Source: an uncultured Actinomycetes bacterium (GTDB lineage Bacteria; Actinomycetota; Geothermincolia; Fen-727; JACVIW01). From it: a stretch of DNA of 64,000 nucleotides. Below, one piece after another: positions 1 to 64,000 of the stretch. The stretch lies in contig CAKZLU010000041.1 in the NCBI GenBank assembly GCA_937127245.1, positions 9,824-73,823 on the forward strand, given 5' to 3'. The notes beneath the pieces were generated by a model that was not told the origin of the DNA, did not search any database, and saw only the letters and a list, made by a program, of their open reading frames with translations. Position 1 is the first letter of the stretch. Each line of letters begins with the position of its first letter. Both the position numbers and the translations under genes were made by a program.

Positions 1-190
1 CTTTTATGACTTGTGGGTAATGTTGAAGCCATTATTCTATCAAAGAAAAGTCCGAAACCCGATGAAACAAAAATGTAGTTTTAACCCAGTTTCAGGCAGT
101 TAACTCATGCGTTTAATATTTCGATATTAGTTAATGAAAAAGGATTGTAGTAACCTTTGATCCTGGAAAAAAATAGGAGGTTTTTTCGGG

Positions 191-3100
191 ATGTCAGTTG
201 TCAGGGTGCGATATCCTTTGTCTGGGCTGAAGAGATTTGCAATACTCGCATTATCGAGTCTGGTTTTCTTGTTGCTTTGCCTTGCTTTACTCCCGAACGA
301 AGCGACCGCCGCTTTGGGTGCTTGGGATGATGCCAAGATAAAGTGGATGATATATCCAACCTTAGGCAATCCGGCGATTGTCAAAAGTGGAGGATATTTC
401 GACCTTGAGCTTGATCCCAGAAGGGGGGTGTATTATCAAAACCCCTTACCTGTGCTCGAAGAAGTAAGCGTGAATGTTGTTTCCAGTTGTGATAAGTACC
501 CCTACTCCGGGAAGCTGCCCGTTGAGTCATTTGAGGCTGGATATAGCAAACGCTGGCCTGAGTTGAAGCCCGAGACGTCGATCGACAAAAGGATTTACCT
601 CATAAGAGTGCGGGTACCCTATTACGTACCACGCGATCTCTATGATGTTTCGGTTAAAGCAACATTAAAAGGTGGAAAGACGCTGAGCGATTCTCAGCCC
701 CATTCTCTTATGGTTGTTGAATCTTTCAAGAAGCGTTTCTCGTTTGTTCAGTTGTCGGATATACACGTTTTCGGTCCGGAAGTGAGCTATCCAGGTTCCA
801 ATCAGAAAGAAAGGAGCGGAAGACCCCGGTACGAGGGAGACCCCGGTCCTAACCGAAAAGGAGCAATTTATTATAGAAAGGCTATAAATCAGATAAATAT
901 CATGAAACCGGATTTCTGCATTTTTACCGGCGATTATATTTTTGGTCAAAAGTATTTCACTAAAGACCAGGGAGAGCCCTGGGGCACCACCACGGAATAT
1001 GAGTATGAGATGCTCTGGTTTTACGAGGAAACGCTCAAGCTGGAGGTTCCCGTCTTCATGGTTTTGGGAAATCACGACGGATATTACGAAAGCAGTTACG
1101 GGGCGGGCGAGGACTGGCAGGAAAACTGGAAAAGGATGTTTGGTCCTCTCTACTATACCTTCGATTACGGTGACGCAAGATTCTTCGTTTTGAACTCCCT
1201 CGACTGGGCTATGACCGATAGGAGCCTCTTCGATTGGTTAGGCATAATACTCCAACCTCGGAAATATAAAGGTCAGCTAAGAGGAGGAGGGGACCCCTGG
1301 GAGAGCGGAATCAGTGAGGAACGTTTTGCGCAGATAGATGAAAAGAAATTTACCGGGCAACTTGCATGGTTGAGGGATGAACTCAAGGCAAGCAAGGATA
1401 AAGCAATCAGAATATGCGCCATGCATCATGACCCCTTCAAAGATAACGGCAGCGGTTCCATGTGGGAGGATGATTTTTTGGGAATGGGTGGAGGTCAGGG
1501 AAGGCTTGCGGTGATGAAGCTTATGAGAGACTACAATGTGGCTCTCGAAATCAGCGGGCACGATCACTCAGACTATGTGGGTTCTATGAAATGGTCTGAC
1601 GGAAAAGGAAACGTTCTCTTTGTTAACACCACCTCAACATCTTTCCAGTCTGACGGGAACTCAGATGTTTATCCAGGATACAGGAGGATCTGGATAAACG
1701 GAGACAAGGTGGAGAGTTTCAACTACCTCGACCCGAAGTTTTCGTATCCTTTCTACAAGGGAACCAACGTGGGCGGCACTACTAATCTCGGATCTTTGGT
1801 AACCCCTGCGATTGAAACAAGCTGGAGTCCCGGTGCTCCTGGAAATTATAAAGACGTGACCTGCACCGTGGTAAACAATCTATCAAAATCGCTACCGGGC
1901 GCTTATCTTGAGTACCCCATGCCGCACCTGTCTAATGGATATTACTACAAAGTAAGTAACGGTCGATTAGGCGATATTTACGACGTTACCGTATCAGGCG
2001 TGAAGAAAAGGGTCTATCAGGTTTATGCGGATGTTGACGAGGTTGGGACCAAGAGTGTGAGGCTGTCTGTTAGTTCAAGCCCCGACAAAAAAGCGCCTAC
2101 GGCTTCAATCTTGATAAATGACGGTGCGAAAACGACCACTTCCAGGAGTGTGAATTTGTCTTTGAAAGCGCGCGACGGCGAGTCCGGTTTGATGGGAATG
2201 ATGATCTCAAATTACCCTGATTTTAGGGGCGCCAAGTGGGAGCGATTCCAGACAAGGAAAGAGTGGAAACTGGCTTCCGGTGAATCGGGCAGGCGGACTG
2301 TTTACGCAAGATTTGCCGATTGCGCGATGCCCTCCAACGTAACCGAGGTCAAGGCCACAATAATCTACGTTAGTACGTCAGGAAACGAAGGACCTTCCTC
2401 AAACTGGTACTTTGCCGAAGGGTGCACAAGGGATGGATTTGAAGAGTGGCTGACAATCCAGAACCCGTTTGAGGACGTTTGCGATGTTGACATAACTTTC
2501 ATGCTGGAAAACGGGGAAAATATACCCCTTAGCCTTACCTTGGATGGCACGAGCCGTTACACACTGAACGTTAATCAAGTGGTCGGTCCGGAAAGGGATG
2601 TGTCTTTGGTCTTAGAATCGAGCCTTCCCGTATACGCTGAAAGACCATTGTATTTCAACTATCAAAAAATGTGGCGGGGTGGAGACGTTGTCGTTGGCGC
2701 AAGGAAGCCGCTTACCAGGTGGTATTTTGCTGAAGGGTGCACGAGGGAAATTCCGGGCTCAGCCAATTTTCACACATGGTTTTGCGTTCTCAACCCACAG
2801 CCTAACCAAGCAAAGGTCAAGCTAACTTATATGCTTTCAACGGGTGAGACGAGGGAGACAAATTGCGTAATTGCGCCGAAATCAAGAAAGACAATTTGCG
2901 CCAACTGGGAAATCGGACCAGGACATGATTTTTCAACCGTTGTGGAAGCTTCGCTTCCCGTTGTTTGCGAACGCCCCGTATATTTTGACTACGGGGGCGT
3001 AATTTTCGGCGGTCACAACGTAATGGGGATCAAAGATTCCTCAAGGGAATGGTACTTCGCGGAGGGAACGACTAACTATCGGTTCGATAATTATTTGTGC

Positions 3101-3658
3101 ATCCAGAATCCTTCAGATTATGAGGCGCAGGTAAAGATTGAGTACAGGCTAAAAACCGGTGACAGGAAGCTCAGAGAGATTTCGGTTTCCCCGAAGAGCA
3201 GATACACCCATTTTCTGAACAGCGACCTCGCGCCGGGTGAGGATTTCTCGCTCGCCGTTTTTTCAGATGTCCCGGTTCTTGCGGAACGCCCCGTTTATTT
3301 CATCTATGGTCCATCCCTGGACGGCGGGCACTGCGTTACGGGAATAAATATGCCCAGGACCGAGTTCTTTTTTGCTGAAGGATGCACGCGTGACAATTTT
3401 GAGGAATGGTTGTGTATTCAGAATGCCACCGAGCGCAAAGCGAAGGTGAAGATCGACTATATGCTTGGAAATTCTGAGACGAGAACGCAGGAAATTGAGG
3501 TAAATCCCTATTCTCGATACACGGTTAGCGTTAACGCCTTTCTGGGCGGTGAATATGATGTGTCAGTAAGAGTAAGATCCGACCGTGACCTTGTGGTTGA
3601 AAGACCGATATATTTTCTCTATGGCGCAAAATGGGCAGGGGGTCATTGCGCCATTTAA
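191..3658 (+). CDS. Secreted multidomain protein: N-terminal signal peptide, calcineurin-like metallophosphoesterase domain, and four C-terminal tandem ~105-aa repeats
   Basis: GGAGG RBS at 175-179, 11 nt before the ATG. N-terminus MSVVRVRYPLSGLKRFAILALSSLVFLLLCLALLPNEATA-ALG looks like a signal peptide with an AxA cleavage site. Metallophosphoesterase motifs are LSDIHVFG (D-x-H), FTGDYIFG (GD), VLGNHDG (GNHD), AMHHDP and ISGHDHSDY (GHxH). The C-terminal third is four repeats, each starting W/F-YFAEG-C/T-T and ending ERP-V/L/I-YF. Confidence 0.85.
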   Translation: MSVVRVRYPLSGLKRFAILALSSLVFLLLCLALLPNEATAALGAWDDAKIKWMIYPTLGNPAIVKSGGYFDLELDPRRGVYYQNPLPVLEEVSVNVVSSCDKYPYSGKLPVESFEAGYSKRWPELKPETSIDKRIYLIRVRVPYYVPRDLYDVSVKATLKGGKTLSDSQPHSLMVVESFKKRFSFVQLSDIHVFGPEVSYPGSNQKERSGRPRYEGDPGPNRKGAIYYRKAINQINIMKPDFCIFTGDYIFGQKYFTKDQGEPWGTTTEYEYEMLWFYEETLKLEVPVFMVLGNHDGYYESSYGAGEDWQENWKRMFGPLYYTFDYGDARFFVLNSLDWAMTDRSLFDWLGIILQPRKYKGQLRGGGDPWESGISEERFAQIDEKKFTGQLAWLRDELKASKDKAIRICAMHHDPFKDNGSGSMWEDDFLGMGGGQGRLAVMKLMRDYNVALEISGHDHSDYVGSMKWSDGKGNVLFVNTTSTSFQSDGNSDVYPGYRRIWINGDKVESFNYLDPKFSYPFYKGTNVGGTTNLGSLVTPAIETSWSPGAPGNYKDVTCTVVNNLSKSLPGAYLEYPMPHLSNGYYYKVSNGRLGDIYDVTVSGVKKRVYQVYADVDEVGTKSVRLSVSSSPDKKAPTASILINDGAKTTTSRSVNLSLKARDGESGLMGMMISNYPDFRGAKWERFQTRKEWKLASGESGRRTVYARFADCAMPSNVTEVKATIIYVSTSGNEGPSSNWYFAEGCTRDGFEEWLTIQNPFEDVCDVDITFMLENGENIPLSLTLDGTSRYTLNVNQVVGPERDVSLVLESSLPVYAERPLYFNYQKMWRGGDVVVGARKPLTRWYFAEGCTREIPGSANFHTWFCVLNPQPNQAKVKLTYMLSTGETRETNCVIAPKSRKTICANWEIGPGHDFSTVVEASLPVVCERPVYFDYGGVIFGGHNVMGIKDSSREWYFAEGTTNYRFDNYLCIQNPSDYEAQVKIEYRLKTGDRKLREISVSPKSRYTHFLNSDLAPGEDFSLAVFSDVPVLAERPVYFIYGPSLDGGHCVTGINMPRTEFFFAEGCTRDNFEEWLCIQNATERKAKVKIDYMLGNSETRTQEIEVNPYSRYTVSVNAFLGGEYDVSVRVRSDRDLVVERPIYFLYGAKWAGGHCAI
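2404..3655 (+). repeat. Four in-frame tandem coding repeats of ~315-327 nt (~105-109 aa) inside the 191-3658 CDS
   Basis: Repeat units start near nt 2404 (NWYFAEGCTRDGFEEWLTIQNP), 2718 (RWYFAEGCTREIPG...FCVLNP), 3045 (EWYFAEGTTNYRFDNYLCIQNP) and 3362 (EFFFAEGCTRDNFEEWLCIQNA). Each unit has a conserved C-x-Q/L-N-P, then K-V/I-K-I/L-x-Y-M/R-L, then ERPxYF-x-YG. Confidence 0.7.
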
Positions 3659-3808
3659 ATTGCGCAGTTTAAACTTTTTCAATGCCCCGTTTGAATCTCC
3701 CCTTCGCATGAGGAAAAGAAGTGTTCGGGAATAGAGAAAGCATTGGAATCTTTTTGATTCATTAGTTGTTTCTTCGAGTCAGCTATCTATAGTGATATTC
3801 TATAAACT

Positions 3809-4240
3809 ATGAGCAGTGAAAAAGAATCGCCATATTTCCTTTTTGAGCAAGGAAAGAAATTACTTGAAGAGGGTCATCCCGCTCAGGCTGCAATGGTTTT
3901 GGAGAAAGCGAGGGAGGATTTCCCCAAAAAAGGGTCTATTCTCGAGGTTTTAGGCAGGGCATATTACACTTACGGCAGATACGACGAGGCTGCCTTACGT
4001 TTTGAAGAGGCTGTTGAGGTTGACCCCACAAATGACTACGCCCACTACTGCCTGGGTCGGTGTTATCTTAAACTCAAGAGAAAAAGTGAGGCCGGTAAGC
4101 ATTTCAAGCTTGCCTGGAACCTGAAACCGTGTGAGATGTACAGACAGGAAGCCCTGCGATTCGGAGCGGTCTTTAACCGACCGTACCCGGGCCCAGCGGA
4201 AACGGAGTTTGACCAGAATCGTGACCCGGAGAATTTTTGA
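3809..4240 (+). CDS. Tetratricopeptide (TPR) repeat protein
   Basis: TPR-like helices are visible in AAMVLEKAREDFPKKGSILEVLGRAYYTYGRYDEAALRFEEAVEVDPTNDYAHYCLGRCYLKLKRKSEA. The stop overlaps the next gene's start (ATGA). Confidence 0.65.
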   Translation: MSSEKESPYFLFEQGKKLLEEGHPAQAAMVLEKAREDFPKKGSILEVLGRAYYTYGRYDEAALRFEEAVEVDPTNDYAHYCLGRCYLKLKRKSEAGKHFKLAWNLKPCEMYRQEALRFGAVFNRPYPGPAETEFDQNRDPENF

Positions 4241-5064
4241 GATGGAGGTATCGGGATTTGAGGGAAGAGGACCTGAGAAATTTCAAGGGTCTGATAATCG
4301 ATCTTGATGGAGTAGTTTATCTTCTTAACGAAGCAGTACCGGGTTCACCGGAAGCCATAGCCGAAATCCAGCAATGCGAAATCCCCTTTGTTTTTCTGAC
4401 TAACAATTCTTCAGCGACTCCAGAGCAGTATTCGAATAAACTTGCCGGCTTCGGTATAAAGGTTTCGCCGGAACAGGTAGTCACATCCTCTCAGGCGGTC
4501 AGGAAGTATCTTCAAGAAAAGATAGGAAATCGAAAAGCGAGCGCTTTCGTTATTGGCGAAATAGGTCTGGTAAGCGAAGTCGAGAAGGTCGGCTTGATCA
4601 TTCTGAACGGTGAAGAGAGCTCCGATGCCGACGTGGTTGTCGTGGGTTGCGACAGGCATTTTGACTACGCAAAGCTTAAAGCGGCTGTCGTGGCGATCAG
4701 AAATGGTGCATTGTACATAGCCTCAAACGCTGACGCCACTTACCCGACCCCGAACGGTCTCTGGCCCGGCGCGGGAGCGATAGTTGCCGCCGTAACCACG
4801 GGCGCGGGTAGGGAACCTTTCATCGCGGGGAAGCCGAACAGACTGATTGTTGAACTTGCGTTGGAAAGGCTTGGTACATCGCCCCAGGATACTCTTCTCA
4901 TTGGCGACAGGCTTGATACTGACATCAAAGCAGGTGTCTCGGCAGGCGTAAAAACAGCGCTCGTACTTACAGGGGTTTCAAAGGAAGAGGAAATTGTAAA
5001 GACGGGAATACGTCCCGATTTCGTTTGCGCAAGCCTAAGCGCTTTGGTTAACTTTAAATGTTAG
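4237..5064 (+). CDS. HAD-superfamily hydrolase, subfamily IIA (NagD/p-nitrophenyl phosphatase-like)
   Basis: Motif I is [10 protein letters not shown] (DxDG). The protein also carries FLTNNS and the C-terminal [14 protein letters not shown] motif typical of HAD-IIA. Confidence 0.8.
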
Positions 5065-5095
5065 AATTTCTTCGTTCGTTTGGATTGGACTTGAG

Positions 5096-6403
5096 GTGGT
5101 GAAGGAATTGTACAACCCTGAAATCGAAGCAATGCCGCGCGATGAACTTAAAGAACTTCAGCTTGAGCGCTTGAAGCAGGTTGTCAAGCGCTGCGAGGAG
5201 ATGGTTCCTTTTTACAGAAAGAGGCTCAGGGATGCGGGCGTCAGCTGGAAGGATATCAACTCCCTTGAAGACCTTAGGCAAATTCCTTTCACAACTAAGG
5301 ATGACCTTAGAGATAACTATCCATTTGGAATGTTCGCTGTGCCAATGAGAGAAATAGTGAGGATTCACGCATCTTCCGGAACCACGGGCATACCAACCGT
5401 TGTGGGTTACACTCATTGCGACATTGAAACATGGGCTGAGTTGATGGCAAGGGCTTTGGTCGCCGGGAGGACTGAAAAATCTGACATTGTCCAGGTGGCT
5501 TACGGTTATGGTCTTTTTACAGGAGGACTCGGATTCCATTACGGGGTTGAACGTCTGGGAGCCTCTGTCATTCCGATTTCCGGCGGTAACACAAAAAGGC
5601 AGATTCGAATGATGGTTGATCTTGGCACAACGGTGCTCTGTTGCACTCCCTCGTACGCTTTGTTTATGGCGGAAACAGCTGAGGAGATGGGCGTTAATTT
5701 CAAAGAGCTGAGACTGAAATCGGGTATTTTCGGAGCGGAGCCCTGGAGTGATAGGATGAGGGAAAAGATTGAGCGGATACTCAATCTCTCGGCTTTCGAC
5801 ATATATGGCCTTTCAGAAGTAATGGGTCCCGGCGTCGCGATTGAATGCGATAACAAGCAGGGCTTGCATATTTTTGAGGACGCGTTTATCCCCGAAATCA
5901 TAGACCCCGATACCGGTGAGGTTTTGTCCCCCGGTGAAAAAGGCGAACTCGTTTTCACAACTCTAACAAAAGAAGGCATGCCTCTTTTGCGGTATCGCAC
6001 AAGGGATATAAGCGCTTTAGACGATAGCCCCTGCCCGTGTTGTAGAACCCACGTCAGGATGAAAAGAATAAGCGGCAGAACTGACGATATGCTCATAATC
6101 AGAGGGATCAACGTTTTCCCCTCCCAGATAGAATCGGTACTAATGAACATAGAGGGTCTATCACCGCATTACCAGCTGGTGGTTGATAGGGTTGGTGGTC
6201 TTGATATCTTGGAGGTGCAGGTCGAGGTTACCGAGGAAATGTTCTCCGACAGGATTCGCGGACTTGAAGAATGGGAAGAGGTAATACAGTCCGAGATCGA
6301 GAGTTATCTCGGGATCTCGGTAAAGGTCACGCTCGTTGAGCCCAGGACAATAGCGCGCAGCGAGGGGAAAGCCGTAAGGGTCATAGACAACAGGGAAATT
6401 TGA
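5096..6403 (+). CDS. paaK: Phenylacetate-CoA ligase family (PaaK / coenzyme F390 synthetase-like adenylate-forming enzyme)
   Basis: [27 protein letters not shown] (AMP-binding P-loop) and the overall PaaK layout, including the N-terminal ...[14 protein letters not shown]. The start is GTG at 5096; ATG at 5132 is an alternative. Confidence 0.85.
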
Positions 6404-6849
6404 TTGGGGTGAGACCGATGACAGTCAGGCAAATATCGGTTTTTCTTGAGAACAAGTCCGGCAGACTTCTGGAGTTGACAAGGTGTTTGGGTGACGCGGG
6501 GATAAACATCAGGGCTCTTTGCGTCGCTGACACGATGGATTTCGGGGTAATAAGGCTCATCGTTGACGATCCCGACAAAGCTCATGAAACCTTGAGGTCG
6601 GCCGGCTTCACCGTTAAGGAGGCAATAGTCTTCGCCGTTGAGGTTGACGACAGGCCCGGCGGGCTCGCCAATGTGTTGAAACCGCTTGTAGATCAAGAGA
6701 TAAACGTTGAGTATCTTTACTGTTTTCTTGAGAAAGCCGCTGATAACGCGATTGTTATCATCAGAGTTGAGGAGGCAGAACAGGCAATCGGCGCATTAAA
6801 GGCGGCAGGCTTTAGGGTGATTCCTCCTGAAGAGCTGTACTCGATGTGA
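6400..6849 (+). CDS. ACT-domain protein (PaaK-associated small regulatory protein)
   Basis: [44 protein letters not shown] is a beta-alpha-beta-beta-alpha-beta ACT fold signature, present twice. The start overlaps the paaK stop by 4 nt. Confidence 0.75.
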
Positions 6850-6855
6850 TGTCCC

Positions 6856-7275
6856 ATGGGTGTGGTCACCGGCACAATAGAGGTCAAAACCAGTGGCAAC
6901 TGCGACGTGATCGATATCACGGGGGAAGTTTCAAAAGTTGTTAGAGATTCCGGCCTGAAAAACGGGGTTGTCACCATTTTCGTTCCGGGTTCAACAGCCG
7001 GAATAACCACCGTTGAGTACGAACCCGGTTTGGTCGAGGACATTTCGGAGCTTTTCGAAAGGATTGCGCCGGCTGGCAAAAATTACCACCACAACCTGAG
7101 GTGGCGTGATGGCAACGGTCATTCTCATGTGAGAGCGGCGCTTATGGGACCATCGCTGAGCGTTCCTTTTAATGAGGGCAAGCTGTTGCTTGGCATCTGG
7201 CAGCAGATAGTCTTTGTGGATTTTGACAACCGCTCAAGACAGAGGGAACTTTTCTGCCAGATTATAGGTGAGTGA
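6856..7275 (+). CDS. YjbQ/UPF0047 family protein (secondary thiamine-phosphate synthase-like)
   Basis: GVVTIFVPGSTAGITTVEYEPGLVEDISELFERIAP...HSHVRAALMGPSLSVPFNEGKLLLGIWQQIVFVDFD matches the conserved YjbQ core. Confidence 0.75.
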   Translation: MGVVTGTIEVKTSGNCDVIDITGEVSKVVRDSGLKNGVVTIFVPGSTAGITTVEYEPGLVEDISELFERIAPAGKNYHHNLRWRDGNGHSHVRAALMGPSLSVPFNEGKLLLGIWQQIVFVDFDNRSRQRELFCQIIGE

Positions 7276-7355
7276 TTCTCTAGGCTCTCTTATTCCTTCC
7301 GCATTGAGCGTTCGTCACGGTCAGAATTGACTGCACGTGGGGGAAAGCCCAAATT

Positions 7356-8531
7356 TCAAGAAGCGTCAATCTCCTTGATAATAGCGAGCGCTAAGCTCTT
7401 CACTTTGTCAAGCAATGATTGGTCTATTACGTCGTATGTGTCGTTTCGACTCCTCCAGCCAGGGTAGGTAGAGCCACTCATTGCGCAGATTGTAATGGCG
7501 CTTATGCCTCTCGCTTGGGCAACCATTGCGTCGCTCTTTTTTACCCTGCAGGAACTGAAACCAATGTCTGATCCAATTGATCTTGCTGCTTTCTTCGATA
7601 TTTTCTTAAGCTTCTTGCCCGGGCTGAAACCGAATATGGGTCCTTCCCTTTTCAAAAGGCGTATCTCCCCGCGACCAGGGTGGTCTATGTTTAGCACATA
7701 GGCGCCTTTCAACGTTTTCCTATTCTTTTTAATGAGTTCAACCATACCGCGTCCGCCGGCGAATCCCCTTGCTGTGGCGACAAACCAGACTTCCGTGTTC
7801 TCGAAAGGTGATTGATTGATTCCTTCAAGAAGAGAAAGCATGACAGCGACGCCGGCGGCATTGTCATTAGCCCCCGGAGAGGTCCTTCCGAAAATTTCAC
7901 CCCAAGAGAGGATAATGGTAAAAATTAATATGTAGCCTGCTAAAGGTGATGAAAAATACCAGATAACCCTCAGTATCCTCGAGCTGAATTTTGCCAGCTC
8001 CCCTGCGATACCGACAACGCTGACCCCTGTTAACCCCAGGATACATAGAAAGAGAAGGATGTACATGAATCGGTAAGCTCTGGCCAGCGTTCTGTTTCCG
8101 AAAGGAGATGTTCTCGAACTATCGTAATTGGCAGTGAGGATAACCCTCTTAGGGAATTTCAGATTATTCTCATTTTTAGGGGGTACTATTTGTATCAGGT
8201 TTGTCGCTCTGCGGCGGGGAAGCATTTTGGATATCAAAGCCCATGAGTATGTTTCCATCTGGAAAACAATGAAAGCAACAGAGGCGAGAAGAAAGGAAAT
8301 TCTCGGCGCTGGCAGGAAGAGGATATAAGCGATGACGCTAAAAGCAAGTATTATTATCAGTGAGGGGATGTCCGAGCGCCAGCAGGAGAAGTGCTGCAGC
8401 CGAATTTCCCTATCCGTTTTCTTCATCACGCTGGCAATATAAATTGACGCGGCTCGTTCGCCCTCCGAGCCACCCTCCCTGCTGCCGATTCTTTTAGATA
8501 GATAAAGAACGTGTCTACCCGGGGGACTCAT
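7356..8531 (-). CDS. M28-family Zn peptidase with an internal block of transmembrane helices
   Basis: GANDNAAGVAVMLSLLEGI is the M28 metal-binding motif, and the N-terminal segment is M28-like. Four or five hydrophobic helices (LIIILAFSVIAYILFL, FLLASVAFIVF, FMYILLFLCILGLTGVSVVGIAG, LAGYILIFTIILSW) sit in the position where the PA domain occurs in other M28 enzymes. Confidence 0.7.
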   Translation of the reverse strand: MSPPGRHVLYLSKRIGSREGGSEGERAASIYIASVMKKTDREIRLQHFSCWRSDIPSLIIILAFSVIAYILFLPAPRISFLLASVAFIVFQMETYSWALISKMLPRRRATNLIQIVPPKNENNLKFPKRVILTANYDSSRTSPFGNRTLARAYRFMYILLFLCILGLTGVSVVGIAGELAKFSSRILRVIWYFSSPLAGYILIFTIILSWGEIFGRTSPGANDNAAGVAVMLSLLEGINQSPFENTEVWFVATARGFAGGRGMVELIKKNRKTLKGAYVLNIDHPGRGEIRLLKREGPIFGFSPGKKLKKISKKAARSIGSDIGFSSCRVKKSDAMVAQARGISAITICAMSGSTYPGWRSRNDTYDVIDQSLLDKVKSLALAIIKEIDAS

Positions 8532-8818
8532 GCGCGTATTCTAACACAGCGTCCTGCGTTAACGTTAAAATGATTTTCACTTAGTGAACGGACGCTAACC
8601 CGATGTTTGGGGAATTCCTCGCGCAAGATATGCTGATGGTTTCCAATAAACGGTCCACTCTTTTACGGATACTGGCGAAAGAGTACTCCAAGGCTCGATT
8701 CTTGTTTGCCGTTATATGAGAATATAGAATTGAACATCGGTTTTTTTGATAATCGCAAGCTTTCTATGATGATGAAATTAGTCCAAGTTTGATGTAAGTT
8801 TGTTTCTGGTGGTTTTAT

Positions 8819-10705
8819 ATGGTCAGGTCCGTTTTGAGCAAGGTAAATTCTCCCGCTGATCTAAAAGATCTTTCCCGTGAGGAGCTCAATTGTCTCGCTT
8901 CCGAGATAAGAGAACTCATCGTTGAGACAACCAGCGCCAACGGAGGCCATCTTGCCTCAAGCCTCGGGGCTGTTGAGGTTGCCATCGCGGTTCACAGAGC
9001 ATTTAACGCCCCACTGGATAAGATCATATGGGATGTGGGGCATCAAGCGTATGCTCACAAGATAATTACAGGAAGGCGACAGTCCTTCAGAACATTGAGG
9101 CAAAAGGGAGGCGTCAGCGGATTCCCGCGCAGGTCGGAAAGCCCTTATGACCTCACCGACAGCGGTCACTCAGGTGGTTCTATAAGCTATGGCGTGGGAC
9201 TTGCGCTTTCGCGTGAACTAACAGGTGATGATTATGGAGTAGTTGTTATCGTCGGGGATGGCTCAATGACCTCCGGTGTCGCCTATGAGGCAATGAATCA
9301 GGCTGGTCACCATTTAAGTTCGAATTTTGTGATAATCCTTAACGACAACGAAATGTCGATTTCCAAGAATGTTGGGGGGTTTGCTTCATACCTGTCAAGA
9401 ATAAGAATCAAGCCTACCTATACCCATGTGAAAAAAGAGATCGAGTCTATCCTCGGGTCCTTTCCGGGTTGGGGAGAAGCCATTTATCGTGTCATAACCA
9501 ATGTCAAGGCATCTATAAGCCATGCTCTTCTTCCGGGTCTTCTTTTCGAGGCAATAGGACTCAAGTATGTGGGACCGATCGACGGTCATAACATAAAGGA
9601 ACTTGAACAGACGCTTCTTGAGGCGAGGAAAGTTGATGGTCCCGTTTTAATTCACGCCATAACCAGAAAAGGCTTTGGCTATCCTCCGGCGGCAGAGAAG
9701 CCGGATGAGTTCCACGGTGTCGGTCCATTCGATAAGAACACCGGCTCTTTTAAAAGGAAAGAGGGAAATAAGACCTATACGGAGTTATTCTCGGAAGCGA
9801 TTGTGAGAATCGGCGCTGAGCGCAAAAAGCTTGTGGCAATAACCGCGGCCATGAAGCTCGGAACGGGACTCGATAAGTTCAGCAAACGATTCCCGGAGAG
9901 ATTTTTCGACGTCGGCATCGCTGAGCAGTTCGCGGTAAACCTTGCGGCGGGCTTCGCGATAGGAGGTCTCCAGCCCATCGTTGCAATATATTCAACTTTT
10001 CTTCAGCGCGCTTTCGATCAGATATCACAGGAAGTCTGCCTCCAGAATCTCCCTGTTGTTTTTGCTGTTGACCGCGCAGGGCTGGTGGGGGAGGATGGAA
10101 GCACTCACCACGGCTATTTTGACATCTCATACTTGAGAGTCCTTCCAAACATGACAGTAATGGCTCCCGGGGACGGCAGGGAACTCGAACTGATGTTGAA
10201 TTACGCTCTCCAACTCGGCTTTCCTGCTGCAGTGAGGTTTCCGAGGACATCCGCGGATTTCATTGAAGGTTACGAGCCTCCGGCGATAGTTTCAGGAACG
10301 GGTGTGAGATTAAAAGATGGATCTGACGTGGTCCTAGTGGCTATTGGGGATATGACTGCGCGGGCGCTTGAGGCCTCGGAGATGCTCGAGAAAGAGGGAG
10401 TATCCGCGGGCGTGGTGAATGCCCGGTTCGCAAAACCGCTTGACCCTGATTTCTTCACGGAAGTCTGTCGAGGCAAAAGATTAGTGCTCACGCTTGAGAA
10501 TAACAGCCTCGCCGGCGGATTTGGTAGCGCTTTAGTTGAGCTGTTATGCGATTGCAAGTGTGAGGCTCGTGTCGTGCGCAAGGGTATCCCCGACCGCTAT
10601 ATCGAGCACGGTTCTGTTGATCAGTTGATAGACGAGATAGGTCTATCCCCTGAAAAGATTTGCAAGGACGTAATCCGCGCGCTTCATTTTGAGCATGATG
10701 ATTAA
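8819..10705 (+). CDS. dxs: 1-deoxy-D-xylulose-5-phosphate synthase
   Basis: The N-terminus ...INSPADLKDLSREELNCLASEIRELIVETTSANGGHLASSLGAVEVAIAVH, the TPP-binding GDG motif (IVGDGSMTSG) and a length of 628 aa all fit Dxs. Confidence 0.95.
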   Translation: MVRSVLSKVNSPADLKDLSREELNCLASEIRELIVETTSANGGHLASSLGAVEVAIAVHRAFNAPLDKIIWDVGHQAYAHKIITGRRQSFRTLRQKGGVSGFPRRSESPYDLTDSGHSGGSISYGVGLALSRELTGDDYGVVVIVGDGSMTSGVAYEAMNQAGHHLSSNFVIILNDNEMSISKNVGGFASYLSRIRIKPTYTHVKKEIESILGSFPGWGEAIYRVITNVKASISHALLPGLLFEAIGLKYVGPIDGHNIKELEQTLLEARKVDGPVLIHAITRKGFGYPPAAEKPDEFHGVGPFDKNTGSFKRKEGNKTYTELFSEAIVRIGAERKKLVAITAAMKLGTGLDKFSKRFPERFFDVGIAEQFAVNLAAGFAIGGLQPIVAIYSTFLQRAFDQISQEVCLQNLPVVFAVDRAGLVGEDGSTHHGYFDISYLRVLPNMTVMAPGDGRELELMLNYALQLGFPAAVRFPRTSADFIEGYEPPAIVSGTGVRLKDGSDVVLVAIGDMTARALEASEMLEKEGVSAGVVNARFAKPLDPDFFTEVCRGKRLVLTLENNSLAGGFGSALVELLCDCKCEARVVRKGIPDRYIEHGSVDQLIDEIGLSPEKICKDVIRALHFEHDD

Positions 10706-11516
10706 AAGAAGGCTTGATGCCTACCTCCACGAATCTGGTTTCTTTCCGAGTCGCGAGAAGGCCAAATCCGCGATAATGGCTGGCGCTGTCCTTGTTGACG
10801 GAAGAATAATAACAAAGCCTGGTACGCAGGTAACTCAAGACCAGAGAATAGAGGTCCAGACTAAAGGGGAAGAATACGTTTCTCGCGGTGGTTTCAAACT
10901 TGAGCACGCATTAAAATCTTTTGGTGCTGAAGTGGCGGGAAGAAATGTGCTCGATGTCGGTTCTTCAACGGGTGGATTTACAGACTGCCTTTTAAGAATG
11001 GGGGCTCGAGGCGTCATCGCTGTTGATGTGGGTAAAGGACTTCTCCACTGGAAACTGAGGAATGATCCGAGAGTCTTTGTGCTTGAGGGGAAGAACGCGA
11101 GATACTTGAAAAGAGCTGACCTCCCTTTCAAGCCGGATATGGCGGTCATTGACGTTTCCTTTATCTCGCTAAGGAAGGTTCTACCCGCCGTGCTCGATGT
11201 TCTTGAGGACCCGAAAGAGATCGTAGCGCTCGTTAAGCCCCAGTTTGAGGCGGGCAGAAGAGATGTGGGTAAGGGTGGAGTCATCAGGGACCCTGCCGTT
11301 CATGCGCGCGTGCTTGAATCGCTTTGGCAATGGTTGCTCGAAGAGGGGCTATCACTTAAGGCAGTGACGTTCTCCCCGATAAGAGGTCCCGGTGGGAATG
11401 TGGAGTTCTTCGTGCATCTTAAGGGATTCGGCTCATGTTTGGTATCAAGAATCGAGATTCAAAAGGCAGTGGCTGAAGCCCAAAAAAAATTTGCCACGCG
11501 TGGTCATTTGGTTTGA
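10698..11516 (+). CDS. tlyA: TlyA-family 16S/23S rRNA (cytidine-2'-O)-methyltransferase (hemolysin A homolog)
   Basis: MIKRRLDAYLHESGFFPSREKAKSAIMAGAVLVDG is an S4 domain; the FtsJ-like methyltransferase part contains GSSTGGFTDCLL. The ORF frame opens at 10689; the start I call is the ATG at 10698. Confidence 0.85.
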   Translation: MIKRRLDAYLHESGFFPSREKAKSAIMAGAVLVDGRIITKPGTQVTQDQRIEVQTKGEEYVSRGGFKLEHALKSFGAEVAGRNVLDVGSSTGGFTDCLLRMGARGVIAVDVGKGLLHWKLRNDPRVFVLEGKNARYLKRADLPFKPDMAVIDVSFISLRKVLPAVLDVLEDPKEIVALVKPQFEAGRRDVGKGGVIRDPAVHARVLESLWQWLLEEGLSLKAVTFSPIRGPGGNVEFFVHLKGFGSCLVSRIEIQKAVAEAQKKFATRGHLV

Positions 11517-11598
11517 CCCAAAGAGGATTTTCAATACTACTGGACGAAGGTGGTTGTGATTAAGCCGTCCGTTCACGCGGGCTGGCTCCGGGCTTATC

Positions 11599-12504
11599 TT
11601 GGAGAGCGAAATGGCGAATATGTATGGTTACGGCGAATGCAAAAGGGTGCTCATCGTTCCCAACGTCAGCAAGCAAGGGATAGGGGAGTTTGCTAAGAAA
11701 GTCTTGTCTAAGTTTGCGAGCCTCGGGGTCAAATGTTATTTCCTCGAGGAAGATGCCCGCGCTCTCAGCATGGAGGACGCATTTCGCTTTCAGGACAAGC
11801 AGGAACAACCAATAGACTGCGTTGTGGTCCTGGGCGGTGATGGAACTGTTCTACACGCTGTCTCTGTAATGGAAAAAATTGACCTTGACGTTCCCGTGAT
11901 GGGCATAAATATAGGGAAGATCGGTTTTCTGACCTCTGCTGAGATGCATGATGCTGACACCGCTTGCGAGATGCTGTACAGGGAAGAGTTTCGCTTAAGC
12001 GAGAGATCTATGTTGGGCTGCAGGCTAAACTCTAATAACCCGACCGTTGAGCATAAGGCTTTAAACGAAGTTGTTATAGGCAAAATACAAAGGGAAAGGC
12101 TCATTCACTTAAACACGTATATCAATGGAGAGTTCTTTATGAGATATTCGGGCGATGGGCTCATATTCGCAACGTCAACAGGCTCAACCGCATACTCCCT
12201 TTCATCGGGGGGGCCAATAGTAACGCCCGGGATAAAATGTGTGTTGATGACGCCTATCTGTGCTCACATGCTGTTTTCAAGACCAATGGTTCTGAACTGG
12301 TCAGACGTGGTGACCGTCCGGCTGGAGGGAGAAAAGGAGAGACTTGCAGTCAGTGTTGACGGGCATACAGAGGAGGAGATATCGCCTGATTCCAGCGTGG
12401 AGATTTACGGCTCTGAAAGGGTCGTTCATCTTGTAGAACTTGAGGGTTCCACTTTTTATCGGACATTGAGGGAGAAGTTTCTCACCTATCCCGGTGCGAG
12501 ATAA
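11599..12504 (+). CDS. nadK: NAD kinase
   Basis: VVVLGGDGTVLHAV is the GGDG motif and ...NEVVI is the NE/D short motif. The gene sits in the classic dxs-tlyA-nadK-recN cluster. Confidence 0.9.
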   Translation: MESEMANMYGYGECKRVLIVPNVSKQGIGEFAKKVLSKFASLGVKCYFLEEDARALSMEDAFRFQDKQEQPIDCVVVLGGDGTVLHAVSVMEKIDLDVPVMGINIGKIGFLTSAEMHDADTACEMLYREEFRLSERSMLGCRLNSNNPTVEHKALNEVVIGKIQRERLIHLNTYINGEFFMRYSGDGLIFATSTGSTAYSLSSGGPIVTPGIKCVLMTPICAHMLFSRPMVLNWSDVVTVRLEGEKERLAVSVDGHTEEEISPDSSVEIYGSERVVHLVELEGSTFYRTLREKFLTYPGAR

Positions 12505-12516
12505 CAGGGTATTTCA

Positions 12517-14268
12517 ATGCTCACCTATCTGGAAATAGAAGATTTTGCTTTGATAAAAAGCATAAAGATTGAATTTAAGCCCGGATTCAACGCTCTTACC
12601 GGTGAAACGGGGGCGGGAAAAACCGTGCTCATTGGAGCCATTGGTTTGCTGCTTGGCGATCGCGCCGATTCCGTGCAGATCAGAAAGGGGGCAGGTGAGG
12701 CGAACCTCAGCTGCCAGTTTGACTTGAGGATGTTTCCGGAGACACTCGGCAGGCTAATTGAATCCGGTTTTGTCAGTGAGGGTGAAACCGAAATCACGCT
12801 TTGGAGAACAATCTCGAAGCAAGGCAAGGGAAGAAGTGCGCTTAACGGCAGGATTTGCTCAATAGGAACGCTTGCTGAGTTAGGTGAGATGCTCGTTGAT
12901 ATACATGGTCAGAGCGCTCACCAGTCGCTGCTTAAAAGCAACGTGCACATAGAATACCTGGACAGATTCGCCGGTCCCGAACACCTGAAGCTTCTTGGCG
13001 AGTACTCAAGGGAGTATTCACGTCTTAAGGCTTTGGAGCGTGAACTGAGAAACATAACGTATGACCCTGAGCGTGTGGAAAGGGAGAGGGAATTTCTCGG
13101 GCATGCGGTCAGCGAGATAGATAATGCCGCACCCAAGCCCGGGGAGCTTGATGAGCTTGAACAAAGGGCGGGCGTTTTGCGGAACGCCAGAGAGCTTATC
13201 AAGAGCGCGAAAGCGATTCAACAATTAATGGTGGCAGAGGACCCCGGCTACCCGTCTATAAGGGATTTACTTCTCCGGGTTTTTGAGGAAACCAAAAGAG
13301 CCTCCGAGAAAGATAAGTGGTTCGATGGGATATCTGAGAAATTTTCGGAAATCCTTTTCGAGTTTGAGGAAATTTCCCAGGACCTCGAGCGGTACGTTCT
13401 CGATAAGGAGATGGATCCTGGCCAGCTCGAACAACTGGAGCACAGGATAACGTTGCTCCGGGAGCTCATAAGGAAATACGGAACCTACGGCACCTCCCTG
13501 GATGAAGTTATCTCTTACAGAGATGAAGCCGCAAAGAGGCTTGAGAGAATTGATAGCGAGTGTTCAAGGGTTGAGGGTATAACCGCCGAAATCAACTCTC
13601 GAGCACACACTGTCCTCAGCCTGGCTCAAAGGCTTTCCGAAAACCGGAAAAAAGCCGCGGTCTCGCTTTCGAAAGCCGCGTTAAGGGAATTGAATGACCT
13701 TGAGCTCGGAAGCGCCAGGTTCGAAGTTTCAATAAAGAGAAAAGACGGAATGGCGAAAAGCGATTCCTTGTGCATAGAATCCTGCGGTCCCTACGGGTTT
13801 GACTCGGTTGAATTTTTGTTTTCGTCTGAAGCCGATGGCGAACTTGGACCGCTGCGCAAAATCGCTTCGGGCGGCGAGATGTCAAGAGTGATGTTAGCGT
13901 TGAAGATAGTCCTGGCGGACTCAGACCGCATACCTGTTTTGATCTTTGATGAGGTTGATACGGGGATAGGGGGTGAAACGGCCGGTAAAGTGGGGGAGAA
14001 GATTCGTGCTCTGAGTTCCTATCACCAGATATTTTGCGTAACACACATGCCGCAGATATCGGCTTATGCTGAGCATCAGTACAGCGTGCGCAAAACAAGA
14101 GCGAAAGGAGAAACAAACACTCAGATTCTTCCTCTCGATGGCGAAGGCAGAATTCTTGAGATATGCCGGATGCTGGGCGATTCCACGGGAAGAGACGCAA
14201 CCGTGAAGCATGCACGCGATCTGTTGAAAAGGTCGCAGGTAAGAAAACAGTCTGAGGATGTGAGATAA
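12517..14268 (+). CDS. recN: DNA repair protein RecN
   Basis: MLTYLEIEDFALIKSIKIEFKPGFNALTGETGAGKTVLIGAIGLLLG is the Walker A region; the C-terminus has the SMC-like signature SGGEMSRVMLALK and Walker B VLIFDEVDTGIGG. Confidence 0.95.
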   Translation: MLTYLEIEDFALIKSIKIEFKPGFNALTGETGAGKTVLIGAIGLLLGDRADSVQIRKGAGEANLSCQFDLRMFPETLGRLIESGFVSEGETEITLWRTISKQGKGRSALNGRICSIGTLAELGEMLVDIHGQSAHQSLLKSNVHIEYLDRFAGPEHLKLLGEYSREYSRLKALERELRNITYDPERVEREREFLGHAVSEIDNAAPKPGELDELEQRAGVLRNARELIKSAKAIQQLMVAEDPGYPSIRDLLLRVFEETKRASEKDKWFDGISEKFSEILFEFEEISQDLERYVLDKEMDPGQLEQLEHRITLLRELIRKYGTYGTSLDEVISYRDEAAKRLERIDSECSRVEGITAEINSRAHTVLSLAQRLSENRKKAAVSLSKAALRELNDLELGSARFEVSIKRKDGMAKSDSLCIESCGPYGFDSVEFLFSSEADGELGPLRKIASGGEMSRVMLALKIVLADSDRIPVLIFDEVDTGIGGETAGKVGEKIRALSSYHQIFCVTHMPQISAYAEHQYSVRKTRAKGETNTQILPLDGEGRILEICRMLGDSTGRDATVKHARDLLKRSQVRKQSEDVR

Positions 14269-14323
14269 TCCGTATCAGTAATATCTGTTAATTGATCGGT
14301 TGGTGGAATTCTATTCAAAAGCC

Positions 14324-15466
14324 ATGGTCAACATAATTGAAGGTAACGCAAGGCTCGACCGGAGAACAAAGAATCTCGTAAAGAGATTGCGCCCTGGGGA
14401 AATTGCCATTATTGATCATGAAGATTTGGACAGGGTTTCAGCCGAATCTCTGGTTGAAGCAAGACCCACTTGCGTTGTCAATGCCTCAAAATCCATAAGC
14501 GGACGCTATCCGAACGCTGGTCCGTACATACTTCTCTTATCGGAAATCCACCTTGTTGACGGTGTGGGACCGGGTATATTCGAGGCTGTTCGCGAGGGAG
14601 ACAGGTTACAGATAGAGGACGGCAAAATCTATCTGAGCGGAGAGGTCGTTGCTCAAGGGAAAGCGCTTACGATCGCGCAGGTTCAAACGCTTATGGAGGA
14701 GAGCAAGGAGAATCTCTCTTTTCACCTCGAGGAATTCGCGTCTAACACGCTTGAGTTGATAAAAATGGAGAAAGGGATTCTTTTCGATTCAGTAATCCTC
14801 CCGGAGATTAAGACAAAAATTAAAGGGAAACATGTTCTTGTTGTAGTGAGGGGATATGAGTTCAAAAAAGACCTTGCCGCCCTTAAGCCTTACATAAGGG
14901 AGTTCAAGCCCGTACTGCTCGCGGTTGACGGTGGAGCCGATGCTTTGCTGGAAATGGGCTACAGACCACAAATGATTGTTGGCGACATGGACAGCGTAAG
15001 CGATAGGGCGCTTCTTTCGGGGGCAGAGCTCGTTGTTCATGGCTACCCCGACGGAAGGGTTCCTGGAATGAAAAGACTTAAGGAGTTGGGAGTCAGCGGT
15101 TCGGTTTTCAGCTATCCCGGGACCAGCGAGGACGTTGCCATGCTGCTCGCTTACGAACTCGGGGCGGACCTTATAGTACTCGTTGGCGGGCATTCAAACC
15201 TCATTGAGTATCTTGATAAAGACAGGAAAGGCATGTCGAGCACTTTTCTTGTCAGGCTGCGCGTTGGTTCACGGCTCGTTGACGCCAAGGGGTTGAGCAA
15301 GATATATCAGCAGCGGGTAAGAAGCTGGCACCTAATCATAATGGTCCTCGCTGCGTTGATAACGATTTCGATAGTCATTGCTTTTTCCGAGCCTGTGCGC
15401 CAGTTCCTCACAATTCTCGCGATGAGATTTCAAGTATGGATACTGAAACTGCAAAGCCTTATTTAA
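14324..15466 (+). CDS. SteA-like putative cytokinetic-ring protein (Rv1697 family, thiamine-pyrophosphokinase-like domain)
   Basis: LLAVDGGADALLEMGYRPQMIVGDMDSV resembles the TPK catalytic motif. There is a C-terminal TM helix. Its position directly after recN matches the actinobacterial recN-steA-steB arrangement. The ORF frame opens at 14300 (TTG); ATG at 14324 is the preferred start. Confidence 0.6.
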   Translation: MVNIIEGNARLDRRTKNLVKRLRPGEIAIIDHEDLDRVSAESLVEARPTCVVNASKSISGRYPNAGPYILLLSEIHLVDGVGPGIFEAVREGDRLQIEDGKIYLSGEVVAQGKALTIAQVQTLMEESKENLSFHLEEFASNTLELIKMEKGILFDSVILPEIKTKIKGKHVLVVVRGYEFKKDLAALKPYIREFKPVLLAVDGGADALLEMGYRPQMIVGDMDSVSDRALLSGAELVVHGYPDGRVPGMKRLKELGVSGSVFSYPGTSEDVAMLLAYELGADLIVLVGGHSNLIEYLDKDRKGMSSTFLVRLRVGSRLVDAKGLSKIYQQRVRSWHLIIMVLAALITISIVIAFSEPVRQFLTILAMRFQVWILKLQSLI

Positions 15467-15482
15467 TTTCGGGGGGTTTAAT

Positions 15483-16337
15483 TTGATTGACATACGCTAT
15501 CACGTGATCTCCCTGGTTGCCGTTCTTCTCGCCCTGGGTATAGGGATACTTCTCGGGACAACTCTGGTTGAAAGAGGTCTTATAGCGGAGCAAAAGGCAG
15601 AGATCGATTCGCTCAAGAAGACTTTCGGCGAGATTAGGGAGAGCAACAAAGAACTGAACAGCGAGCTAAAAGTGTATATGGAGTTCGCAAGCCAGGCGAA
15701 AGAATATCTTATTTCGGGAAGGCTTTCGGCCAGGTCTTTTACGCTAATCTTCATCGACGGCGTTGGAGACGCAACCCTCGCCTCAGTGAGGGACTCGATT
15801 GCCTCAGCGGGCGGAACGGTCGTATTTAATATTAAACTTGCGGGCGATGATGTCTTTGAAAACGCAGACGTGAGAAGAAATCTTGTCCAGTTTTTCGGCA
15901 TATCCGATGATGCGACTGTTTTAAAAAAGAAAGCACTTGAGGAGATCGTCAATCAGGTGGTCACGCTTGTAAACCCGAACATGCTTAAGGAGCTCGAAAG
16001 AATAGGAGTCCTCGAAATTTCAGGTGAGTTTCAAGCTCTACCATCCGGATGCGTATTTATTTCCGAGAGGGAAAAAATCGCGAAAGAGAGAATTGATGCA
16101 TTTGAGGGCGAGCTCGTCAGGCAATTCGTTGCACGGGGATTCGCGGTGCTCGGCGCTAGCGGCGAGAAAACAAGCGAAGATGTATTGTCCGTGCTAAGGG
16201 AGTCGGGAGCTTCAACAGTGGAGCGCGTGGATACGGTCCCCGGTCAGGTAGCCATGGTAATAGCTTTGGAGGGGAGAGGCGGAAACTACGGGAGGACCCG
16301 AAGCGCTGATAGACTGATTCCGGAGCCTGTTCAATGA
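15483..16337 (+). CDS. MctB/SteB-like membrane-anchored protein (Rv1698 family)
   Basis: N-terminal TM anchor YHVISLVAVLLALGIGILLGTT followed by a coiled-coil. It follows the steA-like gene as in Corynebacterineae. Confidence 0.55.
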   Translation: MIDIRYHVISLVAVLLALGIGILLGTTLVERGLIAEQKAEIDSLKKTFGEIRESNKELNSELKVYMEFASQAKEYLISGRLSARSFTLIFIDGVGDATLASVRDSIASAGGTVVFNIKLAGDDVFENADVRRNLVQFFGISDDATVLKKKALEEIVNQVVTLVNPNMLKELERIGVLEISGEFQALPSGCVFISEREKIAKERIDAFEGELVRQFVARGFAVLGASGEKTSEDVLSVLRESGASTVERVDTVPGQVAMVIALEGRGGNYGRTRSADRLIPEPVQ

Positions 16338-17020
16338 ATAATGGGACGGTTAAGACGTTATGTCTGGTTCCTGCGTTCAACGAGGAAGGTATTATAGCCT
16401 CCACGATCGCCGCGCTTCTTGAAATAGAAGCGATTGATTCGGTGGTGGTATTGGACGACCACTCTTCGGATCGTACGTCTCTCGAGGCCGCCCGGATGGG
16501 CGTCAGGGTTATTCGCAACGGAGAGAATCTCGGAAAAGGCAGTTCGATAAACCGCGTGTTACCCCACTTTGATTTCGGTTACCTCCTGTTGATAGACGGT
16601 GACCTCGGAGCTCACGCAGCTCGTGCACGCGTTCTACTGGAGGCGACCCTTAATGATGAAACAGATCTCGCGGTGGCTTCTTTCCCCCCGCCTACGAGAA
16701 AAGGGGGGTTTGGTTTCGTAAAGGGTCTTGCCAGATTCGGTATCAAAAGGCTTACCGGCAGGGAGTTTACCTCGCCTATATCTGGGCAGAGGGCAATGAA
16801 CAGGAAAGCTTTCAGCGCGACTTTTCCGTTCGACCCGGGTTTTGGGATTGAGGTTGGCATGACAGTTGATGCCTTGAGGTCGGGCTTGAGGGTGAGCGAA
16901 ATACCCACCGATATGTCCCATCGCGAGACGGGAAGGGACATAGCAGGGTTTGTCCATAGAGGAAAGCAATTTATAGACATATTTTTTGCTTTATCAAGGC
17001 GATTGTTTGGTGGTAAATGA
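16334..17020 (+). CDS. Family-2 glycosyltransferase (dolichyl-phosphate mannosyltransferase-like)
   Basis: LVPAFNEEGIIASTIAALLEI...VVVLDDHSSDRTSLEAARMGVRVIRNGENLGKGSS carries the GT2 N-terminal DxD/DDxS signature. Confidence 0.75.
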   Translation: MNNGTVKTLCLVPAFNEEGIIASTIAALLEIEAIDSVVVLDDHSSDRTSLEAARMGVRVIRNGENLGKGSSINRVLPHFDFGYLLLIDGDLGAHAARARVLLEATLNDETDLAVASFPPPTRKGGFGFVKGLARFGIKRLTGREFTSPISGQRAMNRKAFSATFPFDPGFGIEVGMTVDALRSGLRVSEIPTDMSHRETGRDIAGFVHRGKQFIDIFFALSRRLFGGK

Positions 17021-17865
17021 TTGCGATTAAAGCAACAGCATGTTTCTTTGGCGCTTTTGCGCTAGCAGTTGGTTTTCTTTTCCTATTGAAGGATTTGATG
17101 GGCACCCGACCCTTCCTGAAGCCCAATTACGCGGGAAGGGAAATTCCCGGATACGCTGGCATAGTCTTTTTTCCATGTATGGTCCTGATGTTTCTTGCAA
17201 GCGCTCTCATACCCTTTATAAGAGATAAGTCAGATGGCTGGATAAGGGTTTATGCCCTTCTTTCCGGTATGTGCATGCTGGGTCTTACGGATGATGTTTT
17301 CGGTACTTCCCATCAAAAGGGTTTTGGCGGACATATTGGTTCGCTTGCGCGCGGGAGAATTACAACGGGGGCGCTGAAGGCAATGGGCGGATTTGCTCTC
17401 TCGATCGCTGTATTACTCCCTTATAGCGTTCCGCGCTGGGAAGTTCTGGTCAATGCCTCAATTACTGCACTGAGCGCAAACCTTTTCAACCTATTGGACA
17501 TGAGACCAGGACGAGCCCTGAAAGCGTTCTTCCCGCTGTTCGGTCTTGTGGTTTTTCTTCTCAAGGATAGCGGCGCTGGGGTATTATGTCCCGTTTGCGC
17601 GTCCGCCGGTATCGCTCTGGCGCTTTTCCCCGGAGACCTGCGGGAAATTCATATGATGGGAGATGCTGGGTCCAACGTAATAGGTGCTACAATAGGTTTT
17701 GGTATCTGTGCGGGTTTGATTGAGTCTTTACCATGGAGGATCGTTGCTTTAATCATTGTGGCTTTTCTGAACCTTCTTTCAGAGTGGTATTCGTTCACAA
17801 AGATCATAGAGTCGAGCAAGATTCTATCTTGGATTGATAATGCTGGTAGAAAGAGCTGGGAGTAG
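17017..17865 (+). CDS. Polytopic membrane protein, divergent MraY/WecA-like (GT4 polyprenyl-phosphate sugar-phosphate transferase-like)
   Basis: Eight or more hydrophobic helices. LGLTDDVF (DD motif) and ANLFNLLDMRPGRALK resemble the NxxNxxDGxDGL region of the MraY/WecA family but are degenerate. The start overlaps the GT2 stop. Confidence 0.45.
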   Translation: MIAIKATACFFGAFALAVGFLFLLKDLMGTRPFLKPNYAGREIPGYAGIVFFPCMVLMFLASALIPFIRDKSDGWIRVYALLSGMCMLGLTDDVFGTSHQKGFGGHIGSLARGRITTGALKAMGGFALSIAVLLPYSVPRWEVLVNASITALSANLFNLLDMRPGRALKAFFPLFGLVVFLLKDSGAGVLCPVCASAGIALALFPGDLREIHMMGDAGSNVIGATIGFGICAGLIESLPWRIVALIIVAFLNLLSEWYSFTKIIESSKILSWIDNAGRKSWE

Positions 17866-17927
17866 AGGAGTCAGAAGTAATTCGACGAAAGACACTGTAT
17901 CAGGTCTCGTGTTAGATAACGGGAGGT

Positions 17928-19586
17928 TTGATGCCTGCTAAACATATCTTCGTGACCGGCGGAGTGGTTTCATCGCTTGGAAAAGGCATAACCGCTGCCA
18001 GCATAGGATTATTGCTCAAAGCTAGAGGGCTAAACGTGATAATGCAAAAAATTGACCCCTACATAAACGTTGACCCTGGCACCATGAATCCATTCCAGCA
18101 CGGGGAAGTATTCGTAACTGATGACGGCACTGAGACTGATCTTGATATAGGACATTACGAAAGGTTTGTTGACGTTAACCTGGGTAGGGACAGCAACGTT
18201 ACCACGGGGACGGTTTACGGGGCTGTAATAAACCGCGAGCGCAAGGGTGAGTTCCTCGGTGCGACGGTGCAGGTCATTCCGCATATTACCGACGAGATTA
18301 AAAGGAGAATAAGGAAACTTTGCGCTAGCAGTGATGTTCAAGTTGCGATAAGCGAAGTGGGCGGCACGGTTGGAGACATCGAGGGACAACCTTTCTTGGA
18401 GGCTATACGCCAGATGAGGAAGGACCTGGGACATGAGAATGTTTTTTACGTTCATGTCACGCTCGTTCCTTATCTGGAGACATCCAGGGAGTTGAAGACA
18501 AAACCCACGCAGCACAGCGTCAAAGAGCTGAAAAGTCTCGGCATCCAGCCTGACGCGATTGTATGCAGATCGGACAGGCCGATCACCAGTGACGTGAAGG
18601 AAAAGATAGCCTTATTCTGCGACACCGACAAGGAAGCGGTTGTCTCGGCAATAAACGCCGAGACGATTTACGAGGTTCCTTTGATGCTTCACCGCGAGGG
18701 TTTGGATGGATATATCGTCAGGCATCTTGGTCTTCCCTCCAGGGAGCCTGACTTGGCTGGGTGGGAAGAACTTGTGCGGAAGATAAAGAACCCCAGGGAG
18801 GATATAAAGATCGCTATCGTCGGGAAGTACGTTGACCTTCCCGACGCATACATAAGCATCGTCGAAGCGCTTGTTCATGCCGGCGTCAAATACAATTTAA
18901 AGGTGATACCGGTCTGGGTGGCCTCAGACAGTCTCGAAGACGAGAGGTGCTTGGAACACTTGAGGCAAGTGCACGGTATTCTGGTTCCGGGTGGATTTGG
19001 AGTGAGAGGAATCGAGGGAAAGATTTTGGCGATAAAGTACGCAAGGGAAAACAAGATACCTTTCCTCGGGCTTTGTTTGGGTATTCAGTGCGCGGTAATT
19101 GAGTACGCGCGCAATGTTGTGGGAATGAAGGGGGCAAACTCGTCTGAGTTCGATCCTAATACGCCCTACCCGGTGATTGACCTTATGGAACATCAAAGGG
19201 GCATCAGTCATCTTGGCGGGACAATGAGGCTCGGTTTGTATCCGTGTAAACTCATGCGCGGCAGCAAAGCGTGGGAGGCGTACGGCGAGGAAATGGTTTA
19301 CGAAAGGCACAGACACCGTTACGAGGTCAACAATGCGTTAAGGGGAAGGCTTGAGGAGGTGGGTCTTGTTTTTTCAGGAACGTCACCGGATGGAAAGCTT
19401 GTCGAAATTCTTGAGATACCAGACCACCCGTGGTTTGTTGCCTGCCAGTTCCATCCAGAGTTCAAATCCCGTCCCCTGCGACCCCACCCGTTATTCCGAG
19501 AGTTCGTTGCCGCGGCGTTCAACAGAAAGAGGATGATGACGCAGGAGCATATTGAGGATGCGGGTGAAATAAGCGCCGCGAAGTGA
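17928..19586 (+). CDS. pyrG: CTP synthase
   Basis: [30 protein letters not shown] and the C-terminal glutamine amidotransferase signature [16 protein letters not shown] identify PyrG. Confidence 0.95.
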
Positions 19587-19588
19587 GG

Positions 19589-19625
19589 GCAAGAAGACCG
19601 TTTGCTTCTGCACTTTGGTTTTATT
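19589..19625 (+). terminator. Putative intrinsic terminator after pyrG
   Basis: An imperfect hairpin (gcaagaag ... cttctgc) is followed by actttggttttatt. Confidence 0.3.
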
Positions 19626-19729
19626 AAGCATGTTTACTTTCATAGCAGTTTTGAGGAATTCTCTCGCTGAGGGAATGTTTGAGAGGTGTCATACCGATTC
19701 CAATCAGAATTTAAAAGCTTTCAATTTTT

Positions 19730-20875
19730 GTGCTGCGCGGTGTGTTGAGTATGCCATCTTACGGTAGAGCAGTCGTGATATCACGGAAGAAATGGAATGA
19801 ATCGATATCTGAGCTCGATGTGCGCATGGATGATGGCAGCCTCGCGAAAGCCCTGTCTATTGACACTCTTGTTGGAAGCGCTCAGCCCGGCGACACCGTG
19901 GTCTTGAACACGACCGCCGTGGAACTTCGTCTCGGATCAGGCGGTTACCATTTTGTTGTGTGGAATCTTAGCAGACCCACCCATTCGGTTACGAACTTAG
20001 GACATATCATGAAACTCCGGTACACGCCTCTGCAGTTAAACGTGGAAGCAATCGAGGAGATTGTGCATGACGCGGAAGCGCCTCCTGAGGAAACAAAGAA
20101 CGCTCTTTCAGGGATGCCGGTTATAGCTGGTTCAGTTCATAGCCAGCTTTTGCCGGCTGTCATTACACTAAAGCATCTTCAACCGCAGGCAAAAATTCTC
20201 TATGTTATGACGGACGGAGGCTGCCTCCCGGCAGGCTTCAGCAGGACTGTCGGCTTTCTAAAAGAGAATGGGGACATTGACGCAGTCATTACCACCGGTC
20301 ACGCCTTCGGTGGTGACTTCGAAGCGGTTACTTTAGCCGGTGCACTTTCTGCCTCGAGGAAACACTTAAAAGCTGATGTGGCTGTGGTCATAATGGGTCC
20401 AGGAATTGTCGGGACGGGCAGCGCTCTCGGTTTCACTGGATTGGAACAGGCTGACATAATAAATTGCGCTTGGGCGCTCGGAGGTAAACCGATCGGGATA
20501 CTGAGGATATCTTTTGCCGATCCGCGGTCCCGGCACAGAGGGGTTAGTCATCACAGTATTTCTGTCCTGAGCGTGATGTCACTGGCGCGCGCGTTTGTGG
20601 GGGTTCCGAAACTTGAAGACGATCGCCGAAAAATCATCATGTCACAACTGGAGGATTCCGGAATAAAATCGCGGCACGAAGTTCGCGAAGTTGACTGCTC
20701 GCTCGTCTTGGACCTCCTCAAGGAGTGCGACCTGAAGCCCAGTTCCATGGGCAGGGGACTGGATGATGATCCTGAGTTCTTCATGGCGGCCGGCGCCGCG
20801 GGGATTCTCGCCTCTGATGCAATGTCAGACCCGCAAAGTAAAGCGAACGGAGAGTGCGATGATAAGCGAAAGTGA
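19730..20875 (+). CDS. Conserved hypothetical protein (possibly a DUF3866-type family), inserted between pyrG and the NUDIX gene
   Basis: 381-aa ORF with coding-like composition and no recognisable catalytic motif. The likely start is ATG at 19751 (MPSYGRAVV...). Confidence 0.5.
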   Translation: MLRGVLSMPSYGRAVVISRKKWNESISELDVRMDDGSLAKALSIDTLVGSAQPGDTVVLNTTAVELRLGSGGYHFVVWNLSRPTHSVTNLGHIMKLRYTPLQLNVEAIEEIVHDAEAPPEETKNALSGMPVIAGSVHSQLLPAVITLKHLQPQAKILYVMTDGGCLPAGFSRTVGFLKENGDIDAVITTGHAFGGDFEAVTLAGALSASRKHLKADVAVVIMGPGIVGTGSALGFTGLEQADIINCAWALGGKPIGILRISFADPRSRHRGVSHHSISVLSVMSLARAFVGVPKLEDDRRKIIMSQLEDSGIKSRHEVREVDCSLVLDLLKECDLKPSSMGRGLDDDPEFFMAAGAAGILASDAMSDPQSKANGECDDKRK

Positions 20876-21386
20876 AAAGGTATATGAGGGAAAGATTATC
20901 AGCGTGTATCGCGACAAAGTGATGCTGCCGGACGGTAGGATCACGCTTTGGGACAGGGTCGAGCATCCGGGCGCGGTGGGTGTAGTCCCGCTCCTTGAAA
21001 ACAATAGCGTCATCATGGTCAGGCAGTACAGGAATGCTGTTGATGATGAGCTGTTAGAAATCCCCGCGGGTAAGCTTGACTGGAGCGAACCACCTGAGGA
21101 GTGCGCGCTAAGGGAACTTATTGAGGAAATATGCATGAGACCAAAAGAACTCATTAAATTGGCAGAATTTTACAATTCTCCGGGATACAGCGATGAAAGG
21201 TTTTTTCTGTACCTTGCCAGGCAATTGGAGCCTGAGGAAGGCGAATCTGACGCCGACGAATTTCTCAAAATAGAGACGCATCCGATCGGAAAACTGATGG
21301 AAATGATTTCCTCCGGAGAGCTAAGGGACGCAAAAAGCATAATTGGCATAGCGCTCACATGGCTTGTCTTGGAGGATAGCGCTTAG
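20859..21386 (+). CDS. NUDIX hydrolase (ADP-ribose pyrophosphatase-like)
   Basis: The Nudix box is GKLDWSEPPEECALRELIEEICM. The position between pyrG and xerD is the conserved actinobacterial one. ATG at 20859 is preferred over the longer ORF opening at 20763. Confidence 0.8.
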   Translation: MISESEKVYEGKIISVYRDKVMLPDGRITLWDRVEHPGAVGVVPLLENNSVIMVRQYRNAVDDELLEIPAGKLDWSEPPEECALRELIEEICMRPKELIKLAEFYNSPGYSDERFFLYLARQLEPEEGESDADEFLKIETHPIGKLMEMISSGELRDAKSIIGIALTWLVLEDSA

Positions 21387-21472
21387 CACGGAAGTTTGAC
21401 AGATTCGCGTTACTAATCCTTTGAGTCTCCATTGGGAACGAAAATTATGTTTTTGCTTTTTACTGAAAGGGA

Positions 21473-22396
21473 ATGGAAATAAAAAAATCGGGCAACGGCG
21501 AGCTTATCGAGTCGGCGCGGGATTTTCTCAACTATTTGAGAGTTGAGCGTGGCTTGTCGGAAAACACCATCGAGGCTTACAGAAGAGCGGTAGTCCGCTA
21601 TCTTGAATATCTCGATTCGAGAAACATTGCCAGGCTGAAAGATATCGACAGGATTTGTGTCGAATCTTACCTCGGAACGCTCACAAGCACAGGAGAGAAA
21701 GGCTATTCAGCGAGTTCCATTGCGCAGATGACAAGCGCCATTCGCTCATATCACAAGTTTCTTGTCACCCACGGTTACGCGCCTTCCGACCCAACGGGAA
21801 GTCTGCCATCCAGAAAGATACCGAGACGCATTCCCAAGGTTCTTACCATGACCCAGATGGAAGAGCTGCTAAGCGCTCCTCCGCTGGACGATACTGGCGT
21901 TCGAGACAGAGCTATCCTTGAGTTCTTATACGCTACGGGCATGAGGATATCAGAGCTTGTTTCACTGAACCTCTCAAGCGTTGATTTGGACGAGAGAATG
22001 GTTTTCCTCAAAGGAAAAGGGGGTAAGTACAGAATCGTTCCTTTTGGCAGGAAGGCTCAAGAAGCATTAAAAAAGTATCTTCAAGAATCAAGACCGAGGC
22101 TTGCACGGAGCTCAAAACAGCAGGCTCTCTTCTTGAACGCGAGGGGAGGGCGTCTGACAAGGCAGGGGTGCTGGAAAATAATCAAAAAACACTCCGAGTC
22201 ATGTGGGCTTGGCGATGTCGTAACCCCACATATATTGAGGCATAGCTTTGCCACGCATCTTCTCGAATGCGGCGCAAACCTTGTTGTGGTTCAGGAGCTG
22301 CTCGGGCATTCAAGTGTTTCCACAACACAGATTTACACCCACGTGACTACAAGTCACTTAAGAGAAGTTTACAGAAGAGCGCACCCGAGAGCTTAG
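21473..22396 (+). CDS. xerD: Tyrosine site-specific recombinase XerD (XerC/XerD family)
   Basis: LRVERGLSENTIEAYRRAV is the N-terminal SAM-like domain. The catalytic residues ...R...HILRHSFATHLLECGANLVVVQELLGHSSVSTTQIYTHV contain the nucleophilic tyrosine. The XerD assignment is by synteny (pyrG-NUDIX-xerD). Confidence 0.8.
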   Translation: MEIKKSGNGELIESARDFLNYLRVERGLSENTIEAYRRAVVRYLEYLDSRNIARLKDIDRICVESYLGTLTSTGEKGYSASSIAQMTSAIRSYHKFLVTHGYAPSDPTGSLPSRKIPRRIPKVLTMTQMEELLSAPPLDDTGVRDRAILEFLYATGMRISELVSLNLSSVDLDERMVFLKGKGGKYRIVPFGRKAQEALKKYLQESRPRLARSSKQQALFLNARGGRLTRQGCWKIIKKHSESCGLGDVVTPHILRHSFATHLLECGANLVVVQELLGHSSVSTTQIYTHVTTSHLREVYRRAHPRA

Positions 22397-22408
22397 GCGC
22401 AGACCACT

Positions 22409-22446
22409 CCTTGGTTTAACGGATATCCTCACTTTCTAAACCAAGC
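22409..22446 (+). terminator. Hairpin after xerD (9-bp stem ccttggttta / taaaccaag)
   Basis: The inverted repeat is seen directly in the sequence. A U-rich but interrupted tract follows. Confidence 0.3.
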
Positions 22447-22499
22447 TGATTCTTGTATTCTTTCATGGCTGTGAGAAGAGGATTGGTTTGAATGTGAGA

Positions 22500-22516
22500 G
22501 AATTATGTGATAATTC
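22500..22516 (+). promoter_or_regulatory. Inverted repeat gaattat-gtg-ataattc overlapping an extended -10 (TGtGATAAT), upstream of the M50 protease gene
   Basis: Perfect 7-bp arms with a 3-nt spacer, 27 nt upstream of the ATG at 22544. Confidence 0.3.
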
Positions 22517-22543
22517 ACTTTCAAAACTGCTGGAGCGCGTTAA

Positions 22544-23239
22544 ATGGACTGGAGAAGAACGACATATTTCCTTATAGGCCTGATAATCGGGGCGATTTTC
22601 CATGAGTACATGCACGGAAAGATCGCGGACCTAAGGGGTGATCCCACGGCAAGAAACGCGGGAAGACTTACCCTAAACCCTATTGCTCATGTTGATCCGA
22701 TTGGGACACTTCTCATGCCGATCCTGCTTCTGGTGCTCAGCGGAGGCAGATTTGCTTTCGCCTACGCTAAACCTGTGCCGGTAAACCCGTTTTTCTTGAG
22801 AAAACCCAGAAGGGATATGATGTTAATAGCTCTTTCCGGCCCGCTCACGAACTTCGCGATTGCGTTGTTTATCTCCCTGCTGGCTTTGCTATTAAGAGTT
22901 GTCTTCAATTTGAGTTTCTATGCGCCGCAAGGTGTTGCGAACATATCCGGAAGCGGAGGGTGGGTCAATCTTTTTGAACTCTTATTTTACATAGCTGTAA
23001 TAAACGTCGTTCTCGGGTTTTTTAACCTTATTCCCGTGCCGCCGCTGGACGGCTCTCACGTCTTGTCATACTTTCTTCCCCCCGACGCGAGGAGGGCTTA
23101 CAATCAGATTAGCAGATACGGTTTTTTGATAATCATTTTGTTTATCTACCTTCTCGGCGGTGTGTTTTTCAGCTGGATGAACCCTATTTTCTCGTTAATC
23201 GAGCGGGTTATTTTCGGGCCTGTTAGTTTCGCGCTTTAG
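22544..23239 (+). CDS. Site-2 protease family (M50) membrane metalloprotease
   Basis: HEYMHGKIADLRG is the HExxH motif inside a TM helix. There are multiple TM segments and a second motif, FNLIPVPPLDGSHVL (LDG). Confidence 0.75.
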   Translation: MDWRRTTYFLIGLIIGAIFHEYMHGKIADLRGDPTARNAGRLTLNPIAHVDPIGTLLMPILLLVLSGGRFAFAYAKPVPVNPFFLRKPRRDMMLIALSGPLTNFAIALFISLLALLLRVVFNLSFYAPQGVANISGSGGWVNLFELLFYIAVINVVLGFFNLIPVPPLDGSHVLSYFLPPDARRAYNQISRYGFLIIILFIYLLGGVFFSWMNPIFSLIERVIFGPVSFAL

Positions 23240-23309
23240 CCATACCGTGAATCATAAATCATGTTTTGCGTTTCTGTAAGCTTTCAATTTCAAGTCAACG
23301 CTCAGAGAG

Positions 23310-24317
23310 GTGTATGAATTGGAAAGCGGGACTGGAAGGGTTGTGAGCGGGTACCGACCGAGCGGCAGGCTCCACCTCGGTCACTATCACGGCAACCTGA
23401 AGGTTATGACAAACTTACAAAAGATGCGGGATTGCTATTTCTTCGTTGCTGACTGGCATGCTTTGACGACTGAATACAGAGATACCTCTATGCTTTGGAC
23501 TTACACCCAAGAGATGGTTCTTGACTGGCTTGCCGCGGGTCTGGACCCAGGAGTTTGCACCATTTACCGACAATCTGATATTCAAGCCATACCCGAATTG
23601 ATGCTTTACTTCTCAATGATAATATCGCTCGGGGAACTTGAAAGATGCCCAACTTACAAACAGCAGCTCAGAGAGCTCGACGAACGCGTTGTGAACACAT
23701 ACGGATTTCTTGGGTATCCAGTTTTAATGGCCGCCGACATCCTAATCGTGAAGGGAGAGGAAGTTCCGGTCGGGGAGGACCAGATTCCGCATCTGGAACT
23801 GACAAGGGAAATTGCAAGAAAGTTCAACATGCTGTATGGTTCTATTTTTCCCGAGCCCAGACCGATTCTCTCCAAAGTACCGAGGATACCAGGTACGGAC
23901 GGCAGGAAGATGTCAAAAAGTTACGGCAACTATATCGATTTGATGGACGAGGAGGAGGTAATCCGCCAGAAGGTCAGGAAGATGATAACAGACCCGGCGC
24001 GGGTCAGACGCAGCGATAAGGGTCATCCCGAGGTCTGCTCGGTCTTTGACCTGTATCGGGCTTACCCGAACATGGTATCTTCTGAGGAAAGAGCTCGGGA
24101 ATGCAGGATGGCAAAAATAGGCTGCACTGCTTGCAAAGATGAGATTGCAAAAGTGATCGCCGATGACCTTTCCCCATTCAAAGAAAGGAGAAAAACTCTA
24201 TATAGCGATGAATCGGTTGTAGCACAAATACTATCGGACGGCGCTAAAAAGGTGAAGCTGATCGCGAGCGAGACTCTCGAAGAGGTCAGAAGATCGGTCA
24301 AGATAGCGAGGGTTTGA
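23310..24317 (+). CDS. trpS: Tryptophan--tRNA ligase
   Basis: VSGYRPSGRLHLGHYHGNL is the HIGH region and KMSKS is present. GTG start with an AGAGAGG SD. Confidence 0.95.
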   Translation: MYELESGTGRVVSGYRPSGRLHLGHYHGNLKVMTNLQKMRDCYFFVADWHALTTEYRDTSMLWTYTQEMVLDWLAAGLDPGVCTIYRQSDIQAIPELMLYFSMIISLGELERCPTYKQQLRELDERVVNTYGFLGYPVLMAADILIVKGEEVPVGEDQIPHLELTREIARKFNMLYGSIFPEPRPILSKVPRIPGTDGRKMSKSYGNYIDLMDEEEVIRQKVRKMITDPARVRRSDKGHPEVCSVFDLYRAYPNMVSSEERARECRMAKIGCTACKDEIAKVIADDLSPFKERRKTLYSDESVVAQILSDGAKKVKLIASETLEEVRRSVKIARV

Positions 24318-24330
24318 GGAGGTCTGCCGT

Positions 24331-25098
24331 TTGAGCTTCGATGTTAAGATTGAAGTTTTCGAAGGGCCCTTTGACCTTCTTCTACAGCTGATACTCCGTA
24401 AAGAGCTTGATATCTGCGACGTTCCGCTTGCAGATATTACCGAGTCATACATAGCGCATATCAGGTCTGCGGATAGGCTTGATCTCGAGTCGGCAACGGA
24501 GTTCCTCCTCATTGCCGCCACGCTTTTGCTTATAAAAGCGAAAGCGCTTATAAAGCCCGAGGACGGTGAAAGCCTCGACGAGGAAGCCCAGACGGCCTCA
24601 AGCGAGCTTGCCGAGAAGTTGATAAACTACACGAAGTTCAGGAACGCGGCCGATTGGCTCGAGGCGCAATACGCGGAACACGGTTTGAGCTTTTCCAGCA
24701 TGAGAGAGCTTGAATCCACTTATTCCCACCTTTATCCTGACCCGTTCGAAGGGATTTCGCCGGAAAGGCTGGCATCTGCGCTGATGGATTTGCTTTGCGA
24801 AAACTTGAGCGCGGTTGTCGATACTTCGTATATCGCCCCGATCAGGGTTTCGATTGCTGAACACATAAATAAAATACGGAAAATCTTAAGAGCAAAGCCC
24901 GTTACGAATTTCACCGAGATTACCAGAGACCTTGGATCAAAAATAGAGGTAATAGCCGCGTTTCTGGCGCTGCTGGAACTGTTTAAAAATGGAGAGGTTT
25001 CCTTAAGACAGCCAAAAATCTTCGGCGAGATAGAGATTTCCGCGCGCGATACGGATAAATTTGAGAATGCAGGAATGGAAAAGACCAGTTCAGAATAA
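24331..25098 (+). CDS. scpA: Segregation and condensation protein A
   Basis: FDVKIEVFEGPFDLLLQLILRKELDICDVPLADITESY is the ScpA N-terminus. TTG start with a GAGGAGG SD. Confidence 0.9.
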   Translation: MSFDVKIEVFEGPFDLLLQLILRKELDICDVPLADITESYIAHIRSADRLDLESATEFLLIAATLLLIKAKALIKPEDGESLDEEAQTASSELAEKLINYTKFRNAADWLEAQYAEHGLSFSSMRELESTYSHLYPDPFEGISPERLASALMDLLCENLSAVVDTSYIAPIRVSIAEHINKIRKILRAKPVTNFTEITRDLGSKIEVIAAFLALLELFKNGEVSLRQPKIFGEIEISARDTDKFENAGMEKTSSE

Positions 25099-25160
25099 CG
25101 CCTGGTTGCTGACACGCAATGCCAGGATGGTAGTTTTGCCGGTTCGTAGATTTTTAGTAT

Positions 25161-26033
25161 GTGTCTTTTGAGGAATGGCGGGTAGCGAATATGGATACGA
25201 GTGCGGAAGATAAGAAAAATATCGAAAATACGAAAAACTCTGAATCTCTTGGATGTTGGAATGAAAGCGGCGAATCGAAAACCGTAAAGGCCGATTTCCC
25301 GCAAGCGTCATCCGGAGAAGTCGGCCCGCTTCCCGGTAGTGGTAAAGATTCAGTTGTATCCAAAGACGATTCATCGTCCATGCAAGAACGTTTAGAGCCC
25401 GAAAGGTATGGCGAACCCGAGAAGATAAGCGTTATCGAGGCTCTTCTCTTTGTTTCTGCGCAGCCCTTATCGGTGGGTCAAATCAGTGAAATTACCGGTT
25501 TTGAACCGGGCGCTGTCCGGGAGATTGTAAATAAACTATCTGAGAACTATGACAGCCCCACAAGCGGGCTGGTGATTCGAGAAGTGGCTGGCGGTTTCGG
25601 AATTTACACAAAAAAAGAGGTATCGCAGTATGTCTCCAAACTCATAAGGCATCAGTACAATCCGAGACTGACAAAGGCAGCTTTGGAAACAATGGCTATA
25701 GTCGCATATCTGCAACCAGTAAGCAGGTCAACCGTCTCAGAGATAAGAGGTGTGCAATCTGAGGGAGTCATGAAAACACTTGAAGACAGGGGTCTTATTG
25801 AGCCGGTTGGAAGGGGAACTGGTCCCGGCTCTCCAGTTCTCTACTCTACAACAAGAAAGTTTCTTGAACGTTTCGGGTTAAATTCCATCGATGACCTGCC
25901 GGATCTGGAATCCTTCGCACCGGATGATGAAACGGTTGCTAAAATCCGCCGAGTTTTCTCCCAGGAAATATCTGATGGAGGAATGCGGTCTGAGAGTGGA
26001 GAAGAAGGAGAGGATACAAAAGATACTCGCTAG
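25161..26033 (+). CDS. scpB: Segregation and condensation protein B with low-complexity N- and C-terminal extensions
   Basis: The core is VIEALLFVSAQPLSVGQISEITG...GLVIREVAGGFGIYTKKE. The start is uncertain: GTG 25161, ATG 25191 or ATG 25380. Confidence 0.7.
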   Translation: MSFEEWRVANMDTSAEDKKNIENTKNSESLGCWNESGESKTVKADFPQASSGEVGPLPGSGKDSVVSKDDSSSMQERLEPERYGEPEKISVIEALLFVSAQPLSVGQISEITGFEPGAVREIVNKLSENYDSPTSGLVIREVAGGFGIYTKKEVSQYVSKLIRHQYNPRLTKAALETMAIVAYLQPVSRSTVSEIRGVQSEGVMKTLEDRGLIEPVGRGTGPGSPVLYSTTRKFLERFGLNSIDDLPDLESFAPDDETVAKIRRVFSQEISDGGMRSESGEEGEDTKDTR

Positions 26034-26736
26034 GGCGGACATCGCCTCAAGAAGAGCCAGCGAAGCGTTGATCGCACAGGGAAGAGTCACGGTCAACGGC
26101 AAAAAGGCTGTTCTTGGAGATAAAGCCTCATGGGACAAGGATGACATTAGAATAGACGGAATACCTATTGATAAGACTTGCGAGCGAAAGTATTTGATAT
26201 TAAATAAACCGAGGGGGGTGATTACGGCAACATTTGACTCTCATCGGCGAAAGACGGTCATGGATTTTGTTCCCGAACACATCCGTGAGCGTTTCAGGCT
26301 TTTTCCGGTCGGAAGGCTGGACATGGATTCCGGCGGGCTTATACTTTTAACAAACGACGGATTTCTGGCAAATAGAGTAACACATCCGCGTTACGGAGTT
26401 CCCAGGGAGTATCTGATTGAAATTGAGCCAGTTCTCACTCCAAAAGATGTCTCGGTTCTGCGAAAAGGGGTTGACCTCGAGGAAGGCAATACGGGTCCCG
26501 CTGAGGTCTCGGTTGTGGCGGTCAGGGGCAGACGCGCTCTTGTGAAAATGGTCATTTATACAGGAAGAAAAAGGCAAATACGAAGATCGTTTGCTCAACT
26601 CGGATACAAGGTATACGAACTGAGCAGGGTTAGGATCGACTCGATACATATCGGCTCACTGAAGACGGGTGAAATAAGGGAGCTTACCCCCGAAGAGGTC
26701 AAAATGCTCTACAGAGCAACAGGGATTGATGTCTGA
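25975..26736 (+). CDS. rluB: Pseudouridine synthase, RluB/RsuA family
   Basis: ERIQKILARADIASRRASEALIAQGRVTVNGK is an S4 domain, and FPVGRLDMDSGGLILLTNDG is the catalytic Asp motif. The ORF frame opens at 25891; ATG 25975 and GTG 25996 are alternative starts. Confidence 0.8.
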   Translation: MEECGLRVEKKERIQKILARADIASRRASEALIAQGRVTVNGKKAVLGDKASWDKDDIRIDGIPIDKTCERKYLILNKPRGVITATFDSHRRKTVMDFVPEHIRERFRLFPVGRLDMDSGGLILLTNDGFLANRVTHPRYGVPREYLIEIEPVLTPKDVSVLRKGVDLEEGNTGPAEVSVVAVRGRRALVKMVIYTGRKRQIRRSFAQLGYKVYELSRVRIDSIHIGSLKTGEIRELTPEEVKMLYRATGIDV

Positions 26737-26762
26737 GGTTCGAACGAAAAAGAGGAGGTAAA

Positions 26763-27125
26763 ATGAGAGTTCGGGCTTTAAGGGGAGCCGTAAGCGTTGA
26801 CTCAAACACGAAGGACGATGTCATCCGCGCCACCGCTGAACTTCTCGAGGAGATGCTGGACAGAAATGATGTCGCAACTGATGACATAATCTTTGTATTC
26901 TTCACCGCAACAGAAGACATTAGCGCTGAATTTCCTGCCGCCGCCATGAGGAAAATAGGTCTGAGCCATATACCTGTCATGTGTGCGCGCGAAATCGCGG
27001 TTGAGGGTTCCATTCCCATGATTGTGAGAGCAATGATGCTCATTTATACAGAAAAGGCAAGAGAACAACTAAGACATGTCTATCTCAAAGAAGCCAGGCA
27101 GTTGAGAACGGACTTACCCGAGTAA
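26763..27125 (+). CDS. aroH: Chorismate mutase, AroH class
   Basis: MRVRALRGAVSV...IIFVFFTATEDISAEFPAAAMRKIGLSHIPVMCAREIAVEGSIPMIVRAMMLIY is AroH-type. Strong SD (AAGAGGAGG). Confidence 0.85.
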   Translation: MRVRALRGAVSVDSNTKDDVIRATAELLEEMLDRNDVATDDIIFVFFTATEDISAEFPAAAMRKIGLSHIPVMCAREIAVEGSIPMIVRAMMLIYTEKAREQLRHVYLKEARQLRTDLPE

Positions 27126-27174
27126 TCAACAATAAAGGGGCGCGCTAAAGCTTACCAAAAGAGGGGTGTAAAAA

Positions 27175-28188
27175 ATGATTGTGGTCATGAAAAGCGACGC
27201 TACCGAAGAGGAGATACAAAGCGTCATTGACAAGATTCACGAATCTGGGCTGGAGGCTCACCTCTCAAAGGGCGAGTTCCGCACCATCATCGGCGTGATT
27301 GGAGACGAAGAGAAGATCGACCAGTTACCCATGGCTGCAATGCCGGGCGTGGAGAAAGTCATGCCCGTGATGAAACCTTACAAACTAGTTAGCAGAGAAT
27401 TCCATCCCGAAAATACGGTTGTTGAGGTGGGTCCCGCCAAGTTCGGCTCAGAGCAATTCTGCGTGATCGCGGGTCCTTGCGCGATCGAGAGCGAGGACCA
27501 GTTGATGACCTGCGCCAGAAAAGTCAGCGGTGCCGGCGCCGCGATGTTGCGTGGCGGCGCTTTTAAACCGAGAACATCACCTTACTCATTTCAGGGGTTG
27601 GGCGAGGAGGGCTTAAGGCTTCTGAACAGGGCTAAATCAATCACCGGACTTCCAGTGGTTACAGAAGTTTTGGACGTAAGACACGTTGTAATGGTAGCCA
27701 ATTATGTGGACATGCTTCAAATAGGCGCGAGGAATATGCAGAACTTTCTTCTTTTGAGGGAAGTGGGGATGCAGCAAAAGCCTGTCATGCTTAAAAGAGG
27801 CATGTCGGCGACCGTTGAAGAGTGGCTGATGGCGGCCGAGTACATAGTTAGAGGGGGTAACCGCAACGTGATTCTTTGCGAAAGAGGGATAAGGACTTTC
27901 GAGACTGCTACAAGGAATACCCTGGATTTGAGTTCCGTTCCTATCATTAAGCGCTTGAGCCATTTGCCGGTTATAGTTGACCCGAGTCACGCCACCGGGA
28001 AAAGAGAGATCATAGCTGATCTGGCGAAAGCGGCTTTGGCGGCTGGAGCGGATGGAGTCATGGTTGAAATTCATCCTGATCCCAAGACCGCCCTATGCGA
28101 CGGACCGCAAGCTCTGGACTTCAACGAGTTTGAGCGCATGATGGAAGATTTAAAGAAGCTTGCCCCTGCTGTTGGCAGGGTTATTTAG
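27175..28188 (+). CDS. 3-deoxy-7-phosphoheptulonate (DAHP) synthase, type I-beta with N-terminal regulatory domain
   Basis: The N-terminal ~70 aa (MIVVMKSDATEEEIQSVIDKIHESGLEAHLSKGEFRTIIGVIGDE) resembles the ferredoxin-like regulatory domain of Thermotoga/Bacillus DAHPS. The catalytic core has CAIESEDQ and the KPRTS motif. Confidence 0.85.
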   Translation: MIVVMKSDATEEEIQSVIDKIHESGLEAHLSKGEFRTIIGVIGDEEKIDQLPMAAMPGVEKVMPVMKPYKLVSREFHPENTVVEVGPAKFGSEQFCVIAGPCAIESEDQLMTCARKVSGAGAAMLRGGAFKPRTSPYSFQGLGEEGLRLLNRAKSITGLPVVTEVLDVRHVVMVANYVDMLQIGARNMQNFLLLREVGMQQKPVMLKRGMSATVEEWLMAAEYIVRGGNRNVILCERGIRTFETATRNTLDLSSVPIIKRLSHLPVIVDPSHATGKREIIADLAKAALAAGADGVMVEIHPDPKTALCDGPQALDFNEFERMMEDLKKLAPAVGRVI

Positions 28189-28216
28189 TCCGGCATTTGA
28201 GACAGGAACGCTGCTC

Positions 28217-29329
28217 ATGCTTCACGAGTTTGGCAAGGTGGCGGTTATCGGTACCGGAATGATGGGCGGCTCCTTCGCCCTTGCGCTAAAAGCCGAAAGG
28301 CTTGCCGAGCACGTCTCCTGCTATGACATCTCCCCCCAGACAAGACAAAAAGCGTTGGAGCTCCAGGTAGCCGACGAGGTTTGTGAAAACCCTGTAGAAG
28401 CTGCGGCTGACTGCGACCTTCTGGTCATCGCAACACCTGTGGGTTCAGTTGTGAGCGTTTTCCGCGAGATTCGAGACTCGCTGAAAGATGGAGTGGTGGT
28501 AACGGATATTGGCTCGGCGAAAGTGAAGCTCGTAACCGAGATGGAAAAACTTTGTACAGAAAAAATACATTATATCGGGGGACACCCGATGACGGGCTCC
28601 GAGCAATCGGGGGTCGAATCCGCTAGGCCCGATCTGTACAAAGACTCATACTACATTCTCACTCCAACGGAAAGAACCCACACCGACTCTTTTCGGAGAC
28701 TACATGCGTTGCTGACAAAAATGGGCGCGCGGGTTCTTTCGATGGACCCCGTATCTCACGACAGAGCAATGGCTACCATAAGCCACGTTCCGCATCTAAT
28801 TTCCCTTCTGCTCATGGATATGGCGGCCGACGAGCGGAAATCCATGGAGAACCTATTCACGATTGTAGCGGGCGGATTTAGGGATATGACGAGAATAGCA
28901 GCGAGCAAGCCTGAGTTGTGGATAGATATCTGCATGGCCAACAGGGATTTCATTATTAAAAGGCTTGAGGACTACTCTTCAAGGATATTAGATTTAGTGA
29001 GAATTCTTGAGGAAGAAGATTACGAGTCGCTGAGAGAAAAATTCGAGAAAGCGAGAAAGTCGCGTATTGAAATCTCAATCAAGGCAGGTCGGGAGATATC
29101 CGATTTATATGAGGTTTCCATTCCCGTTCCGGATAGGCCGGGCGTGATAAGCGGTGTGACAACAGCGGTCGGAAGCGCCGGGGTGAACATAGAGGATATC
29201 TCAATCGCTCACCCTCTACTGGGGGAGACTGGGATATTAACGCTTAAGATATTGGGCGAAGAGAACGCGAAAAAAGCTGCTCGTCAGATAGAGGTGCTCG
29301 GGTTTATCCCCACTGTTCGTAAGTCATAA
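28217..29329 (+). CDS. tyrA: Prephenate dehydrogenase with C-terminal ACT domain
   Basis: VAVIGTGMMGGSFALAL is the Rossmann motif, and the C-terminal GVISGVTTAVGSAGVNIEDISIA is ACT-like. The frame opens at 28160, inside the DAHPS gene; ATG at 28217 is preferred, still overlapping upstream (stop codon TAG at 28186-28188) by 29 nt (frame offset 3). Confidence 0.85.
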   Translation: MLHEFGKVAVIGTGMMGGSFALALKAERLAEHVSCYDISPQTRQKALELQVADEVCENPVEAAADCDLLVIATPVGSVVSVFREIRDSLKDGVVVTDIGSAKVKLVTEMEKLCTEKIHYIGGHPMTGSEQSGVESARPDLYKDSYYILTPTERTHTDSFRRLHALLTKMGARVLSMDPVSHDRAMATISHVPHLISLLLMDMAADERKSMENLFTIVAGGFRDMTRIAASKPELWIDICMANRDFIIKRLEDYSSRILDLVRILEEEDYESLREKFEKARKSRIEISIKAGREISDLYEVSIPVPDRPGVISGVTTAVGSAGVNIEDISIAHPLLGETGILTLKILGEENAKKAARQIEVLGFIPTVRKS

Positions 29330-29343
29330 GCGCGTGCAGAATC

Positions 29344-29389
29344 TCAGATTCCGCGGGCTCTAACGTGGTTGTGTTTCAGATTACCGCGG
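29344..29389 (+). promoter_or_regulatory. Direct repeat tcagatt(c/a)ccgcgg x2 upstream of aroA
   Basis: Copies at 29344-29356 and 29376-29389 match 13 of 14 nt and lie 85-130 nt upstream of the aroA ATG. This is a candidate transcription-factor site. Confidence 0.25.
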
Positions 29390-29473
29390 CTTTATGCTCT
29401 TTAAAAGCCGGACACTTGCGTTTCTTGTTAAAAAAGATAAAACCAAGCATTTTTAACGGAAGCAGGGGAAAAT

Positions 29474-30772
29474 ATGAAATGCTATGTCAGAAACGTCGAA
29501 TCTCTCAGCGGCAAGGTTACTGTGCCTTTCGATAAGTCAATCTCACATCGGGCCGCGATCCTTTCAGCTTTGAGCGAAGGGAAGTGCATAGTGCGCGGTT
29601 ACAGCCAGTCACAAGATTGCGCGAGCACGCTCAGATGCATTCAGAAACTCGGCGTTAAAGTGTACAGTAAAGATGAAACCCTCGAAATTGTTGGTGCGGG
29701 TGCCAAAGGATTTTCAGCAAAAGGCATAACCCTCGATGCGGGGAACTCCGCAACTACAATGAGGCTTCTGTCGGGCGCCCTTGCTTCTATGGAAGGGGTC
29801 GAAATTACTTTTACCGGTGATGAAAGTCTTCTTCGTCGCCCAATGATGAGGATCATAGAACCGCTCAATTTGATGGGCGCGAAGATAATCGCATCGGGTG
29901 ATTCGGGTATCCCTCCGTTGAAGGTCAAAGGAGCGAAGCTTAAAGGAATAGATTATAGCCCCCCGGTCGCGAGCGCTCAAGTGAAATCAGCGATACTGAT
30001 TGCTGGTTTGAGGGCGGAGGGCAAAACTGTCGTCAGGGAGAAGGTGAAGACCAGGGACCATACCGAAAGAATGCTTCGGCATATGGGTGCAAAAATCATT
30101 GTCGATGGAAACAAGGTCACTGTAGAACCTTCTGTGTTGAAACCCGCAGAAATTGAGGTTCCTGGGGATTTTTCATCGGCCGCTTTTTTCATCTCTGCAG
30201 CGCTTATCACGCCCGGGTCTGAAATTGAGATATCTGACGTTGGACTTAACCCCACAAGGACCGGATTTCTCTCGCTTGTGGAGAGAATGAACGGAAGATG
30301 TACTTTGGAAATCTCTAATCCTGAGTATTTTGAGCCTACGGGCAGTATAAAAGCGTCGCACTCAAACTTGAAAGCTGTCGAAATAGGACCTGAGGATGTC
30401 GCAAAATCGATTGACGAGATACCACTTCTCGCGTTGCTTGCTTCTCAGGCAGAGGGTACAACAAGAATATGGGGAGCCGGCGAACTCAGACACAAGGAGT
30501 CAGACAGAATCAGCGTTACTGTGGAAGGGCTCAAGCGGATGGGGGCTCGAATCGAGGAGACCCCGGATGGAATGCTGATCCGGGGACCATCCAAGCTTAA
30601 CGGATGCGAGGTTTTCCCGCATAAAGACCACAGGCTTGCTATGATGTTTGCGGTGGCCGCTCTGGTGGCAAAAGGGACAACAGTCATAAATGACTGGGAG
30701 TGGACACGGGTTTCATTTCCGGATTTCGAATCCAGATTTTCCCCGCTGGGAGTTGAGGTGGAGACACTTTGA
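29474..30772 (+). CDS. aroA: 3-phosphoshikimate 1-carboxyvinyltransferase (EPSP synthase)
   Basis: KSISHRAAILSALSEGKCIVRG, LDAGNSATTMRLL and DHRLAMMFAVAAL are all EPSPS signatures. Confidence 0.95.
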   Translation: MKCYVRNVESLSGKVTVPFDKSISHRAAILSALSEGKCIVRGYSQSQDCASTLRCIQKLGVKVYSKDETLEIVGAGAKGFSAKGITLDAGNSATTMRLLSGALASMEGVEITFTGDESLLRRPMMRIIEPLNLMGAKIIASGDSGIPPLKVKGAKLKGIDYSPPVASAQVKSAILIAGLRAEGKTVVREKVKTRDHTERMLRHMGAKIIVDGNKVTVEPSVLKPAEIEVPGDFSSAAFFISAALITPGSEIEISDVGLNPTRTGFLSLVERMNGRCTLEISNPEYFEPTGSIKASHSNLKAVEIGPEDVAKSIDEIPLLALLASQAEGTTRIWGAGELRHKESDRISVTVEGLKRMGARIEETPDGMLIRGPSKLNGCEVFPHKDHRLAMMFAVAALVAKGTTVINDWEWTRVSFPDFESRFSPLGVEVETL

Positions 30773-31455
30773 GTAAGGGGTTTGTCATAACCATAGATGG
30801 TCCGGCGGCATCTGGAAAAAGTACGGTCGCGCGGCGTCTTGCATACGAGATGGGATTGCAGCTTTTGGACAGCGGCGCGATGTACAGGGCGGTGACGCTC
30901 CTTACTTTGGAGCGAGGAATTGGCATATCAGAGATAGAAAAACTCGCGTCCGTCGCCGAGCTGATTGGCAACAATTTAAGAATAGTAATGGAAAAAGGGG
31001 ACCGCGTGAGAATACTTTTCGGCTCAAGAGACATCACCGAAGAAATCAGAAGCGCCGATGTTGGGAAGTTCGTATCACCTGTCTCTGCCGTTCCGGAAGT
31101 GAGAGCCCAGATGGTCAGGGCACAGCGTAATATGGCTTTAGCTGGGGGAGTAGTTGCTGAGGGTCGGGATATGGGTTCAACCGTCTTTCCGGATGCGTGC
31201 GTGAAAATATTCTTGGACGCACTGAAGCAAGAAAGGGTCCGGAGAAGATACATTGAGCTTATAGAGAAAAGCAAAGATGTAACGATTGAGGAGGTCGAGA
31301 AAGAAATTGAGATGAGAGACTCAATCGACTCCTCGAGAAGCGCAAGTCCTTTGAGAATACCCGATGGCGCGATAATCATAGATACGACGAACATGACAGT
31401 AGAAGAGGTGATATCCTCGATAAAGCAAATATGTGCTAACAAAGGCTGCGGATGA
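30769..31455 (+). CDS. cmk: Cytidylate kinase
   Basis: ITIDGPAASGKSTVARRLA is the P-loop. TTG start overlapping the aroA stop, with a GAGGTGGA SD. Confidence 0.9.
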   Translation: MSKGFVITIDGPAASGKSTVARRLAYEMGLQLLDSGAMYRAVTLLTLERGIGISEIEKLASVAELIGNNLRIVMEKGDRVRILFGSRDITEEIRSADVGKFVSPVSAVPEVRAQMVRAQRNMALAGGVVAEGRDMGSTVFPDACVKIFLDALKQERVRRRYIELIEKSKDVTIEEVEKEIEMRDSIDSSRSASPLRIPDGAIIIDTTNMTVEEVISSIKQICANKGCG

Positions 31456-31476
31456 GCAAAAAACCGCAGTTTTGAT
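31446..31476 (+). terminator. Hairpin ctgcgg-N12-ccgcag + TTTTG at the cmk stop
   Basis: 6-bp stem seen in the sequence, followed by a short T-run. Confidence 0.4.
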
Positions 31477-31528
31477 GCCTTACCTTGAGGCATTAAGGTT
31501 AAAATTGCGGAATTCCAAATTTTGTACT

Positions 31529-31557
31529 TGAAAATCGTTTAATCTTATCGTATATTC
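31529..31557 (+). promoter_or_regulatory. Candidate sigma70-type promoter (TTGAAA-17-TATATT) for the trp leader/trpB2 transcript
   Basis: Hexamers with 17-nt spacing, about 10 nt upstream of the leader-peptide ATG. Confidence 0.3.
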
Positions 31558-31566
31558 TTTTTCACT

Positions 31567-31629
31567 ATGACCAAGAAATTGTTGGCAGGAAAGAAAATAC
31601 ACGATGTGTTCGGTTGGTGGTTCCCCTGA
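31567..31629 (+). CDS. Candidate Trp leader peptide (20 aa, MTKKLLAGKKIHDVFGWWFP) with tandem Trp codons
   Basis: ATG at 31567, TGG TGG at 31615-31620, TGA at 31627-31629. It sits about 130 nt upstream of trpB2 and is followed by alternative hairpins and terminators. The SD is weak. Confidence 0.5.
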   Translation: MTKKLLAGKKIHDVFGWWFP

Positions 31630-31658
31630 AGGGGGTTCCACAGGCTTTTGTTTTTTAA

Positions 31659-31699
31659 AGGCCGTGGGGCTCCTTAAAAGGATCGTCTGCGGCCTTTTT
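31659..31699 (+). terminator. Attenuator-type terminator hairpin aggccg ... cggcct + TTTTT
   Basis: 6-bp GC stem with an internally structured loop, followed by a T5 run. Its 5' arm overlaps a possible antiterminator pairing ccacaggc / gccgtgg. Confidence 0.45.
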
Positions 31700-31708
31700 A
31701 TATAAGAA

Positions 31709-31740
31709 GACCCGGTCGCGGACCGGGTCTTTAGTTTAAT
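31709..31740 (+). terminator. Perfect 9-bp hairpin gacccggtc-gcg-gaccgggtc followed by TTTAGTTTAAT
   Basis: Perfect inverted repeat seen directly, with a U-rich tail. It lies 20 nt upstream of the trpB2 SD. Confidence 0.5.
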
Positions 31741-31756
31741 AAAGGACAAGGAAAGG

Positions 31757-33076
31757 GTGATGGAAATGGCAGAGACGAGAGTCCCAACCAGAGTAATCCT
31801 CGAGGAGAAGGAGATGCCGGAGGCGTGGTACAACATTTGCGCGGATCTACCAGTACCTCTTCCGCCGCCCCTACATCCAGCCACAAAGGAGCCGTGCCGT
31901 CCCGAAGACCTTGCCCCGCTGTTTCCCATGGCGCTCATTGAGCAGGAGGTGAGCACTGAGAGGTTTATCGAGATTCCGGAAGAGGTAAAAGCGGTTTATC
32001 GGCTTTACCGACCCACGCCTCTTCAAAGAGCGCTAAGACTTGAGAAGGCTCTGGAGACTCCGGCCAAAATCTTCTACAAAAACGAGGCACTAAGCCCTGC
32101 CGGAAGTCATAAACCAAACACAGCGATAGCTCAGGCTTACTTCAACAAAAAAGAAGGCGTCAAGAAACTCACCACGGAAACCGGCGCGGGGCAATGGGGA
32201 AGCGCCCTTGCTCTCGGATGCAAGCTCTTCGGCCTGGAACTTGACGTATTCATGGTGAAAGTCAGCTACCATCAAAAGCCTTACAGAAGAACACTCATGG
32301 AGACGTGGGGAGCAAACGTTTACGCAAGTCCGACTGACAGAACTGAAGCAGGACGCGCGGTTCTAAGAGATGATCCCGATAGCCCTGGTAGTTTGGGGAT
32401 AGCTATCAGCGAGGCTGTCGAAGCCGCGATGGGGCGTGAGGATACGAAGTATTCGCTCGGAAGCGTTCTCAATCACGTTTGTCTGCACCAAACAATCGTC
32501 GGTCTTGAGGCAAATAAGCAGATGGAGAAGATAGGAGAATACCCTGATATAATCATAGGCTGCGTTGGCGGCGGAAGTAATTTCTCCGGAATCGTTTTCC
32601 CCTTCATGGCTGACAAGTTCGGCGGCAAGGATTTGAGGGCGATCGCGGTCGAGCCCGTTTCCTGTCCCACTCTCACGGAAGGGAAGTATGAGTACGATTT
32701 CGGAGATCAGGCTGAAACCACTCCGCTCATAAAGATGTACACTCTCGGTCACAAGTTCATTCCTTCGCCCATTCACGCGGGTGGGTTGCGCTATCATGGG
32801 GATGCCCCGATTCTTTCCCTTCTCGTTAAGGAGGGATATATCGAGGCGGTCGCTTACCCGCAGACCAAAATATTCGAGGCTGCCGTTCAGTTTGCGCGGA
32901 TAGAAGGTTTGGTGGTGGCGCCTGAGACTGCTCACGCGGTCAAGTGTGCGATTGACGAGGCGATAAAGTGCCGTGAATCGGGTGAAAGCAAGACTATTTT
33001 GTTCAACTTGAGCGGCCACGGATTGCTTGACCTTGGCGGTTATCAGGAGTTTCTTGACGGAAAATTGATTGACTGA
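31757..33076 (+). CDS. trpB: Tryptophan synthase beta-chain-like protein, TrpB2 type (stand-alone)
   Basis: [43 protein letters not shown] (PLP-lysine region) and GGGSNFSG. Length (439 aa) and the insertions are typical of TrpB2. The start is 31757 (GTG), or ATG 31760/31766. Confidence 0.9.
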
Positions 33077-33105
33077 TAATCAGAATAATCCATAGAGCCT
33101 TAACT

Positions 33106-33152
33106 CGGCACCCGACGCTTATATTTGCGCGCCCGGGTGCCGATATTTATAT
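33106..33152 (+). terminator. Hairpin cggcacccg-N19-cgggtgccg after trpB2
   Basis: 9-bp stem, followed by AT-rich atatttatatt. Confidence 0.35.
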
Positions 33153-33266
33153 TGAATGACTTGTGCCATCGCTCGTTTTTGACTGATTTGAAAAGCGGGC
33201 TTGGATAATGATTTCTTTTCGTCATAGCTATCGGTTAAAATTAATGTATACGGCAAAGAGAAACGT

Positions 33267-34028
33267 ATGAAACGTTGCCCTAATTGCGATGCAGAAAATT
33301 CAGACGATGCGACTTTTTGCAATCTGTGTTTGAGCGTTCTTGGATTTGAAAGCCCTGAATACGCAATTGTGGATAAAGGAAACGAGGGTTTTCTCACCGA
33401 GTACCCCTCAAGCTTCAAGATCGAGGCCGCACCGAATAAGCAACCTCAAACGAGAGCCCCATCGGAGGCTTACCATTTGGGGGGGTGGTCTCCATCTGAA
33501 TTTCATCCTCACGGAAATTTGAGGCCCCGTGGTCTGGCGGTAAGTTCGCCTGATGGTGCGCTCGCTTCCAAGACTATCTCGCAAGGTCGCTACGTGCCGA
33601 GAATCAGTGCTGAAAAGGTAATCCGCGATTGTGCGATCACCGCCCTTATCGCGACTGCGGTGTCAGTATTACTTGAATGGGTATTTTCCGCTTTGGGCTT
33701 TGGTGCTCTTCTGCGAGGTGAAATAACGCTCTCTCGTGTTTATTATCTTATTCCATTGATAATACCCGCTTTTGTATGCGGTTACGTTTCAGGCTACAGG
33801 ATTGAAAGATACGGTTGGCTATTCGGTGCCGTCACTGTTCTCATATGGTCATTGGTCTTCAGGCCTCTTGTTTATGGTGTTATAAGATGGATGGTCACAG
33901 GCGGTTTTGACATTATGGTTTCACTGTCCACAGCGAACCTCGTTCTCATAATCTGTTTGTTTTTGCCCACAGGCATTATAGCTGGTTGGCTCGGAGAGAA
34001 GAGAGCCACCACGGGTTTGGGTTTGTAA
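33267..34028 (+). CDS. Zinc-ribbon-containing membrane protein (hypothetical)
   Basis: The N-terminus has CPNCDAENSDDATFCNLC (CxxC...CxxC). The C-terminal half has 4-5 hydrophobic helices. Confidence 0.55.
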   Translation: MKRCPNCDAENSDDATFCNLCLSVLGFESPEYAIVDKGNEGFLTEYPSSFKIEAAPNKQPQTRAPSEAYHLGGWSPSEFHPHGNLRPRGLAVSSPDGALASKTISQGRYVPRISAEKVIRDCAITALIATAVSVLLEWVFSALGFGALLRGEITLSRVYYLIPLIIPAFVCGYVSGYRIERYGWLFGAVTVLIWSLVFRPLVYGVIRWMVTGGFDIMVSLSTANLVLIICLFLPTGIIAGWLGEKRATTGLGL

Positions 34029-34123
34029 GAGAGTTTCATAACCCTAAGGGAATCATCCAAATCCTATTGTTCGTCCATTTCTGTTAGAATTCATCCCTGG
34101 TATCTTCTTCCCGGAGGTAAGAA

Positions 34124-34387
34124 ATGCTTAGGATCCTTTCGATAGCTTTATTCTTTGCAAGAGAACCTCTCGTTCCATGGAGCAGCAAACTCACCTATGT
34201 GATGTTTGCCGGTCTGCTTATTGCCGTAATTTCGGGGACCTGGACAGGGGCTGTTGCGGCTCGCAAGAAGAGAAATTACCAGGCGTGGTTCATAATAGGT
34301 TTCTTCTTACCGATTATCGGTATACTAATAATCCAAGCGCTTCCAGCCTTGTCAGGAGAAAATGAAAAGAAGCAGAAAACGGACTGA
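34124..34387 (+). CDS. Small two-TM membrane protein (hypothetical)
   Basis: 87-aa ORF with two clear hydrophobic helices. Weak evidence. Confidence 0.4.
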   Translation: MLRILSIALFFAREPLVPWSSKLTYVMFAGLLIAVISGTWTGAVAARKKRNYQAWFIIGFFLPIIGILIIQALPALSGENEKKQKTD

Positions 34388-34469
34388 CTTCGCCACTCTG
34401 AACACGCCTGGGAGTTTCAGGTCTGCGGATGGTTTGCCCAAGAGAATAAAAGCAAAAGGCTCAGGTCTT

Positions 34470-34557
34470 TGGTGCCGAAGGCCGGATTCGAACCGGCACG
34501 GGGTTTTTCCCCACTGGTTTTTGAGACCAGCGCGTCTACCCATTCCGCCACTTCGGC
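34470..34557 (-). tRNA. tRNA-Leu (anticodon CAA), 88 nt with encoded CCA
   Basis: The reverse complement reads GCCGAAGTGGCGGAATGGGTAGACGCGCTGGTCTCAAAAACCAGTGGGGAAAAACCCCGTGCCGGTTCGAATCCGGCCTTCGGCACCA. It has a 7-bp acceptor stem, a Leu-type D-loop, anticodon loop CUCAAAA, a long variable arm (GGGG-AAAAA-CCCC) and a TTCGAAT T-loop. Confidence 0.9.
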
Positions 34558-34588
34558 TTAAGCGGTGGTATGTTTTTATCTGATGAAA

Positions 34589-34594
34589 ATTATA
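34589..34594 (-). promoter_or_regulatory. Perfect TATAAT -10 element on the minus strand, about 30 nt upstream of the tRNA-Leu 5' end
   Basis: The + strand reads attata at 34589-34594. There is no convincing -35. Confidence 0.3.
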
Positions 34595-34756
34595 CCAACG
34601 GCTGTGAATAAGTGTGAATAATCATGAGTGCCGCTTTCCATTTTTATTTTCCGATCGCATGTTGGCAACCTTTATCCGTTTTTGCGCTCAAATAAGGGTT
34701 ATATTTTATTATTGAAAAATGAGAGGCTTTCGCGGACATGTTCTAATTGTCAATCC

Positions 34757-34789
34757 AAAAAAGCGGTCCCGCATGAGACGATGTGCGGG
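34757..34789 (-). terminator. Minus-strand terminator-like hairpin (cccgca-N10-tgcggg then accgcTTTTTT) with no cognate upstream minus-strand gene
   Basis: Seen in the sequence. It lies in the polA-tRNA intergenic region; there is a 5-nt spacer between the stem and the T6 run. Confidence 0.3.
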
Positions 34790-34941
34790 CAACGGATTGT
34801 TCGGGACGCGCTTTGGGATCGACCTTTTGTTTGCTCGAAATCTCTGACCGTGATGCGACAGGCTGGATTTCAAAACGGCTGATAATTTTCATCGACTCGC
34901 ATATTTACAAAAACGTTGATTTTGAAAGGGTGAACGTTTAA

Positions 34942-37629
34942 ATGGGCAAGAACTACGTTTTGATTGACGGGCATGGATTAGCCTACAGGGCATTCTTCGC
35001 TTTGCCGCAAACTCTTACGACAACGGAAGGACAACCAACGAACGCCGTCTACGGTTTTATGAACATGCTTTTCAAGGTTATGACTGAGGAAGAACCTGAC
35101 GCTGTGATCGTGGCGTTGGACGGACCGCGGGCGGAACTTAAAAGGACAGCCGAATTTCCCGAGTATAAAGCGCAAAGACCCCCGATGCCCGATGAGTTGA
35201 GAAGCCAAATTTCGCTGATTGTCGAACTGCTTGAAGCGCTGGGAATTCCCGTTGTCCAACTTGAGGGTTACGAAGCTGACGACATCATTGGAACGCTCTC
35301 GAAAAAGATATCTGACTCAGAGGGGCAGGCGGTCATCGTCACCGGTGACAGGGACGCTCTTCAGCTTGTGGGAGAGCGTGTCAAAGTCTTATTGACCGAG
35401 AAGGGGATTTCAGAGGTAAAAGCTTATGGGGTAGAAAAGGTCATTAAGAAATATGGTGTCCCCCCCGAAAAGATTCCGGATATCGTCGGTCTAAAGGGAG
35501 ACCCTTCAGACAATATTCCCGGAGTACCGGGAATTGGCGATAAGGGAGCGCAGGAACTCATAAGCAAATTCGGCTCGCTTGAAGACCTTTATGAAAATCT
35601 TGACAAGATTGGCGGAGCGAAGAGAAGGGAGTCGATCGAAAACAACAGGGAAATGGCTTTTCTTTCGAGGAAGCTCGCCGTGATCGACCGCTGTGTTCCA
35701 ATTGACGTGGATCTCGATTCTTTGAGGCTCGGACAATGGGATAAGGAGAGCGTCATCGATAAGATGGACTCCCTCGAGTTCAAGTCGTTAATAAAGCGGT
35801 TTTTGGAATTCACGAAAGAAGCTGACCATGAAGACAGGACAACCGCAAAAGAAACAGTCGAGTTTGAAATCTTGGACGGAACCGACCCGGAGTGCAGAAA
35901 GGAGTTCCAGAAGGCTTTAGAGAATGAGATTCATATTAGCGTCTCGGGCAAGACCGAAAATAAGGGATACTGTGATATTCAGATAGAATCTATCGCTTTT
36001 TTTTCCGGGGATAAAGCCATTGTCATACCATTTGATGAGGATGATGAACAATCTATTGGTTTCGTAAAAAAGGTCCTTTCCTCTCATAACGAGAAGGTTG
36101 TGCACGACGGCAAAGGTATCATCGAGGCTCTTTCAAAAAAGGGTATCGAATTCTCCAACCTCGGCTTTGATACCGCAATAGCAGCGTATCTCTTAAACCC
36201 ATCGCTTGGTACCTATCATCTATGGAACCTCTGGGAAAACAATGTTGGAAAGCGACTTGCTGTCAGGGGAAGACAATATCCCGAACCGGAGCAGGCGAGC
36301 CTGCTTGATGTCAATCAGGTGCAAGACGTAACCCGTACCGCTTCTGAAGCCGTAAACATTTACTATTTGAGAAAACCTTTATGCCAGAAACTTCAGCAAG
36401 ATGCAATGCTTGATCTGTTTAAGGACATAGAGATGCCGCTCATGCTCGTGCTTGCGGACATGGAGAAGAACGGCGTGGCTGTTGATGCTGACATTTTAAA
36501 GAGCCTATCGGCGGAAGCCCAGAGTAGTCTTGAAGCTCTTGAGAAAGAGATATTCGAACTCGTGGGACATGAGTTTAACGTTGGTTCTCCGAAGCAGCTC
36601 GGGGAAGTGCTCTTCGAGGAGTTGGGTTTACCGCCGGTAAAGAAAACGAAGACTGGCTACTCGACAGATTCGTCGGTGCTGGAAACCTTAAAACCGTACC
36701 ACCCCGTGGCGGAAAAGATAATTGAACACAGGGAAATTTCTAAACTTAAATCAACTTATTTTGACGTTCTTCCCCAGCTTATTTGCCCGGCTACCGGCAG
36801 GATACACTGTTCTTTTAATCAAACGGCAACGGCCACCGGAAGAATATCATCGAGCAACCCGAATCTACAGAATATCCCTGTCAGGACTGAACTTGGCAAG
36901 AAAATAAGAAGGGCTTTCATCCCCGGAGAGGAAGGATGGAAACTGCTTGTGGCTGACTACTCCCAGATCGAGCTTAGAGTTCTTGCCCATATGTCCGAAG
37001 ACTCTCTTTTGCTTGAAGCCTTCGCGAGGGACGCTGATATTCATACCGAAACGGCCGCGAGCCTGTTCGGTGTGTCGACTGATCAGGTCACTCCTGAACT
37101 GCGCAGGATGGCTAAAGTGGTGAACTTCGGCGTTGTTTACGGGATGGGGTTTTACGGGCTTTCCTCGCGAATGGGAATGAGCAGAGAGGACGCAATGGAA
37201 TATATCAACAGGTATTTCCAGAAATACGAGGGGGTCAAGCGTTATCGGGAGAGGTGTATCCAGGAAGCGGCGGAAAAAGGCTACACGGAGACGCTCCTGG
37301 GAAGAAGACGTTACGTCAAGGAGCTTTCCAGTTCCAACAAACAAACGAGGGAACTCGGGGAAAGGCTCGCCATTAACACGCCGCTTCAGGGGACCGCCGC
37401 AGATATCATCAAGAAGGCGATGGTGGATGTCTCCGCAGAATTGAAGATGAGAAAGTTAAAAAGCAGAATGATTCTCCAGATCCATGATGAATTGATATTC
37501 GAGGTTAGTCCCGACGAGGCTGAAGAGCTCAAGGATATGGTATCGTCTCTCATGTCTTCAGTGCTTGACCTTCGCGTCCCTCTGAAAGTTGATCTTGGAA
37601 TTTACGACAATTGGGGAGAGGCAAAATAG
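34942..37629 (+). CDS. polA: DNA polymerase I
   Basis: 5'-nuclease domain (VLIDGHGLAYRAFFAL), a 3'-5' exonuclease-like middle, and polymerase motifs A (LLVADYSQIELRVLAHMS), B (RRMAKVVNFGVVYG) and C (LQIHDELIFEV). Confidence 0.95.
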   Translation: MGKNYVLIDGHGLAYRAFFALPQTLTTTEGQPTNAVYGFMNMLFKVMTEEEPDAVIVALDGPRAELKRTAEFPEYKAQRPPMPDELRSQISLIVELLEALGIPVVQLEGYEADDIIGTLSKKISDSEGQAVIVTGDRDALQLVGERVKVLLTEKGISEVKAYGVEKVIKKYGVPPEKIPDIVGLKGDPSDNIPGVPGIGDKGAQELISKFGSLEDLYENLDKIGGAKRRESIENNREMAFLSRKLAVIDRCVPIDVDLDSLRLGQWDKESVIDKMDSLEFKSLIKRFLEFTKEADHEDRTTAKETVEFEILDGTDPECRKEFQKALENEIHISVSGKTENKGYCDIQIESIAFFSGDKAIVIPFDEDDEQSIGFVKKVLSSHNEKVVHDGKGIIEALSKKGIEFSNLGFDTAIAAYLLNPSLGTYHLWNLWENNVGKRLAVRGRQYPEPEQASLLDVNQVQDVTRTASEAVNIYYLRKPLCQKLQQDAMLDLFKDIEMPLMLVLADMEKNGVAVDADILKSLSAEAQSSLEALEKEIFELVGHEFNVGSPKQLGEVLFEELGLPPVKKTKTGYSTDSSVLETLKPYHPVAEKIIEHREISKLKSTYFDVLPQLICPATGRIHCSFNQTATATGRISSSNPNLQNIPVRTELGKKIRRAFIPGEEGWKLLVADYSQIELRVLAHMSEDSLLLEAFARDADIHTETAASLFGVSTDQVTPELRRMAKVVNFGVVYGMGFYGLSSRMGMSREDAMEYINRYFQKYEGVKRYRERCIQEAAEKGYTETLLGRRRYVKELSSSNKQTRELGERLAINTPLQGTAADIIKKAMVDVSAELKMRKLKSRMILQIHDELIFEVSPDEAEELKDMVSSLMSSVLDLRVPLKVDLGIYDNWGEAK

Positions 37630-37950
37630 CCATAGAGTTTTCCGGGCGATTTATCTTGCCTTTGTGAAATCGGAAAGACCAATTAACGCTTGGAAACAGT
37701 TATCCCGGCTTCAGCGCTGCTGGATCTCATCCTTATTGTAAGTATAATCCGCCGAATCTTCTACATTTGAGCAAGGCTTCTATTAGGAAAAACCAGCTGT
37801 CAGAATGCTGCATTCCAAAGAAAAAGACGCTTCGAGTTTGCCAGGCTGCCCGTTGTCATACGTCCCCACTTTTCTTAAGTGTATAACCGTTCTGGTATGC
37901 TATCACTTGTAGTTATTAAGCAGTTATGCTAAACATAACATCACAAAAAA

Positions 37951-39588
37951 ATGTTTGGGGGAAAGAATAAGATGCAGGATGAATCGAAGAGTACGGGAAA
38001 TCATCCGGGTACGACAGACGAAATTGGTTACAGCGAAGGCATGATGAAGTGCCTCGCAAGTCTCGGTTTGGATCCAGCCGAGGGAGTGGAAGTCCCCGAT
38101 TACGACGGGACGATAAAAGAATTCAATGAGGGAGATATCGTAGCCGGCACTGTGGTTAAGGTTGACAAGGAGGAGGTCCTTGTCGATATAGGCTACAAAT
38201 CGGAAGGAGTTATTCCAGCCAGGGAACTTTCAATAAGGTATGACGTAAAACCCTCCGATATAGTCTCTCCTGGAGATCAGCTTGAAGCGCTCGTTTTGCA
38301 AAAGGAAGACAAGGAAGGCAGGCTTATTCTGTCAAAGAAAAGGGCTCAGTACGAGCGAGCCTGGGGCAGTATCGAGAAAATCAAAGAGCAGGATGGGATT
38401 GTTGAAGGCGAAGTCATCGAGGTTGTAAAAGGTGGCCTGATACTTGATGTAGGTCTTAGGGGGTTCCTACCGGCTTCACTGATTGAGATGAGAAGGGTAA
38501 GAGACCTTAACCAGTATCTCGGAAAGAGACTCGAAGCCAAGATCATTGAGCTGGATAAGAACAGAAATAACGTGGTGCTTTCAAGGCGCTCTTACCTGGA
38601 AAACCAGAAGGCGAATGAAAGAAAAGAACTTTTGATGAGTCTTGAGAAGGGCTTCATAAGGAAGGGATGCGTTAGCAGCATCGTTAACTTTGGGGCATTT
38701 GTGGACTTGGGCGGCGTGGACGGGCTTGTGCATATATCCGAGATGTCCTGGACTCATATTGACCACCCGTCTGAAATTCTCAAAATAGGCGACGAAGTCG
38801 AAGTCATGGTTCTCGATGTCGATGTTGAGCGGGAAAGGGTTTCCCTGTCAATGAAGAAAGCGCAGGAGGACCCCTGGGAAAAACTCGCGAGAATGAATCC
38901 CCCGGGTTCTATTGTCACGGGTAAAGTCACAAAGATAGTGCCTTTCGGGGCGTTTGTGGAACTTGCCCCCGGGGTTGAGGGGCTTGTCCACATATCCGAG
39001 GTCTCCTGGTCGCGCGTGGAGGTGCCCGAGGAAGTTCTATCTATCGGTGATGAGATCGATGTTCGAATAATGGACATAGATCTCCAGCGCAGAAGGATCA
39101 GTTTGAGCAAAAAGCAGGTCACTGCGCCCGAGGAGCATCCCGCTGAGCTTCAGAAAGAGATGGCAACTGAACCTGAGCTGGTTGAGGCCGGCGAGATGCA
39201 AGATGAGAGTTTGGTCAACTCAGAAAGCGCCGCGGTTTTTGAGGCCGGCAATGAGCACAGGGAGATAATGTCTGCCGCAGCCGAGATCGCCGCTGAATAC
39301 AACCAAATTGAAGCCAAAGTCTCACGCTTGAGCAAGAACGAATCTTCTGACTATGTGGATGAGCAGACAAAAGCAGAGCCTCCGGAAATCGAAGAATCTC
39401 CAGCACCCCGTTCAGAAGAGGCAGATGAGGCGGCTTGCGAGAAAGAGGATTCCATCTTAAAAGAGCAGGGCGAAGGCAACGTCGAATCTGTAAGGGATGA
39501 TGTTATTCCTGAATCTAAGGAAGGTTCATCCGGGGAAGAATCGCTTGAGTCAATTCTTGCCGACATGAAGAACAGAGAGGACGCTTGA
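37951..39588 (+). CDS. rpsA: 30S ribosomal protein S1 with acidic C-terminal tail
   Basis: Four S1 (OB) repeats (GDIVAGTVVKVDKEEVLVDIGYKSEG..., GEVIEVVKGGLILDVG..., GCVSSIVNFGAFVDLGGVDGLVHISE..., GKVTKIVPFGAFVELAPGVEGLVHISE) are followed by ~130 aa rich in Glu/Ala/Ser. ATG 37972 is an alternative start. Confidence 0.9.
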   Translation: MFGGKNKMQDESKSTGNHPGTTDEIGYSEGMMKCLASLGLDPAEGVEVPDYDGTIKEFNEGDIVAGTVVKVDKEEVLVDIGYKSEGVIPARELSIRYDVKPSDIVSPGDQLEALVLQKEDKEGRLILSKKRAQYERAWGSIEKIKEQDGIVEGEVIEVVKGGLILDVGLRGFLPASLIEMRRVRDLNQYLGKRLEAKIIELDKNRNNVVLSRRSYLENQKANERKELLMSLEKGFIRKGCVSSIVNFGAFVDLGGVDGLVHISEMSWTHIDHPSEILKIGDEVEVMVLDVDVERERVSLSMKKAQEDPWEKLARMNPPGSIVTGKVTKIVPFGAFVELAPGVEGLVHISEVSWSRVEVPEEVLSIGDEIDVRIMDIDLQRRRISLSKKQVTAPEEHPAELQKEMATEPELVEAGEMQDESLVNSESAAVFEAGNEHREIMSAAAEIAAEYNQIEAKVSRLSKNESSDYVDEQTKAEPPEIEESPAPRSEEADEAACEKEDSILKEQGEGNVESVRDDVIPESKEGSSGEESLESILADMKNREDA

Positions 39589-40265
39589 GGAAGGCCGCTT
39601 TGGGTCTCTCATCTGTCTGGGGTCCTACCTGCGAAAGAATTCTTATTGTGGGACTTACCGGGGGAATCGCATCCGGTAAGTCTGAAGCTCTCCGCGAGTT
39701 TCGCCGGCTCGGAGCTTTCACAATCGACGCTGACGAAGTGGCGCGCGAGGTTGTTCTTCCGGGAAACGAGGCGTACGATCAGGTCGTGTCCGAGTTCGGC
39801 AATGGCGTGCTTGATGAATACGGTAATATAGACCGGAACAAACTTGCCGCTGTCGTCTTTGCGAATGAAGAGAAAAGACTCAAGCTGAACGCCATAACGC
39901 ATCCCGCCATATTCAAGGAAATAGCAAAGAGGTTAACTGATTTTTCATCTTCCCTGAAACCGAAAGACATTCCGGTCGCAATTGTGGATGCGGCTCTGAT
40001 AGTTGATGTGGGCGTTGCGAAACTCTTCGATCTCGTCGTGGTCGTCACTTCATCGGAGGAGGAGAGATTATCAAGGCTCGTGTCTAAAAGAGGGATGAGC
40101 AGGGAGGAAGCTCTCAAGAGGATAAAGAGCCAGGTGCCTGAGGAAAAAAGACTCAGCCTTGCGGATTTGGTAATTGACAACGACAAGGGTCTTGAAGAGT
40201 TGAAAAATGAAGTCAGAAGAGTCTGGTCGAAGATAGCGAAAAAAGCCCTGGAGCTGCGGGATTAA
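39585..40265 (+). CDS. coaE: Dephospho-CoA kinase
   Basis: ILIVGLTGGIASGKSEALREF is the P-loop. The polA-rpsA-coaE-uvrB order is conserved. The true start may be a few codons inside the ORF. Confidence 0.85.
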   Translation: MRKAALGLSSVWGPTCERILIVGLTGGIASGKSEALREFRRLGAFTIDADEVAREVVLPGNEAYDQVVSEFGNGVLDEYGNIDRNKLAAVVFANEEKRLKLNAITHPAIFKEIAKRLTDFSSSLKPKDIPVAIVDAALIVDVGVAKLFDLVVVVTSSEEERLSRLVSKRGMSREEALKRIKSQVPEEKRLSLADLVIDNDKGLEELKNEVRRVWSKIAKKALELRD

Positions 40266-40519
40266 GTGCTCGTTTCTGTCTCCTCGATTGTTGAGAGAAA
40301 CGGAAACATAAGGGTCAACCTGTAGGTGATTTCTGAATCTATTTCCTCCATGTACTTCTCATATACGGGACACCCCAGCTGCAGGCAAAGAAGCAGGCTC
40401 CTTGAGCCCCTTGGGTTTGAAATCTCCCAGCAGTGTTTCTTCTCCTGATAAGCCCTGCAGTTATGGTATTGTCCGGCTGAACATCTTTTTATTTCCCAGC
40501 AGTTTGACTTATCGCTCAT
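40262..40519 (-). CDS. Small Cys-rich protein with duplicated C-W-E-I motif (hypothetical)
   Basis: MSDKSNCWEIKRCSAGQYHNCRAYQEKKHCWEISNPRGSRSLLLCLQLGCPVYEKY...; AAGGTG SD 5 nt before this ATG (an upstream ATG at 40540 has no SD). Convergent with coaE, divergent from uvrB. Confidence 0.45.
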   Translation of the reverse strand: MSDKSNCWEIKRCSAGQYHNCRAYQEKKHCWEISNPRGSRSLLLCLQLGCPVYEKYMEEIDSEITYRLTLMFPFLSTIEETETST

Positions 40520-40610
40520 CTCGGCACCTTTTTCGTTCATGATTCTCTATGAATCTAACATGAATCCCGTTGGCTATCAAATGCCTTGTGAAAACGACCC
40601 GCTTTGGTTG

Positions 40611-40639
40611 TTGAATAGGTTCATCTCTCGGTCTAAAAT
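40611..40639 (+). promoter_or_regulatory. Candidate sigma70 promoter for uvrB (TTGAAT-17-TAAAAT)
   Basis: Hexamers at 40611-40616 and 40634-40639 with a 17-nt spacer, about 65 nt upstream of the uvrB TTG start. No LexA/Cheo-type box was recognised. Confidence 0.4.
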
Positions 40640-40704
40640 CGAAAGAAAGGAATCCCCTGTGCTTTGGGTTACTCTTTTTTGGAGAACCCTGGGAGGGCTT
40701 TGAT

Positions 40705-42690
40705 TTGCCCAAGTTCAGATTAAAAACCGCGTTCAAACCCGAAGGTGATCAGCCTCGAGCAATAGATGGTCTTGTCGGGGGCTTGAGAGACGGGGAAAGG
40801 TTTCAGGTGCTGCTGGGCGTCACCGGCAGTGGGAAGACTTTTACGATGGCAAAAGTGATCGAAGCCGTTCAGCGTCCCGCGCTAGTCCTTGCCCCTAACA
40901 AGACTCTCGCGGCTCAACTCTATTCGGAGTTCAGGGAGTTCTTCCCCGAAAATGCCGTCGAATACTTCGTCAGTTACTACGACTATTATCAGCCGGAAGC
41001 CTATATTCCTTCGACCGACACCTACATAGAAAAGGATTCCTCGATCAATGATGAAATAGACAGACTTAGACACGCGGCTACCAGCGCTCTCCTTTCCAGG
41101 GAGGACGTGATAATCGTGGCGAGCGTTTCCTGCATATATGGGCTCGGCTCGCCCGATGAGTATTTCAACAGGATGCTGCATCTCGAAACGGGATGCTCCT
41201 ATGAAAGAGAGCAGATATTGGAGAAACTCGTTGACATAAGGTATGAAAGAAATGATGTGGCTCCCGAGAGAGGGAATTTCCGCGTTCGGGGTGACGTGAT
41301 TGACATTTTTCCTGCTTACTGGGACAAAGACATGATAAGGATTGAAATGTTTGATGAGACTGTCGAGTCTGTCAAGGAAATAGACCCGCTGACCGGGGAA
41401 ATCAAATCCAGATTGGACAGGGTTGTCATATGGCCTGCAACTCACTTCCTCACCCCCACTGACAGGCTCTTTCAAGCGATTGAATCGATAGAGATGGAAC
41501 TTGCAGAGCGGCTTAAGGAACTTGAGTCGCTTGGAAAAATACTTGAGGCGCAGAGGCTTAAGATGAGGACGATGTACGACATTCAGATGTTAAAGGAGAC
41601 CGGTTACTGCCACGGGATTGAAAACTACAGCAGGCACTTATCCGGCAAGAAACCGGGCGAACCTCCTTATACGCTTATCGATTTTTTTCCTCCGGGTTTC
41701 CTCACCTTTATTGACGAATCTCATATAACAGTTCCTCAGCTTGCGGGTATGCTCCACGGTGACAGGTCGAGAAAAGAAACGCTGGTTGAATACGGATTCA
41801 GGCTTCCCTCAGCGCTTGACAACAGACCGTTGTCTCAGGAGGAGTTTTTCGAAAAGGTTGGACAGGTTATCTTCGTGAGCGCCACGCCCTCTGACTGGGA
41901 GATAGAAAGAAGCTCGAGGATAGTCGAGCAGGTGATAAGACCTACAGGTTTGGTTGACCCGGAAGTCGAGGTTAGACCGGCTAACGGTCAGGTTGACGAC
42001 CTCATATCAGAGATCAAGAAGAGAACAGAAAGAAATGAACGCGTGCTCGTCACAACGCTCACGAAGAAAATGGCAGAGAGTCTCGCGGAGTACTTAAGCG
42101 AGATGGGAATGAAGGTGAGATACCTCCATTCTGAGATTGGAACGGTTGAAAGAGTGGAGATACTAAGGGACCTTAGAGCCGGAGTTTTTGATGTTATCGT
42201 CGGAATTAACCTTCTAAGAGAAGGTCTTGACCTTCCAGAGGTTTCACTGGTTGCGATTCTGGATGCCGACAAGCAGGGTTTTCTCAGAAGCGAGAAGAGT
42301 CTGATACAGACAATGGGCAGAGCGAGCAGAAACGTTAACGGCAGGGTAATCTTGTACGCGGAAGAATGTTCGGAGGCTATGAGAAAAGCCATTGATGAGA
42401 CGAAAAGAAGAAGGAATCTGCAGCTCGAATACAACAGGATGCACGGCATCAACCCGCAAACAATACAGAAAGAGGTCAGGGATATACTTGACGTGGCTAT
42501 TTCGGGGCAGAGGGATATCGCCTCCGATATCGTCATGCGGGCGAGAAAGCTACCGGTTGACAAGGTCCAGAGGCTTATCATGAATCTCCAGGAAGAGATG
42601 CGCATACTTGCAGAGGAATTGCGCTTCGAAGAAGCCGCCAAGGTGAGGGACCAGATCAAAAAAATCACGGAGGAGTTGCTTGTTAGTTGA
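40705..42690 (+). CDS. uvrB: Excinuclease ABC subunit B
   Basis: [23 protein letters not shown], Walker A GVTGSGKT, the helicase motifs and the C-terminal UVR domain ([22 protein letters not shown]). TTG start with a GGGAGGG SD. Confidence 0.95.
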
Positions 42691-45569
42691 GCCAGGGATT
42701 CATAAGAATAAGGGGAGCAAGGGAGCATAACCTAAAAGACATAAATCTCGATATCCCTCGCGACAAACTGGTCGTGATGACCGGGATAAGCGGGTCCGGG
42801 AAATCATCCCTCGCCTTTGACACAATATACGCCGAGGGGCAAAGGCGTTACGTCGAATCATTATCCGCGTACGCAAGGCAGTTTCTGGGACAACTCGATA
42901 AACCCGACGTTGACCTGATTGAGGGTTTATCCCCGGCAATTTCCATTGATCAAAAGAGCGGGACTACCAACCCGAGGTCAACGGTGGGAACGGTGACCGA
43001 GATTTATGACTACCTGCGCGTTTTGTACGCCCGTATCGGCGATGCCCACTGCTATATTTGCGGCAAAACTCTTTCCAGACAATCCGCGGGACAGATAACG
43101 GACAGGATTCTTTCATATCCAACCGGAAGCAAGTTGGTGATTCTTGCTCCGCTTGTGAGGGGGAGAAAAGGTGAGCATGCCCACGTGTTCGACTCGCTCA
43201 GAGAGAAAGGGTATGTAAGGGTAATGGTAGACGGAGAAATGAGGGACCTCTCAGAGGAAATAAAACTCGACAAGAAAAAATCCCACGAGATACTTTCCGT
43301 AGTGGACAGGCTCGTGATCAAAGAGGGAGTGAGAACGAGGGTCGCGGAGTCTGTGGAAGCAGCGCTCCAGCTCGGTGAAGGTCTGGTTTTGGTTCAGGAT
43401 GAGAACGGAAGAAGAGAAAATTTCAGCCAGGAATTAGCATGTATTGAATGCGGGGTGAACTTCCCTGAGATTTCCCCGAGGCTCTTTTCGTTCAATAGCC
43501 CTTACGGGGCGTGTAAAGCATGCGGCGGGCTTGGTCACCGGCAGGAAATCGACCCCGATCTGGTAATCCCTGATCGGGAAAGAAGCATCCTGGAAGGGGC
43601 GATAGCCCCGTGGGAAGCGACGAATCTTCCTTACTTTTATGAAATTGTCGAGGGGCTTGCCAGAAAATACGGTTTTAGCCTGGATGAGCCTTTCTCAAAA
43701 ATCGACGAGGAAGCGCAGAGGGCGATTCTCTACGGTTGCGGAAGAACTGAAGTGCCAGTAGTAAGGCGGGGCCTGGACGGTCGAAGAAAAGCGTATTCCG
43801 TTCTGTGGGAAGGGGTCATCCCGATGCTTGAGCGCAGATACCACGAGACCGATTCAGACTACGCCCGATGGAGGATTTCAACCTACATGAGCGTAAGACC
43901 ATGCCCCTCATGCAACGGGGCAAGGTTGCGGCCGGAAAGTCTCGCCGTGAAGGTGGGCGGCATTTCCATCGCGGAGTTTTGCGATATGACGGTCGAAAAG
44001 GGCCTCGAGTTTATATGGTCTCTCGATCTGGATGAAAAAAAGAAGACGATAGCATCACGGTTGCTCAAGGAAATAGAGTCGAGGATGCAGTTTATGGTTG
44101 ATGTTGGACTCGAATACCTGACTCTTTCGCGTGCTGCCTCTACTCTTGCGGGCGGGGAGTCACAGCGCATCAGGCTTGCCACTCAGATAGGCTCAGGGCT
44201 GGTCGGCGTTTTATACATACTTGACGAGCCGAGCGTTGGACTTCACAAAAGAGATAACAGCAGACTGCTTTCCACCCTGAAGAGACTCAGGGACCTGGGA
44301 AATACCGTGATCGTTGTGGAACATGATGAGGACACTATAAGGGCGGCGGACCACATAGTGGATATCGGTCCGGGGGCGGGGATTCACGGCGGCAGGATTG
44401 TCGCTCAGGGTACGATATCTGACATTATCAGTTCTAAGGATTCGATAACGGGAAAATATTTGAGCGGTGAATTGAAAATTGATGTTCCATCAAAGAGAAG
44501 AAGACCTAACGGAAAAAGCATTATTGTTCGCGAAGCAATTGAGCACAACCTGAAAGGAATAGATGTAGAATTTCCGCTCGGTCTGTTCATCTGTGTTACA
44601 GGTGTGAGCGGTTCTGGGAAGAGCACCCTTATAAGCGACATTCTCTACAGGGGTCTAAAAAGAAAACTCACTTCATCCAGAACACCGCCCGGCAGGCATC
44701 GTTGTATTGAGGGAACGGAGTTGATTGATAAGGTGGTCAACATCGACCAGTCGCCCATCGGCAGAACGCCGAGGTCGAATGCGGCGACTTACACTAAAGT
44801 CTTCGATCACATCAGGGCTCTTTTCGCAAGCACGCCCCAGGCAAAGGTGAGGGGGTATCGCCCCGGGAGGTTCAGCTTTAACGTGCCCGGGGGGAGGTGC
44901 GAGGCTTGTCATGGTGAGGGGATGGTAAGAATAGAGATGCATTTCCTCCCCGATGTCTATATCACTTGCGAGCACTGCAAGGGCAAGAGATTCAACAGGG
45001 AAACACTTGAGGTTCGTTACAGGGGAAAGAATATCCATGACGTTCTCGAGATGACCGTCGAGGAAGCCATGGAGCATTTTGAGAACATTCCACCGATAAT
45101 AAGGCAGCTTGAGATATTAAGCGATGTGGGGCTCGGATATCTGAGACTCGGTCAGCCTGCCACGACGCTATCTGGCGGTGAGGCGCAAAGGGTCAAGCTT
45201 GCGCGTGAACTTTCCAAAAGACCTACCGGAAAAACGGTGTACCTTTTAGATGAGCCCACGACAGGGCTCCATTTCGATGACATAAAAAAGCTGCTTGATG
45301 TTTTAGACAGGCTCGTCGAATGGGGCAACATGGTGATAGTCGTCGAACATAACATGGACGTGATAAAGTTTGCCGACTACATCATCGATCTTGGTCCCGA
45401 AGGGGGAAACAAGGGTGGAGAAATAGTAGCGTGCGGCGCGCCCGAGGAAATAGCAAGATGCGAGCGCTCATACACCGGAAAATATCTTGCGAAAGTGTTA
45501 AGGAAAGACCAAGAACGCCTGGCGACTCGCGCAGGTGCCGCTCAGGGCGCTGTGGTTAAGACTTCGTGA
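42687..45569 (+). CDS. uvrA: Excinuclease ABC subunit A
   Basis: [14 protein letters not shown], two ABC ATPase modules ([12 protein letters not shown]; [11 protein letters not shown]), zinc fingers CxxC (CYICG, CIECG, CPSCNG, CEACHG...CEHCKG). Overlaps the uvrB stop. Confidence 0.95.
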
Positions 45570-45615
45570 ATCAGGGAATGATGGGTGATTTTCTAACAGA
45601 TGCGGGTGCAATCAT

Positions 45616-47562
45616 ATGGCGGGTGAAGGTGTCTGGAAAACCGGTATAGATTTTATCCCAGAATCTCCCGGAGTGTACGTTTTTAAGGACGCCAAAGGCC
45701 GCGTAATATACGTTGGAAAGGCAAAATCCCTCAGGGACAGGTTAAAAGCGTACGTACAACCCGCGCAGCATTCCGATTACAAAGGCAGGGCTTTAAGGGA
45801 CCAGATCGATGGTTTTGAGGTCACGGTTTGCCCAAGCGAAGTCGAGGCTTTGATACTTGAAGCGGAGCTGATAAAGAAATATAAGCCGAGATTCAACGTT
45901 CTGTTACGCGACGACAAAAGCTACCCCTACATAGCCATAACCCTTTCAGAAAGATTCCCGAGGGCGATACTGACGCGTGGGCGAAAGGTGCCCGGTTATA
46001 AGTATTACGGACCCTACGTTAACGCTCAAGCGGCGCGTAGAACGCTGGCTTTGCTGCAAAGGGTTTTTCCCTTGAGACACTGCAAAGGCGCTCACCCCGG
46101 AGAAAGGGGGAGGTCTCCCTGTCTTTATTACGAGATGGAAATGTGCATGGGACCATGCAGGGGGGATATTGATAGGGATTCATACGCCCGTGAGGTTGGA
46201 TCGCTGTGTCAGTTTCTTGAAGGAAAACACCAGACTTTTTTGAAAAATCTCGAACTTGAAATGAAGCGGGCGGCTCAGAACATGGAATTTGAGAGGGCTG
46301 CAAGAATAAGAAATCAGATAGAGGCTGCGCGGAAAGTTCTTTCGCACGGAAACAGGTCTTCAACAGGTTTGGAGGATTATGATGTGATAGGTTACTCAAG
46401 AGATGAGCTTGAAGCGGCTTTTGTTGTTGCAAGGTATCGTTCCGGCGCGCACCTGGGCAATTTCTGCATGTACATCAAGTTGTCCACTGAAATAACCGAC
46501 AAAGAGCTCGTTACTGAATTCATTAAGAGGTATTACGCCGATTCCAGCTCGATACCGCCTCTTGTGGTGGTTTCCGTAAAACCTCAAGACGAGTCCGTTG
46601 AGGATTGGCTCTCCTCACTTAGGTCTTCCCGCGCGGAAATACGAGTCCCCTTGAGGGGAACCAAAAGGAAGAACCTTGCGCTGGCGTGTGAAAACGCTGC
46701 TCTCGCGCTTGAGAAGTCCAAGGCGGAGAGAATGTCTGACCGTGAAAATCTTGATAAGGCTTTAAAGGAATTAACACTTTTGCTCGGGCTTGGACGCTAC
46801 CCGTTGAGGATTGAATGTTACGACGTATCCACGATGATGGGTACCGCGTCTGTCGGATCAATGGTTGTATTCGAGGATGGTATCCCCAGGCGCTCTCACT
46901 ACAGGAAATTCAAGATAAAACATACCCCTGGAATAAATGACGTAGGCATGATGAGCGAAATACTCATGCGAAGGTTTAAAAGTCTTACAGAAGAACCGCG
47001 TAAAGGAGAAGAGAAAAGCAAGGTAGTCGATTCAAGTTTCGCCAGGAAACCAGACCTAGTTATTGTGGATGGCGGAAAAGGGCAACTCGGTGCGGCATTG
47101 AAGGTTTTTGAGAAAATTGGGCTCGCAGGTACGGAATTCGCGGCTCTGGCAAAAAGGCTTGAAGAGATTTACAGACCTGGTATTGATGAGCCCATAATCC
47201 TTCCGAGAAACTCAGAAGCTCTCTTCTTAGTTCAGAGGATCAGGGACGAGGCACACAGATTTGCTGTTTCTTATCATAAGAAACTCATGGAAAAGCGAAT
47301 CTCAGAGTCATGGCTGGACGATGTTGCCGGGGTGGGACCGGGTCGTAAGAGAAAACTGATTGAGCATTTTGGCTCACCATCAAAGGTGGCCGAGGCTTCT
47401 TTGGATGAGCTCAAGCGTGTGCCCGGCATACCTTCGAACGTTGCCAAGGCACTGCTTTCTGCCGCGCGTTCGCTACATAAATATGAAAGCAAAGAGAGCT
47501 CTGGAAGTAAGTTTCGCAGAACTGATTCACCTTGGAATGAAGCAAAGGATGAAGGTCATTAA
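45616..47562 (+). CDS. uvrC: Excinuclease ABC subunit C
   Basis: GIY-YIG (GVYVFKDAKGRVIYVGKAKSLRDRL), the UVR domain, the RNase H-like endonuclease domain and the C-terminal HhH motifs. Confidence 0.95.
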   Translation: MAGEGVWKTGIDFIPESPGVYVFKDAKGRVIYVGKAKSLRDRLKAYVQPAQHSDYKGRALRDQIDGFEVTVCPSEVEALILEAELIKKYKPRFNVLLRDDKSYPYIAITLSERFPRAILTRGRKVPGYKYYGPYVNAQAARRTLALLQRVFPLRHCKGAHPGERGRSPCLYYEMEMCMGPCRGDIDRDSYAREVGSLCQFLEGKHQTFLKNLELEMKRAAQNMEFERAARIRNQIEAARKVLSHGNRSSTGLEDYDVIGYSRDELEAAFVVARYRSGAHLGNFCMYIKLSTEITDKELVTEFIKRYYADSSSIPPLVVVSVKPQDESVEDWLSSLRSSRAEIRVPLRGTKRKNLALACENAALALEKSKAERMSDRENLDKALKELTLLLGLGRYPLRIECYDVSTMMGTASVGSMVVFEDGIPRRSHYRKFKIKHTPGINDVGMMSEILMRRFKSLTEEPRKGEEKSKVVDSSFARKPDLVIVDGGKGQLGAALKVFEKIGLAGTEFAALAKRLEEIYRPGIDEPIILPRNSEALFLVQRIRDEAHRFAVSYHKKLMEKRISESWLDDVAGVGPGRKRKLIEHFGSPSKVAEASLDELKRVPGIPSNVAKALLSAARSLHKYESKESSGSKFRRTDSPWNEAKDEGH

Positions 47563-48118
47563 CACGCCACATATCGGCGAGCTTGTTAATGTAACTTACG
47601 CCGTCGGAGAAATTTTATTTGAGGCTGTTTTCTCTTCGCGGGGAATTCGAATGCTTTATCCGAGAGGACCGTTACCGGTGAACTTGGAAATGAGAGCGAA
47701 TGCAATACCGGTGTCTTTTGAGATTCACAGAGCCGGATTTCCTGCCGAGCCTATGGGAACCCACATTCGACAGGTGGCCCGGTATCTCGGGATGCTGTTT
47801 AATTCGACCAAACCTGATTTGATTCCGCAATTTGACCTTTCAGGTCTTTCAAAAACCCAGGCGAGGGTTTTGACAAACACCCTGAAGATTCCTTTTGGCG
47901 AGACTCGAAGCTATTTTTGGCTTACAGAATTATCCGGCATACCTAAAGGATACAGGGCTATCGGTCGCTTGCTCGGTGGGAATCCAGTTCCTATTCTAAT
48001 ACCGTGCCATCGTGTCATAAGAGCGAACGGGGAGATTGGCGGGTACCGTCTCGGTGTTGATTTTAAAAAAACGCTTCTGGAACTTGAGCGAAAAGCATTA
48101 AAGAGGCAAGAATCTTAG
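47547..48118 (+). CDS. ogt: Methylated-DNA--protein-cysteine S-methyltransferase
   Basis: The active site is IPCHRVI, with IPFGETRSY and GYRAIGRLLGGNPVPILIP. The reading frame opens at 47360 inside uvrC; the likely start is ATG 47547 (or 47535), overlapping the last codons of uvrC. Confidence 0.8.
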
Positions 48119-48226
48119 AGATCCTCATCGCGGGTCTTGTTGCGCGCAGGTCAACGATATAAGAGACTTACTTGTAGTAGAGGGAATCTTAAGCGTTTCA
48201 GGTTTTTGAAAAACGGGGAAACGAAA

Positions 48227-49090
48227 ATGAAAGACGTGGTGATCATAACAGGCATGTCTGGCGCGGGGAAAACCCTTGCGCTTAAGTGTATGGAAGATAT
48301 CGGCTATTACGCGATAGACAATCTTCCCGCACCTCTTCTTGTGGATATGGTGAGCATGATGGAAGCAAATCCGGAAAAATTCGGGAAAATCGCCGCGGTA
48401 ATGGATGTTCGTGGGGGACGTTCCTTTGAAGAGCTTTTTGATTTACTCGAGGAACTGAAACGGAAAGGAATCGATTATTTCATTCTTTTTCTTGATGCCT
48501 CAGACGAAGTCCTGGTTAGGAGATTCTCTGAGACAAGAAGGATTCACCCTCTGGAAAGCGAGGGACTGAGAATCGCGGACACGATCTCTCGGGAGAGGGA
48601 GATACTCAAACGCCTGCACGAGAACGCCGATGTTGTTGTCGATACGTCGTATCTGAACGTTTATCAGCTTCGCGAGACGCTAAAAGGGATCATAACCTCC
48701 GACCGAAAAGGGGTGGGGATCTCGGTTACAGTTGTCTCCTTTGGCTATAAGTTTGGCATACCTCTCGATGCGGACATCATCATGGACTTAAGATTCCTTC
48801 CAAACCCATACTGGATTGAAGAATTGCAGGGTTTAAGTGGTCTTGATAAGAGGGTCGCCGATTATGTAACTAATTTTCCCGAGGCCAAGGATTTCACCCA
48901 ACGCTTCGCGGAAATACTTTTTGAGCTTTTGCCGCTGTACGCCAAAGAACACAAGCTGCATTTGAACGTTGGATTTGGGTGTACGGGGGGAAGGCATCGC
49001 TCGGTTGTGGTCGCCGAGGAGATCCGCAGGATTCTTGAAGAAAAGGGTTATAAAGTTAATGTGGTCCACAGAGACATTGACAGGAAATGA
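48227..49090 (+). CDS. rapZ: RNase adapter protein RapZ (YvcJ family P-loop NTPase)
   Basis: VVIITGMSGAGKTLALKCMEDIGYYAIDNLP and the C-terminal GCTGGRHRSV motif. Confidence 0.9.
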   Translation: MKDVVIITGMSGAGKTLALKCMEDIGYYAIDNLPAPLLVDMVSMMEANPEKFGKIAAVMDVRGGRSFEELFDLLEELKRKGIDYFILFLDASDEVLVRRFSETRRIHPLESEGLRIADTISREREILKRLHENADVVVDTSYLNVYQLRETLKGIITSDRKGVGISVTVVSFGYKFGIPLDADIIMDLRFLPNPYWIEELQGLSGLDKRVADYVTNFPEAKDFTQRFAEILFELLPLYAKEHKLHLNVGFGCTGGRHRSVVVAEEIRRILEEKGYKVNVVHRDIDRK

Positions 49091-50022
49091 GCAGTGCTTC
49101 TTCGCTGGTCAAGGAAGAAATATCGAGGATTAACCCGCCGCGCAGGTGCTGTAAAACATCGGAGCTCTCCGCCCTTCTGCATATGGATGGTTCTTACCGC
49201 TTCGGAAGCGGCGGGCATGCGCTTATCACTGAGAGCAATGAGGTCTTCACTGCGAAAAAGATTCATTCCTTAATGCGGTCTTTGTTTAACTTGAGTGATA
49301 CCCCCGCCGTTGTGAAGCGCGAGTCCCCAAAACGCCGAAAAGTTTATGTGCTTGAGTTTCCGGAACAGACCGGATTCTTTCAGGCATTGAATGAGCTGGG
49401 CATTCTCGATCTCAGTCTTAGTCCCGAGCCATCCGTTCCGCAAAGAATAGTCAAAAGAGATTGCTGCGTGTCTGCCGCTTTGAGAGGGGCTTTTCTTGGT
49501 GGAGGATATTTAAGCGAGCCGTACAAACCAGCTGACCTGGAGATTACCTTTTCATCGGAGAATGCCGCTGACCTTTTCGCCGGACTTTTTCAAAGGAAGG
49601 GAATTAAGCCGGGCAAAAGGAACCGGAACGGCAGGTGGGTGCTCTATCTTAAGTCGAGAGGAAGTATTTCCGCTTTCCTTGCGGTGATAGGCGCCCACAG
49701 GTCCCATCTTGATTATGAAAGTCAGATTATCATGAACGCTACCCGCAGCGCGGTCAACAGAAGAGTCAATTGTGATTCCGCAAACGCCAGAAGGATTGCC
49801 GTATCTTCGCTCAAACAGCGCGAATCGATTCTTAAGTTGAAAAACACCGGGCAACTATTCAATCTTGAACCACTCCTTGTTCAACTTGCCGAAGCGAGGC
49901 TTGAAAATCCGCAAGCTTCGCTGGCAGAACTGGGGAAGATGATGCATCCATCTCTCACCAAATCAGCGGTTCAAAGAAAGATGCGGAAGATAATTCGTGT
50001 ATGCGAAAAAAACGCGCACTAA
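49087..50022 (+). CDS. whiA: Sporulation/cell-division transcription regulator WhiA
   Basis: RRCCKTSELSALLHMDGS is the N-terminal LAGLIDADG-like domain. A C-terminal HTH is present (LAELGKMMHPSLTKSAVQRKMRKI). Confidence 0.9.
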   Translation: MSSASSLVKEEISRINPPRRCCKTSELSALLHMDGSYRFGSGGHALITESNEVFTAKKIHSLMRSLFNLSDTPAVVKRESPKRRKVYVLEFPEQTGFFQALNELGILDLSLSPEPSVPQRIVKRDCCVSAALRGAFLGGGYLSEPYKPADLEITFSSENAADLFAGLFQRKGIKPGKRNRNGRWVLYLKSRGSISAFLAVIGAHRSHLDYESQIIMNATRSAVNRRVNCDSANARRIAVSSLKQRESILKLKNTGQLFNLEPLLVQLAEARLENPQASLAELGKMMHPSLTKSAVQRKMRKIIRVCEKNAH

Positions 50023-50108
50023 CTTATTTTACGAGAAAGATTTTGCCTGAATTGTCATATAATAGGTGATGTTTAATCACAGCGAAATAGCCGAAAGGGG
50101 TGTGCGAA

Positions 50109-51107
50109 ATGCCAATAAGAATTGGAATAAACGGTTTCGGCAGGATTGGAAGGCTTGTGGCTCGAATTGCGCTTGCGGACCCTGAAATCGAACTTGTCGC
50201 CGTCAACGACCTTGCCGACGCAAAGACTCTCGCTCACCTTTTCAAATACGACTCGATTCACGGGGGTTATATCCAGGAGGTAAAAGCGGAAAACGACCAT
50301 ATAAATATCGGCGAAAAACGGGTAAAAGTTTTAAATGAGAAAGATCCCGGTTCTCTTCCCTGGAAAGACCTCGGGGTTTCAATAGCGGTTGAATCAACCG
50401 GAAGGTTCACAAAGAGAGATGCCGCTCAGAAACACCTTGACGCGGGTGCCGAGAGGGTCATAATCACCGCCCCAGCTACCGATCCGGACCTTACCGTGGT
50501 TATCGGAGTTAACGACGACCTCTTTGATCCAGAAAAGCACAAAATAATTTCAAACGCGTCGTGTACCACTAACTGCCTTGTGCCAGTAGTGAAGGTGTTG
50601 ATGGACAATTTTGGGGTGGAGCGAGGATTTATGACGACGATCCACGCGTACACCAACGACCAGTGTCTGCTCGATGCTCCGCACAAGGACCTGAGAAGGG
50701 CAAGGGCTGCGGCGATGTCCATAATACCCACAACAACAGGAGCCGCCCGCGCGACCGGACTTGTAATACCTGAACTGAAAGGCAAAATGGACGGGGTCGC
50801 TATGCGTGTGCCGGTGTCTAACGGATCTGTGGTTGATCTGGTTGCGATACTTGGCAGAGAGGTGACTGTGGAAGAGGTAAACAAAGCGGTAAAGGATGCC
50901 GCGGGGGGAGAGAGACTGAAAGGAATACTCGCCTACACAGAAGATCCAATCGTCAGCATCGATGTGGTCGGCAGCACGTACTCATCTGTCTTTGATGCCG
51001 CATCCACAATGGTTATGGGAAATCTCGTTAAGGTTGTGTCTTGGTACGATAACGAATGGGGCTATTCAAATAGAGTGGTTGACCTCATAAAAATAGTCGC
51101 CACATGA
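50109..51107 (+). CDS. gap: Glyceraldehyde-3-phosphate dehydrogenase (type I)
   Basis: IRIGINGFGRIGR and the catalytic ASCTTNCL. Confidence 0.95.
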   Translation: MPIRIGINGFGRIGRLVARIALADPEIELVAVNDLADAKTLAHLFKYDSIHGGYIQEVKAENDHINIGEKRVKVLNEKDPGSLPWKDLGVSIAVESTGRFTKRDAAQKHLDAGAERVIITAPATDPDLTVVIGVNDDLFDPEKHKIISNASCTTNCLVPVVKVLMDNFGVERGFMTTIHAYTNDQCLLDAPHKDLRRARAAAMSIIPTTTGAARATGLVIPELKGKMDGVAMRVPVSNGSVVDLVAILGREVTVEEVNKAVKDAAGGERLKGILAYTEDPIVSIDVVGSTYSSVFDAASTMVMGNLVKVVSWYDNEWGYSNRVVDLIKIVAT

Positions 51108-51124
51108 TCAAGGGAGAGCCTAAG

Positions 51125-52315
51125 ATGGTAGTCTTAACAAAGAAAACACTCAGGGACATAGATGTCTCCGGAAAAAGGGTCATAGTGCGAGTCGATTTCA
51201 ATGTTCCCCTTGACAAAGACAGAAATGTCGTCGATGACACCAGGCTCAAGGGCGCGATACCCACTGTCCGTTACCTCCTCGAGCAGGAAGCGCATCCCAT
51301 ATTGATGTCCCACCTTGGTCGTCCGAAAGGTCAGGTCGTTGAAAGTCTGAGAATGGCGCCTGTTGGTAAGAGATTCGAAGAACTCATCTCATACCCTATG
51401 CTTACGCTGAAACAATGTATCGGTCTCCAAGTCAAGGAAGCAATCGAGCAGAATCCCGATAAAATAATCCTTATTGAAAACCTGCGCTTTCACCCGGGCG
51501 AAAGGGAGAACCTTCCCGACTTTGCAAAGATGCTTGCGGAACTTGGTGAGGTATATGTCAATGACGCCTTCGGGACCTCTCACCGCGCTCATGCCTCCAC
51601 CGTGGGAATAACCGCATACCTGCCCTCTGTGATGGGTTTCTTGATGGAAAAGGAGCTGCTCACACTGGGATCGCTTTTGGAAGAGCCAGAGCGCCCGTTC
51701 GTGGTCGTTCTTGGCGGCAACAAAGTTTCTGATAAGCTCGGAGTTATCGACAGTTTCATCGAGGTTGCTGATGTTGTTCTCACGGGCGGTGGCATGTGTT
51801 TCACTCTGCTCGAAAGCATGGGCCTTGAAACGGGGAACTCAATAGTTGAGGAGGACCAGATACAGCCCATTTCGGCAACGCTGAAGAAAGCAAGAAAGAA
51901 AGGCGTAAGAATAATGGTCCCCTCTGATTTAGTTGTCGCAGACAGGTTTGACAAGAACGCCAATCACAAAGTGGTGGCGGCGGAGAACATCCCGCCTGAC
52001 TGGATGGGGCTTGATATAGGGCCGGTGACGATTGAGAAGTACTGTTCAATCATAAAAGAAGCTAAGACTGTCTTCTGGAACGGTCCCATGGGGGTCTTCG
52101 AGTGGCCGGCATTCGCGAACGGGACTAAAAGAATAGCGGAGTGCATTGCGGAAGCGCCCGGTCTTACAGTGGTTGGCGGTGGGGATTCTGACGCTGCGAT
52201 AAAGCAATACCGTCTTGAGGACAAGATAGATTTCATCTCTACCGGTGGCGGAGCAGCCATGAGACTGCTTGAGGGAAAGAAGCTGCCCGCCGTTGAGGCG
52301 CTTGATGAGAAATAG
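51125..52315 (+). CDS. pgk: Phosphoglycerate kinase
   Basis: RVDFNVPLD and the C-terminal GGGDS...STGGGA motifs. Confidence 0.95.
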   Translation: MVVLTKKTLRDIDVSGKRVIVRVDFNVPLDKDRNVVDDTRLKGAIPTVRYLLEQEAHPILMSHLGRPKGQVVESLRMAPVGKRFEELISYPMLTLKQCIGLQVKEAIEQNPDKIILIENLRFHPGERENLPDFAKMLAELGEVYVNDAFGTSHRAHASTVGITAYLPSVMGFLMEKELLTLGSLLEEPERPFVVVLGGNKVSDKLGVIDSFIEVADVVLTGGGMCFTLLESMGLETGNSIVEEDQIQPISATLKKARKKGVRIMVPSDLVVADRFDKNANHKVVAAENIPPDWMGLDIGPVTIEKYCSIIKEAKTVFWNGPMGVFEWPAFANGTKRIAECIAEAPGLTVVGGGDSDAAIKQYRLEDKIDFISTGGGAAMRLLEGKKLPAVEALDEK

Positions 52316-52330
52316 TTATGGAGGGAGTCT

Positions 52331-53089
52331 TTGAGGAAAAAGATAATAGCCGGTAATTGGAAAATGAATCTCACCCCTGACCAGGCCTCTACCCTTGTTC
52401 GGGAAACCTGGGAGGAAATACAGGGTATAGACGGGGTGGACGTGGTTGTTTGTCCACCGTTTATTTGTATCCCTACTGTAAGAGAGATTCTCGATGAGTA
52501 TTCGATAAATATGCACCTGGGTGCTCAGAATATGCACTGGGAAGAATCCGGGGCTTACACGGGTGAGATATCGCCTGTGATGTTGAAATTTTACGGTGTT
52601 TCCCATGTGATCATAGGTCACTCCGAGAGAAGACAGTATTTTGGAGAGACAGACCAGGCGGTGAACAGGAAGGTCCTATCCGCTCTGTCCCACGACCTCA
52701 CGCCAATAATGTGCGTCGGCGAGAGTTTGAAGGAGAGAGATGACGGACACACGAAAGACGTGGTTGTCGCGCAGGTTAAGAGGGGCTTGTTCGAGGTCAT
52801 GAAAGATGTAGTGCGCAGAGTTGTAATCGCCTATGAGCCGATATGGGCGATAGGCACAGGAAAAGCTGCCTCTGCTGAGGACGCCCAGGAGGTCGCCTCA
52901 CTGATCAGAGAGGTCTTGTCAGAAATTTATGACGAGGACACCTCCCGGGAAATCAGAATTCAATACGGCGGGAGCGTGAGCCCCGAAAATATTTCCGATT
53001 TCATGTCCATGCCTGACATTGACGGCGCGCTGGTAGGCGGGGCGAGTATTAAGTCCGAGAGTTACGCTACGCTCGTGAGGTTGGCTTGA
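52331..53089 (+). CDS. tpiA: Triosephosphate isomerase
   Basis: IIAGNWKMN, the catalytic IGHSERR and AYEPIWAIGTG. Confidence 0.95.
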   Translation: MRKKIIAGNWKMNLTPDQASTLVRETWEEIQGIDGVDVVVCPPFICIPTVREILDEYSINMHLGAQNMHWEESGAYTGEISPVMLKFYGVSHVIIGHSERRQYFGETDQAVNRKVLSALSHDLTPIMCVGESLKERDDGHTKDVVVAQVKRGLFEVMKDVVRRVVIAYEPIWAIGTGKAASAEDAQEVASLIREVLSEIYDEDTSREIRIQYGGSVSPENISDFMSMPDIDGALVGGASIKSESYATLVRLA

Positions 53090-54609
53090 GAACCCCGCGT
53101 CCTTTTTTGCTTGCGATACTTGATGGTTGGGGCGAGGCGCCGCCCTCAGAAGGGAACGCAATCGCCGCCGCTAATACCCCGACTATGGATACCCTCAAAA
53201 GCCAGTTTCCTTTCACGACGCTTGACGCCTCGAGCGAGGCGGTTGGGCTTCCGCCCGGACAGATGGGAAATTCCGAAGTGGGACACTTGAACATCGGTGC
53301 CGGCAGGGTTGTTTATCAGGACCTAATGAGGATAACAAACTCGATAAGGGCGGGTGAGTTTTTTAGAAACTCTGTCTTGTTGTCTGCGGTCGAGCACGCG
53401 CTTTCAACGGGCGGAACGCTCCATTTGTTGGGGCTACTTTCAGACGGCGGTGTTCACAGCCATATAGAGCATCTATTCGCTCTTATTGATCTTGCCGAAC
53501 AGATGGGTCTTGAAAGGGTCTGCACACACGCTTTTCTTGATGGTCGCGATGTGCCTCCCCGAAGTGCACTGAAATATGTGGAAATGCTCGAAGCAAAGAT
53601 TGGTCAGGACGGTCCCGGGTCAATAAGAACGATTCAGGGGCGTTACTATGCGATGGACAGGGATAACAGATGGGAAAGGACAAAGCTGGCCTATGACGCT
53701 ATCGTTCACGCGGTTGGTCCGGTTTCAGACTCAGCGAAAAGCGCAGTTCTTAAATCCTATGAGGATGGAATATACGACGAGTTACTCGTGCCTCGCGTAA
53801 TCGGTGAAAGAAAGCCGATGACCGCAAACGATTCGGTCATATTTTTCAATTTCCGTCCCGACCGTGCAAGACAACTCGTTCGCGCGCTTACCGATGTCAA
53901 ATTCGACAAATTTGACCGCGGAAATCCGCGGATGCTGCCGTTTCTCGTAACAATGACGGAGTACGACAGGAGGTTCAATCTGCCTTATGCTTTTCCGCCA
54001 GAGGAAATAAAATGTGTTCTTGCTGATGTCTTGGCGGCTTCCGGTTTAACTCAGCTTCACATAGCTGAAACGGAAAAATATGCGCACGTGACTTACTTTT
54101 TCAACGGAGGGGTTGAGGAGCCCAAACCCAATGAGGAAAGAATCTTGATACCTTCACCCAAAGTCTCAACCTATGACAAAAAACCCGAAATGAGCGCATT
54201 CGAAGTCGCGAAGGAAGCTGCGAAAAGGATAAGAAGCGGTAGATACGATTTTATTGTCCTGAACTTTGCCAACTGCGACATGGTAGGTCATACGGGGGAA
54301 TTCAATGCGGCCGTTCGCGCTGTGGAGGCGGTGGACAGCAGCCTTGGCATCGTTCTTAACGCGCTAAGTGAGGTCGGCGGAGCAGGATTCATCACCGCTG
54401 ACCATGGAAATGCAGAGATGATGCTCGATGGTGGTAAGACTTGCACCGCACATTCTTTGAGCAGGGTACCATTCATAAACCGAACGCCAGAAAAAAGGGC
54501 TCTCAGGGAAGACGGGAAGCTCGGCGACATCGCGCCCACCATTCTTGAATACATGAGGCTGCCGGTACCGGATGAGATGACAGGTCGCTCCCTTTTCATT
54601 CAGTCTTGA
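53086..54609 (+). CDS. gpmI: 2,3-bisphosphoglycerate-independent phosphoglycerate mutase
   Basis: LAILDGWG, SEVGHLNIGAGR, LLSDGGVHSH and the C-terminal ADHGN are all iPGM motifs. Confidence 0.9.
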   Translation: MRTPRPFLLAILDGWGEAPPSEGNAIAAANTPTMDTLKSQFPFTTLDASSEAVGLPPGQMGNSEVGHLNIGAGRVVYQDLMRITNSIRAGEFFRNSVLLSAVEHALSTGGTLHLLGLLSDGGVHSHIEHLFALIDLAEQMGLERVCTHAFLDGRDVPPRSALKYVEMLEAKIGQDGPGSIRTIQGRYYAMDRDNRWERTKLAYDAIVHAVGPVSDSAKSAVLKSYEDGIYDELLVPRVIGERKPMTANDSVIFFNFRPDRARQLVRALTDVKFDKFDRGNPRMLPFLVTMTEYDRRFNLPYAFPPEEIKCVLADVLAASGLTQLHIAETEKYAHVTYFFNGGVEEPKPNEERILIPSPKVSTYDKKPEMSAFEVAKEAAKRIRSGRYDFIVLNFANCDMVGHTGEFNAAVRAVEAVDSSLGIVLNALSEVGGAGFITADHGNAEMMLDGGKTCTAHSLSRVPFINRTPEKRALREDGKLGDIAPTILEYMRLPVPDEMTGRSLFIQS

Positions 54610-54659
54610 ATGCCGGTTGTCATTTCCTTACAATAACCATCGAAAGGGTTGATTACAAA

Positions 54660-54902
54660 ATGAAAATATTGCAGATAATAGTTCTGGTGATTCACATATT
54701 TGCCGCTTTAGGTCTTATCATTGCGGTTCTGCTCCATTCCGGTCGGGGAGGTGGACTGTCCGGAGCATTTGGGGGCAGTTCGTCTTCCATGTTTTCAGGT
54801 TCCTATGTGGTTGAAAAAAATCTAGACCGAATCACCATAGTGCTGGGTATAGTATTCGCAATCACCACATTATTGCTTCTTTGGTTACTCGCGCCCAAAT
54901 AA
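54660..54902 (+). CDS. secG: Preprotein translocase subunit SecG
   Basis: ILQIIVLVIHIFAALGLIIAVLLHSGRGGGLSGAFGG is the typical SecG Gly-rich loop; two TM helices. Confidence 0.85.
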   Translation: MKILQIIVLVIHIFAALGLIIAVLLHSGRGGGLSGAFGGSSSSMFSGSYVVEKNLDRITIVLGIVFAITTLLLLWLLAPK

Positions 54903-55004
54903 GTAATTTTCTTCTCACGCATTACGGTAAGAGCCCGTATCCTTTATTGAAATTGTCGCATGTTTTTGGTATTCTCATTTTGTAATTTGAGTTGCTCCCG
55001 AAAG

Positions 55005-55030
55005 AGTGGGCTGAAGCCCACTTTTTATTT
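55005..55030 (+). terminator. Rho-independent terminator after secG (agtgggc-tgaa-gcccact + TTTTTATTT)
   Basis: Perfect 7-bp GC-rich stem, tetraloop and T-run seen in the sequence. Confidence 0.7.
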
Positions 55031-55073
55031 CGCGGGATCGGTTTTGGTGAAAAAAGCTTGGGCAAAGGAAATC

Positions 55074-55535
55074 ATGGATAGTATTGTTGAAAGAATTGAA
55101 GAGACCATTTCGGATACCGTTAGGGGATTGAAGGTTAACGTTGTCGACATTGAGGTCGGAAAGTACGGTGGGAAAACTTACCTTAGAATTACTCTTGATC
55201 GGCCAGGGGGCATAACGGTTGACGATTGTGCGGTCGCAAGCGAACTAATAGGACAGGTGATAGACAGGGAAAACCTCATATCCGGTTCTTACGTGCTTGA
55301 GATAATGAGTCCAGGCGTAAACAGACCCCTGAAGAAAGCTCGGGACTTTGAGATGAGCGTGGGCAAAATAGCCAGGGTAAGAATTATCGAGCCCAGAGAT
55401 GGTAGAGATGTATTCCGCGGGGAGGTGACCTCTTTCGACGGAAACGTGCTTAGCATGGTTGTTGACGGGGAGAGAATGGAATTCGTCTTGGAAGAGATCG
55501 CGAGCGCGAGGCTCGACCCGGACCTCCCATGGTAG
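55074..55535 (+). CDS. rimP: Ribosome maturation factor RimP
   Basis: VVDIEVGKYGGKTYLRITLDRPGGITVDDCAVASELIG is the RimP core. It sits upstream of nusA. Confidence 0.9.
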   Translation: MDSIVERIEETISDTVRGLKVNVVDIEVGKYGGKTYLRITLDRPGGITVDDCAVASELIGQVIDRENLISGSYVLEIMSPGVNRPLKKARDFEMSVGKIARVRIIEPRDGRDVFRGEVTSFDGNVLSMVVDGERMEFVLEEIASARLDPDLPW

Positions 55536-55556
55536 TTTTGCAAGAGGGGATATGAG

Positions 55557-56834
55557 ATGGTCAAGTTTAGACTCATTGAGGCGTTGCGGCAGATTGAAAT
55601 AGAAAAGGGAATAGCCATAGAGACGGTCCTGAGCGCGCTGACGGACGCTTTGCTCTCAGCTTATAAAAAGAATTACGGCGCGGCGGAGAATGTTCGAATT
55701 GACATAGACAGGAATACTGGAGACATAAGGGTTTTCGAGGAAAGAAAAGCGGAGGACGGAACCGTAGAGGAAATAGAGGTAACCCCTGAAAATTTTGGGC
55801 GAATCGCTGCCCAGACTGCCAAGCAGGTGATAATACAGAGAATTCGTGAGGCTGAAAGAGACCTCATGTTTGATGAATACCACGGAAGAGAAGGCGACAT
55901 AGTTACCGGCATAGTCCAGCAAAATGATCACCGCTACACTCTTATTGATCTCGGCAGAGTTGAAGCCCTGCTCCCGCCGAACGAGCAGGTCAGGGGAGAA
56001 AGATACGAGCACGGCACCAGGTTAAAAACTTACATACTCGAGGTAAGGAAAACCACGAGAGGTCCTCAGGTAATAGTATCAAGGACCCATCCGGGACTTC
56101 TAAAAAGGCTCTTTGAACTTGAGGTACCCGAAATAAGTGAGGGGATTGTCGAGATCAAGGCGGTTGCAAGAGAAGCAGGCCAGAGGTCCAAGGTTGCTGT
56201 CGTTTCTAACGACCCCAACGTTGATCCGGTGGGAGCATGTGTTGGCGCTAAGGGTTCAAGAGTGCGGATGATAGTGAACGAACTTCGCGGTGAAAAAGTT
56301 GATATAGTCGAGTGGAAAGAAGACCCCGCCCAGTTTGTCGCAAACGCGATAAGCCCGGCAAAGGTCAAAGAGGTGATAGTTGATGCGGAGAACATGACCG
56401 CAGAGGTAATTGTACCGGACAATCAGTTGTCTCTGGCGATTGGAAAGGAAGGACAGAACGCGAGGCTCGCCGCGAAGCTCACAGGCTGGCGGATCGACAT
56501 TCTGAGTGAGTCTGAAGCCGCAAAGGCTGCGGCTGAGTCGGAGGCTTCCAAGGACGAAATTCAAGCAGACAGACAGTGCAGAGCGATACTCGAGGATGGG
56601 ACCAGATGCGAAAACTTGGCTGTTGAAGGTTCTGAATTCTGTGAGCTTCCAGAACATCAGAAACTTGCTGAAATGATAGATTCGGGTGAATTTGAAGTTG
56701 TGGAAGTAGAAATCCGGGATGAGGAGTCCGATGGGGAAGACGGCGAAAATGATGTTTCCGGGCCGGAGAAAGACGGGAACAAGGAAAACGATGGGGAGGA
56801 AAACCCAGAGGCGGGTTCCCGTGAATCAGAATAA
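55557..56834 (+). CDS. nusA: Transcription termination/antitermination factor NusA with acidic C-terminal extension
   Basis: The N-terminus is [39 protein letters not shown]1 and two KH domains follow, then an Asp/Glu-rich tail ([34 protein letters not shown]). Confidence 0.95.
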
Positions 56835-56977
56835 CTGGGTGATGAAAAGGGCTCTTGACCTAAGGCGGGCGGTTTGACTCAAAAAGCGCATCATCTCTTT
56901 GTGTCCCCTTACTGAAACCGATTTCCAAGTTATAGTTAGGGAATGCCTTTAAGAACAACACCGGGGAAGGTGCGGAC

Positions 56978-57265
56978 TTGGCTTGGAAAAGGGTAGCCGA
57001 TAGGCGGTGCGTTGGATGCGGCCGAAGGCGCCACAAAAATGAAATGATAAGGGTTTCGAAGACGAAAGACGGGCTTATAAGGATTGACCTTGGCGCAAAC
57101 ATAGCCGGACGCGGCTGTTACATATGCTATGAGGAAGAGTGTTTCGCGAAGGCGGAGAGGAAAAGGGCGATAGACAGAGCGCTCAGGATGAATGTTTCGG
57201 ATGATACATACGAGGAGGTTCTTAAAACAATAAGGAAAGAGCGCTCCTCAGGCTCTGAAAACTGA
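56978..57265 (+). CDS. ylxR: YlxR/DUF448 family protein (nusA-infB operon RNA-binding protein)
   Basis: RRCVGCGRRRHKNEMIRV is the characteristic motif. TTG start. Confidence 0.8.
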   Translation: MAWKRVADRRCVGCGRRRHKNEMIRVSKTKDGLIRIDLGANIAGRGCYICYEEECFAKAERKRAIDRALRMNVSDDTYEEVLKTIRKERSSGSEN

Positions 57266-57324
57266 AATTGATGCCCCAGTTATCCTGTATAATCGAAGAG
57301 AGTTTGATTTCAAGGTGAAATTGG

Positions 57325-59892
57325 ATGGACAAAATAAGGGTTCACGAATTAGTCAAAGAACTGAAAAAGTCCAATCGTGAGGTTACCGATAGGCTAAAGA
57401 AACTCGGCATCGCGTTCAAGAGCGTACTGTCAAGTATTAGCCAGGAGGAAGCAAATCAGGTAAGGGAATCATTCGGGGTTAAACCGGTTAAGATTGAAAA
57501 GAAGCCCGCGAAGAAGGCGGAGAAGAAACCCGCGACCAAAAAGGCGGAAAAGCCCCCCGCGAAAAAAGCAGCCAAAAAAGCAGCGGCTCCTAAAGCGGCG
57601 AAGAAACCTGTCGCCAAAGCGGCGACAAAGCCCGCCTTAGAAGAAAAAAAACGTAAGGCGAAAAAAAAAGCTGCTAGCAAAGCCCCTTCTCCTGATCGGA
57701 AAGGTGTCAGCGTTGCGGTTATTGAAAGGGCAAGCGAGCCGGAGCCGAAAATTGTCGAGGAAATCAAGGAATTGAGCGAACCTGCGCTTAAGAGTGCTGG
57801 TGCTCAACCCGTTGGGGCGGAGAGCGTGTCCGCAGCCGAGGCGGGGGTGCCGGAACAGGAAAAACAAGTTCAGAAAACAAAAGAGCCCCAGGCGGTGGAA
57901 GAGGCTCCTCGAAAGAAGCCCGAAACTAAAGAGGTGCCCGAGGAGAGGGAAGAGCCCCAAGAAGCTCCTGTAAGAAAACCAAAAGTCCCACCCTTGAAAG
58001 AAACTCAAAAACCGAAACTTAGAGTCGCCGCTGTTACTCCGCCTAAAGCACGTCCAAAAGAAACGGGTAAAATTATTAAATTTCCTGCTGATCGGCGAAA
58101 AGAGGCAGCCGAAAAGGGCAAAGGCGCTTTTGGTGCCGTTCTTCCGAAAGTCGTAAGAGTTCCCTCCGGTATCACTGTTAGGGATTTCGCTCAAAAAGTT
58201 GGCCTGAGTTCCACCGATGTCATAAAGAAATTAATGACCCTCGGAGAAGTCGCCAACATCAACCAGCCGATAAGCGACGAGGCTTTAATGCTACTCGGTG
58301 ATGATATCGGCGTGGAAATCAAGATCAAAACACAGCGGGTCGAAGAAATAGAAAAAGAACTGGAAAAGGTCGATAGACCGGAAGAACTAAAGCCACGTCC
58401 GCCGGTGGTAACTGTCATGGGTCATGTTGATCACGGAAAAACCCTTCTCCTTGATAGAATAAGGAAAACCAACGTGGTGAGCCGAGAGGCGGGCGGCATA
58501 ACGCAGCATATCGGGGCATATCAAGTAACGTTCGAGGGACGGCAGATAACATTCATTGATACCCCTGGGCATGAGTCTTTTACTGCCATGAGGGCTCGGG
58601 GGGCGGAAGTTACCGACATAGCCGTTCTTGTGGTGGCTGCCGATGATGGGGTTATGCCCCAGACCATTGAAGCTATAGACCACGCAATGCAAGCCGAAGT
58701 CCCGATCATAGTCGCTGTGAACAAGATAGATAAACCGGAAGCGGACCCGATGCGAGTTCGACAGCAGCTCTCTGAGAAAGGCTTGATCCCCGAGGAGTGG
58801 GGCGGCGAAACGATCTTCGTTGATATCTCAGCCAAGGAGGGGACGAATATAGACCATCTTCTGGAGATGATTCTCCTGCTTTCTGACATATGCGAGCTTA
58901 AGGCTAACCCTGACGCGGAGGCAAGCGGAGTTGTAATTGAAGCTAAGCTTGATAGAGCGAAAGGTCCCGTCGCGACAGTTCTTGTAAAAAGAGGGACTGC
59001 CAAAATGGGTGACGTGATCGTCTGCGGTTCGGTGTGGGGCAGAATCAGAGCTATGTTTAATGACAGGGGAGAGAATATCAAAAGCGCGGGTCCATCTGTG
59101 CCCGTAGAGATGATAGGGCTCTCAGGGCTGCCGATGGCGGGCGACAAGTTCTCTGTTGTTTCAGACGAGAAGAAAGCGAAGCAACTAGCCGAGCACAGAG
59201 GCTTGCAAAAGAAACTAAGGGAGCAAGCCAGAACCCAGAAGATATCTTTCGAAAACCTTTTGGAGAAGCTAAAAGAAGAGGCGATCGCAGAACTAAAGGT
59301 AATAGTGAAAGCAGACACCCAGGGCTCACTTGAGGCTATTTTGGACTCATTGAAGAAGATGCAATCCGAGGAGATACGCCTTAGCGTTATCCACAGCGGA
59401 ATAGGCGGGATTACCGAAACGGACGTGATGCTCGCTTCAGCGAGCGATGCCATCATAATCGGTTTCAATGTCAGACCTGACAGCAAGGCGATTCGCTCCG
59501 CCGAAATCGAGGGAATTGACTTAAGGACCTATCAGGTTATTTACGAGTTGCTTGATGACGTCAAAAAAGCACTCGAGGGAATGCTCGCGCCCCAACAGGT
59601 TGAGGAAGTAGAAGGAAGAATCGAGGTCAGACAGACTTTCAGGGTGCCTGGCGTTGGCGTTGTAGCGGGTTGCTATGTTCTTGAGGGAGAGGTAAGTCGA
59701 GGATCTCAGGTTAGAGTGCTTAGAGAGGGGATTGTTGTTCATACCGGCAAGATCGCATCCGTGAGAAGGTTTAAGGATGACGTTCGAAGTGTGTCTGCCG
59801 GATATGAATGCGGCGTTGCGCTTGAGAACTTCCAGGATATAAAAGAAGGCGATATCCTCGAGACTTTCCTTCTCAGGGAAGTCCCCAGATGA
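57325..59892 (+). CDS. infB: Translation initiation factor IF-2
   Basis: A Lys/Ala/Pro-rich N-terminal linker, the G domain (VVTVMGHVDHGKTLLLD, DTPGHESF, NKIDK) and the C-terminal beta-barrels. Confidence 0.95.
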   Translation: MDKIRVHELVKELKKSNREVTDRLKKLGIAFKSVLSSISQEEANQVRESFGVKPVKIEKKPAKKAEKKPATKKAEKPPAKKAAKKAAAPKAAKKPVAKAATKPALEEKKRKAKKKAASKAPSPDRKGVSVAVIERASEPEPKIVEEIKELSEPALKSAGAQPVGAESVSAAEAGVPEQEKQVQKTKEPQAVEEAPRKKPETKEVPEEREEPQEAPVRKPKVPPLKETQKPKLRVAAVTPPKARPKETGKIIKFPADRRKEAAEKGKGAFGAVLPKVVRVPSGITVRDFAQKVGLSSTDVIKKLMTLGEVANINQPISDEALMLLGDDIGVEIKIKTQRVEEIEKELEKVDRPEELKPRPPVVTVMGHVDHGKTLLLDRIRKTNVVSREAGGITQHIGAYQVTFEGRQITFIDTPGHESFTAMRARGAEVTDIAVLVVAADDGVMPQTIEAIDHAMQAEVPIIVAVNKIDKPEADPMRVRQQLSEKGLIPEEWGGETIFVDISAKEGTNIDHLLEMILLLSDICELKANPDAEASGVVIEAKLDRAKGPVATVLVKRGTAKMGDVIVCGSVWGRIRAMFNDRGENIKSAGPSVPVEMIGLSGLPMAGDKFSVVSDEKKAKQLAEHRGLQKKLREQARTQKISFENLLEKLKEEAIAELKVIVKADTQGSLEAILDSLKKMQSEEIRLSVIHSGIGGITETDVMLASASDAIIIGFNVRPDSKAIRSAEIEGIDLRTYQVIYELLDDVKKALEGMLAPQQVEEVEGRIEVRQTFRVPGVGVVAGCYVLEGEVSRGSQVRVLREGIVVHTGKIASVRRFKDDVRSVSAGYECGVALENFQDIKEGDILETFLLREVPR

Positions 59893-59938
59893 CCGACATC
59901 TAAACCCTATTGGAACTCTCTTTTCATGGAGGATCTCT

Positions 59939-60265
59939 ATGAAATTCTTCGTGGGTATCGGGAGTTACCAGCTGGATTTGGGACACTGTTGCTCTCTGAA
60001 AGACAAAAGGCAAATCATTAAGAGCGTTGTCGACCGTATAGGTAAAATCAAGGGCTGCGGCGCTGCTGAGGTTGGGGCTCAGGATATCTGGAAAAACGGG
60101 TCTGTCGCCGTTACGTGTACCTCAACCTCGTACAAGATGGTTGTGGGAATGCTCGATAATGCGCGCAAGACAATAGAATCGTGTGGAGTTGAAATCATTA
60201 ACGAGGCTCAGTGGATTGTTAATCCGGAAGATCTTACGGTGAGACTATGGGATCAAGAAGAATAA
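59939..60265 (+). CDS. DUF503 family protein (YlxP-like), infB-rbfA operon
   Basis: MKFFVGIGSYQLDLGHCCSLKDKRQIIKSVVDRI... matches the conserved DUF503 start. The position is the expected one. Confidence 0.7.
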   Translation: MKFFVGIGSYQLDLGHCCSLKDKRQIIKSVVDRIGKIKGCGAAEVGAQDIWKNGSVAVTCTSTSYKMVVGMLDNARKTIESCGVEIINEAQWIVNPEDLTVRLWDQEE

Positions 60266-60606
60266 GCAGGGTCGAGGAGGCGTGCAAAGAGGAAATTTCT
60301 GAAATCCTGCTCAGAGAACTCAAAGACCCGAGGATTGGATTCGTAACAATTACGAGGGTCAGGATGACGCCCGACTTAAGACACGCTCAGGTCTATGTTA
60401 GCGTCCTCGGGTCAAGCGAGGAGATTGACAGGACCTTGGAGGGACTTGAAAGCGCCAGAGGATGGATGCGTGCTCACCTGGGAAGGCGGTTGAGGTTAAA
60501 ATTTTTACCTGAGATTGAGTTCTGCTATGACTCAAGTCCTGCAGAGGCGCAAAAACTCGAGGTAATATTCAAGCGGGATTCGGAGGATTCAGGCGGCAGT
60601 GATTAA
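60247..60606 (+). CDS. rbfA: Ribosome-binding factor A
   Basis: RISRVEEACKEEISEILLRELKDPRIGFVTITRVRMTPDLRHAQVYVSV. Confidence 0.9.
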   Translation: MGSRRISRVEEACKEEISEILLRELKDPRIGFVTITRVRMTPDLRHAQVYVSVLGSSEEIDRTLEGLESARGWMRAHLGRRLRLKFLPEIEFCYDSSPAEAQKLEVIFKRDSEDSGGSD

Positions 60607-61570
60607 GGAAAAGGAACTGAAAGAGGCTCTGAGGTTTGTTGAGCAATGTTCATCCGCTGTGGTGCTCGGGCACGAAAATCCTGATGGTGACGCCGTTGGG
60701 TCCTCGCTCGGTCTTGCCCTCATGCTTGAGGATAAGGGATACCGCGTTACTGTAAGCTTTCCCGAACCCTTACGGATCCCGCATAGATATCTGTTCCTTC
60801 CCGGCGCCGAAAAGCTCCAAACGCCGGAGGGGATAAGCGACTGTGAAATTCTGTTCGCGGTTGACTGTGCCAATCCTGACAGGCTCGATTTGTTCCGGGA
60901 TTTTATTCCAAAGTGCAGGGCGGTCATAAACATTGACCACCACCCAGACAACACGATGTTCGGTACCGTAAATCTTGTTGATCATGAGGCAGCGGCGACT
61001 GCCGAGATAATATACGCTGTCGGTCCCCAGATAGGTCTTAGAATCTCGAAAGACGCGGCGCTCTGTCTTTATACGGGGATAGTGACTGATACCGGAAGGT
61101 TTCAATTTTCCAACACCCGAGAAGAAACGCTGAGAATCGCCTCGGAAATAGTTCACATGGGGGTCGACCCGTCCTATGTTTATGAGAACGTATATCAAAG
61201 CGATTCTCTGGAGTATGTAAGGCTTTTGGGGAAAGTTCTCTCCGAAGCTGTGTTCGAGAAGGAAAGCGGTCTGATCTATGCCGTGGTGACTAGGGCTGAT
61301 CTTGATGAATTCGGCGTTAACATGGAGGAAACGGAAGACCTCATAGACGCCTTAAGGACGCTCAAGGGTCACAGAATTGCCGCCATTTTTAAAGAGCTTA
61401 AGGACGGGCGAATAAGAGTGAGCCTTCGTTCAAGAAATGACGTGGATATAGGAAGTGTTGCGAGAAAACTCGGAGGTGGAGGACACAGGGTTGCGGCGGG
61501 TTACGTTTCAAGTAAATCCACGATTGAAGATGCTTTGCTTGAACTTAAAGGAGCGATAGGTGTCGATTGA
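60599..61570 (+). CDS. nrnA: DHH-family phosphoesterase NrnA (bifunctional oligoribonuclease/pAp phosphatase)
   Basis: VVLGHENPDGDAVGSSLGLA and INIDHHPDN are DHH motifs; GGGHRVAAG is the DHHA1 motif. Confidence 0.8.
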   Translation: MIKEKELKEALRFVEQCSSAVVLGHENPDGDAVGSSLGLALMLEDKGYRVTVSFPEPLRIPHRYLFLPGAEKLQTPEGISDCEILFAVDCANPDRLDLFRDFIPKCRAVINIDHHPDNTMFGTVNLVDHEAAATAEIIYAVGPQIGLRISKDAALCLYTGIVTDTGRFQFSNTREETLRIASEIVHMGVDPSYVYENVYQSDSLEYVRLLGKVLSEAVFEKESGLIYAVVTRADLDEFGVNMEETEDLIDALRTLKGHRIAAIFKELKDGRIRVSLRSRNDVDIGSVARKLGGGGHRVAAGYVSSKSTIEDALLELKGAIGVD

Positions 61571-62492
61571 CGGCTTTTTCGCGGTGGACAAGCTGAGTGG
61601 GATAACTTCAAGAAAGGTAGCTGTTCGGGTGGGTCAGATTTTCAAATGCAAGGCTGGTCACTGCGGAACGCTTGACCCGTTAGCAACAGGTGTTTTGCTT
61701 GTTTGTGTGGGGAGGGCGAGGCTGCTTTCAAGATTCTTATCAGCGCTTGACAAACGATACAGAGTAACCGCGGTTTTCGGCACGGTCACAGATACTTACG
61801 ATGTAACTGGTAGGGTTGTCCGTCAAAGAGACTCAAGTGGTCTAACCTCGGATGAAGTTGAGGAGGCGCTCGAAAGGCTAACCGGCGAAATACTTCAGGT
61901 GCCCCCACCGTTTTCCGCGGTAAAGTCAGGGGGCAAACCTCTTTATACATATGCCAGACGGGGCGTAGCAGTAAAGCTTCCAGAGAGAAAAGTAAATATA
62001 GATGCAATAAGGCTTATTGATTTCCGGCATGAGAACTCGAAGGCTATTGCCGAGCTGGAGGTATCTTGCAGTAAAGGAACATATATAAGGAGTCTTGTAA
62101 ACGACCTCGGGGAAATTCTCGGGCACGGCGCCTGCGTGCTTGCTTTGAGAAGAACATCAGTTGGAAAATTTGGCGAAGAGCGGCTCATACCGTACGAACT
62201 TGTTCGCTTGGGAGCAAAGGATGAATTGATTGGCCGCCTCATAGGAATTGAGGAAGCCACCTACTTTTTGCCTTCCTCTCGGGTAAACCCTGACGGGGAG
62301 AAGGCAGTAAATTTTGGCAAGCCTCTTGACGCGTCCATGATCGCCGAAATTTGCGGTATAGAGAGAGTCTCGGGCAACGTGAGAGTATTGAATGAAGCGG
62401 GAAAAGTAATAGCTATATACGGTCCGCCGAAAGAGGGGGACCCTGAGAATATTGTGGCCAGGGCTGTTAGGGTACTTAAAACCGATTCATGA
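61560..62492 (+). CDS. truB: tRNA pseudouridine(55) synthase
   Basis: GFFAVDKLSGITSRKV...GHCGTLDPLATGVLLVCVG contains the catalytic Asp. A PUA-like C-terminus is present. Confidence 0.9.
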   Translation: MSIDGFFAVDKLSGITSRKVAVRVGQIFKCKAGHCGTLDPLATGVLLVCVGRARLLSRFLSALDKRYRVTAVFGTVTDTYDVTGRVVRQRDSSGLTSDEVEEALERLTGEILQVPPPFSAVKSGGKPLYTYARRGVAVKLPERKVNIDAIRLIDFRHENSKAIAELEVSCSKGTYIRSLVNDLGEILGHGACVLALRRTSVGKFGEERLIPYELVRLGAKDELIGRLIGIEEATYFLPSSRVNPDGEKAVNFGKPLDASMIAEICGIERVSGNVRVLNEAGKVIAIYGPPKEGDPENIVARAVRVLKTDS

Positions 62493-63439
62493 AGGCGAAA
62501 GCGAAAATGAGAGTCTTGTCGAAGACCACGGAGTTTCAAAAATACGATAGGTCAAGCTGCGTGACGATAGGAGTCTTTGATGGTGTTCACTTGGGTCATC
62601 GCAGCATAATATCCCGCTGTGTCAGGGAGGCACAAAAGAGGGATTCCGCTTCCGTAGTATTGACTTTTGAGAACAGCCCGAGGGCTATCGTGAAAGGTCA
62701 AACCCCGTGCTTCTTAACCGACAGGCAGAAGAAACTTGAACTTCTCGAGGATTTGGGCGTGGAATTCACTATCGTGCTCAAGTTCGATCGAAAATTCGCT
62801 TCACTGGAGCCGGAAAATTTCTGCAGCCAGATTCTAAAAAGAGACTTGAATTGCGTTGCGGTCTGCGTCGGCGAGAATTTCCATTTTGGCAGAGGAGGGA
62901 AAGGAAACACGGACCTGCTCAAAAAGGAGGGTGAGAGAAACGGCTTCGATGTGATAGTGGTTCCCCTTTTAAGCTCAGATGGAAACATTGTCTCAAGCAC
63001 CCTTGTAAGGGAAATGATTATGAAAGGGAAAACCAAAGAAGCTGCAAATATTCTGGGTAGACCGTATTCCATGATCGGTAAAGTCATTAAAGGACATGCA
63101 AGGGGTAAGAAACTCGGTTTTCCAACCGCCAACATTGGGCTTGAGAGGCATTTCTGCATTCCAAAAGACGGCGTTTATGCCGGGATAACGATTAGGAAAG
63201 GAAGGAGAATCCCCTGCGCAATAAATGTTGGAACGAACCCGACTTTTGGCGACGAAGAGCTTTCCGTCGAGGTTTATCTTCTGGATTTTGATGAGAATAT
63301 TTACGGTGAAACTCTCGAGGTGGAGTTCCATTCGAGGTTGCGGGATGAGATAAGTTTTTTATCCGAGCGAGAACTTATAGAACAGATGGAAAAAGATGCG
63401 AAAAGAGCGCGGGAAATGCTTATGGAGGAACAGGCATAA
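62489..63439 (+). CDS. ribF: Bifunctional riboflavin kinase / FAD synthetase
   Basis: VTIGVFDGVHLGHRSII (FAD synthetase) and the C-terminal GHARGKKLGFPTANI (riboflavin kinase). ATG 62507 is an alternative start. Confidence 0.9.
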   Translation: MKAKAKMRVLSKTTEFQKYDRSSCVTIGVFDGVHLGHRSIISRCVREAQKRDSASVVLTFENSPRAIVKGQTPCFLTDRQKKLELLEDLGVEFTIVLKFDRKFASLEPENFCSQILKRDLNCVAVCVGENFHFGRGGKGNTDLLKKEGERNGFDVIVVPLLSSDGNIVSSTLVREMIMKGKTKEAANILGRPYSMIGKVIKGHARGKKLGFPTANIGLERHFCIPKDGVYAGITIRKGRRIPCAINVGTNPTFGDEELSVEVYLLDFDENIYGETLEVEFHSRLRDEISFLSERELIEQMEKDAKRAREMLMEEQA

Positions 63440-63548
63440 TACCCCTTTTGATATTTTACACATGTCAGGACGTGAATGTGGTAATATAGGAACAGAATCA
63501 AAGGTCAAATAACGTTGGTTATTTTTTTGGATTTATACGGGAGTGTCT

Positions 63549-63815
63549 ATGCTGGAGCCAGAGGAAAAGAAATCAATTATCAAGGAGTTTGGCATTCATG
63601 AAAAGGACACCGGTTCTCCGGAGGTCCAGGTTGCGCTGCTGACAAGCGAGATCAAGCATCTTACCGAACATCTGAAGATTCATCGGAAGGACCATCACTC
63701 ACGTCGTGGACTTTTGATGAAAGTCGGGAAAAGGAGAAGACTGCTCAATTATTTGAAAAAGGAGGATATCGAAAGATACCGCAAACTCATACAGAGGCTT
63801 GGTTTGAGAAGATAG
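63549..63815 (+). CDS. rpsO: 30S ribosomal protein S15
   Basis: [51 protein letters not shown]. Confidence 0.9.
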
Positions 63816-63911
63816 AAGATATGGAAGCAAAAGGTGAAAGTCTGAAGGCTTCTTTGCCAAATTTAACAGCGCGAATACAACTGAAAAGGGCTTAAGGAGG
63901 CTCATTTTTTT

Positions 63912-64000
63912 ATGCAAATTGTGAGAAAAGAAATCGACATCGGGGGAAAGAGAATTACGGTCGAGATCGGCAGACTTGCAAAACAGGCCGATGGAGCCGC
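63912..64000 (+). CDS. pnp: Polyribonucleotide nucleotidyltransferase (PNPase), N-terminal fragment running off the window
   Basis: MQIVRKEIDIGGKRITVEIGRLAKQADGA after an AAGGAGG RBS. This is the expected rpsO-pnp order. Confidence 0.75.
   Translation, partial: MQIVRKEIDIGGKRITVEIGRLAKQADGA

What the first reader, a model, noticed from the sequence alone, without database searches (positions are those of the whole stretch)
191..3658. 1155-aa secreted metallophosphoesterase ending in four tandem ~105-aa repeats with an unrecognised WYFAEGCT...CxQNP...ERPxYF signature
The protein has an N-terminal signal peptide and a complete calcineurin-like phosphoesterase motif set (D-x-H, GD, GNHD, HHD, GHxH). 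A ~230-aa middle region follows. The last ~420 aa consist of four in-frame tandem repeats with a period of 315-327 nt, each carrying strictly conserved W/F-YFAEG-C/T-T, C-x-Q/L-N-P and ERP-x-YF motifs. I cannot place the repeat in any named Ig-like, fibronectin, PKD or S-layer family from memory, so it may be an uncharacterised cell-surface or substrate-binding module attached to an extracellular phosphoesterase or nuclease. The gene has a strong consensus RBS (GGAGG) and is the first gene of the window; its upstream region is AT-rich.
Basis: seen in the sequence. Interest (0 to 1): 0.6.

Follow-up and report, generated by a model that had tools for sequence, protein, structure and literature searches.

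The report
Secreted phosphoesterase with ASRT-like tetrad
The gene encodes an exported metal-dependent phosphoesterase whose four C-terminal repeats are not a new fold but four copies of the already described ASRT/DUF5719 ("ASRAH") sugar-binding-type domain, a fixed four-domain block that many surface proteins of this uncultured actinobacterial lineage carry, most likely to hold them on the cell wall.

Summary
ORF 191..3658 (+) encodes 1155 aa with an N-terminal hydrophobic leader, a complete metallophosphoesterase motif set and four tandem 100-110-aa repeats.

The claim that the repeat is unrecognised does not hold.
- The whole protein passes Pfam gathering scores for DUF5719 (PF18986) and ASRT (PF07100).
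- A profile of the repeats finds TM1070 (1nc7) and ASRT (2ii7).
- The AlphaFold model of each repeat superposes on 1nc7 (TM 0.82, rmsd 1.9 A).
That paper noted these domains come as dyads or tetrads.

The copy number is fixed, not variable.
- 39 of 40 repeat-bearing homologues with three or more copies have exactly four.
- 128 of the 147 newly returned top hits from a profile search of 1.84 billion proteins have four, usually at the extreme C-terminus.
- The N-terminal parts of those hits are unrelated: peptidoglycan amidase, proteases, propellers, Ig domains, CapA.
- The tetrad models as one compact body (pTM 0.92).

Best reading: a surface-displayed phosphoesterase from a Candidatus Geothermincolia actinobacterium, held on the wall by a glycan-binding ASRAH tetrad. 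The substrate and the ligand are unknown. It is a new member of a known kind, of modest interest.

The parts
176..180 (+). Shine-Dalgarno-like GGAGG, 10 nt upstream of the ATG
   Evidence: Read directly in the sequence.
191..3658 (+). Whole gene, 1155 aa plus stop codon
   Evidence: ORF list. An identical protein, P0001, is called on an ENA metagenome contig.
191..310 (+). N-terminal leader, aa 1-40: a signal peptide or an N-terminal membrane anchor, with a hydrophobic helix at about aa 12-34 and A-T-A|A at 38-41
   Evidence: Hydropathy scan. AF2 models a helix at 12-33 with low pLDDT. An N-terminal hydrophobic segment is present in 85 of 94 family members. SignalP was not available.
338..730 (+). 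N-terminal beta-sandwich domain, about aa 50-180, packed against the catalytic domain
   Evidence: AF2 strands 53-176 with pLDDT above 90. Foldseek aligns the N-terminal region of about 500 aa (alignments of 506-566 columns, presumably this domain plus the catalytic domain) with purple acid phosphatase/phytase, 3zk4 and 6giz. No Pfam hit.
734..1720 (+). Metallophosphoesterase catalytic domain, about aa 182-510, with all metal-ligand motifs
   Evidence: PF00149 at E 3e-17. Motif positions. D190, D248, N294, H295, H412 and H459 are invariant in 64 homologues.
1721..2080 (+). Linker plus beta-sandwich domain, about aa 511-630. It is part of the conserved ~740-aa core.
   Evidence: AF2 strands 541-627 with pLDDT above 90. 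No Pfam family at E up to 10. Present in the homologues that lack the repeats.
2099..2368 (+). Ig-like beta domain, aa 637-726, the last domain of the core
   Evidence: AF2 strands 637-726. Conserved in core-only homologues (consensus). No Pfam family. 'Ig-like' is my reading of the strand pattern and was not tested by a domain-level fold search.
2396..2710 (+). ASRAH (ASRT/DUF5719-type) domain 1, aa 736-840
   Evidence: HMM boundaries. AF2 pLDDT about 95. Matches the 1nc7 fold.
2711..3040 (+). ASRAH domain 2, aa 841-950, with a 5-aa insertion after AEGCTRE
   Evidence: On its own it hits PF07100 ASRT at E 4e-4.
3041..3355 (+). ASRAH domain 3, aa 951-1055
   Evidence: It aligns to TM1070 with its Cys on the structure's LCIMN Cys. 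It hits DUF5719 at E 7e-4.
3356..3655 (+). ASRAH domain 4, aa 1056-1155, ending at the C-terminus
   Evidence: It hits DUF5719 at E 3e-5.

Best explanation
The gene encodes an exported enzyme of an uncultured Actinomycetota bacterium of the Candidatus Geothermincolia group. After export through the N-terminal leader, a ~740-aa core sits outside the membrane. The core consists of a beta-sandwich, a binuclear-metal phosphoesterase domain and two beta domains. It hydrolyses an extracellular phosphate ester; which one is not known. The last 420 aa are four ASRAH domains (the fold of ASRT and TM1070). They pack into one compact pseudo-tetrameric body.

My inference is that this body binds a carbohydrate of the cell envelope, either peptidoglycan or a wall-associated polymer. 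That would keep the enzyme on the cell surface, much as the SLH triplet does in other Gram-positive lineages.

Shown: the domain identities, the intact active site, the fixed number of four, and the wide reuse of the tetrad on unrelated exported proteins, including peptidoglycan amidases.

Inferred: export, compact packing (from pTM only), sugar binding, and the anchoring role.
For: Identity of the repeat:
- Pfam DUF5719 scores 42.7 bits (gathering score 26.2) and ASRT 34.2 bits (gathering score 25).
- A profile of 33 repeats hits 1nc7 at E 1.5e-5 and 2ii7 at 5e-4.
- Foldseek with the tetrad model gives 1nc7 at probability 1.00, TM 0.82, rmsd 1.9 A, and ASRT chains at TM 0.72-0.84.
- The defining Trp and the invariant Asn (160 of 160 repeats) are present.

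A fixed tetrad:
- 39 of 40 repeat-bearing homologues with three or more copies have four.
- Repeats tend to match the repeat at the same position in other proteins, so the tetrad is old.
- Of the 147 newly returned proteins among the best 150 hits, out of 8896 cluster representatives, 128 have four copies and 7 have eight. In 126 of the 147 the array ends within 15 aa of the C-terminus.
- 85 genome-encoded ORFs have four.
- The tetrad alone models with pLDDT 94.9 and pTM 0.92.

Anchor role:
- The N-terminal parts are unrelated to one another: TIG, PD40, subtilase, C39-like peptidase, multicopper oxidase, FG-GAP, purple acid phosphatase, and Amidase_3 in both orders, CapA, beta-helix, propellers and Ig domains.
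- One MAG has at least 5 such genes.
- An N-terminal hydrophobic segment is present in 95 of 112 tetrad proteins.

Active enzyme: all metal ligands are invariant or nearly so in 64 homologues.
Against: - No ligand has ever been shown for any ASRAH domain. Sugar binding is a 2009 prediction from context and from an ethanediol molecule in a crystal.
- I could not see model coordinates, so the compact pseudo-tetramer rests on pTM alone. It was not superposed on the 1nc7 tetramer.
- About half of the enzyme's own family lacks the tetrad and ends after the Ig-like domain, so the tetrad is dispensable for the enzyme.
- If the leader is an uncleaved membrane anchor, a second anchor is less needed.
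- A minority of tetrad proteins carry the tetrad near the N-terminus.
- The gene neighbourhood gives no functional clue: DUF1015, TPR, HAD, PaaK, with no phosphate-uptake or wall-synthesis genes.
- The top-150 list favours multi-copy proteins because scores add up, so it says little about proteins with one or two copies.
Confidence: 0.55

Rival explanations
1. The tetrad is a substrate-targeting module, like a carbohydrate-binding module on a glycoside hydrolase. It would bring this particular phosphoesterase to a phosphorylated polymer that the enzyme cleaves, such as a teichoic-acid-like wall polymer, a phosphorylated exopolysaccharide or extracellular DNA, for phosphate scavenging or wall turnover.
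For: - ASRAH domains are predicted small-molecule or sugar binders.
- The enzyme is a phosphoesterase whose nearest folds are purple acid phosphatases and phytases, and SMPDL3A, which was crystallised with 5'-CMP.
- Fusion of the tetrad to peptidoglycan amidase is just as compatible with substrate targeting for that enzyme.
Against: - The same tetrad sits on proteases, multicopper oxidases, beta-propellers and plain Ig or TIG arrays. These cannot share one substrate with a phosphoesterase.
- About half of the orthologous enzyme family works without it.
Confidence: 0.25
2. The tetrad is a protein-protein assembly unit, for example an S-layer-like lattice or an oligomerisation platform, and not a glycan binder.
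For: - ASRT and TM1070 are homotetramers, and ASRT was reported to interact physically with a rhodopsin.
- There are weak Pfam hits to S-layer protein Slr4 in some tetrad proteins.
- The tetrad has a high pTM.
Against: - The Slr4 hits are faint and below threshold.
- Nothing here shows inter-molecular contacts.
- Fusion to wall amidase and CapA points to the wall rather than to a protein lattice.
Confidence: 0.1
3. The repeats are a passive spacer or stalk of Ig-like beads that merely holds the enzyme away from the membrane. This was the reader's implicit alternative when it proposed variable repeat numbers.
For: - The repeats are tandem beta-sandwich domains at the end of an exported protein.
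- Relatives carry other spacer-type domains such as TIG and Big_7.
Against: - The copy number is fixed at four, or eight, and is not variable.
- Polar residues are invariant in every copy: E in AEG, N, S-R, E-R, Y.
- The tetrad is at the distal C-terminus, not between the anchor and the enzyme.
- pTM 0.92 argues for a compact body.
Confidence: 0.05

Closest known systems
ASRAH superfamily (de Souza, Iyer and Aravind 2009, Biol Direct 4:25): ASRT (PDB 2ii7) and TM1070 (PDB 1nc7)
   Same: - The same eight-stranded beta-sandwich (TM 0.82 to 1nc7).
- The same conserved Trp at the start of strand 1 and the same invariant Asn at the end of strand 2.
- Four domains per unit, matching the homotetramer of the solo proteins.
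   Different: ASRT and TM1070 are single-domain cytoplasmic proteins that assemble from four chains. Here four diverged copies (40-44% identical) lie in one exported chain. The SHEshChhN signature of the solo family is replaced by F-E-E-W-L-C-I-Q-N.
Pfam DUF5719 (PF18986). I take it to be the 2009 paper's actinobacterial cell-surface lipoprotein family with two ASRAH domains; that identification is my inference.
   Same: It is the best-scoring Pfam family (42.7 bits; NCBI names several homologues 'DUF5719 family protein'). It has the same WY[FL]AEG...QNP...SR...ER.MY signature.
   Different: - Only model positions about 48-130 (one domain), or 54-240 (two domains), of 319 are matched.
- There is no lipobox Cys (the leader reads LLLC-LA).
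- The flanking N- and C-terminal extensions are absent.
- There is a tetrad instead of a dyad.
- There is no WhiB / glycosyltransferase / inactive-zincin neighbourhood.
Amidase-linked ASRAH tetrads of Chloroflexi (family 2 of the 2009 paper)
   Same: - Secreted proteins with four ASRAH domains next to an enzyme domain.
- Relatives in the same lineage as this window also carry Amidase_3 plus a tetrad (L045, L015).
   Different: In 2009 this family was described as always fused to an amidase. Here the partner is a metallophosphoesterase, and in this lineage there are dozens of other partner domains.
SLH-domain triplet of Firmicutes and other S-layer or wall-associated proteins (resemblance recalled from general knowledge, not tested here)
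   Same: A fixed small number of tandem copies forms one pseudo-symmetric body. It is attached to many unrelated exported proteins of one lineage.
   Different: The fold is unrelated (SLH is helical). For SLH the ligand, a pyruvylated secondary cell-wall polymer, is known. Here no ligand is known.
Purple acid phosphatases / phytases (3zk4, 6giz) and SMPDL3A (5ebe)
   Same: They have an MPP catalytic domain. The alignments of 506-566 columns to purple acid phosphatase and phytase suggest they also share the N-terminal beta-sandwich. They are the top structural neighbours of the core (probability 1.00), and they are extracellular phosphoesterases.
   Different: - TM is only 0.35-0.44 and identity 11-15%.
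- The first motif is DxH, not DxG.
- The GDxxY tyrosine ligand is absent (GDYIF).
- There is no Pfam Pur_ac_phosph_N hit.

Membership tests
Calcineurin-like metallophosphoesterase superfamily (PF00149) | Motif set DxH / GD / GNH(D/E) / H / GHxH that supplies the ligands of the binuclear metal centre | tested here: met
   D190-x-H192, G247-D248, G293-N-H-D296, H412 and G456-H-D-H459. They are invariant or at least 90% conserved in 64 homologues.
Calcineurin-like metallophosphoesterase superfamily (PF00149) | Profile match above Pfam's gathering score | tested here: met
   64 bits against a cutoff of 21.5, E 3.3e-17, aa 184-460 covering model positions 2-190 of 191.
Calcineurin-like metallophosphoesterase superfamily (PF00149) | Phosphoesterase activity | not testable with these tools
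   This needs an enzyme assay.
Purple acid phosphatase | GDxxY motif with the tyrosine metal ligand, and the Pur_ac_phosph_N domain | tested here: not met
   The motif reads G247-D-Y-I-F251, with Phe at the Tyr position. There is no PF16656 hit. Only a distant fold resemblance is seen.
ASRAH superfamily (ASRT / TM1070 fold) | Eight-stranded beta-sandwich that superposes on TM1070 / ASRT | tested here: met
   Foldseek gives 1nc7_B at E 1.7e-12, probability 1.00, TM 0.82, rmsd 1.9 A over 112 columns. The 2ii7/2ii8/2ii9/2iia chains give TM 0.66-0.84.
ASRAH superfamily (ASRT / TM1070 fold) | Conserved Trp at the start of strand 1 and nearly absolute Asn at the end of strand 2 | tested here: met
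   W739, W844 and W954, with F1059 in repeat 4. The Asn is in all four repeats and in 160 of 160 homologous repeats.
ASRAH superfamily (ASRT / TM1070 fold) | Significant sequence-profile relationship to ASRT / TM1070 | tested here: met
   PF07100 scores 34.2 bits against a cutoff of 25. The repeat profile against PDB gives 1nc7 at 1.5e-5 and 2ii7 at 5e-4.
ASRAH superfamily (ASRT / TM1070 fold) | Occurs as a tetramer, dyad or tetrad | tested here: met
   Four copies here. Four in 39 of 40 homologues with three or more copies, and in 128 of 147 top representatives. Tetrad pTM is 0.92.
ASRAH superfamily (ASRT / TM1070 fold) | Binds a sugar or other small molecule in the cleft | not testable with these tools
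   This is a prediction of the 2009 paper only. I found no experimental paper.
Pfam DUF5719 (taken here as the 2009 paper's actinobacterial ASRAH lipoprotein family) | Whole-protein score above the gathering threshold | tested here: met
   42.7 bits against 26.2. 23 of 33 single repeats hit it at E up to 0.01.
Pfam DUF5719 (taken here as the 2009 paper's actinobacterial ASRAH lipoprotein family) | Full-length architecture: a lipobox signal peptide, N- and C-terminal extensions, and two ASRAH domains | tested here: not met
   Only model positions 48-128 of 319 are matched. There is no lipobox. There are four domains behind a 735-aa enzyme core.
Pfam DUF5719 (taken here as the 2009 paper's actinobacterial ASRAH lipoprotein family) | Conserved neighbourhood with WhiB, a glycosyltransferase and an inactive zincin | tested here: not met
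   The neighbours are AAT, ECH, radical SAM and DUF1015 upstream, and TPR, HAD and PaaK downstream.

The most novel reading that the evidence does not exclude
The C-terminal ASRAH tetrad is the general cell-wall retention device of the surface proteome of Candidatus Geothermincolia and related deep-branching Actinomycetota. It would be a fixed four-domain pseudo-tetramer that recognises one wall glycan, making it a functional counterpart of the SLH triplet built on a different fold. If so, thousands of exported proteins, this phosphoesterase among them, are addressed to the wall by it. It would also give the first biochemical role to the ASRAH/DUF5719 superfamily.
Probability: 0.4. Interest if true: 0.5.

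Novelty: new member of a known kind. Interest (0 to 1): 0.3.

Why it matters
As posed, the finding loses its main claim. The repeat is a catalogued domain with solved relatives and a published superfamily analysis.

What remains useful is modest but concrete.
- The domain has never been characterised experimentally.
- This protein belongs to a very large set, 8896 clusters at 50% identity, in which the domain appears as an invariant tetrad on unrelated exported enzymes of an uncultured actinobacterial class.

That pattern gives a testable hypothesis about how these organisms attach proteins to their envelope. It also offers a convenient construct (aa 733-1155, which models at pLDDT 95) for finding the ligand of the ASRAH fold.

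The enzyme itself is one more extracellular phosphoesterase of unknown substrate.

Tried and rejected
- Tandem Repeats Finder on 1-4000 found no repeat in the gene, because the repeats are only 50-57% identical as DNA.
- NCBIfam gave nothing above E 0.02.
- Single repeats scanned alone stay below Pfam gathering scores, and repeat 1 hits nothing. Only the whole protein or a profile is convincing.
- phmmer of the core against PDB gave only an SbcD motif match at E 0.026, so I rejected a nuclease assignment.
- I considered membership in the purple acid phosphatases because of the fold hits. I rejected it because there is no GDxxY tyrosine and no Pur_ac_phosph_N domain.
- I looked for a conserved operon in seven neighbourhoods. 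Only lineage synteny appeared (DUF1015 ... TPR-HAD), with no functional partner.
- A word-indexed homologue search with the repeat profile returned only fragments of 200 aa or less, which says nothing about architecture. The exhaustive representative search replaced it.
- I considered a conserved intradomain disulfide between the AEG-C and L-C-IQN cysteines. I dropped it because repeats 1 and 3 each lack one of the two.
- I found no other ASRAH copy elsewhere in the 64-kb window.


Full report
1. THE OBSERVATION

The ORF at 191..3658 on the + strand is real and 1155 aa long. GGAGG lies at 176-180, ten bases before the ATG. The 190 bases upstream are 33.7% GC, against 48% for the gene.

The metallophosphoesterase motifs are all present: D190-x-H192, G247-D248, G293-N-H-D296, H412 and G456-H-D-H459. 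Pfam Metallophos matches aa 184-460 at E 3e-17.

The last 420 aa are four tandem units. They begin (W/F)(Y/F)FAEG at aa 739, 844, 954 and 1059 and end ERPxYF...GG(H/D). The units are 40-44% identical as protein and 50-57% as DNA. The duplication is therefore old, and Tandem Repeats Finder misses it. Two details of 'strict conservation' fail: repeat 1 has T for the Cys, and repeat 4 has A for the Pro. The periods are 315/330/315 nt.

2. WHAT THE REPEAT IS

The repeat is not an unknown module.
- The whole protein exceeds Pfam's gathering scores for DUF5719 (42.7 against 26.2 bits) and for ASRT, the Anabaena sensory rhodopsin transducer family (34.2 against 25).
- A profile of 33 repeats from nine proteins (this one and eight homologues) finds the two solved members of that family: TM1070 (1nc7, E 1.5e-5) and ASRT (2ii7, E 5e-4).
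- AlphaFold2 models the full protein at pLDDT 91.3 and the tetrad alone at pLDDT 94.9.
- With the tetrad model, every Foldseek match listed at probability 1.00 is a 1nc7 chain (TM 0.80-0.82, rmsd 1.9-2.5 A, about 20% identity) or an ASRT chain (TM 0.66-0.84). The full-length model also finds 1nc7.

De Souza, Iyer and Aravind (Biol Direct 2009, PMC2739507) defined this superfamily, which they named ASRAH. They described it by a conserved Trp at the start of strand 1 and a nearly invariant Asn that closes strand 2. The Asn is present in 160 of 160 repeats I collected. The Cys of CxQNP aligns with the Cys of TM1070's LCIMN. That is the residue the paper marks as C29, which contacts ethanediol in the crystal.

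The paper distinguished three families:
- solo cytoplasmic proteins that form tetramers;
- secreted tetrads fused to a peptidoglycan amidase in Chloroflexi;
- secreted actinobacterial lipoproteins with a dyad. I take these to be what Pfam now calls DUF5719; that identification is my inference.

It predicted sugar binding from gene context and from the cleft. I found no later paper on DUF5719 or ASRAH in the searchable library. The family is therefore catalogued but biochemically untested.

3. COPY NUMBER AND DISTRIBUTION

It does not.
- Among 103 homologues of the whole protein, about 55 are the ~740-aa core alone. A few carry one weak copy at the C-terminus.
- Of the 40 homologues with three or more copies, 39 have exactly four and one has three.
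- Each repeat most often finds its best match at the same ordinal position in other proteins. In the table of best matches, the same-position cell holds 41-73% of each row. The tetrad therefore predates the divergence of these proteins.

An exhaustive profile search of 1.84 billion representatives found 8896 proteins at E up to 1e-3 and 3725 at E up to 1e-30. Of the 147 newly returned proteins among the best 150:
- 128 have four copies, 7 have eight, 8 have five, 2 have nine, and one each has six and seven;
- in 126 the array ends within 15 residues of the C-terminus.

This list is biased towards many copies because scores add up. Even so, the near-absence of six and seven copies next to four and eight is informative.

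In 79 genome loci, 85 ORFs have four copies. Almost all of these genomes are MAGs of Actinomycetota labelled Candidatus Geothermincolia, Geothermincola, Solincola or Anoxymicrobiaceae. The 78%-identical orthologue is in Candidatus Geohydrothermomicrobium daggyaiense. Single MAGs contribute up to five loci to the best 80 of more than 582 matches.

4. WHAT THE TETRAD IS ATTACHED TO

The partner domains are unrelated to one another.
- From 60 representative proteins: TIG, PD40 propellers, fn3_5, C39-like peptidases, subtilases, FG-GAP, multicopper oxidases, purple acid phosphatases and other metallophosphoesterases.
- From genome loci: Amidase_3 on either side of the tetrad, CapA (PGA_cap), beta-helix plus He_PIG plus DUF11, BNR/sortilin propellers, and Big_7/Big_13.
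- 95 of 112 such proteins have an N-terminal hydrophobic segment, as do 85 of 94 members of the enzyme family.

A constant terminal module on many unrelated exported proteins of one lineage is the signature of a localisation device, not of a substrate-specific one. The link to peptidoglycan amidase points to the wall. The tetrad's pTM of 0.92 indicates that the four domains pack in a defined way. [quoted passage not shown] I could not inspect coordinates, so that step is an inference.

5. THE ENZYME

The ~740-aa core consists of four parts:
- an N-terminal beta-sandwich (aa ~50-180);
- the catalytic domain (aa ~182-510);
- a beta domain (aa ~541-627);
- an Ig-like domain (aa 637-726).

This core is the conserved unit of the family, and its metal ligands are invariant. 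The nearest structures are plant purple acid phosphatase and phytase, and mammalian SMPDL3A, at TM 0.35-0.44. However, the purple-acid tyrosine motif is absent (GDYIF), so I do not file the protein there.

No NCBIfam model matches. The JGI name 'CpdA' on some homologues is a generic label.

The neighbourhoods show only lineage synteny and no phosphate or wall genes. The rest of the window is housekeeping: PolA, S1, UvrABC, CTP synthase, NusA and IF-2. The substrate is therefore unknown. Scavenging phosphate from extracellular esters is the default guess and is not shown.

6. VERDICT

The most likely mechanism is wall retention through a glycan-binding ASRAH pseudo-tetramer, with overall confidence about 0.55. 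The rivals are substrate targeting (0.25), protein assembly (0.1) and passive stalk (0.05).

The novelty class is a new member of a known kind: a domain combination not listed in 2009, but already labelled by Pfam and NCBI. Interest is 0.3.

The most novel reading still open is that the tetrad is the general wall anchor of this lineage's surface proteome. I put its probability at 0.4 and its interest, if true, at 0.5.

Noticed in passing
L005:2992-3552, L007:2715-3467, L008:3030-3623, L010:3-485, L011:3052-3588, L013:3026-3586, L017:1761-3593: A gene pair recurs in seven MAGs. A small ORF (mostly ~160-250 aa; 611 aa in L017) with a single ASRAH-like domain at its C-terminus lies directly upstream of a ~1230-aa tetrad protein (Big_7/Big_13 domains in L011). 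The small ORF has no Pfam hit. It could be a partner subunit or a frameshifted 5' part.
   Followed up: partly
L052:5245-7770, L054:1948-4425, L073:3504-5909, L080:5134-7737, L082:4463-6868: A separate class of ~800-870-aa proteins gives five ASRAH hits, followed by about 120-135 aa of unassigned C-terminal sequence. This is the main exception to the rule of four.
   Followed up: no
L015:5881-7857, L040:2198-4609 (similar layouts in L021, L026, L028, L036, L037, L060, L063, L066): In a minority of proteins the tetrad is near the N-terminus and an enzyme domain follows it: Amidase_3 in L015 and PGA_cap/CapA in L040. So the tetrad is not obligatorily C-terminal.
   Followed up: partly
L083:8195-9109 (next to P0078) and the neighbourhood of P0050: Two core-only homologues of the phosphoesterase lie next to a DUF5684 gene. 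In L083 that gene overlaps the enzyme's stop codon. The window's own neighbourhood lists no DUF5684 gene.
   Followed up: no
P0028 (872 aa homologue): One homologue has a cytoplasmic-type zinc-ribbon (PF13240) in front of the hydrophobic segment. That implies an uncleaved type-II membrane anchor in that variant, and it leaves open whether the window's leader is cleaved.
   Followed up: partly
window 3809-5064: The TPR protein (143 aa) and the HAD-family hydrolase (275 aa) directly downstream are syntenic with the phosphoesterase in P0011's genome. They lie about 6 kb further downstream in P0026's genome. They are probably lineage synteny rather than an operon: a 150-nt gap separates them from the gene, and I saw no convincing terminator.
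   Followed up: partly
window 34470-34557 (-): This is the only tRNA in the window, tRNA-Leu(CAA). The surrounding genes are core housekeeping: PolA at 34942-37629, ribosomal protein S1, UvrB/A/C at 40705-47562, iPGM, NusA and IF-2. Nothing suggests a mobile element.
   Followed up: yes
P0102 (638 aa, 2.3-kb contig): This hit to the phosphoesterase (E 1e-108, 35% coverage) has Pfam domains of phenylalanyl-tRNA synthetase beta subunit. It is probably a chimeric or misassembled short contig.
   Followed up: no

Follow-up and report, generated by a model that had tools for sequence, protein, structure and literature searches.

The role of stand-alone TrpB2 is debated, both indole salvage and O-phosphoserine-dependent Trp synthesis having been proposed. 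In the his leader of Salmonella and E. coli, the model of Johnston and Roth reportedly invokes six segments, in which the pairings A:B, C:D and E:F alternate with B:C and D:E. Attenuators of the trpL type have been described in Streptomyces and Corynebacterium, members of the phylum considered here, and an attenuator has also been predicted before the ‘trpB2A' operon of C. diphtheriae (PMC1262725). In a literature search that combined TrpB2 with attenuator, leader peptide or T-box this was the only pertinent paper, and the element reported below was described in none of the papers retrieved.

The DNA analysed here (64,000 nucleotides, hereafter the window) is from an uncultured hot-spring, Geothermincolia-like actinobacterium. 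Sequence and folding models indicate that it probably contains a ribosome-mediated leader-peptide transcription attenuator, which would sense charged tRNA-Trp and control a monocistronic, stand-alone trpB2. The switch is of a textbook kind and seems unusual only in that two terminators are assigned to a single sensor, and in its target, a stand-alone TrpB2 of an uncultured hot-spring actinobacterium.

Results

Organization of the trpB2 locus

NCBIfam matches establish the gene order as aroH, DAHP synthase, tyrA, aroA, cmk and then a TrpB-like pyridoxal phosphate (PLP) enzyme, as anticipated by the original prediction, which had placed an aroH-DAHPS-tyrA-aroA-cmk cluster before a TrpB2 homologue. 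The putatively regulated gene (31760-33076; called start ATG 31760), which like the promoter, leader elements and hairpins described below lies on the + strand, encodes a 438-amino-acid, PLP-dependent TrpB2-type tryptophan synthase beta homologue that matches PRK12391 at 732 bits and TIGR01415 at 671 bits. The proposed attenuator is located directly upstream of this Trp-synthesis gene and on the same strand. The sequence 3' of trpB2 contains a hairpin resembling a terminator (CGGCACCCG...CGGGUGCCG; 33106-33150), whose tail is AU-rich, suggesting that leader and trpB2 form a monocistronic unit. Two further hairpins (31442-31494) are evident at and after the cmk stop, both from the sequence and from a fold of 31430-31566. 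The first (31442-31473) ends in UUUU; the pair is weakly terminator-like, was not flagged by the terminator scan and, judged from the fold, probably terminates the upstream aro-cmk transcript. The trpS gene of the window (23310-24317) has no Trp leader upstream, the preceding gap being 70 nt and devoid of a UGG run.

The top-scoring promoter-like site of the scan is of the sigma-70 type (31528-31556), consisting of the -35 element TTGAAA (31528-31533), a 17-nt spacer and the -10 element TATATT (31551-31556), with 10/12 consensus matches. A -35 TTGNNN and a -10 box are found at a constant distance from the AUG of a short upstream open reading frame (uORF) in 11/11 orthologous loci, comprising the window and ten relatives. 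This uORF (31567-31629; ATG 31567, TGA 31627-31629) has 20 codons, specifies the putative leader peptide MTKKLLAGKKIHDVFGWWFP-stop, which ends GWWFP, and has as its sole Trp codons the tandem UGG UGG at codons 17-18 (31615-31620). There is no Shine-Dalgarno sequence before the uORF and its AUG is 10 nt past the -10 box, a distance of 8-10 nt across the 11/11 loci. Given these two features the uORF is probably translated in a near-leaderless manner; it is from the promoter spacing that the leaderless start is deduced, and the proposed translation of the uORF depends on it.

Alternative pairings of the leader

Fold and alignment define six pairing regions, with helices 1:2, 3:4 and 5:6 in one state and helices 2:3 and 4:5 in the alternative one. 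Region 1 (the Trp codons and UUCCCCU; 31612-31627) is the 5' arm of the anti-antiterminator 1:2. Region 2 (GGGGGUUCCACAGGCU; 31631-31646) can partner either region 1 or region 3, and region 3 (GGCCGUGGGGCUCC; 31660-31673) either region 2, forming antiterminator 1, or region 4. Region 4 (UCUGCGGCC followed by U5; 31686-31699) supplies the 3' arm of terminator 1 or, alternatively, partners region 5, while terminator 2 derives its 5' arm and loop from region 5 (GACCCGGUCGCGGA; 31709-31722) and its 3' arm from region 6 (GACCGGGUC with the U-rich tail UUUAGUUU; 31721-31737). Hairpin 1:2 (31612-31627 with 31631-31646) covers the Trp codons and has the uORF stop in its loop; hairpin 3:4 (31660-31668 with 31686-31694) is followed by U5 at 31695-31699; and hairpin 5:6 (31709-31729) is a perfect 9-bp stem, GACCCGGUC-GCG-GACCGGGUC, followed by UUUAGUUU. 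The 13-bp antiterminator 2:3 (31632-31645 with 31661-31673, with one bulged A) takes the 5' arm of hairpin 3:4, and the two are thus mutually exclusive. The same is true of the 9-bp helix 4:5 (antiterminator 2), in which positions 31714-31722 of region 5 (GGUCGCGGA) are complementary to region 4, and which takes the top of hairpin 5:6. It is this second pairing option of region 4 that would couple hairpin 5:6 to the sensor. A consensus terminator scan flagged neither 3:4 nor 5:6 on the + strand, and 5:6 on the minus strand only.

Much of the original prediction is recovered in this anatomy. The 20-codon uORF with tandem TGG TGG as its only Trp codons, the hairpin over the Trp codons and stop (31612-31646), the terminator stem with T5, the perfect 9-bp hairpin with a U-rich tail and the mutual exclusivity of 2:3 and 3:4, which had been put forward as a folding check, all agree with the sequence. 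A promoter TTGAAA-17-TATATT is indeed present, although it begins at 31528, one base away from the position originally given, and an antiterminator does share an arm with the terminator, but its extent is 13 bp rather than ccacaggc/gccgtgg. The trpL-type assignment stands, while the four-region layout gives way to a six-region, his-leader-like one.

Folding of 31560-31760 is more stable than that of dinucleotide shuffles (z = -4.3). The stabilities of the five helices are comparable, ranging from -9 to -27 kcal/mol at 37 C, with values of -26.7 for 2:3, -19.3 for 3:4, -17.7 for 5:6 and -14.2 kcal/mol for 4:5. In constrained folds of the free window leader the terminated state (-61.3 kcal/mol) is preferred over the antiterminated state (-54.9 kcal/mol) by 6.4 kcal/mol. 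When region 1 is masked, as a stand-in for a ribosome stalled on UGG whose footprint geometry is deduced, the antiterminated state (-51.6 kcal/mol) is preferred over the terminated one (-43.7 kcal/mol) by 7.9 kcal/mol. The mask moves the balance in the same direction in 11/11 loci; in 8/11 the masked state is thermodynamically still on the terminated side. In the unconstrained equilibrium (minimum free energy) fold of the masked window leader, 4:5 is not formed and hairpin 5:6 is intact. As the unconstrained fold retains this hairpin, a 4:5 relay would depend on the order of transcription.

Conservation in related genomes

The same anatomy was found in ten orthologous cmk-trpB2 spacers of Geothermincolia-like genomes, in which TrpB2 is 74-91% identical, and its recurrence in ten independent loci argues that the attenuator is not a product of chance. 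Roughly 60 other TrpB2 homologues, outside this comparison, are 71-79% identical. In all ten spacers the uORF has 17-20 codons and a divergent N terminus, and in these relatives, as in the window, WW or WWW occurs 1-3 codons before the stop. The stop lies inside the loop of hairpin 1:2, with region 1 beginning within the UGG codons, at 11/11 loci, and the leader peptide is conserved only in the part constrained by RNA pairing. Without guidance, RNAalifold recovers hairpins 1:2, 3:4 and 5:6. Terminated-state pairs are paired in 92% of alignment cells, compared with 43-58% when the partner is slid, and their covariation, which includes six pairs changed on both sides, has a score reached by 0/500 shuffles. 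Antiterminated-state pairs (2:3 and 4:5) are paired in 95% of cells compared with 38-52% for slid partners, with helix 4:5 paired in 97%; for neither 2:3 nor 4:5 does covariation exceed that of the shuffle control, the sites being mostly invariant or changed on one side. The segment GGUCGCGG of region 5 hardly varies, both where it belongs to the stem of hairpin 5:6 and where it belongs to the loop, as expected if it has a second pairing partner. Parts, conservation and mutually exclusive pairings are all evident from these sequence comparisons.

A WW micro-ORF with hairpins in related genomes had been named in advance as a test of the original prediction, and its presence in the ten spacers, with every sequence-level trpL-type feature conserved, is in accord with a Trp attenuator upstream of trpB2. 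The view of the 9-bp hairpin as a separate oddity, however, is not upheld: 5:6 is the one terminator kept in 11/11 loci and apparently linked to the sensor through 4:5. What was rightly regarded as unusual is the tandem arrangement of terminators, as one sensor seems to control two in a row.

The leader is absent from two related lineages, L175 (Anoxymicrobium) and L039, the latter with trpB2 after a trpC-like ORF. A metagenome scan with TrpB2 revealed no relative above 73% identity and no further leader of this family, and a covariance model (R1) run on the 64-kb window detected no second copy, its only additional match there being the attenuator site itself read in reverse.

Discussion

We infer a mechanism that extends from transcription start, uORF translation and stalling to two termination events and the 4:5 relay. 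Transcription would begin from the conserved promoter, only just upstream of the uORF AUG by a few nucleotides, such that a ribosome loads on the near-leaderless 20-codon leader. When Trp is sufficient, the ribosome would reach the UGA in the 1:2 loop, cover region 2 and depart, after which hairpins 1:2, 3:4 and 5:6 would form; RNA polymerase would halt at U5 after 3:4, and any polymerase that escapes would halt at the U-rich tail of 5:6. When Trp is scarce, a ribosome stalled on UGG UGG would keep region 1 single-stranded, allowing the 13-bp helix to form between regions 2 and 3. Region 4, now free, would pair with region 5 once the latter is made, and the top of the second terminator would be lost. 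A single stall may therefore open both terminators and so permit trpB2 transcription. Constrained energies, transcription order, conservation and analogous leaders are the evidence that points to the 4:5 relay.

It could be argued that the element has only the four regions of a classical Trp attenuator (1:2, 2:3 and 3:4 with U5), and that the second hairpin is an unregulated back-up terminator or evolutionary leftover and 4:5 is functionless. Such an organization has a small chance of being correct: the better U-run in the window, UUUUU, belongs to 3:4, that of 5:6 being interrupted (UUUAGUUU); 5:6 survives in the unconstrained masked fold; and the covariation of 4:5 is not significant. It should be emphasized, however, that an unregulated downstream terminator would undo antitermination, and that in 6/11 loci only 5:6 is directly followed by a U-run, so in these loci 5:6 must be the regulated terminator. 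Furthermore, the loop sequence CGCGG is conserved, the near-complete pairing of 4:5 extends across loci, and equivalent cross-pairing occurs in two unrelated leaders (L121 and L024; see below).

Less probable is an additional function in trans of the terminated leader RNA or of the peptide. Trans functions of Sinorhizobium rnTrpL and peTrpL, reported in PMC6614838 and PMC7298713, provide a precedent, and when Trp is plentiful a stable and highly structured RNA of ~135-170 nt would be set free; the peptide sequence, however, is not conserved beyond the part under RNA-pairing constraint. That the hairpins serve only to terminate the aro-cmk operon upstream, with the WW micro-ORF as a chance frame, is very improbable, as although they sit 3' of cmk and the uORF has no Shine-Dalgarno sequence, cmk already has its own hairpins (31442-31494), a conserved promoter separates cmk from the uORF, WW or WWW is retained in 11/11 loci despite a divergent peptide, and a 2:3 antiterminator would be purposeless in a plain terminator.

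Equally improbable is sensing by a trans factor rather than the ribosome, whether uncharged tRNA as in a T-box, a protein akin to TRAP, or a small molecule bound by a riboswitch. In another lineage a TrpB2 gene is indeed preceded by a UGG-specifier T-box, but only translation accounts for the Trp codons and for a stop codon fixed in the hairpin loop, and an Rfam scan of 31000-32200 with E up to 10 returned only noise, with no leader or riboswitch family. Specifically, a T-box is recognized by a Stem I with specifier loop and the T-box sequence GGGUGGNACCGCG, and the window leader has neither an RF00230 match nor this conserved sequence. A Bacillus-type trp leader under TRAP control has a series of nine to eleven (G/U)AG triplets, with 2-3 nt between them, whereas the longest such run in the leader is 1 triplet (shuffle mean 1.6).

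At the level of sequence, Trp control of TrpB2 genes extends beyond Geothermincolia to other phyla, as Trp-rich uORFs with terminators and, in one case, a T-box. Trp-rich uORFs were found upstream of 22/144 trpB2 loci, compared with 3 in the reverse complement and ~5.4 in shuffles. In L121, a metagenome locus, and L024, from a Spirochaetota metagenome-assembled genome, the leader sequences are unrelated to that of the window and the plan is alike: a uORF with WWWW or WWW is combined with two hairpins that have U tails, and the 4:5 helix at least matches 5:6 in strength. Upstream of another trpB2 (L157) is a T-box with a UGG specifier, which served as a positive control (RF00230, 99 bits) and indicates that trpB2 can also be under a different kind of Trp control at the RNA level. 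As the leaders of L040, L050 and L157 are T-boxes, the possible Trp-rich uORFs at these three loci were rejected as chance frames. We propose tentatively, at somewhat less than even confidence, that a ‘double-lock', in which one leader-peptide sensor acts through five overlapping helices to open two tandem terminators, recurs with unrelated sequences before trpB2 in at least three lineages (Geothermincolia, L024 and L121). If this is true, TrpB2 would be switched on by Trp starvation alone and otherwise kept tightly off, in keeping with a role in indole salvage.

Placed directly on trpB2, a conserved charged-tRNA-Trp sensor would be an independent indication, from regulation, that to the cell TrpB2 is a source of Trp required in Trp starvation. 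The analogous leaders in other phyla, together with the UGG-specifier T-box, suggest that TrpB2 belongs widely to Trp regulons. The locus would also add an uncultured, deep-branching class of actinobacteria to the groups with leader-peptide attenuation, and provide a compact natural case of one sensor acting on two tandem terminators through a pairing relay, possibly of use as a low-leak genetic switch.

With respect to known systems, the Rfam Trp_leader (RF00513), the proteobacterial trp operon leader, gives no match in the leader even at E = 10; the two are alike in mechanism class and in the amino acid sensed, and differ in sequence family and architecture. The leader resembles the mycobacterial leaderless polycysteine uORF attenuators (bioRxiv 10.1101/834739), which are likewise actinobacterial, carry an unbroken run of codons for the amino acid that they sense, and start at or near the 5' end of the transcript without a Shine-Dalgarno sequence, a start deduced here from promoter spacing. 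The polycysteine uORFs sense Cys, whereas the window leader has Trp codons. They are also said to act mainly via translation and operon polarity, and not through an intrinsic-terminator switch.

The sequence-level features of the trpL type are all found here, namely tandem Trp codons, a terminator, an antiterminator, an anti-antiterminator over the codons and a Trp-synthesis gene downstream. As in the Streptomyces and Corynebacterium attenuators (PMC1262725), a short ORF, its two or three UGG codons placed towards the 3' end, precedes GC-rich terminator and antiterminator elements with common GGCC/GCC blocks, and the proposed targets are Trp biosynthesis genes, a likeness judged by plan. In contrast to these, which have a Shine-Dalgarno sequence, four regions and one terminator before a trpE-led operon, the uORF described here lacks a Shine-Dalgarno sequence, and six regions with two U-tailed hairpins precede a stand-alone TrpB2-family gene near aro genes and cmk. 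In its chain of six segments the leader is like that of his, where a stall on the first segment shifts the pairing register through to the last hairpin, the terminator. The his leader differs in that it senses His, via seven His codons, and is proteobacterial; its C:D hairpin has no U-run, and it therefore possesses one terminator only, compared with two upstream of trpB2.

Gene context and leader peptide

The original prediction was of a Trp attenuator in the gap between cmk and trpB2. As assigned by NCBIfam, the gene order is chorismate mutase, DAHP synthase, prephenate dehydrogenase, EPSP synthase and cmk, followed by a TrpB-like PLP enzyme belonging to the TrpB2 family. A protein on DAINBG010000010.1 (assembly GCA_036733065.1) is identical to the window TrpB2, and the closest relatives come from MAGs of Candidatus Geohydrothermomicrobium (91%) and Geothermincolia (74%), which are uncultured Actinomycetota. 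The fetched relatives keep the order tyrA, aroA, cmk, spacer, trpB2, zinc-ribbon protein, polA. Since cmk has its own pair of 3' hairpins (31442-31494) and a terminator-like hairpin (33106-33142) follows trpB2, the leader and trpB2 look like a separate one-gene unit. Two reading frames always lie between trpB2 and polA in the window and orthologous loci of this Geothermincolia-like lineage: a zinc-ribbon/DUF7577-like protein without an NCBIfam match (33267-34028) and a small ORF of ~85 amino acids (34124-34387). Elsewhere in the window, trpS (tryptophan--tRNA ligase; 23310-24317) lies 7 kb upstream of the leader in the same orientation; the gap preceding it is just 70 nt and was found to hold no Trp leader, and trpS is therefore not under the control of such an element. 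An ORF of 1155 amino acids (191-3658) had no NCBIfam match at E <= 1e-40.

The 20-codon upstream ORF (uORF) proposed originally, MTKKLLAGKKIHDVFGWWFP, is present (ATG at 31567, TGA at 31627-31629), and its sole Trp codons are the tandem UGG UGG at 31615-31620. It was compared with 10 further cmk-trpB2 spacers (loci L001, L163, L002, L164, L167, L169, L170, L171, L173 and L174), whose TrpB2 proteins are 74-91% identical to that of the window. All 10 contain a uORF of 17-20 codons with a WW or WWW end, the C termini reading G-W-W-(F/S)-P or (N/S/D)-W-W-W-x-x(-x), while the N-terminal part varies freely and the stop codon always falls within the loop of the first hairpin. Judged from sequence, such a combination is characteristic of regulatory leaders rather than of functional small proteins. 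In two relatives, L175 and L039, a leader is absent altogether. In L039 (Candidatus Geothermocultor; ~3640-4000) an ORF assigned by eye as trpC-like immediately precedes trpB2 (70% identical), which in that genome would thus belong to an operon instead of standing alone under an attenuator. A further locus, L166 (TrpB2 77% identical), has a leader (~2394-2468) without the stretch from the Trp codons to the end of region 3; the junction lies at a repeated GGUGGGACUC, and cmk is also absent upstream. Either regions 1 and 3 have recombined to give a natural deletion, or the gap is an assembly artefact.

The promoter-like site noted at the outset, TTGAAA (31528-31533) and TATATT (31551-31556) with a 17-nt spacer, is the top sigma-70-like match between 30500 and 33500. 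No Shine-Dalgarno sequence precedes the window uORF. In all 11 loci a TTGNNN -35 element and a -10 box stand at a fixed distance from the uORF, and because just 8-10 nt separate the end of the -10 box from the AUG or GUG, the transcript would begin 0-4 nt upstream of the start codon. Leaderless initiation is frequent in Actinobacteria. Leaderless uORF attenuators have been described in mycobacteria (bioRxiv 10.1101/834739).

Five overlapping helices

No known Rfam family matched the leader, even at E = 10, and in the window leader both the T-box motif and TRAP repeats are absent. A covariance model of the leader found a single site in the window and all orthologous leaders at 94-115 bits, with nothing comparable elsewhere. 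The window leader forms three hairpins in series, two of them with U-rich tails, and 31560-31760 folds far better than its shuffled versions (z = -4.3). Aligned, the 11 leaders support a series of five overlapping helices, here described by six pairing regions: 1:2 (31617-31627 with 31631-31641), 2:3 (31632-31645 with 31661-31673), 3:4 (31660-31668 with 31686-31694), 4:5 (31686-31694 with 31714-31722) and 5:6 (31709-31717 with 31721-31729). The hairpins of the terminated state (1:2, 3:4 and 5:6) were predicted by RNAalifold without a hint; 92% of their cells hold standard pairs, compared with 43-58% after sliding of the partners, and two-sided changes occur at six pairs, with a covariation score reached by none of 500 shuffles. 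For the antiterminated helices, 2:3 and 4:5, 95% of cells are paired (38-52% with partners slid), but most of the variation affects one side only (G-C to G-U), and among the 11 leaders covariation does not exceed the shuffle control. One-sided variation is expected where bases must fit two partners, and the evidence for these two helices is weaker. Several columns change together with both of their partners; 31668, for example, does so with 31637 (2:3) and 31686 (3:4).

Folded alone, the helices are of similar stability (-17.7, -26.7, -19.3, -14.2 and -17.7 kcal/mol for 1:2, 2:3, 3:4, 4:5 and 5:6 of the window). When helices are enforced, the unmasked RNA of the window favours 1:2+3:4+5:6 (-61.3) over 2:3+4:5 (-54.9), and holding region 1 single-stranded, as under a ribosome stalled on UGG, switches the preference to 2:3+4:5 (-51.6 against -43.7 for 3:4+5:6). 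This masking shifts the balance the same way in all 11 loci, but the sign flips in only three; transcription order must therefore supply the rest, as it does for the trp leader of E. coli. With UGG in its A site, a ribosome would cover the RNA to roughly 31625-31630, shielding the whole of region 1 and leaving region 2 exposed; a ribosome that has reached the UGA would sit over the region 2 G-run. Both estimates are inferred from the usual extent of a ribosome footprint.

A proposed relay between two predicted terminators

The original prediction suspected a separate role for the 9-bp hairpin nearest trpB2. Its perfect stem and U tail are borne out, but the separate role is not, as this is the predicted terminator 5:6, kept in all 11 loci. 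In every one of them three or more consecutive U come directly after 5:6; after 3:4 they do so in only five (window, L001, L163, L002 and L167), the U5 tail of 3:4 being an additional acquisition in the window's clade. This distribution indicates that, family-wide, 5:6 is the predicted constant terminator and 3:4 primarily a putative relay element. Regions 4 (UCUGCGGCC) and 5 (GGUCGCGGA) are complementary, and GGUCGCGG is nearly invariant across the 11 leaders even where it lies partly inside a hairpin loop, which argues for a second pairing partner. The same plan recurs in two leaders unrelated in sequence to that of the window, L121 (906-1042; uORF end NWWWWRNISLLS) and the Spirochaetota MAG locus L024 (3613-3748; WWW), each with two tandem U-tailed hairpins and a 4:5 pairing stronger than its own 5:6. 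From the U runs, the complementarity and these analogues we propose a relay, in which a single stalling event would open both terminators through 2:3 and then 4:5. It should be emphasized that 5:6 persists when the masked window RNA is folded to equilibrium without constraints, and the relay is thus still an inference, hinging on the order of events during transcription. Downstream of the second terminator and ahead of the trpB2 Shine-Dalgarno sequence lies a CGGACC motif (GGAC in the window, ~31744-31749), which repeats the GCGGACC of 5:6 and occurs at the equivalent place in L002, L169, L170, L171 and L173.

Probable Trp control of trpB2 and known attenuators

Across many phyla, 22 of 144 trpB2 loci carry an upstream uORF with clustered Trp codons, compared with 3 on the reverse complement and ~5.4 in shuffles. 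Seven Ignavibacteriota/Bacteroidota-like loci (L015, L023, L026, L108, L113, L132 and L152) share a 26-codon leader peptide, ...QQQAW(R/W/L)WRW(I/M/L)(K/M)SA(L/C)PL, ~150-235 nt upstream of trpB2 and followed by a hairpin (GUGGAAACGC...GCGUUCCCAC) and U6; these look like a separate family of trpB2 Trp attenuators. WWW-rich uORFs accompanied by terminators occur in Spirochaetota and Deferribacteres loci. Upstream of trpB2 in L157 (37-307) is a T-box (RF00230, 99 bits) with the specifier loop GAA-UGG-A, a leader that L157 has in common with L040 and L050, both loci of Dehalococcoid MAGs; this places the gene family under Trp control through a different RNA mechanism.

A description of such a trpB2 element was not found within the limited literature collection searched. 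A stand-alone TrpB2 as attenuator target, the near-leaderless uORF start and the governing of two tandem terminators by one sensor all appear to be new. The mechanism itself is that of a textbook leader-peptide attenuator, and the his leader has the same six-segment chain. Among described systems, the actinobacterial trp attenuators (PMC1262725) come closest.
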